Of a stretch of DNA of 25,190 nucleotides, positions 1-25,190 are shown in pieces. Location of the stretch: the IMG/VR virus record IMGVR_UViG_3300048606_000071, positions 1 through 25,190 of that record. The stretch is one strand, 5' to 3'. The stretch comes from a virus. Lineage: Duplodnaviria; Caudoviricetes. The notes beneath the pieces were generated by a model. That model saw nothing but the letters and a program-made list of their open reading frames with translations. It ran no database searches and was not told the DNA's origin. A program made the translations under genes and the position numbers. Position 1 is the stretch's first letter. Each line of letters starts with the position of its first letter.

Positions 1-297
1 TCTATTCACCTTCAAAACACCTATTAATAATAGGGGTTTGTTTATGTTTTCTAACCATTTAGCACAAACGCTGGCGATGCTTAATAGATTTTCTGCAAGA
101 TCGTCTTCCCCTTGCAGTGCCTTCCCTACTGCACCCACTTGGACGATTAATGAAGCAAGCATTTCATTTACATAAAAATAATGTTTTATTAAACTAATTT
201 CTTCGCTATCTTCTGGGCTTGGGCTAGGTATATGCATAAAAGAATCATAGTCGTACATTTTTTGTTCTATGATCTTGAAAATTTCTTCTTTGTCCAT
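1..297 (-). CDS. Partial CDS (no stop inside the window), degenerate MazG-like all-alpha pyrophosphatase-fold protein
   Basis: Not in the ORF track. ATG at 297 with RBS AAGGAAGG, open for 99 codons to the window edge: MDKEEIFKIIEQK...MLASLIVQVGAVGKALQGEDDLAENLLSIASVCAKWLENI... The spacing resembles phage MazG-like proteins (L.EEVGEVA.A...EL..VA.V..W), but the acidic residues are replaced. Confidence 0.55.
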   Translation of the reverse strand, partial: MDKEEIFKIIEQKMYDYDSFMHIPSPSPEDSEEISLIKHYFYVNEMLASLIVQVGAVGKALQGEDDLAENLLSIASVCAKWLENINKPLLLIGVLKVNR

Positions 298-396
298 GAT
301 CGTTTCCTTCCTTCTGGCACTTTCTTTAACACCCTATGCAGACTAGGGATTAATTATAGTGTACAGAAAGAAAGACTTTTTATAACATGGCAAATT

Positions 397-1368
397 TTAT
401 ACTTCGAAACAATCGAAAATAGACATTTGCCCTTCGCCATCTGTTTTTTCCAGATAACTCATAATAAGTGGCTCTTGTCCCAGATTCTTAAATATCCATG
501 CAATAACGTCCACCGTCCAACAATCACCGCACACATCTTGCATTTTTCGGTAAGACAAAATATCGGTGTAGCCTGAAGGCAAGGTTTGTGCTTTTTCGAT
601 TTCTTCTCTTGTTAGAAGTCTGCAAAAATCTTCGAATTCCACTAGGCCGCTATTTGGATTGCGGTCTTGCTTTCTTGTTAATGTGTTGATTTTATGAGCA
701 TCTGTAACGTTCATGCATCCTAAACGCAGTTTGTTTTTTCCTTGCCCATTGTTCCACATCTTTTCTCGGTAAGGTGTTCTTTTTAATTTATATTTCTTGC
801 AGTATTCATAATCTGAACTTTTATAAACTTGAAAACTAATGCAACGGTCTGGGGGTGGTTTTACATTCGGAATATTCGTCCAGTACACTCTAGGACGATT
901 TTGGAAACTCACCAGATTCGAATTAATGTGAATGCCCTGGCATCCCAAAAAATCATTTAAAAGCTTTTCATTTTCTTCTCTCATTTTCACATTCTCTAAT
1001 AAAAAATAACGAGGATTTACTTCTTTTAAAATTCTGAGGTACTCATAAAACAATCTAGACTTTTCCCCTTCTAGTCCCAGTGAGTCATGATTCATCCACT
1101 TCACTGGCGAAAAGTCTTGGCAAGGACTTCCCCCTATAACCATATCTATTTTGGTTTCAAACTCTCCCATTTCAGTGTAAAGAATTCCATTTTCATACTT
1201 AACTTTTTCTACATTGCCTATGTGTACCGTATCTGGGTAGTGGTGCTTTGTTAGATCGATGGCAAAGTGTTTTACTTCGCTTGCAAAATACTTTGTTACT
1301 GGAATTCCTTCTCTTTCTAGAGCAATTCTTCCACAAGATATTCCATCAAAAAGACTAAGTATAATCAT
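397..1368 (-). CDS. DNA (cytosine-5)-methyltransferase, phage orphan type
   Basis: Motif I LSLFDGISCG, motif IV GGSPCQDFS, motif VI LLENV, motif VIII QNRPRVYW, motif X GDCWTVDVIAWI; RBS AGGAG. No restriction enzyme gene nearby. Confidence 0.92.
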   Translation of the reverse strand: MIILSLFDGISCGRIALEREGIPVTKYFASEVKHFAIDLTKHHYPDTVHIGNVEKVKYENGILYTEMGEFETKIDMVIGGSPCQDFSPVKWMNHDSLGLEGEKSRLFYEYLRILKEVNPRYFLLENVKMREENEKLLNDFLGCQGIHINSNLVSFQNRPRVYWTNIPNVKPPPDRCISFQVYKSSDYEYCKKYKLKRTPYREKMWNNGQGKNKLRLGCMNVTDAHKINTLTRKQDRNPNSGLVEFEDFCRLLTREEIEKAQTLPSGYTDILSYRKMQDVCGDCWTVDVIAWIFKNLGQEPLIMSYLEKTDGEGQMSIFDCFEV

Positions 1369-1390
1369 GTTGTTTACTCCTAAAATGCAG

Positions 1391-1422
1391 AAAAAATCGC
1401 TCCCATCCTAAGAGCGATTTTT
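1391..1422. terminator. Intrinsic terminator-like hairpin, possibly bidirectional, just upstream of the MTase RBS
   Basis: AAAAATCGCTC-N9-GAGCGATTTTT; gives a T6 tract on the minus strand. Confidence 0.75.
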
Positions 1423-1546
1423 CTGTAATACTTATAGCATCTTAAAGGGTCATGGCTCAAAGGAGTATCTAAATAGTTATCGCCTAATATTTAGTCCCTT
1501 GGCTCACCTAAAAAACAATGACACTATCATGATTTCCATTTTAGAC

Positions 1547-1581
1547 AAAAATAAAACCCAGAAAAATAAATTTTCTGAGTC
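1547..1581 (-). terminator. Intrinsic terminator after the 1603-2235 gene
   Basis: Minus strand GACTCAGAAAA-TTTAT-TTTTCTGGGTT followed by TTATTTTT. Confidence 0.65.
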
Positions 1582-1602
1582 TCATTGATACGATCCATCT
1601 TA

Positions 1603-2235
1603 TTATGTTCTTTCAGTAATAGAAATACTCACATTAAATTTATTTTCTTCTCCTTCAATCAATAACTGAAGTTTTGTGAATACTTTACTAATATGCTCGG
1701 CATCGAATTCTCCATTGTATTCAAGATTTAAACCCTTGGTAAGTATAATAGGTTTCACGATAGGTTGCTCTTGGGGTTGTGGCATTATCAATTCTAAGTT
1801 TGTATTTTCAACTTGAGGAGTTTGGGTTTTTGCTTTTCGTTTTGAAGTGGCTGCTCGTTTCCCACCTCTTGGTTTTGAAGGCACATTTAACTCTTTAAGT
1901 AGCTTGCTAAGAGTATTGCTACTGATCCCCATTGCTTTCAAAATATCTACATTCTGATATGTCTCTCTCCAATTAGTTAACAACATTTTTTGTGTGTCTT
2001 CGTCCATTGAAAAAAATTCTTCCTTTGATAAAATCTCGTTCATATTAAACACCTTTACCTCTCCATTTAACTTTTTTCTCTCTTTGGAAGTCATGAAATA
2101 ATAAGAAGTTCTTAGTGCGCCACTGATTCCATGTTTAACACCTTTACCCCTTTTTGAGTAAACACCATTGCCAGTTCTACGCTTGTCCCTAATATCTTCT
2201 TGTAACATTCTTTCAATATTTTCATTGTACCCCAT
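1603..2235 (-). CDS. Hypothetical basic protein with a probable HTH DNA-binding segment
   Basis: Start moved to ATG 2235 (GGAGG RBS upstream). ILKAMGISSNTLSKLLKELNV is HTH-like and is followed by a basic linker (KPRGGKRAATSKRK). Divergent from repA. Confidence 0.6.
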   Translation of the reverse strand: MGYNENIERMLQEDIRDKRRTGNGVYSKRGKGVKHGISGALRTSYYFMTSKERKKLNGEVKVFNMNEILSKEEFFSMDEDTQKMLLTNWRETYQNVDILKAMGISSNTLSKLLKELNVPSKPRGGKRAATSKRKAKTQTPQVENTNLELIMPQPQEQPIVKPIILTKGLNLEYNGEFDAEHISKVFTKLQLLIEGEENKFNVSISITERT

Positions 2236-2399
2236 TGTTTCCTCCATGAGATTTGATATGTCCATTCTTTCCAGAAAAATTAGATAATATAATCATAACA
2301 CGAAATGCAGTGTTTTTAAAAGCATTAAAAAATGTTCATGGACAAGCTAAAAAAATCGATCACCGCAAGTCGCCAATTCATAATATCAAAATATTTTTC

Positions 2400-2428
2400 T
2401 TGAATGTTCCCTGCATTTTGCATATCAT
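2400..2428 (+). promoter_or_regulatory. SigA-type promoter for repA
   Basis: TTGAAT-N17-TATCAT; predicts a leader of about 195 nt before ATG 2631. Confidence 0.6.
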
Positions 2429-2437
2429 GAAGACATA

Positions 2438-2564
2438 GAAAAAAGGCACTCCCACCAAACCAATACAACCGCCAAAGTTGAAAGGAAGGAAAGAACGCCT
2501 AATGATTTCTATTGAGTAATACACTTTGAATGCACAAAGCTAATTAACTTTATTAGCATCGTTG
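2438..2564 (-). ncRNA. Putative replication-control antisense RNA (ctRNA/RNAI-like), about 125 nt
   Basis: Has its own promoter (2571-2600). Stem AGGCGUUCUU/GGGAGUGCCU (G-U pairs work only on this strand), apical CAAC-UUUGGCG-GUUG loop and a terminal U6 tract. Fully complementary to the repA leader. Confidence 0.65.
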
Positions 2565-2570
2565 ATTTTT

Positions 2571-2600
2571 ATTTTATCATGTGGGAGTGCCTTTTGTCTA
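2571..2600 (-). promoter_or_regulatory. Antisense promoter in the repA leader
   Basis: Minus strand TAGACA-N18-TAAAAT with an extended -10 (TG-A-TAAAAT). Confidence 0.6.
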
Positions 2601-2630
2601 GAATCTAAAAGACAAAGGGAGAACTTAAAA

Positions 2631-3521
2631 ATGTCCGAATATTACACGATCCACGAAGAGTATGGCACACGATTTTATCAAGTGCCCAAAGTATTTTTTA
2701 CGAATGATCTTTACAAAAAAGGATTAACCGATACTGAAAAAATAGCTTTTGGTATGTTGAAAGACCGATTTGAATTGTCAAAAAAAAATAAATGGTTTGA
2801 TGAAAAAGGAAGAATTTATTTTATTTTTAGCATTGAAAATCTTATGGATATTTTTGATTGTTCTAAGACCACTGCTATTAAAATAAAAAAATCACTGATT
2901 GATTTAAACTTACTCGAAGCAAAGCGAAGGGGTAGGGGTCTTACTGATATTCTTTATTTAAAAAAACCACAAGTGACCGATAAGGACGTTTACAAGATCA
3001 TTGACCAAGAAGAAAAATTGCCGATGAAAGATAAAGAAAAAGAAGCCAAAACCCTTGATACACTTGAGAAGTCCAGAAAGTGGACTTCTGGAAGTCCAGA
3101 AAATGAACCTCTAGAAGTCCAGAAAATGTACCCTAATGATACTGACTTTAGAGAGACTGACAATAACAAAACTGAGAAAAACCTTAACCCTAACCCTAAT
3201 GAAGAATTAATTAAATTAATAGGCGAACTAGCCTTGCCTTCACTTTTAAAAGATAGGGTTAAGATTATGATTAAAAATAATATTATTTCTTTATCGCTTG
3301 AACAAATATTCCAACTCGAAGAAGCATATGCCCATCAAGTTAAAAAAGATTACATAAGACCCGAATGCGATTTCGAATACAGTGGCGCAATAAATGATTC
3401 TGAGTTTACAAGTTCAATGGTCAAAATGTTAAGCGAAGTTAAAAACATTAATAACATGCGAGGACTAGTCCAGAAGTGGGTTAAAGAAGCATTTGAATAC
3501 AAATTAACACAATTAAGTTAA
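2631..3521 (+). CDS. repA: RepA_N-family replication initiator
   Basis: Start moved to ATG 2631 (RBS AAAGGGAG). Motifs RFYQVPKVFF, MLKDRFELSKKNKWFDEKGRIYFIFS and central NDTDFRETDNNKTE; repeats inside the gene as in RepA_N origins. Confidence 0.88.
   Translation: MSEYYTIHEEYGTRFYQVPKVFFTNDLYKKGLTDTEKIAFGMLKDRFELSKKNKWFDEKGRIYFIFSIENLMDIFDCSKTTAIKIKKSLIDLNLLEAKRRGRGLTDILYLKKPQVTDKDVYKIIDQEEKLPMKDKEKEAKTLDTLEKSRKWTSGSPENEPLEVQKMYPNDTDFRETDNNKTEKNLNPNPNEELIKLIGELALPSLLKDRVKIMIKNNIISLSLEQIFQLEEAYAHQVKKDYIRPECDFEYSGAINDSEFTSSMVKMLSEVKNINNMRGLVQKWVKEAFEYKLTQLS
3067..3136 (+). repeat. Three 23-bp iterons inside repA (putative origin)
   Basis: GAAGTCCAGAAAGTGGACTTCTG (3068), GAAGTCCAGAAAATGAACCTCTA (3091), GAAGTCCAGAAAATGTACCCTAA (3114). 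The first also forms the inverted repeat AGAAGTCCA-N5-TGGACTTCT. Confidence 0.85.
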
Positions 3522-3523
3522 AA

Positions 3524-3653
3524 AGCCATACAATGGCTCAGAAATGATTTTATAACCTTACCCTAGCAATTGCCCCAGAAACGATTTAGAATCGAATCTG
3601 GGGTAGTTCTGGGCTTCTCAGACACAAACAAACCGCACTCATATGAGTACGGT
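3524..3653 (+). other. Multi-hairpin non-coding region downstream of repA, candidate single-strand initiation/primosome assembly site
   Basis: Hairpins AGCCA/TGGCT (3524-3538), AATTGCCCCAGA/TCTGGGGTAGTT (3568-3608) and ACCGCACTC/GAGTACGGT (3632-3653). Function inferred from position only. Confidence 0.35.
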
Positions 3654-3737
3654 GTCGAAGAGAGAGAGAAAATAAAGTACCTATCAGACAAGTCGTTAGA
3701 TCTGCTCAGAAAGAAGGTTTTTAACGATACCTCTTTT

Positions 3738-3998
3738 CTAATATGTCCCTTCTTGAAATTCTTTAACCCTCTCTGCTTGTTTTTTTCTTTCCTCTTCAAA
3801 TATTTTCTGGAAGTCGATTTTTCGAAGGTCTTCTTCTTCTGGGGTTTCCATCATCACTTCTAATTCATAATACAAAGCCATTTTTAAAAGCCCCAACGCT
3901 TTTGATTCAACTCTTGATAATTGAGTAGGTTTGACATTTTGCAAAGCAGTAAATAATGGTTCTATTGCGCTAACAGGTATTTCAACTTTAATATTCAT
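3738..3998 (-). CDS. Hypothetical protein with a charged C-terminal helix
   Basis: 86 aa ORF whose start overlaps the end of the upstream RHH gene by 4 nt. Confidence 0.65.
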   Translation of the reverse strand: MNIKVEIPVSAIEPLFTALQNVKPTQLSRVESKALGLLKMALYYELEVMMETPEEEDLRKIDFQKIFEEERKKQAERVKEFQEGTY

Positions 3999-4330
3999 TT
4001 ATTCGTTATGCCCTTGGCTGCTAATGGTTCGGAATCTTTCGAAACCTCTTCGAAACCTTCTGAAGCATTCCGAATGGGTTCTTTTCGAATGGTTGCGAGT
4101 CGTTCGGAATCTCCCAGAATGCCTTTTTCAAAATCATCACTAAGCGATTCGAAACCTCTCATAAGTAAAATTTGCACTGCACTTTGCTTGCTAAATGTGA
4201 GGACATTGTGAGTAGTTTGTAAGATACCTATTGCAACATCAATGTTTGCGTTCAATTTGTGTGGTATTCGTGTGTTCAATGCGACTAACTTGCTTTCACC
4301 TTCCAAGATAATTTCGTGTAGATTGCTCAC
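3995..4330 (-). CDS. Putative ribbon-helix-helix DNA-binding protein
   Basis: RBS AAAGGAG favours GTG 4330. Strand VALNTRIP, helix HKLNANIDVAIG and helix SKQSAVQILLMRGFESL fit the RHH pattern. Confidence 0.55.
   Translation of the reverse strand: MSNLHEIILEGESKLVALNTRIPHKLNANIDVAIGILQTTHNVLTFSKQSAVQILLMRGFESLSDDFEKGILGDSERLATIRKEPIRNASEGFEEVSKDSEPLAAKGITNK
4026..4157. repeat. Degenerate 10-11 bp periodic TTCnGAA/TTCGAA array
   Basis: TTCGGAATC, TTCGAAACC twice, TTCTGAAGC, TTCCGAATGG, TTTCGAATGG, TTCGGAATC, and TTCGAAACC at about 4148. Confidence 0.65.
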
Positions 4331-4438
4331 AATTTGCACTCCTTTTATAAGTTGATATTGTGAGTATTCTGCGTGAAACTTGCGTGTACCTTCTTATCGG
4401 CAAAAGTTTTTAAAATGTTACAAGGAAGGAATGATAAT

Positions 4439-4585
4439 GTGGATCGAAAAGAAATGATTGCTTTTCTGAAAGAAGGGATTATGATTTTAGAAGGAATCAA
4501 AATAAGAGATGACGAATATGACCATTTAAGCGATGAAGAATTACAAAAAGAAGTAGATTGGATTGACTACTTATTCAACAAATAA
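4439..4585 (+). CDS. Small acidic hypothetical protein (48 aa)
   Basis: RBS AAGGAAGG favours GTG 4439 over the track start 4373: MDRKEMIAFLKEG...LSDEELQKEVDWIDYLFNK. Confidence 0.65.
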   Translation: MDRKEMIAFLKEGIMILEGIKIRDDEYDHLSDEELQKEVDWIDYLFNK

Positions 4586-4596
4586 GGAGAATGAAA

Positions 4597-4833
4597 ATGA
4601 TTGATAATTTTTTAGAATTGTTAAGGGCGAAACATGGCAAAGACCTAGACCTAGAAAAAGATGTGTATTTTCTTTTTTTAAAGGGTGGACTATTTAGCAT
4701 TTACTATGATCCAGATGAAGACAAAGTACAAATGACTATAGAAATGTTGCCATACGATAATACATATATTTATCATAGTGATATTGATTTAGTTGAACTT
4801 GGGTGGGAAGAAGAACAAAATAAAAACTCCTGA
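4597..4833 (+). CDS. Small acidic hypothetical protein
   Basis: RBS AAGGAG spacing favours ATG 4597; ends in a bidirectional hairpin. Confidence 0.7.
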   Translation: MIDNFLELLRAKHGKDLDLEKDVYFLFLKGGLFSIYYDPDEDKVQMTIEMLPYDNTYIYHSDIDLVELGWEEEQNKNS

Positions 4834-4847
4834 AGTCTAGGAGTTTT
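4823..4847. terminator. Bidirectional terminator between convergent genes
   Basis: AAAACTCCT-GAAGTCT-AGGAGTTTT. Confidence 0.7.
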
Positions 4848-5247
4848 ATTGTGCTTCGTGTTTAATCATTTTTTGAATTTCTAAGTATGATTTAAAGTCT
4901 CTTATGACTTTTTCTCGTTTCGCTTTGTTCAAGTCACCCAGACTGAAAAGCAAGTCCAATTCTTTACTGCTTAAAGTATATTGGTCTTCTTTGATTGGCG
5001 TTTCCAGAAGCAATTCGGTTTGTTCTTCTTTAGTAAACATTTCGCCTTCACCTTCAAAGAGCCATTTTTTATTCACACCGAACTTTTTTAGAATCGGTAG
5101 CAATCGACTTGTATCACTTTGACGTTCTCCCTTTTCATAATGCCAATAACTAGACTTTGGTATGTTAATGGCTTGGGCAAAGCTTTGAAGACTCTTATAT
5201 CCTAGTGTCGTTCTTAATAGTTCTAATCGTTGACCCATATCGTTCAT
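4846..5247 (-). CDS. XRE-family HTH regulator, probable phage repressor
   Basis: MGQRLELLRTTLGYKSLQSFAQAINIPKSSYWHYEKGER...FGVNKKWLFEGEGEMF; RBS GAGGGGG; no S24 peptidase domain. Confidence 0.85.
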   Translation of the reverse strand: MNDMGQRLELLRTTLGYKSLQSFAQAINIPKSSYWHYEKGERQSDTSRLLPILKKFGVNKKWLFEGEGEMFTKEEQTELLLETPIKEDQYTLSSKELDLLFSLGDLNKAKREKVIRDFKSYLEIQKMIKHEAQ

Positions 5248-5288
5248 GATGCTTCCCCCTCAAGTTTCGCTTTAATGTTCACATTTTG

Positions 5289-5317
5289 ATTATAGGCTCG
5301 TATACGGAATTTTACAA
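5289..5317 (-). promoter_or_regulatory. SigA promoter of the XRE gene with a palindrome in the spacer
   Basis: TTGTAA-N17-TATAAT; palindrome CGTATACG at 5299-5306. Confidence 0.75.
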
Positions 5318-5346
5318 TAAATAAATTTCGGATAGCGAACTTGGAC

Positions 5347-5382
5347 AAAATAAAAACCCCTCTGGGCAAAGGGGTCTTTTTG
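5347..5382. terminator. Intrinsic terminator-like hairpin
   Basis: Minus strand GACCCCT-TTGCCCAG-AGGGGTT followed by TTTATTTT; a T tract also follows on the plus strand. Confidence 0.65.
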
Positions 5383-5403
5383 TCTTTGGAGGAAGACTTT
5401 AAT

Positions 5404-5466
5404 ATGGCAAACTCAACAAAGCCAGAAAATAGGTACATTGGTGTAGTTCTGTTGGACGAGAAATGA
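5404..5466 (+). CDS. Possible 20-aa micro-ORF MANSTKPENRYIGVVLLDEK
   Basis: GGAGG lies 11 nt upstream, in the loop of hairpin GTCTT-TGGAGG-AAGAC. No homology evidence. Confidence 0.3.
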   Translation: MANSTKPENRYIGVVLLDEK

Positions 5467-5591
5467 CAAAATGTTTAGTTCTAGGCTTGCATGTTATAAC
5501 ATGAAACCAAACCTATTGAATACCTTGAAGGTATGTACTCTTATTGTGACACTGAAAAGAATTTTTAGTAATGTTAATTATTGGAGTAAAC

Positions 5592-5626
5592 GAAAAGCCC
5601 ACTCCGTAGCCAAGAGTGGGCTTTTC
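5592..5626. terminator. Terminator at the end of the late/lysis operon
   Basis: GAAAAGCCCACTC-N9-GAGTGGGCTTTTC, a perfect 13-bp inverted repeat. Confidence 0.8.
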
Positions 5627-5661
5627 TAAACGAGAGTTCTGGGAGAACAAAACGTCTATGC

Positions 5662-6360
5662 CTATTTATCTTTCTCAATAATGTAGGAATCATACCCAAG
5701 TTTTTTTAAGTTTGCTACTTGCTCTACTGCATTTTGTTTTTCTTGAAATGTCCCAGTAATCACTTGATACAAAACATTATCTTTTGTAGGAGTGGTCGCC
5801 AGCTCTTTTTCTTTTAATCCAAAAAACTTGGCAAGTCCTCTGGCATGCCCCTTTGCTAACATATTTAAAAATGCATCGTTCTTTAATTTGCTTGCATCTG
5901 TTGAATTATTAATAAAAAGATTTTCAGTCAATATTGCGCTCATATTACTTTCTCGAAGCACATGAAAGTTAGCTTGCTTCTTCCCACGATCAATAATGTT
6001 CCCACCTTTGATCTGATTGAAAATTTCATTGTGCATGACATTCTGTAAGCTTTTTGTATCTGCCCCAGTGATAGGGTGAATAAAGGTTTCAAAGCCAGTA
6101 GCAGAAGCAGTAGCACTATTTACATGAATGCTTACAAATACATCTGCTTTCCATGCATTTGCTTTGTCGGTCCTGGCATCAAGAGAAATTGTTTTGTCGC
6201 TATCTCGACTTAACATGATTTCGGCATTGCTATAATTTCTCACTAGATAATCTCTTGTCTTTAAAACTAACTTCAAAGTAATATTTGCTTCGTGTATACC
6301 GTTTCCTATTGCCCCAGAATCAGAACCGCCATGACCCGCATCTAGAAAGATTTTAACCAT
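5662..6360 (-). CDS. Endolysin: N-acetylmuramoyl-L-alanine amidase (Amidase_3) plus SPOR-type domain, CwlC-like
   Basis: IFLDAGHGGSDSGA, HEANITL, FVSIHVNS, AILTENLFINN; C-terminal LYQVITGTFQEKQNA...LKKLGYDSYI. Confidence 0.93.
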   Translation of the reverse strand: MVKIFLDAGHGGSDSGAIGNGIHEANITLKLVLKTRDYLVRNYSNAEIMLSRDSDKTISLDARTDKANAWKADVFVSIHVNSATASATGFETFIHPITGADTKSLQNVMHNEIFNQIKGGNIIDRGKKQANFHVLRESNMSAILTENLFINNSTDASKLKNDAFLNMLAKGHARGLAKFFGLKEKELATTPTKDNVLYQVITGTFQEKQNAVEQVANLKKLGYDSYIIEKDK

Positions 6361-6379
6361 TGTCTAGCCCCCTTAAAGC

Positions 6380-6688
6380 TTAATATTGCTTTTTATTTTG
6401 TTGTGCTTGTGGATCTGATTTATCTGGTTGCTCTTTTATGGTCGTGCGAAGCCCAGAATAAAGTCCACTTGCCATAAGCCCATACATGATGCCAGTCATT
6501 ATTGCGCCAGAAAAATCATTAAAGTCATGATTCGCAACGACTCCAATAATGATTCCTATGCCAATACTCACCAAAGGCATGAACTTATTGCTTATAAAGC
6601 CAGTCATCTTGACCGCTTGAACTAAGGCGACAATAATGGGCACTGCTACGATTGCGCCGGTCTGAATTACTGTAAGATCGATATTCAT
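6380..6688 (-). CDS. Holin with three predicted TM segments
   Basis: IIVALVQAVK...KFMPLVSIGIGIIIG...GIMYGLMASGLYSG; directly upstream of the endolysin. Confidence 0.85.
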   Translation of the reverse strand: MNIDLTVIQTGAIVAVPIIVALVQAVKMTGFISNKFMPLVSIGIGIIIGVVANHDFNDFSGAIMTGIMYGLMASGLYSGLRTTIKEQPDKSDPQAQQNKKQY

Positions 6689-6909
6689 TTTTTCTTTTCC
6701 TCCAATTCTTTTTCAAGTAGGATTTTCCACACTCGAATCAAAACGTGCATTTCTTCTTGGATTGCATCTAGCTTTGTATTGACTAGTTCATGCATCCTCT
6801 TTTCTCGTTCTTTGCTTGTCTTTATAAAATAAATAAATAATGCAGAAAAAAGAAGCATAAATGGCGTTTCTGTCTTGATGAAATAAGACAATTCATTAAG
6901 TAACTCCAT
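6685..6909 (-). CDS. BhlA/UviB-like holin-type membrane protein
   Basis: TETPFMLLFSALFIYFIKTSKEREKRM followed by a coiled coil; RBS AAGGAGG. Confidence 0.7.
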   Translation of the reverse strand: MELLNELSYFIKTETPFMLLFSALFIYFIKTSKEREKRMHELVNTKLDAIQEEMHVLIRVWKILLEKELEEKKK

Positions 6910-6921
6910 TTTGCTTCCTCC

Positions 6922-7164
6922 TTATTTTTCACTTTCTTTTATCTGACTAATCACATCTTGCTTTGCATTGCGTATTTCTAATTGCAATTGCTCATAAATT
7001 AATTTGTTTTGTGTTTCAATATTGTTCATTTCTCTTTGTAGATTTTGTTGGTTCTTTTCGCTTGCTTGGTTGCTAATCCACATAAAGACAAATGATAAAA
7101 TAATACCTTCTACTAGGACACTGGCGACAAACTCAAGTATAGTTAAAATAATAGCTTGGTTCAT
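6922..7164 (-). CDS. Membrane protein, N-terminal TM plus coiled coil (80 aa)
   Basis: ORF track; ATGA overlap with the upstream micro-ORF. Confidence 0.7.
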   Translation of the reverse strand: MNQAIILTILEFVASVLVEGIILSFVFMWISNQASEKNQQNLQREMNNIETQNKLIYEQLQLEIRNAKQDVISQIKESEK

Positions 7165-7268
7165 TTTTTAGGTTTCCAGAAAATGAAATAGCCCATTAAA
7201 CCTACCCCTAATAAAAGACCAATAAAAAAAGTAATGTCCATGTTCACACGACCTTTTATTTTTCTCAT
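7161..7268 (-). CDS. Single-TM micro-protein (35 aa) MRKIKGRVNMDITFFIGLLLGVGLMGYFIFWKPKK
   Basis: Not in the track. RBS AGGAG, TAATG overlap upstream, ATGA overlap downstream. Confidence 0.6.
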   Translation of the reverse strand: MRKIKGRVNMDITFFIGLLLGVGLMGYFIFWKPKK

Positions 7269-7336
7269 TATTCTCTGCTCCTATAAATAAAATAGACAAG
7301 ACAAAATGCACTGACTACCAATAAGAGTAGACTCAT
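7268..7336 (-). CDS. Single-TM micro-protein (22 aa) MSLLLLVVSAFCLVYFIYRSRE
   Basis: Not in the track. ATGA overlap with the upstream ORF, TAATG overlap with the downstream ORF. Confidence 0.5.
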   Translation of the reverse strand: MSLLLLVVSAFCLVYFIYRSRE

Positions 7337-7527
7337 TTGCCCATCTGCCGATTTTCAGATTGACGTATTTCGTCCTTGACTTCTTCGATTTCTAGATAAA
7401 GTTCTTTACTCTGATTAGCAAGCATCCTCTGGGTGTTGTTCTTAGATAGGGCAACATTGAAGATCATTATGCTAATGAAAATTATCACATTAAACGAATA
7501 TACTTGGTCAAATAACCACTGTTTCAA
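7333..7527 (-). CDS. Membrane protein, TM plus coiled coil (64 aa)
   Basis: TTG start with a GGGGGT RBS, 1 nt after the previous stop. Confidence 0.65.
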   Translation of the reverse strand: MKQWLFDQVYSFNVIIFISIMIFNVALSKNNTQRMLANQSKELYLEIEEVKDEIRQSENRQMGK

Positions 7528-7528
7528 A

Positions 7529-7636
7529 TTATACCCCCCATAGTATATAGATTAATTCTATAAAAGCATCACAAAAGTAAGCAAATGCAGTGGCAATAAA
7601 TATACATAACAATAATTCTGAGCAATACTGATTCAT
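7529..7636 (-). CDS. Hydrophobic micro-protein (35 aa) MNQYCSELLLCIFIATAFAYFCDAFIELIYILWGV
   Basis: Not in the track. Starts 1 nt after the upstream stop and exactly fills the gap. Confidence 0.5.
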   Translation of the reverse strand: MNQYCSELLLCIFIATAFAYFCDAFIELIYILWGV

Positions 7637-7637
7637 A

Positions 7638-8237
7638 TTAGACAACCATGTCCCATTTAATCGCTTCTATTTCTTCAATCGTTGTGGCTGCTTCGACAAG
7701 TGGCAATAATTCATCACGATATTTGCTTATCATGCCTTGCTTATGAAGAATAATGGTATTGGTTATTTCATTCATTAATTCTTTGTTAATGACAATGCGC
7801 TCATATGCGCCACTTGGATTGTAAACTGTCCATAATAATTCTGCGACCAATCCTTGATTCAAGACTTGCGCTCCATCATTGAAGTTCATTTGTGCTTCTG
7901 TATCATAACTAAAATGATACATGGTCCCGTTTATTTCATGTTCAAAACCGCCTAAAATAGCTTCATTGCATGCTTCGTCTAGTTCAGACCGTTTCGATTC
8001 TTTTGCCATTTCTAATAAAAGTAAGGGGTCTTTTCCTTCTTTCCATTGCCTTGTTTCACGATCATAAATAGGTTCGTACAAACCTTCTCCCCAAGACTCA
8101 TTTACAAAAGTTCGTCCTTCATCTATTGCTTGTTGCAATCTTTTTTGATCCCAGAAGTAATTTTCGATAACATGTCCAGTTTCGTCTATCTCCCAGTATT
8201 CATAAAATCTCGGTTCTTCTTCTTCATACTTACCCAT
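7638..8237 (-). CDS. DUF4376-like tail fibre-associated protein
   Basis: AKESKRSELDEACNEAILGGF...FSYDTEAQMNF...VEAATTIEEIEAIKW; follows the fibre gene. Confidence 0.7.
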   Translation of the reverse strand: MGKYEEEEPRFYEYWEIDETGHVIENYFWDQKRLQQAIDEGRTFVNESWGEGLYEPIYDRETRQWKEGKDPLLLLEMAKESKRSELDEACNEAILGGFEHEINGTMYHFSYDTEAQMNFNDGAQVLNQGLVAELLWTVYNPSGAYERIVINKELMNEITNTIILHKQGMISKYRDELLPLVEAATTIEEIEAIKWDMVV

Positions 8238-8248
8238 GCCTTCACTCC

Positions 8249-9076
8249 TTAGTTAACTGCTAAGAATGTAATATTACTTAACGACACATAATCTGCCGAT
8301 CCAGTAACATGCTCTATTCTTCCATCTGGGTGAACATCTACTCTTGAAATAGCTACACCCGCAAAGCAAGCAAACATTCTTTTTCCTTCGGGTCTGCATC
8401 CTACTGGAAGAGTAGCAATGACTGTTTTAATTGTTCCTTTAACAAGTCCTTTAAGTGTTACAAAGCCATCTGCACTTTTTGTATATCCATTGCCTTCATA
8501 AGTCGCAGTATTATAATTCGTCCATCCATTAATCAGTGACAATGATCCATTGATTTTAGTGGCAATTACATTATTAATTCCACCGCCAATAGTTATATTT
8601 CCACCAGAAGGGGGCGTTAACGTGTAGGCCGCTGTTGAAGAAGTCCCAATAGGTATACTGAGCCTTCTAGTACCATCGTAGTTATAGACTACCCAACTCG
8701 ACCCCGCAGAAGGTGTTGAATCTGAAGGAAACATAATATCTCCGTAATCATCCATCATGATTGAAGCAGAATTTTGAAAGCGCAAACCTTTGGAAGAATT
8801 CACTTTCACTTCTCCATCTACCACAAGATCACTAGAAATATGGGCATCTGGGGCAAAACTCAAACCACCTTGCATGGTATCGCCAGTTTTATCGATGGCA
8901 TTTGCTAGTGCCGATTCGATCTTATTTAATTTATCTGCGGTTATCGGTGTTCCAGAAGAGATAATATTTCCTTCAGCTGGCACAAGTGTTACTGAACCAT
9001 CAACATTGTCTATCAAAGTAAATGTTAAAGGTCTTTCTACGGTTCTATCTGCCCAGTTCGTTGGTACATATGCCAT
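8249..9076 (-). CDS. Tail fibre / receptor-binding protein
   Basis: N-terminal MAYVPTNW...GTPITADKLNKIE, KTGDTMQG motif, and C-terminal head LINGW...VTLKGLVKG...IATLPVGCRP...VSLSNITF. Confidence 0.8.
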   Translation of the reverse strand: MAYVPTNWADRTVERPLTFTLIDNVDGSVTLVPAEGNIISSGTPITADKLNKIESALANAIDKTGDTMQGGLSFAPDAHISSDLVVDGEVKVNSSKGLRFQNSASIMMDDYGDIMFPSDSTPSAGSSWVVYNYDGTRRLSIPIGTSSTAAYTLTPPSGGNITIGGGINNVIATKINGSLSLINGWTNYNTATYEGNGYTKSADGFVTLKGLVKGTIKTVIATLPVGCRPEGKRMFACFAGVAISRVDVHPDGRIEHVTGSADYVSLSNITFLAVN

Positions 9077-11290
9077 TTAAACGCCACCTCTACTTTCAGT
9101 ATTTCCACTTAAAAAGCCTTGGTAATCATAAACTTGTTTTATAATCCTCGTTTGCTTGTCTGCCCTGAAGCTATCTTCAACTAAAATTAAATCAGAACAT
9201 TCGAGAATAGGGTTTTGTCGCCATGAAGCACTATAATAAGCATTATAATTACTCTCTCTGAAATACCAATCGGCAATACTATCTGCATGCGCTTCTGTTT
9301 TAATAAGTGGATTATTTAATGAGAAAGAAGCCCCATTGTTTGAAAGAAGCATAGGATTGGTATATATTTTTTCGATAGGCTCTACTGTTTCACTGTCTGC
9401 CCCATCTGGATAAATCATAATAATTAATTCATAAATTGATTTTTCTAGTTTAATTTCTGGCGCATCATACATTTCTTCAAAACCGATATGTCTCATGCCA
9501 CCTTCAGTGTTATTGACGATATAAGTGCCCGAACTAGGATAGCCAAAAATGTTGGGTTGTGACACTGGATAAGTAATATAATTTGTTAATTCATCCATGA
9601 TCGAAAAAGGTCTTATCACGATGCGCCCATATCGATCTTGATAAACTGCACACATGGCTGCTATTCCGATATGTTGCAAAGCAGTACGAGAATCAATGCG
9701 TTCTGGGAATGTATTCACTGTTATATCTTGCAAAGAATCATCTATTAATTGATCTTCTAAAGGCACATCAGCAAGAGTCAATACAGTTTGAGCCATCGAA
9801 AATAAATTCGTGTGTACTGAAGCAGTAAAAGATGTTTCAGAAAGCAAAGCAAAATAATCATTACAAGTTAATGTAATGACTTTGCTTGTCACATCATTGC
9901 GCCATTCTGATAAAAAGAAGACACCCATAGGCGACCATTCCACACTTCCATTGTCTAAAACTAACCCCAGTTCTACATCGATTCTGGGCTTGGTAGAAAT
10001 AATCTGAAACATGTTTTGAAAATTTAAAATGTCAAAATCCCCACTCGCATTGTCCATTGTTAAAATAAGTTCGTTTGAAGGTAGTGTTTCATTTAAAGTT
10101 GACATTTCTTCTAGTAGGGTAAAACTCATCACTGTATCATCGTCATACAATCTTATATTCGTTAAGGCTACGTCCAATTGAACTTCTACATAATCTGTAT
10201 AAAGAGTAACCTTTGCACTAGTGGCATCTGCTTTTGGTTGTGCATAGGCAACAAAATGGAGAAAACCATCATCGTCCAAGCGAACTTCGTTCTTCGATAT
10301 TTCTAGCATTTCATTTGAAGCACTTGTATGGGAGACTGTTTCTTCATACTGTCCTTCTGTTGCATTCCAGACTGTAATTGATGCTTTTGGAGTTGAAATA
10401 TCTTTTGGAAAAATCTTAACACCGTCTACGGTTTCTGGGTATGTGCCTTGTATGGCAGAATCTCTTATGGTGTACCATGTTTGTCCGTCTTGAGAAATTT
10501 CGATTTTCCCATCATAAAATGTTCTTCCATCTAAATAATAGTGAACGACTTGAACGCTCTCTATATCTGAACGAACTGACCCTAAATCGATATACACCCA
10601 TACTGGCGCACCGCCCCATGCATAACCGTATGTATTTGATTGCCCATCTGTAATGTTTACACCATTAGTTAGTGACCCATTTGTGAATACTGGAAGTCCA
10701 GTGGTTAAATTGACACCACCCGCCATGACGTTAATTTGATTCCAATAATTTGTTGTGTTTGCAGTGCTCCCATTGATCGTATCTCTTACATATCGGAAAG
10801 GCATAAAAAAGTTAGGTTGTGGGTTTTCTCCCCACCCTTTCCACCGAACAATAGAATTCTTTATAATTTCTTGAGCAAATGCCACTTTATCTTGCATAAG
10901 GGTCTTACCCACCCAAAGCCCTTCGCCAATTTCTCTTTGTAAAGCTTCAATGACGTTGAAAGAAAAAAGCATTTGGGGGTATTGTCCCACTGTCCCAGTT
11001 TGAGCAAAGAAATTTGCATCATCATCCATCGCTAAACGATCATAAGATACTTGAGAACCAGTTCTATCCCATGTTGCAGAAGGTACGGTAGTACGATCTG
11101 CAATTAAATATCCCATCAAATGTGGGTTTTCTTTTACGCTATCTAAGATTTTGCCTTTAAAGTCCATAAAAATCTGAGAATCCATGCTTGGCTGCTCTTT
11201 GAATGCATCCATCGTAATAACGACTCTAGACTTGAATTGTCTCTCTTGGGCATATACTTTACTTTTAAAATCATTGCTAGAAGGTAGCAC
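9077..11290 (-). CDS. Tail tip/baseplate hub (Tal-position) protein with inserted beta-sandwich domains
   Basis: Position after the tape measure and small distal-tail gene; hub-like C-terminal half (PSNELILTMDN, EWSPMGVFFL, YQDRYGRIVI, NNPLI, WRQNPILE); internal discoidin-like segment. Confidence 0.72.
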   Translation of the reverse strand: MLPSSNDFKSKVYAQERQFKSRVVITMDAFKEQPSMDSQIFMDFKGKILDSVKENPHLMGYLIADRTTVPSATWDRTGSQVSYDRLAMDDDANFFAQTGTVGQYPQMLFSFNVIEALQREIGEGLWVGKTLMQDKVAFAQEIIKNSIVRWKGWGENPQPNFFMPFRYVRDTINGSTANTTNYWNQINVMAGGVNLTTGLPVFTNGSLTNGVNITDGQSNTYGYAWGGAPVWVYIDLGSVRSDIESVQVVHYYLDGRTFYDGKIEISQDGQTWYTIRDSAIQGTYPETVDGVKIFPKDISTPKASITVWNATEGQYEETVSHTSASNEMLEISKNEVRLDDDGFLHFVAYAQPKADATSAKVTLYTDYVEVQLDVALTNIRLYDDDTVMSFTLLEEMSTLNETLPSNELILTMDNASGDFDILNFQNMFQIISTKPRIDVELGLVLDNGSVEWSPMGVFFLSEWRNDVTSKVITLTCNDYFALLSETSFTASVHTNLFSMAQTVLTLADVPLEDQLIDDSLQDITVNTFPERIDSRTALQHIGIAAMCAVYQDRYGRIVIRPFSIMDELTNYITYPVSQPNIFGYPSSGTYIVNNTEGGMRHIGFEEMYDAPEIKLEKSIYELIIMIYPDGADSETVEPIEKIYTNPMLLSNNGASFSLNNPLIKTEAHADSIADWYFRESNYNAYYSASWRQNPILECSDLILVEDSFRADKQTRIIKQVYDYQGFLSGNTESRGGV

Positions 11291-11302
11291 TCTTTCACTC
11301 CC

Positions 11303-11662
11303 TTATCTTTCAATTAAGTTGAAACTTAAATCTTTATATCTGGCAATTCCATCAACATAATCAACCATGCCTACATTTCGATCACCAGAATAAAAAGACC
11401 CAGTACGCATGGCGTTTAGGTCTGGATCAACATACTGCACATTATAAAAAGTAGGTGCTACTAAATTTAAGATGGTTTTTAAATCTTCTCTGCTCAAATA
11501 AGCATAAGTTAAAAATAATTTCTTTTTTGTAGTAATACGCTCAATAATCATATTTCCATTTGCATTTCGTTGGGCTTTACTAATATCAAAAGTCCCTACT
11601 TGAAATTCTGTAGGAGTGGGCAACGCCACCCCATTAATAGATACTAATGCCACCATGAACAC
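11303..11662 (-). CDS. Small distal-tail (Dit-position) protein, DUF6711-like
   Basis: INGVALPTP...RNANGNM...FYSGDR...LSFNLIER; immediately after the tape measure gene. The true start may be two codons later. Confidence 0.7.
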   Translation of the reverse strand: MFMVALVSINGVALPTPTEFQVGTFDISKAQRNANGNMIIERITTKKKLFLTYAYLSREDLKTILNLVAPTFYNVQYVDPDLNAMRTGSFYSGDRNVGMVDYVDGIARYKDLSFNLIER

Positions 11663-11667
11663 CTCAA

Positions 11668-13992
11668 TTAAATTGAATTCAATTTAACATTTGTTCCGAT
11701 TCGATGATTCTCTCTATCCATGAAAGGCTTGACGATTCTGGCGAATTGTCTGCCATCAATATTCAAAACAACATCACCTTGACCACCGCCACCATTAAAG
11801 TTCATCGCTTCGATTACTGCATTTGTTACGAAGCCTTGTAATTTATCTAATGGCGAAACTACTTCCCTACCGCCAGGATTATCCCCAACCATTGCAAGTG
11901 TGGGGCCGTTCGTAATTCCACCTCTAGCAAGGCGCAAAGGTGCGATTGTCGGAATGCTAGGCGACCAACCTGCGATTTCTAGTCCATTAATATGTCCGAT
12001 CATGCCATTAATTCTTTTAATTGCTTCGTTAAACATGGCTTTAAATCCATTGCCTATCCCTTTATCAAAGCCTTCTGAGATATTTGCAAATGACTCTTTA
12101 ATAGGATCGGAAACATTATCTTCAAACCACTTAGCAACGGTTTTAAAAGGTTTGAGAAAAGCATCTTTTGCTTCGAGTGCTTTCTTTTCAATATTAAAAC
12201 GAATAGCTTCTGTAATAATTTTTAAAGCCAGTCTAAGGTCTTCAAATTTCTTCTTCCATTCAAGAATAAATTCAATAATTTTCTTAATTGCTTTTTCTTT
12301 CATTTCTGCGATTTTCTCAACTACCCAAGCAGAAATATAAATGCCTAGTTTTGTGACCACTTCTTCTAGATTGTCTGAGCCTTCCACAAAGTTCTCTTGA
12401 AACCATTTCCACTTCTTTTCGAACTTATCACCGAATTCGCTCATTTTATTTCCTAGGTCTGGGAATAACAATCCAATTGTTCCAGAAGCAATGTCCCAAA
12501 CTCCAAACAGTGCTTCACCCGCACCTTCCATGCTTTTAGAAAAATCTCTATTAATAATGCCATTTAAAAAGTCTACTGCACCGCCAATAGTTTTGAAAGT
12601 TCCCCCACCGATTGTTCCTAAATCACTAAAAAAGTCTGGAAGGTCTTCGGCAAAGGCTTGTCTAAACTTCGAGATAACTGGCGAATTCCAAAAATCTGTT
12701 AAACTGTCCCATAACCCTATAGCCCCTTCTTTCATGGTTTGCCATCCATCAGAATTCGCAAAGAAGTCTTTAAGCTTATTGGCTAATTTTTCGGCACTCT
12801 CGGCTGCTTTATCAAATATATTCGTGTACTCTTGCAGTGGTAGAAAATCGTCTTCTCCTATTCCGATTCCACCGCCACCACCGATTCCACCGCCACCGCC
12901 ACCGACACCACCGCCACCGCCACCGCCCGCACCGCCAGTATCGGCTTTTGGTTCTTCGATCAAATTCACTTCATCAAAGCCTTGCAAATTACTCGCTAAG
13001 TCTTTGGCTGCCTTCGAAGCTTTACTTATTCCTTTTGCAGATTTACCCGCAGAAGCACCCATATTTCCTAGTGCTACCCCTTGATCTTGAATCGCACTAG
13101 TGGCAGTGTCCATTGATTTTTTATTTCCAATTGCGCCACCTTTGGCTTTTCCAAACAATGCTCTACTGAATGCACTAACCCATTCTAGTGCCATTTGAAT
13201 TCTTCGCATGAATGCAGTTAATACTGGAAGTACGACATTTAAGATAGGCAAAAAAGCCTGACCAAGTGCTAACCGAACATCACCCAAAGCAGAAGTAAAT
13301 TGAGACATTCTAATTTGTGTATTTTCTTGAAGTGTTGTCCCTAGATTCTTACTTACTTGCTCGAAAACATGGTGATACAAGATTGTTTTACGCATTCCCT
13401 CAGATAATGAATCCCAAGGCGCATTGTTCGCAAGCATCTTATAAGCATTACTAGTCATAATGGCCGCTATTCTTACGTCTACGCCTAGTTCCATAGCCCC
13501 ATCTGCTTCTTGGTTCATAGCACTTCGTATTCTATCGCTAACTTCAGACATTGCCATACCACGCTTATTGCTTATGACCGCCGCTAATTCCATCATTTCA
13601 GTGGTCTTATTCATTAAGTCTTCAGTGCTTGTTGCGATGCTCTTAAAGTTAAGAGAAAGCATATTGGCTAGTTCTGCCCCTTGAAGCTTTGAAAATCCCA
13701 TAGATGCACCAACGGTGTCTTGCCATTTCATAAAACCGTTAATGCTTTCGCCCATTGTTTGTGTCAATGTGCCCATTAAAGCTTCATACTTGATTGCATC
13801 CGATATTGCATCTTTTACATACAGACCGCCCCCAAGACCCGCAAGCGCACCGGTCAATTTGCCTTGAATTCCACCCATCGCCTTGTTTAAGCGATTTCCA
13901 AAACTTTCAATCTGCTTGTTAGCATTTTTCATGCCTTTCGACAAGCCACTTATGTCTGCCCCTACTCGGACTAGGAGATTTCTTAACGCCAT
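11668..13992 (-). CDS. Tail tape measure protein
   Basis: MALRNLLVRVGADISGL N-terminus, Ala/Gly-rich helical body, GFDEVNL plus Gly linker, C-terminal LARGGI..GPTLAMVGD...EVVSPL and LNIDGRQF. Confidence 0.92.
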   Translation of the reverse strand: MALRNLLVRVGADISGLSKGMKNANKQIESFGNRLNKAMGGIQGKLTGALAGLGGGLYVKDAISDAIKYEALMGTLTQTMGESINGFMKWQDTVGASMGFSKLQGAELANMLSLNFKSIATSTEDLMNKTTEMMELAAVISNKRGMAMSEVSDRIRSAMNQEADGAMELGVDVRIAAIMTSNAYKMLANNAPWDSLSEGMRKTILYHHVFEQVSKNLGTTLQENTQIRMSQFTSALGDVRLALGQAFLPILNVVLPVLTAFMRRIQMALEWVSAFSRALFGKAKGGAIGNKKSMDTATSAIQDQGVALGNMGASAGKSAKGISKASKAAKDLASNLQGFDEVNLIEEPKADTGGAGGGGGGGVGGGGGGIGGGGGIGIGEDDFLPLQEYTNIFDKAAESAEKLANKLKDFFANSDGWQTMKEGAIGLWDSLTDFWNSPVISKFRQAFAEDLPDFFSDLGTIGGGTFKTIGGAVDFLNGIINRDFSKSMEGAGEALFGVWDIASGTIGLLFPDLGNKMSEFGDKFEKKWKWFQENFVEGSDNLEEVVTKLGIYISAWVVEKIAEMKEKAIKKIIEFILEWKKKFEDLRLALKIITEAIRFNIEKKALEAKDAFLKPFKTVAKWFEDNVSDPIKESFANISEGFDKGIGNGFKAMFNEAIKRINGMIGHINGLEIAGWSPSIPTIAPLRLARGGITNGPTLAMVGDNPGGREVVSPLDKLQGFVTNAVIEAMNFNGGGGQGDVVLNIDGRQFARIVKPFMDRENHRIGTNVKLNSI

Positions 13993-14005
13993 TGGCTCAC
14001 CTCTT

Positions 14006-14359
14006 TTATTCGATGGTTTTGCCCTTGAATTGTTTATTTAGCATTGTGACCACTCGAAGCATTTCATCATCGCTCATTTTTGTATCTTCTTTTTCTTTAA
14101 CTTTGCTTAGTAACTCTTTTAAAGAAGGAAGTTTTTTAAGACGATGATAATATTCTCCTAACCAAACTAGAGTCAATTGTTCTTCTAGTTCTGTTGCTTT
14201 TTTTTCTTGGAAAACTTCTGCATATACAGACAATTCATAAGGAGTCATTTCTTCATAAATAGGTAAAGGCACGTTTAAATGGATAGCAGACTTGAGCGAT
14301 TCTTCCCACGACCATTCAAAATTCGAATCGTCTTGTCCACTATCCCTTTTTAGTTTTTT
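14006..14359 (-). CDS. Tail assembly chaperone T-segment, reached by -1 frameshift (gpGT-like)
   Basis: The -1 frame is open from the slippery site through LKRDSGQDDSNFEWSWEESLKSAIHLNV into the track ORF PLPIYEEMTPYEL. Confidence 0.8.
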   Translation of the reverse strand, partial: KKLKRDSGQDDSNFEWSWEESLKSAIHLNVPLPIYEEMTPYELSVYAEVFQEKKATELEEQLTLVWLGEYYHRLKKLPSLKELLSKVKEKEDTKMSDDEMLRVVTMLNKQFKGKTIE

Positions 14360-14682
14360 TGCTTTTCAGTGTGTTCAAAAGCTAGATCAAACGCTTTATT
14401 CATGCCCTCTAGCACATGGGCAAAGCTAGGTGCTTCGTCCAATATGTCTTCCATATCTTCAAGTTTTAATGTTTCATTATGTTCTTTTGCATCTGATAAC
14501 AGACCACAATAAATCACTTTTTCAAGTTCTTCCATTGTGAAGTCTTCTGGGTTTAAATTTGCTAGGTTCTTCCCAGTGATTCCTTGCAATTTCTTCAGTG
14601 CCTTATGCCCATATTTTAAAAATCTGGGTCTGTCCAGATTGAGTACGACTAATGTATTTTTTTCTGATTTTTTTGCTGTCAT
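14350..14682 (-). CDS. Tail assembly chaperone (gpG-like)
   Basis: Lies between tail tube and tape measure; LDRPRFLKYGHKALKKL; ends EKQKN at A AAA AAC TAA. Confidence 0.85.
   Translation of the reverse strand: MTAKKSEKNTLVVLNLDRPRFLKYGHKALKKLQGITGKNLANLNPEDFTMEELEKVIYCGLLSDAKEHNETLKLEDMEDILDEAPSFAHVLEGMNKAFDLAFEHTEKQKN
14353..14359 (-). other. Programmed -1 frameshift slippery heptamer A AAA AAC
   Basis: X XXY YYZ pattern immediately before the TAA; the -1 frame continues into the next ORF. Confidence 0.85.
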
Positions 14683-14704
14683 ATAAAGTCCACCCTTTTT
14701 TATT

Positions 14705-15103
14705 TTATGGCGTTGGTGCAGTTAATGTAGGCTCACCGCTTACTTTCAAAGTGCCTTCAAAGCTAATCAAGTCTTCTAATTCGGCACTAGTAGAGAAACC
14801 TACTACCACTGCATCGAATGTCCAAGTTGATCCATTCGGGAATGTAATCACATATGCCCCAGTGCTACCCGCTTGGAAGTCATCTAATAACGGTGAATGA
14901 GAAGTATAATCAAAATAGCCACTAATAGAAACTTCCCCAGCATCACGAAAAGAAGACGTAAACTCACGATAGCCCCCCTCAGATGACAAGGTGGTTACAT
15001 CGATAGTATCAGCAGATAGGTCTAGTCCACTAATACTTGTTAATCCTGCGATGGCTGCTCCATCGGTCTTTTTAATAGTCGTACCCATAGCAACAGTAGG
15101 CAT
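14705..15103 (-). CDS. Major tail tube protein (132 aa) from an internal in-frame start
   Basis: AGAAGGAGG-AAATTTT-ATG at 15103; LSADTIDVTTLSSEGGYREF...DAGEVSISG...ITFPNG..WTFDAVV.GF...TLKVSGEP is a siphophage tube signature. Confidence 0.88.
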   Translation of the reverse strand: MPTVAMGTTIKKTDGAAIAGLTSISGLDLSADTIDVTTLSSEGGYREFTSSFRDAGEVSISGYFDYTSHSPLLDDFQAGSTGAYVITFPNGSTWTFDAVVVGFSTSAELEDLISFEGTLKVSGEPTLTAPTP

Positions 15104-16186
15104 AAAATTTCCTCCTTCTAAATTATCCAGATATAAGTTTGGTTCGCTTGCTTGTGCTTCTGCTAATGTTGGATAGACATGTAAGAGAATAGGAGTAGCA
15201 GTGCCTACATCTTGATACATGTCTTGACTTTCTACGACAATAGAAATGTCTGTCCCATCAGTGTAAGCAGTAATGTCAATTTCTTTTCTTACTTCCGTTC
15301 CCAGTGCCCAAGCTTTCCAAGCACCATTTATAAAAACATTCGCACCGATATAGTCAGTAATCAAAGGTCTGGTGAATGTCACTTCAATTTTATTGTCTTC
15401 GATCATTCGTGCTACAATATTTGTTGGCACTTTTGGTGGCATTAATCTGTCTAAGGAGTCAATTCGGTTCAAGTCGATCTGATTTGTTCCATGCGAAACG
15501 CCCCACTCACTTGCAGTGGCGGGCACATCGTATTGCCAATTACTGAAACTTGTCCATCCACCCCAGTTAGGCACAATATATTCTGGTGCAGTTTGAGCCA
15601 CTTTGTATTGGTCATACTCTGCTAACCATAGTGGCATATTACTCAGTTCGGCTATTTGCTCAGTAGTCATGGCTATTCCATCAGTAGGATAAGCCCCTTC
15701 TTGCATAAACCATCGACCCGCATATAAACCAAGTTTTCTTTTTGTAACTGAATTAAATCGATCCCTAAAACGCTTTACCCAAGCTAGAATCTTTGTGCCA
15801 TCCATTCCATAAAACATAGGCTTTTGTGGTACATCTGCGCCCCAAGATTCAACGTCCACATAAGGGACTAAATCGCCATAATCGCCCACACCATAAGCTT
15901 GTTGTAACACTTCGATAAATTGGTCACACTGGGCATCTGCTTCTACACCGCCATCTACCGCTACATCAGTGCTTGGAGTAGCAAAGTAGTATGCGCCAGT
16001 GGGCACACCTCTTGAACGAAACAATTGCGCCCTTGCAATAAATTCTGTATCTGGGGCAGTATGGTTTGATCCATAGGCTCTTAAAATAATGGCTGGCGAT
16101 TTGGAAATTAATAATTCTACGTCCACAATCGTCTGTAACGAAGACAAGTCTGGGAAGATAATATTGGATTGTCCTCTAGTTTGCAC
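14705..16186 (-). CDS. GH25 muramidase-FN3-like-tail tube fusion protein (493 aa)
   Basis: GTG 16186 with RBS AGGGAGG. GH25 motifs PDLSSLQ, GAYYFA, DVE, LWLAEY, WQY, IDLN; then PPKVPTNIVA...IEVTF; no stop before the tube domain. Confidence 0.82.
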   Translation of the reverse strand: MQTRGQSNIIFPDLSSLQTIVDVELLISKSPAIILRAYGSNHTAPDTEFIARAQLFRSRGVPTGAYYFATPSTDVAVDGGVEADAQCDQFIEVLQQAYGVGDYGDLVPYVDVESWGADVPQKPMFYGMDGTKILAWVKRFRDRFNSVTKRKLGLYAGRWFMQEGAYPTDGIAMTTEQIAELSNMPLWLAEYDQYKVAQTAPEYIVPNWGGWTSFSNWQYDVPATASEWGVSHGTNQIDLNRIDSLDRLMPPKVPTNIVARMIEDNKIEVTFTRPLITDYIGANVFINGAWKAWALGTEVRKEIDITAYTDGTDISIVVESQDMYQDVGTATPILLHVYPTLAEAQASEPNLYLDNLEGGNFMPTVAMGTTIKKTDGAAIAGLTSISGLDLSADTIDVTTLSSEGGYREFTSSFRDAGEVSISGYFDYTSHSPLLDDFQAGSTGAYVITFPNGSTWTFDAVVVGFSTSAELEDLISFEGTLKVSGEPTLTAPTP

Positions 16187-16204
16187 TATTCTTCCTCCCT
16201 TCTT

Positions 16205-16594
16205 TTACACCCATAAACGCATGCTAATAGAGCATCTATAATAATCATGGTCTTTATCATGCAATTCGTCTGGCTGCTCGTAAGAAATGCCTTTAATGAA
16301 CGGCCCATCGATTCCGATTGACCGCCCAAAAAAAGAAATGATTTTATCAATAACAAGCTTGGTGTTCTCTTTCATTTCTACATAACTTTGAGCAAGTATA
16401 AAAAGTTCGCACACCATTTCTTTTGTGTTGGCATATCCATTTAGGTCTTGGGTGCGCTCACCTTCTGAAGAAATGTAGACAATAAAAGGTGGCTCAATCC
16501 CTTCTTTTGCATAAAGGGGAAATACCTTATTTTCAAGAGAAGGAATACTTGAGATTTCCACTACCAAGGCTTCTTCAAAATTCATCTGTTTCAC
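16205..16594 (-). CDS. Tail completion/terminator protein
   Basis: KVFPLYAKEGIEPPFIVY; lies between the HK97 gp10-like gene and the tube gene. The start may be the later ATG (MNFEE). Confidence 0.75.
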   Translation of the reverse strand: MKQMNFEEALVVEISSIPSLENKVFPLYAKEGIEPPFIVYISSEGERTQDLNGYANTKEMVCELFILAQSYVEMKENTKLVIDKIISFFGRSIGIDGPFIKGISYEQPDELHDKDHDYYRCSISMRLWV

Positions 16595-16598
16595 CTAC

Positions 16599-17096
16599 TC
16601 AAGTGAGTCTTCTAATTTCTTTTACTAAGACATCTACCACTTTTTCACTTGATGCTTTTTCGTTGTCTTCAATGGCATGCGCTATGAAATATTCGCCTTC
16701 TCTACGATCATTTTCTCGTAAGAAACCATATTCCATCGAAACTGGATAGTACCCAGTAGTCTCAGTTCCACCGAAAACGCCAGGATTTACAATATCTTTT
16801 CGAAAAATGTCAGTCATTTTGGTGTCAAAGATGATCCGATAAACCGATTTATACTTATTTCTTTTCCTCGGTCTTTCGAGTCGTCTTCTCAGTCCTTTTT
16901 TTAGTGCGCCACTTTTCTCTGGCGCATCGTCTATAGCTTGGGGGAGAATCATGTCGATACCTTGTCTGGCTGCTTTCGTAATAATGCTTTTTTTGATTTC
17001 CCCCACTCGCTCCAATTGCCTTTTTAATTCGTCTGTCCCTTCTACTGAAAGGAACACTCCATGACCCATATGAATTCCACTGGCTCTCCTTGCCAT
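16599..17096 (-). CDS. HK97 gp10-like neck protein
   Basis: VEGTDELKRQL, APEKSGALKK, MEYGF, YFIAHA. Confidence 0.8.
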   Translation of the reverse strand: MARRASGIHMGHGVFLSVEGTDELKRQLERVGEIKKSIITKAARQGIDMILPQAIDDAPEKSGALKKGLRRRLERPRKRNKYKSVYRIIFDTKMTDIFRKDIVNPGVFGGTETTGYYPVSMEYGFLRENDRREGEYFIAHAIEDNEKASSEKVVDVLVKEIRRLT

Positions 17097-17447
17097 TCAT
17101 AACACCTCTTTGCACAATAATTGCCATTCTATATTGCGCTCTTGAAAGTTTATTGGTGGCGAAGTAATTTGAAAAACACGTTCTCCGAATTTAATTCTCA
17201 TATAGGCATCAACATCTAAATTTGGGACATATCGCATATGAACTCGGTGGGTAATTTCACTATTCATGAATTCGGCACTCAATACTTCTTTACCGCTTAT
17301 AGGAAGAATCGCCACTCTTGTTTTAAAAAAGTCCACCCAGTTTTCAGTTGAATCGACAATTTCGCCATATGAATTCTGATTGTCTGCTTTTTTTTGAATG
17401 GTTACAACATGTCTATACTTACCAGAATTGATTCGAAACATTGTCAT
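17097..17447 (-). CDS. Head closure / head-tail joining protein (SPP1 gp16-like)
   Basis: GKYRHVVTIQ...NSYGE...PISGKE...MRY...MRIKF...LLCKE. Confidence 0.88.
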   Translation of the reverse strand: MTMFRINSGKYRHVVTIQKKADNQNSYGEIVDSTENWVDFFKTRVAILPISGKEVLSAEFMNSEITHRVHMRYVPNLDVDAYMRIKFGERVFQITSPPINFQERNIEWQLLCKEVL

Positions 17448-17457
17448 AATTACTCAC

Positions 17458-17742
17458 CTACAATAAATTTATAGAGTGCATATGTAGAATGCTCTGTATA
17501 AAAGGATTAATGGTCTGAGTTTCAACGGTATAGGCTCGGTTATCGTAAAGTTCAGTTGATAACGCAAATAAAACCATTGTCAAGTCTTCTTTGGTGTCTG
17601 CTATTTCGGCACTAAGCCCAGTGTAGCCTTGAATAAATGATTTGCATGCCACCAAGATCGTATCAAATAAGCCATCGTCTTCGTTATGATAAACATGTGC
17701 ATAATTTTTAAGGTCTGTTGTTGTTACATCACTCATTTTCAT
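17458..17742 (-). CDS. Head-tail connector (HK97 gp6-like)
   Basis: LKNYAHV...EDD...FIQGYTG...LYDNR. Confidence 0.88.
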   Translation of the reverse strand: MKMSDVTTTDLKNYAHVYHNEDDGLFDTILVACKSFIQGYTGLSAEIADTKEDLTMVLFALSTELYDNRAYTVETQTINPFIQSILHMHSINLL

Positions 17743-17974
17743 GATTATCTACCGCTTTTTTTGTTTTTGCAGTCATTTTTTTAGCTTCATTTTGCGTAGG
17801 GGCTTCTCCTTTGGAAGAAGCACTTTTTTGATTTTGGGAAGGCGATTCGATTGCTTCTACATATCCAGAAGCAAGCAATTCATCCATTACTTGCTTGTCT
17901 TTAACTTCGATGATCTGTCCTACTGTCCCAGAATGTTCTTGAGAGAAAAAACTAGTTAAACATCTTGCTTTCAT
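17729..17974 (-). CDS. Small post-capsid protein
   Basis: MKARCLTSF...GQIIEV...ELLASGYVE with a basic tail; RBS GGAGGTGA. Confidence 0.7.
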   Translation of the reverse strand: MKARCLTSFFSQEHSGTVGQIIEVKDKQVMDELLASGYVEAIESPSQNQKSASSKGEAPTQNEAKKMTAKTKKAVDNHENE

Positions 17975-17987
17975 GTCCTCACCTCCA

Positions 17988-18008
17988 AAGGAGAATTAAA
18001 TTCTCCTT
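17988..18008 (-). terminator. Hairpin (weak terminator or mRNA stabiliser) after the capsid and 178-aa genes
   Basis: AAGGAGAAT-TTA-ATTCTCCTT with only a short T run. Confidence 0.45.
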
Positions 18009-18543
18009 AAAATGTTTGATCGTTTAAATGAGCCTTTGGAATGTTCTTCTGGGCTTGGGCTTGCTCTTGTTGTGAAGGCTTTTGACCACCGCTTGGCTTC
18101 GCTTGTTGTGTTTTCTTTTGTGCTTGATTCATTGTTTCTTCTGCTTGTTTAATCTGTTCTTCTGCTCGTTGAATTTTTTTCTCTTCTGCTTGTTGAAGCT
18201 TTTGAGTGGCTAATTGTTCGCCTTCCATTTTCGCTTCTTCTTTTATTTGTTGAAGCTTTTCTTGTTTTTGATCTTCTAATGTATTTACATCTTTTTGAAT
18301 GAACTCTGATTCTGCTTTTTGTCTTTCACTTAGGCGAACCGCTTCAACTTCTGCTTGCCAGAACATTTCTTCTTCACTTTGGTTCATAAGGTTTTGCACT
18401 TCTTGTCCTTGTGTGTCGGTAGAGTAAGCTACCCCTTGTTGAATTAAGTCTTTTGCTTGTTGTAAGTTCGTTACTTCAAACTCTTGACCTGCAAACGCTT
18501 TCACTACGCCATCTATGTTTTTAATCGCTTTTAATTTCATCAT
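18007..18543 (-). CDS. Post-capsid protein with a Gln/Glu/Lys-rich coiled coil
   Basis: RBS AAGGAGG; N-terminal MKLKAI...GQEFEV...DLIQQGVA followed by about 130 Q/E/K-rich residues. Confidence 0.75.
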   Translation of the reverse strand: MMKLKAIKNIDGVVKAFAGQEFEVTNLQQAKDLIQQGVAYSTDTQGQEVQNLMNQSEEEMFWQAEVEAVRLSERQKAESEFIQKDVNTLEDQKQEKLQQIKEEAKMEGEQLATQKLQQAEEKKIQRAEEQIKQAEETMNQAQKKTQQAKPSGGQKPSQQEQAQAQKNIPKAHLNDQTF

Positions 18544-18557
18544 TAGTCCTCCTTTTA

Positions 18558-19745
18558 TTAAACCGCTGCCATTTTTAAACGTGTGATTCTTTGTGGTTCT
18601 ACTACTTTTGCATCAAATTCGATATAACCGCAAATTCCTAAAGCATGTTGTGTTGCATATAATTCTTGGAGAACTTGGATTTCTACATTTTGAGCAAGCT
18701 TGACATATAATCCACTATAATCACCGAAACTGAGCACATTTGCATTTGCTTCAATTGTAGAAGGTGCAGACTCAGATACATATACTGGGCGACCAAGCAA
18801 AGTGTAGCCAAACCCTTCAGTAATGTTGTTATTTAGTAATGGGTAGCCATCGGCATCTTTTAACTGGCGAATGCCTTTGAAAATCTGTTTGTTCATGATC
18901 CAACCCGCATTCCCTTGGAATTGTTCTGGCACTGCCATTTGTGTATTGATAAGATCATCTAAGGTAATAGCAGTAGCCGATTCTGCGGTAACTGGTGTAA
19001 TGTCTGCATCAACGAAAATTCCAGTGGCCGCATCTGTTCCACCGACACCCACAAGCAATTCTCTCTCTAAAAAGTCTGCAATTGACTCGGACATGCGATT
19101 CACAATGAACGAAGTTAGATCAAAGTCAGTGCGATTTATCAAAGAACGTGATAATTGAACTAGAGAACCCGCAATAAAGTTTTGAAGCTTAACAGTAGTA
19201 AAATTGCCATTTGTAGCAGTTAATTGAGTCATATCGGCAACATAAGCAGTTTGAATTGTATTCGGGTCAAACTTAGGGAAGATTAAATTTCCTCCTACGT
19301 TAAACACTGTAGAAAGTGCATAGATAGGTGAAAGCTCTTTTACTCTCATGATGATCCTATCGGCAATTGTTTCGGGTATGATCCCACCGTTTCCAGAAAC
19401 ATCTAAGGCTCTTTCTTCACCTTTAATGAACTTTAAAAACTTCTCTTCTTCTAATGATCTTTTTTCTTCTGCTTCTGGTGTTTTGCTTTGTTGCATTTTT
19501 TGTTGGTTCATATCTTTTGCAGTTTGTTCTGCTTGTAAAGTCTTGTCGATTTGCTCTACTTCAGTTTTTGCTTTTTCAAACTCTGTATTCTCTTCTTCTG
19601 ATAATGAACGAGTTTCTTCTTTTGCCTTCTTTACCAGATTATCCATTTGCGTTAATAGGTTATTTCTTTGTTCTAGCAAAGAAGGCATTGAACGAGTTTC
19701 AATTTTCTTTGCAAATACATTAGTAGGTAAAATTAATTGAGTCAT
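18558..19745 (-). CDS. Major capsid protein, HK97 fold with N-terminal delta domain
   Basis: Coiled-coil N-terminus, GGIIPETI, WIMN...LKDADG.PL, TLLGRPV, FGDYS. Confidence 0.95.
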   Translation of the reverse strand: MTQLILPTNVFAKKIETRSMPSLLEQRNNLLTQMDNLVKKAKEETRSLSEEENTEFEKAKTEVEQIDKTLQAEQTAKDMNQQKMQQSKTPEAEEKRSLEEEKFLKFIKGEERALDVSGNGGIIPETIADRIIMRVKELSPIYALSTVFNVGGNLIFPKFDPNTIQTAYVADMTQLTATNGNFTTVKLQNFIAGSLVQLSRSLINRTDFDLTSFIVNRMSESIADFLERELLVGVGGTDAATGIFVDADITPVTAESATAITLDDLINTQMAVPEQFQGNAGWIMNKQIFKGIRQLKDADGYPLLNNNITEGFGYTLLGRPVYVSESAPSTIEANANVLSFGDYSGLYVKLAQNVEIQVLQELYATQHALGICGYIEFDAKVVEPQRITRLKMAAV

Positions 19746-20431
19746 TTAGTTATACTTCCCTTCATTTTTAAAATCGTTAGTTCATGGTCTAGCAAAGAGT
19801 AATCAATGCTTCTTTTTTCGTTCTTTTCTTCTTTAGAAGCTTTCTTCGTTTCTTCGTTTGAAGCTTTCTTCGTTTCTTCCTTGGAAGATTGGTTCTTTTC
19901 TTCTTTGTTGGAATTGTCGATAATACGAGTTTCGATTTCATCGGCTCTTTGCTCACAAACAAGGGAGTCTTCGCCCCTCATTTCTATTGATGTAGCAACG
20001 TAAGCTGGCAATTTGTCCAAAATGGAAACTTCCAGAAGGTCTAGGTCTTTAACCATTCGCTTCTGAATGCCCTCACTCGTTTCGCTCCAATCATCGATGT
20101 TGGAAATGAACCCAAAACTCCATCCTTTTAAGGTCCCGCTTTTGGCTTTTTCCATGACCTCTGGGTCTGAAACAGTAGCAATTCCACGAAGTCCTATAGA
20201 ATCTTCGTACAATTCAAGTGAACCCTCAGAAGTTGATCCAAGTTTTCGCTCTTTCATGTGATTGAAAAGCAAGTCCACATTGTTGGTCTTTTGCAAGGCT
20301 CTTTCAAAAGTCTTGGGTGCAATTTCTTCTTTGAAGCGTCCTTTTGGTGAAGGTAGAACTCTACTTTCTCGACCCACCGCATTGATGTAGCCATCCAATA
20401 CGACACTATCGTTACGAATTTCAATTCTCAT
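19742..20431 (-). CDS. HK97-family prohead protease
   Basis: Start moved to ATG 20431 (RBS GGGAGGTGA). LLFNH, LELYEDSIGL, GWSFGF, LLEVSI...PAY. Confidence 0.92.
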   Translation of the reverse strand: MRIEIRNDSVVLDGYINAVGRESRVLPSPKGRFKEEIAPKTFERALQKTNNVDLLFNHMKERKLGSTSEGSLELYEDSIGLRGIATVSDPEVMEKAKSGTLKGWSFGFISNIDDWSETSEGIQKRMVKDLDLLEVSILDKLPAYVATSIEMRGEDSLVCEQRADEIETRIIDNSNKEEKNQSSKEETKKASNEETKKASKEEKNEKRSIDYSLLDHELTILKMKGSITK

Positions 20432-20456
20432 GTCTTCACCTCCCTTCAAAGGCAAT

Positions 20457-20485
20457 AAAAAAACAACCCATAATGTTGGATTGTT
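20457..20485 (-). terminator. Terminator-like hairpin between the subtilase and prohead protease genes
   Basis: Minus strand AACAATCCA-ACATTA-TGGGTTGTT followed by a T run. Confidence 0.55.
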
Positions 20486-20488
20486 CAC

Positions 20489-20538
20489 TTTGCATGCAAT
20501 TTGCATACACTTTTTTATTTGCTTGCAGTTTGCTTGCA
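20489..20538. repeat. Four 10-bp repeats TTTGC(A/T)T(G/A)CA in two 11-bp-spaced pairs
   Basis: TTTGCATGCA 20489, TTTGCATACA 20500, TTTGCTTGCA 20518, TTTGCTTGCA 20529. Confidence 0.75.
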
Positions 20539-21516
20539 TTAGCAAAAAGTTCGTTCAATGTAGTTCACAATGGCTCTAAATCGATTCGAATAATCTAACC
20601 GAATCATGCCATGCCCTTCTGAAGAAGCTTCATATCCTAATGGAATTAAATGCTTTACTAGGGTGGCAAAAATTTCGCACTCGGTTAACTCTCTTTTGAA
20701 AAGATTCTCATTAATATTGATTAAAAGTGCCAGTGCCCCAGATACATGGGGAGTCGCCATCGATGTTCCAGACAAAGTGGCATACTTGCCTTCTAAATAA
20801 GTTGATAAAATGTTGACCCCTGGCGCAATCACATCAACTTGCAAATTATTGTTTGAAAAATCGGCTAGTTTATTTTTTTCATCACTGGCTGCTACTTCGA
20901 TTACTTCGTTATAAAAGCCAGGGAAGCCGAATTCATGGCTTTTTTCATCGTTATCGCCTTCATTTCCAGAAGCAACGACCACTGCTATTTCTGCAAGAGT
21001 CGCATCTTTAATGGCTTTTTTTAAGTTCGGATCGTCAAAAGAGCCACCCAAAGACATGTTCATGATGCGTACACGTTCACCATTTTCACCTCTCCAAGTG
21101 GTTGCATAATGAATGCCATCAATAATGCTTTGATAAGAGCCACTTCCATTGCCATCTAGCACTTTAACCACTAAAAGACTCGCTTCTGGGGCTACTCCTA
21201 CGACTCCGATTCCTTGAGCACTCGCACAAATTGTTCCAGAAACATGAGTGCCATGCCCATTTCTATCGTTAAAATCGTCTGGCGACCCTTCATCACTGAA
21301 GTTTTTGCCACCTATGATGCGGTCTTTTAGGTCTGGGTGTGTAATATCGCATCCAGTATCTAACACTGCGACTACAACGCCCTTTCCTTTTTCGCCTTTC
21401 TCCCAGACTGAAGGAGAATCAATTCTTTCAATCCCATAGGGCACTTGGTCTACTGAATTTTGAGTGCTTATGACTTTAAAGGGTATTAAGTGGGTCAAGT
21501 TCTGCATTTCCGTCAT
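20539..21516 (-). CDS. Subtilisin-family (S8) serine protease, intracellular ISP type
   Basis: Catalytic triad VLDTG / HGTHVSG / GTSMATPHV, oxyanion motif ASGNEG, N-terminal LIPF motif, no signal peptide; RBS GAGGGGG. Confidence 0.93.
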   Translation of the reverse strand: MTEMQNLTHLIPFKVISTQNSVDQVPYGIERIDSPSVWEKGEKGKGVVVAVLDTGCDITHPDLKDRIIGGKNFSDEGSPDDFNDRNGHGTHVSGTICASAQGIGVVGVAPEASLLVVKVLDGNGSGSYQSIIDGIHYATTWRGENGERVRIMNMSLGGSFDDPNLKKAIKDATLAEIAVVVASGNEGDNDEKSHEFGFPGFYNEVIEVAASDEKNKLADFSNNNLQVDVIAPGVNILSTYLEGKYATLSGTSMATPHVSGALALLININENLFKRELTECEIFATLVKHLIPLGYEASSEGHGMIRLDYSNRFRAIVNYIERTFC

Positions 21517-22741
21517 TTTTTAGATCCCCCTCATTAGTAGCATTTGTTGGATTGTCCATCGTGTTTGTCTGATTCGTGTTTGGTGTATAGATTTCTTGCG
21601 TTTCTGGGTTATAAAGAACATCTTGCAGACCAAGCTTAATGAAGTTAAGTCCTAATGGTGGCAAATTCTCCTTATATCGCACTTCGTCAATTTGAAGAAT
21701 GCCATTTTTAGTGCCAATTTCGTATGCTTCGTAGCGTTCTTTGATACTGGCTCTTGTTAATTCATTGGTATCAAAGGCAAAATAAAAAGACCCTTTTTCG
21801 CTTGGAAGTAGGAAGTCTTTATTTAAAGCGCACTCAAACGCATTTAATATGGGCAGAATACAGATTTTTATCCAATTATTGTACTCTTCATCAGATACTT
21901 GCCCATCTAAAAGGCTAGGTGGCACAAGGAATAGCTTGCATATTTCACTGGAATTCGTGTTCTTATGCTCAGATAACTGCATTTCTACACTTGTGCTAGA
22001 TGCTTCAGTGAATTCAAGACCGTTATTCAATACAACAACATTCTCAGTGTTATTTTTGTAGAGATTGTTCCAAGCTAGTTTCAATTCTTCTATTGCTTCT
22101 TTCGATAAACGCCCTTGGCTGCGTAAAAATCCCTTTTTGTTTCCACCAGTTATCAAAAGATCATCTTCAAATACAAGAGTGTTGTAAGCTACCGACAAAG
22201 CTTTATTGTTTTCTTTAATAATGCCCTTGCCAGTAATGCCATCTTTTGATTTTCGAGTTAATTTAATGAATTCCCAATCCTCATATGGCATGCCATTGAC
22301 CAAAATTGTCACTTCTTTAAAAATAGGGTCTGGCATCTTATTGACACCCACATGGATATTATCAACATAGTGAATGCTTTTAACTTGGTTTCGCACTCGG
22401 TTTATGTAAGCATATCCAGAACCATATAATAAATAATCTTCAATTAAAGCCCTTTTAAATTGGTAGCCATCCAACATGTCCTCGGTACTATCATTCAACA
22501 AAGAAACTCGCACATCATTTTCAACAATTTCGGTAGTCTTTTCACTCTCTTTATATAAATTAATGGGCAAACTAGCAATCGTTGTGCATATCAACTCAAC
22601 GCATGCACTAACACTTGGGATATTTAACGCTTGCTCTTTTGTGATTTCACTTGTGAGAATGCCCCCTTGAATTAAAATCTCTTCAAGAGTTTGGCGTTTC
22701 TCTTTTTTGCGAAAAAGGTTAAACGGTTTTATAGTTTTCAC
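21476..22741 (-). CDS. Portal protein, HK97 family
   Basis: ALNIPSVSACVELI..TIASLP, LLYGSGYAYI, EICKLFLVPP, DEVRYKENLPP. The start codon is uncertain. Confidence 0.93.
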   Translation of the reverse strand: MKTIKPFNLFRKKEKRQTLEEILIQGGILTSEITKEQALNIPSVSACVELICTTIASLPINLYKESEKTTEIVENDVRVSLLNDSTEDMLDGYQFKRALIEDYLLYGSGYAYINRVRNQVKSIHYVDNIHVGVNKMPDPIFKEVTILVNGMPYEDWEFIKLTRKSKDGITGKGIIKENNKALSVAYNTLVFEDDLLITGGNKKGFLRSQGRLSKEAIEELKLAWNNLYKNNTENVVVLNNGLEFTEASSTSVEMQLSEHKNTNSSEICKLFLVPPSLLDGQVSDEEYNNWIKICILPILNAFECALNKDFLLPSEKGSFYFAFDTNELTRASIKERYEAYEIGTKNGILQIDEVRYKENLPPLGLNFIKLGLQDVLYNPETQEIYTPNTNQTNTMDNPTNATNEGDLKNDGNAELDPLNTL

Positions 22742-22755
22742 CCCCTTTAAATTCT

Positions 22756-22935
22756 TTAATCACTGCTATATTTTCTTTCAAGTTTGGCTGCTTGTGTAAC
22801 GAATTCGATTTTATGATAAGGTACTTCGCCCACTTCCCAACAAAATTCAATAGAGCGAAGCCCTTTAAGCAAGCATCCATCCATCCACATTTCGATTACA
22901 CCATTTTCATCTACGGTTAATTTAAACTTATCCAT
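22756..22935 (-). CDS. Small hypothetical protein between large terminase and portal (59 aa)
   Basis: TAATG overlap with the terminase stop favours ATG 22935: MDKFKLTVDENG... Confidence 0.6.
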   Translation of the reverse strand: MDKFKLTVDENGVIEMWMDGCLLKGLRSIEFCWEVGEVPYHKIEFVTQAAKLERKYSSD

Positions 22936-24614
22936 TAAATTACTTGAATGCTCCAATCTCCTTCTGGATTAAAAATAACATCAGTCTGCAAGAGAAAGAT
23001 TGCGTTTATCATGCTCACGACCATATCTACTTTGCCACTAGATTTCTTTTTGTTTACATAAATGTTCCTATTATTGTCTTCAGTAATCTTAGAATTTTGA
23101 AAGTTAATCTCTAGTAAGGGATTGTCCAGATAAAAGAACTCTTGGCTCAGGATTTTTTCTTTTAAAAGCTTAGTGGCTGGGTGTAGCACACTAGAATGTT
23201 GCTTTACCTCTACTGTTTTATAGCCTAGTTTTTCTAGCTTCTGGGCAGTAGAAAGACAATTGTATCTATCATAGGCAATGCCCATAACAGTGACTCCATG
23301 CTTTTCTTCGATCTGGGCAATATATTCTTCTATCACGCCATAATCCACCGTCATGTCACCACAAGGAATGCATTTGCCAGTTTTAACGTAGTCATAGTAA
23401 TTAATCTTTTCGACTTTGTTCTTTTCGTCAATTCGATCTGTAGGAACAAAAGCAAAAGAATCGGCATATATGTTTAAGTCTTCTTCCGTTACCATGCTAT
23501 ACGAGCAGTTATCATTTGTAAGGGCTAAATCCAAACCAATCCAGACTTGCCTAGAATTCCAATCAAAGTTTTCTATTTTACATTTTCTAAGATCATCGAT
23601 GTGAATAAAAGACTCACCAGAATAAGAAGGCAGAAAGTGATTCATATGCTTGCACAAATACTCTTCTCTTTCCTTTACTTTCTCTATGGCCGTTTTTCTG
23701 TTATCTCGTATTTCTTCATAATTTTTTTCGATCCTTAGAGGATTTGCTTGGTACAATCCATGATCTTCCCATAGATATTTCTCTTCTGAGTAATAGAGCA
23801 AAGCAAAGATTCTTTCATCTTTTATAAAGCCACTGAACACTTTTCGGATATAGTCTAGTTCTTCTAGCATGATGCTTCTATCTTCTGCATAAGCAGTGGT
23901 CAATTTGAAGCGCAAAGGGTTTTTCACATTCAATTGCCCAGACTTCATTGCGTTTATATTTTCGTAGTCCACAAATGCCCCAATTTCATCTGCGATAAAT
24001 GCAGAACTACGAATGGAGTTATTGCGACTCGCTTCTGCGGTTCTCGCTTGGTAAAAACTTTTTGTCAATTTACAAACTATCTTCCCACTAAGAGTCTTAG
24101 GTATGGTAAAATATTTACTAACAGAAGGCGATGCTTCTATTATTTGAGAAATTGCTTTTTTCACTTCGCCCGCCAGCTCTCGATCTAAGCAAATAGAATA
24201 GAACTCGGAATAATCGTCTTCTGTTAACATTAATATAATCAAAACGCACGATGCCAAAAAAGTTTTTGAATTTTTTCTGGGTATGAACAAAATCACATCA
24301 CGATAACGATATTTGCTAGGGTCTTCTTTAAACCGCCAACCAAAGATATTGACGATAAAGAAACACTGAAAACCAACAAGCCCCTTTACTAGTGACTCAC
24401 CTATAATGCCAATCCCAGTGGCAAACCGCAACAAAGAAAAGATTCCTTCTATTATTTCGATTTCGTCTTCATCAAAATAAAAAAGGAAGTCTTCCTCATG
24501 TTGCTTTTCTAAATCTTGTAAGAACCATCTACATTGTATCTTGACTTCTGGTGTTGTGATTTCTTTTCCATCGACTACATCTTGAGCATACTGCATTGCC
24601 TTTTCTAAGATCAT
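22935..24614 (-). CDS. terL: Terminase large subunit (Terminase_1 type)
   Basis: Walker A IPRKNSKT, Walker B FIADE, TTA coupling motif, nuclease motifs GLDLA, YDRYN, KVD. Confidence 0.95.
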   Translation of the reverse strand: MILEKAMQYAQDVVDGKEITTPEVKIQCRWFLQDLEKQHEEDFLFYFDEDEIEIIEGIFSLLRFATGIGIIGESLVKGLVGFQCFFIVNIFGWRFKEDPSKYRYRDVILFIPRKNSKTFLASCVLIILMLTEDDYSEFYSICLDRELAGEVKKAISQIIEASPSVSKYFTIPKTLSGKIVCKLTKSFYQARTAEASRNNSIRSSAFIADEIGAFVDYENINAMKSGQLNVKNPLRFKLTTAYAEDRSIMLEELDYIRKVFSGFIKDERIFALLYYSEEKYLWEDHGLYQANPLRIEKNYEEIRDNRKTAIEKVKEREEYLCKHMNHFLPSYSGESFIHIDDLRKCKIENFDWNSRQVWIGLDLALTNDNCSYSMVTEEDLNIYADSFAFVPTDRIDEKNKVEKINYYDYVKTGKCIPCGDMTVDYGVIEEYIAQIEEKHGVTVMGIAYDRYNCLSTAQKLEKLGYKTVEVKQHSSVLHPATKLLKEKILSQEFFYLDNPLLEINFQNSKITEDNNRNIYVNKKKSSGKVDMVVSMINAIFLLQTDVIFNPEGDWSIQVI

Positions 24615-25099
24615 AATGAATCGTCACTGAATCGCTTTTTCTTTCCCCCATCTAGCAATTTTAATAAGGGGTCTGATTCATTTTGAACTGCTTGCAGATT
24701 TAAGTTTCCAATCTTGGCTCTTGATTGTGGCGATAGGCTTAACTCGGTACAGTATCTTATGAATTCCGAACTGTACTTTGTCTTGGCTGCCATTAACTCA
24801 CGATTCATAAGCAAGTCTGGGTCTTTGTTAATTCGCTTTTCAATTTCACGAATTCGATCAATCGCAATCGAAGCACTTTCCAGAATGTAAGTATCTACAT
24901 TGCCCAGAATGCGACTTTCTTTTAAATGATCTACGATGTATTTATAAATCTTCTTTTGAGAAGCACTCAGATATTTTGGGGCAAGTAGATTATCGTCCGT
25001 TCCTCTTAATTCATCTTCTTTTTCAATGCGAAACTTCGTTTCACCTACGGATTGACTATGGGGAGTTAATACTTTTGCGCTTTTACATGGTCTAGCCAT
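24611..25099 (-). CDS. terS: Terminase small subunit, P27-like
   Basis: MARP start (ATG 25099), APKYLS, LGNVD..IL, ELSLSPQSRAKI; ATGA overlap with terL. Confidence 0.88.
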   Translation of the reverse strand: MARPCKSAKVLTPHSQSVGETKFRIEKEDELRGTDDNLLAPKYLSASQKKIYKYIVDHLKESRILGNVDTYILESASIAIDRIREIEKRINKDPDLLMNRELMAAKTKYSSEFIRYCTELSLSPQSRAKIGNLNLQAVQNESDPLLKLLDGGKKKRFSDDSL

Positions 25100-25190
25100 T
25101 TTTTTCACTTCCTTTACTCTTATGACATGCCCACTTACTTTGGGTAATATTCATCGAACTTCGATTTCACTGATATTTTTTGTGCGCTTA

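Follow-up and report, generated by a model that had tools for sequence, protein, structure and literature searches.

The run of seven small membrane-protein genes that precedes the amidase in a virus record of 25,190 bases, taken as a whole (the window), is best described as a patchwork, a reading that is given a probability of about 0.9. It combines an ordinary lysis cassette, two orphan micro-ORFs, and a conserved pair of genes, m64–m80, which is often led by an ORF of a further type, m35a. New herein is the pair: two conserved membrane proteins that are portable, varied in position, and independent of the lysis cassette, with a function that is predicted at most. Membrane genes that line up next to a holin do not necessarily constitute a single system. 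Nothing on the two families appears in the published literature searched, though unnamed proteins are hard to find by words.

On the minus strand, the gene order of the window is terminase, portal, S8 subtilase, prohead protease, capsid, tail, membrane-gene run, and amidase; past the amidase lie a repressor-like gene, a RepA_N gene, and a DNA methylase gene. The host is likely a monoderm Bacillaceae species, since the amidase is nearest to enzymes of Geobacillus, Caldibacillus, and Bacillus phages (45–49%), the subtilase is nearest to Bacillus phage proteases, and Bacillus sp. ISL-75 encodes an m64 homolog (WP_215013953.1) within a contig of 41,947 bp. Most of the window's sequence is present in two sequencing runs of a single soil metagenome sample, possibly its source. 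A nucleotide comparison of 5662–8237 with GenBank phages gave no relative except a 57-base patch in the amidase gene.

The run lies on the minus strand and begins 1 nt from the gene of a tail-fiber-associated protein (DUF4376; 7638–8237). Its first ORF, m35a (7529–7636), encodes a hydrophobic protein of 35 aa, or of 38 aa if a TTG start at 7645 is used. The core of the pair, m64 (7333–7527), has a TTG start and encodes 64 aa; the second half, m80 (6922–7164), encodes 80 aa. Between these two lie the hydrophobic orphan ORFs m22 (7268–7336, 22 aa) and m35b (7161–7268, 35 aa), the latter with AGGAG as its ribosome site and 7241 as a possible alternative start. A preliminary description of this DNA had reported five tiled hydrophobic ORFs, and a reading of the minus strand bears this out: from the upstream flank to m80, the successive junctions are a 1-nt gap, a second 1-nt gap, ATGA, TAATG, and ATGA. 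A 12-nt gap separates m80 from the BhlA-like gene. Each of the five ORFs has one hydrophobic stretch, as had also been claimed, with a 17-mer mean Kyte-Doolittle value of 2.09–2.65; the BhlA-like protein peaks at 1.57 on the same scale. In dinucleotide shuffles of 6922–7636, coupled chains of five ORFs of at least 20 aa each arose in two of 1000 and a coupled chain of even two hydrophobic ORFs in none of 1000, figures that flatter the run because the region was picked post hoc. Good ribosome sites precede m64 and m35b; those of m35a, m22, and m80 are weak, and these three ORFs would depend on coupling. An internal promoter or a type I toxin-antitoxin arrangement was rejected, as 13 promoter-like sites compare with 13.3 expected and no terminator lies inside 5662–9200.

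The cassette at the end of the run is of a familiar kind. Its holin (6380–6688, minus strand, 102 aa) is of the Hol118 type and a member of PF06946 above the curated cut-off (35.6 bits vs 22.4; PHROG holin, E 5.8e-22). Hol118 proteins have three membrane segments. The holin of the window shows two strong segments (hydropathy 2.47 and 2.46) and a weak third (1.22), the one trait that stands out in an otherwise ordinary protein. The amidase gene (5662–6360, minus strand) encodes an Amidase_3 endolysin (PF01520, E 6.2e-46) with a SPOR-like C terminus. The BhlA-like gene (6685–6909, minus strand) encodes a putative single-pass holin partner that scores 21.4 bits against PF10960, for which the cut-off is 22.6. 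This protein is 49% identical to the copy in the related genome G003 (33 bits, above the PF10960 cut-off) and 32% identical to the copy in G004, which also passes the cut-off; it fits the BhlA layout with its 74 aa, its N-terminal segment at residues 13–29, and its ATGA overlap with the holin gene. The 74-aa and 102-aa genes form a single-pass plus multi-pass pair before an amidase, as in two-protein holins of the BhlA/BhlB type. The order of BhlA-like gene, holin, and amidase given in the preliminary description stands, and its label of a holin with three membrane segments is plausible, the third being weak.

Whole records were read for five relatives (G001–G005), of which G001 and G005 are incomplete. 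G003 (40,024 bp) and G004 (40,067 bp, 97% complete) keep BhlA, holin, and amidase together, homologous to the three genes of the window, with m64–m80 lying ~24 kb away in G003 and ~16 kb away in G004. The complete genome G002 (42,825 bp) has the order m64–m80–holin–amidase and no match to PF10960, PF10779, or a local BhlA alignment. Genes of the secreted type for SafA-LysM/YkwD-CAP and LysM-NlpC/P60 proteins recur in the relatives (L013:4562–5188, L017:4528–5743, L051:3677–4288), and in L013 and L017 such genes sit between holin and amidase. A spanin pair (Rz/Rz1) was considered for the run and rejected. Spanins consist of an N-in/C-out inner spanin and an outer-membrane lipoprotein and belong to diderm hosts; the host herein is likely monoderm, no lipobox is seen by eye in the five ORFs, and the charge bias favors C-in.

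Both members of the pair belong to unnamed conserved families. For m64, 211 protein clusters were found, the best 120 of the 211 at 72–91% identity, and clustering at 50% leaves 59 representatives, among them a few fragments or chance coiled coils. For m80, a single sequence retrieves 50 clusters and a profile 357; its closest homologs (P0002, P0003) lie on contigs of 42,783 bp and 28,666 bp. Neither protein matches Pfam or NCBIfam or belongs to a curated family, and tblastn of both against 50,697 phage records gave no match; nor did m64 against plasmids, or m80 and the 199-aa flank protein in single-sequence scans of viral contigs. Pfam, NCBIfam, and the set of GenBank phages overlook these two families, which have hundreds of members in a large group of uncultured soil Bacillaceae phages. 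In the fetched loci, pN is smaller than pS in 528 of 528 pairs of m64 (medians 0.15 vs 0.75) and 435 of 435 pairs of m80 (medians 0.31 vs 0.76), the pairs not being independent of one another. Judged by these substitution ratios, both genes are under strong purifying selection, and since synonymous sites are saturated, the conservation reflects old selection and not recent transfer. In a strain from another study, five of the differences listed fall inside m64, all at third positions. The earlier contention that the ORFs are not spurious is thereby upheld for m64 and m80.

A single N-terminal membrane helix with an extended helical tail is predicted for both proteins. m64 is modeled as one helix (pLDDT 89.9), of which the first part would cross the membrane and the remainder would form an amphipathic charged tail; in m80, a hydrophobic N-terminal helix with two conserved glutamates is predicted to precede a coiled-coil–like tail. 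In the alignments, E19, G20, and F27 of m80 occur in 49 of 49 rows and E11 in 48 of 49, and m64 has polar residues in or beside the membrane segment at Q8 (40 of 44 rows) and N13 (43 of 44 rows). Both tails show a hydrophobic periodicity of ~100 degrees and, by hand count, consist to ~39% (m64) and ~31% (m80) of charged residues; the numbers of K/R before and after the helix are 1 and 3 in m64 and 0 and 1 in m80. Several apparent likenesses were discarded: hhalign gives probabilities of 6% and 11% for m64 and m80 as paralogs, structure matches to the RNase Y N terminus and a pseudopilin are generic long-helix matches, PDB matches are to designed or generic coiled coils with no meaningful solved relative, and the names of JGI homologs (Eha subunit H, adenine methylase, YhcB) contradict each other and lack Pfam support. 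Atlas feature scores of m64 and m80 to BhlA clusters are 0.85 and 0.83, which is lead level, all Atlas hits being below 0.9. A second, diverged m64 copy without two of the tail residues is present in several phages (L045:10999–11175, L041:189–368, L029:1662–1805); that of L029 appears frameshifted. The record G001 contains two m64 copies.

The position of the pair in related phages was taken from scans of 44 loci on 42 contigs, in which L018 and L019 repeat L002 and L014, and L004–L012 with L015, as well as L026 with L027, are near-copies. Both genes are found in 35 of the 42 contigs and are directly adjacent in 34 of these (gap −4 or 0); in the remaining one, L002, terminase genes split them. 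Within the DNA fetched, five contigs have m64 alone and two have m80 alone. The pair stands between large terminase and portal in 14 of 42 contigs and after the subtilase and/or before a BppU-fiber gene in another 14; m80 directly precedes the holin, with no BhlA between, in seven, and m64 follows recU in four. One contig each shows the pair between portal and protease, split, or in an unclear context. The full set of five ORFs is found in none of the 42. In a tree of m80 (30 proteins, 88 columns, few well-supported branches), the eight holin-region copies need three changes and a single clade of them is rejected (AU p = 0.006), so that m80 arrived at the lysis region more than once. The m80 of the window is nearer to copies from the subtilase and terminase layouts, and its block therefore likely entered independently, ahead of an existing BhlA cassette.

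The three micro-ORFs differ in what can be said for their conservation, which the preliminary description had offered as a check. For m35a, weak positional relatives exist. A coupled hydrophobic ORF lies upstream of m64 in 32 of the 40 contigs with m64, with a length of 28–38 aa in 16, 57–59 aa in 14, and other lengths in 2. A profile built from 12 of the 16 shorter ORFs, chosen by eye (L024, L035, L039, and L042 omitted), scores m35a at 10.7 bits, a value reached by 16 of 2000 shuffles, the best control being 7.6; on this score, m35a is probably a diverged member of the 28–38 aa family. The database protein P0171 reads as an in-frame join of an m35a-type ORF and m64, which may be a gene-calling effect. 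For m22 and m35b, which are too short for large database searches, no relative was found among 5853 small ORFs of the fetched loci, and no similar ORF lies between m64 and m80 in any of the 35 contigs with both genes. They are not an assembly error, since contigs from two other studies cover all of m35b and its junction with m22 without gaps (7063–7294 with 0 differences; 7110–7293 with 14 differences over 184 bases). Of the two, m22 is taken as a lineage-specific insert between m64 and m80. Translation is predicted for both, as probable for m35b and as somewhat favored for m22. A match of m35b to a family of membrane ORFs behind the S8 gene (5.8 bits, reached by 20 of 1000 shuffles) was set aside as too weak.

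Signals in the relatives point to when the pair is expressed. Ahead of the m35a–m64–m80 block, contigs of the subtilase layout carry a hairpin, a promoter-like sequence that is conserved, and a TGACA-N6-TGACA repeat, which is exact in 9 of 14 contigs. The same repeat lies ~190 nt before terS in L008 and G003, with a variant in L002, and four of four RinA-like activators tested from these phages match TIGR01636, below its cut-off. Direct repeats upstream of terS are described as binding sites of RinA/ArpU-type activators, in a source with no TGACA motif in its main text (PMC3753634). The terS-type repeat and the RinA-like proteins suggest that the block opens the late operon in the subtilase layout, the binding itself being a prediction. 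In the recU layout, m64 lies upstream of the RinA-like activator. The stretch with repeat, promoter-like sequence, and terminator-like hairpin (L001:3583–3726 and matches in L023, L025, L030, L032, L033, L037, L039, and L044), which directly precedes the first gene of the likely late operon, is a possible attenuator or leader RNA. After the late activator, there is also an ORF of 44–49 aa that resembles a signal peptide with a short tail, followed by a membrane ORF of 27–31 aa (L021:1658–1887, L029:3701–3942, L047:5325–5638); the former is a possible signaling peptide.

For the function of m64–m80, a membrane-anchored holin partner that tunes lysis timing is the leading guess, a tentative one held at somewhat under even odds. 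This part of the lysis-linked role proposed earlier is kept for the pair; a single multicomponent complex is not supported. Both proteins would insert N-out/C-in and pair through polar residues of their membrane helices (Q8 and N13 in m64, E11 and E19 in m80) and also through their amphipathic tails, and the resulting heteromer would modulate the holin. It is common for polar residues in membrane segments to promote the packing of helices or the sensing of protons. With its buried glutamates, m80 could sense a loss of proton-motive force; with middle-to-late synthesis, m64 and m80 would accumulate before or together with the holin, and m80 could replace BhlA where the latter is absent. A link to lysis is favored by the contigs in which m80 adjoins the holin without an intervening BhlA, a position reached repeatedly, and by an architecture as in BhlA and LysF1b. 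In addition, no BhlA match occurs in G002, where the pair is at the holin, and BhlA is present in G003 and G004, where the pair is elsewhere, an argument based on one complete genome. If the two proteins are lysis regulators, the Gram-positive two-holin model would gain a second, portable layer, and a clean question would arise, namely whether m80 replaces BhlA.

Known lysis systems offer partial likenesses. Two cooperating holin proteins are described for SPP1 and PBSX (PMC6316719), and two-protein holins of Bacillus phages include HolP30/HolP33 of Deep-Purple (PMC9327680). Compared with BhlA/BhlB (SPbeta), XhlA/XhlB (PBSX), gp24.1/gp26 (SPP1), and HolP30/HolP33, m64 and m80 share the BhlA layout. 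However, they have no sequence match to BhlA or XhlA and come in addition to BhlA in three genomes; they are also far better conserved than the holin, and in most cases their genes lie apart from the cassette. LysF1b is described as a single-pass lysis regulator of mycobacteriophages (PMC13056207), and regulators encoded far from the endolysin are reported with LysA2b of D29 (10.64898/2026.08.27.747656) and HolB/HolV (PMC9327680). The pair resembles LysF1b and LysA2b in the N-terminal membrane helix, the charged helical tail, the ATGA coupling, and possibly an N-out/C-in topology (PMC13056207; 10.64898/2026.08.27.747656), and in a gene that can lie far from the endolysin (10.64898/2026.08.27.747656). 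LysF1b is given as a protein of 124 aa with a 22-aa outer part, a tail that is ~50% charged, and a two-pass partner (PMC13056207), whereas m64 and m80 are two single-pass proteins proposed to pair with each other and are likened to it by architecture only. Cassettes of Gordonia phages likewise stack several unrelated small membrane genes beside the endolysin, with up to four membrane genes in those described (PMC9671378), compared with seven in the window, where the extra genes are portable or orphan.

Other observations weigh against the tuning of lysis by m64–m80. In 35 of the 42 contigs, many of them fragments or near-copies, m80 is not seen before the holin, and the pair is no simple BhlA substitute, since the window, G003, and G004 carry BhlA and the pair. 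No row of m64 or m80 matches BhlA (PF10960) or XhlA (PF10779) at E ≤ 0.01 (0 of 44 and 0 of 49), the identities of the two proteins are weakly correlated (rho 0.25, reached in 50 of 2000 permutations), and the genes are not always together, as L002 and the five contigs with m64 but no adjoining m80 demonstrate. In the same contigs, m64 is mostly 72–89% identical, compared with 41–52% for the holin and 48–59% for the amidase. A fixed host target accounts for such conservation better than a phage holin does.

The first alternative is that m64 and m80 are membrane-anchored coiled coils of host takeover and that their proximity to the holin is incidental; the odds are clearly against it, less so than against any other alternative. 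The targets would be a conserved membrane complex of Bacillaceae at the division septum, the sporulation septum, or the engulfment machinery, and the effect would be to prevent division or sporulation of the infected cell, or to allow progeny to exit from a sporulating cell. It draws on the strong conservation of m64 in phages whose head and tail modules are unrelated, synonymous sites being saturated; on the independence of the pair from the lysis cassette; and on the four contigs in which m64 lies after recU and ahead of the gene for the RinA-like activator, an arrangement that implies expression earlier than the late phase. The same phages also carry a SafA-LysM/YkwD protein (above NCBIfam cut-offs), a LysM-NlpC/P60 protein, and an S8 subtilase. 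Against these points, no host homolog was found: the genome collection gave one match, on the phage-like contig L044 (DATIJN010000025.1) within a Saccharimonadales bin, where it is probably mis-binned. Matches to SpoIIIAF (4 of 49 rows) and ATP synthase b (2 of 44) have E >0.001 and look like generic helix-plus-coil matches, and this reading does not explain why m80 has come to lie just ahead of the holin more than once. If a division or sporulation complex were hit, the near-invariant m64 tail would point to a conserved target in spore formers. In a narrower and improbable form, a portable m64–m80 complex would act with the SafA/YkwD-like, LysM-NlpC/P60, and subtilase proteins to breach or block the sporulation septum or the forespore membranes, and would thereby let a widespread group of uncultured soil Bacillaceae phages with unrelated virion modules complete infection in cells on their way to dormancy.

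A membrane anchor or chaperone of virion assembly, or a minor virion component for DNA entry, is a poor prospect. All but 5 of the 42 contexts lie in or at the edge of the morphogenesis operon (14 before BppU/fiber genes, 7 after tail-fiber genes, 16 among terminase, portal, and protease). As a rule, however, assembly factors stay with their module, and this pair is found with terminases, portals, and tail tubes of unrelated types. About equally poor a prospect is lysis inhibition upon sensing a second infection, or superinfection exclusion, the latter being the weakest of the three functions offered in the preliminary description. Small membrane proteins with moron-like mobility would suit it, as would weak matches between 23 of 49 m80 rows and a PHROG moron family labeled "membrane protein"; however, no observed copy lies beside a repressor or integrase or in a lysogeny or immunity region, the block follows the likely late-promoter repeat in most contigs of the subtilase layout, and the predicted topology exposes almost nothing outside the cell with which to sense a phage. 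A single complex of all seven proteins, dedicated to lysis or release, is the strongest form of what had been proposed; it is very improbable and largely refuted as a conserved unit: translational coupling is unbroken in the window and the m22–m35b–m80 junction is gapless in the contigs of two other studies, but the five-ORF set recurs in no related contig, m22 and m35b have no relatives found, and the pair is mostly away from the holin, 16–24 kb from the cassette in G003 and G004.

Further features of these phages concern genes outside the run. The S8 subtilase gene, which lies between portal and prohead protease in the window (20539–21516, minus strand), precedes the m64–m80 block in other relatives (L001:2402–3340 and others) and is another gene that shifts between layouts. 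The RepA_N initiator gene of the window (2562–3521, plus strand) and a tyrosine recombinase with ArdC in G003 (L050:17850–18431; L051:805–1638) suggest, by their predicted products, plasmid-like prophages; G001 has a large serine recombinase instead. In the window (14705–16186, minus strand), the tail tube protein carries at its N terminus an in-frame fusion to a GH25 lysozyme-like module of ~360 aa; of the 31 GenBank phage records that match, none extends over the entire fusion. A strong ribosome site precedes an internal ATG at 15103 in the fusion gene. In G004 (L053:10031–11734, minus strand), a GH25 module (53% over 351 aa) is joined to an unrelated type of tail tube.
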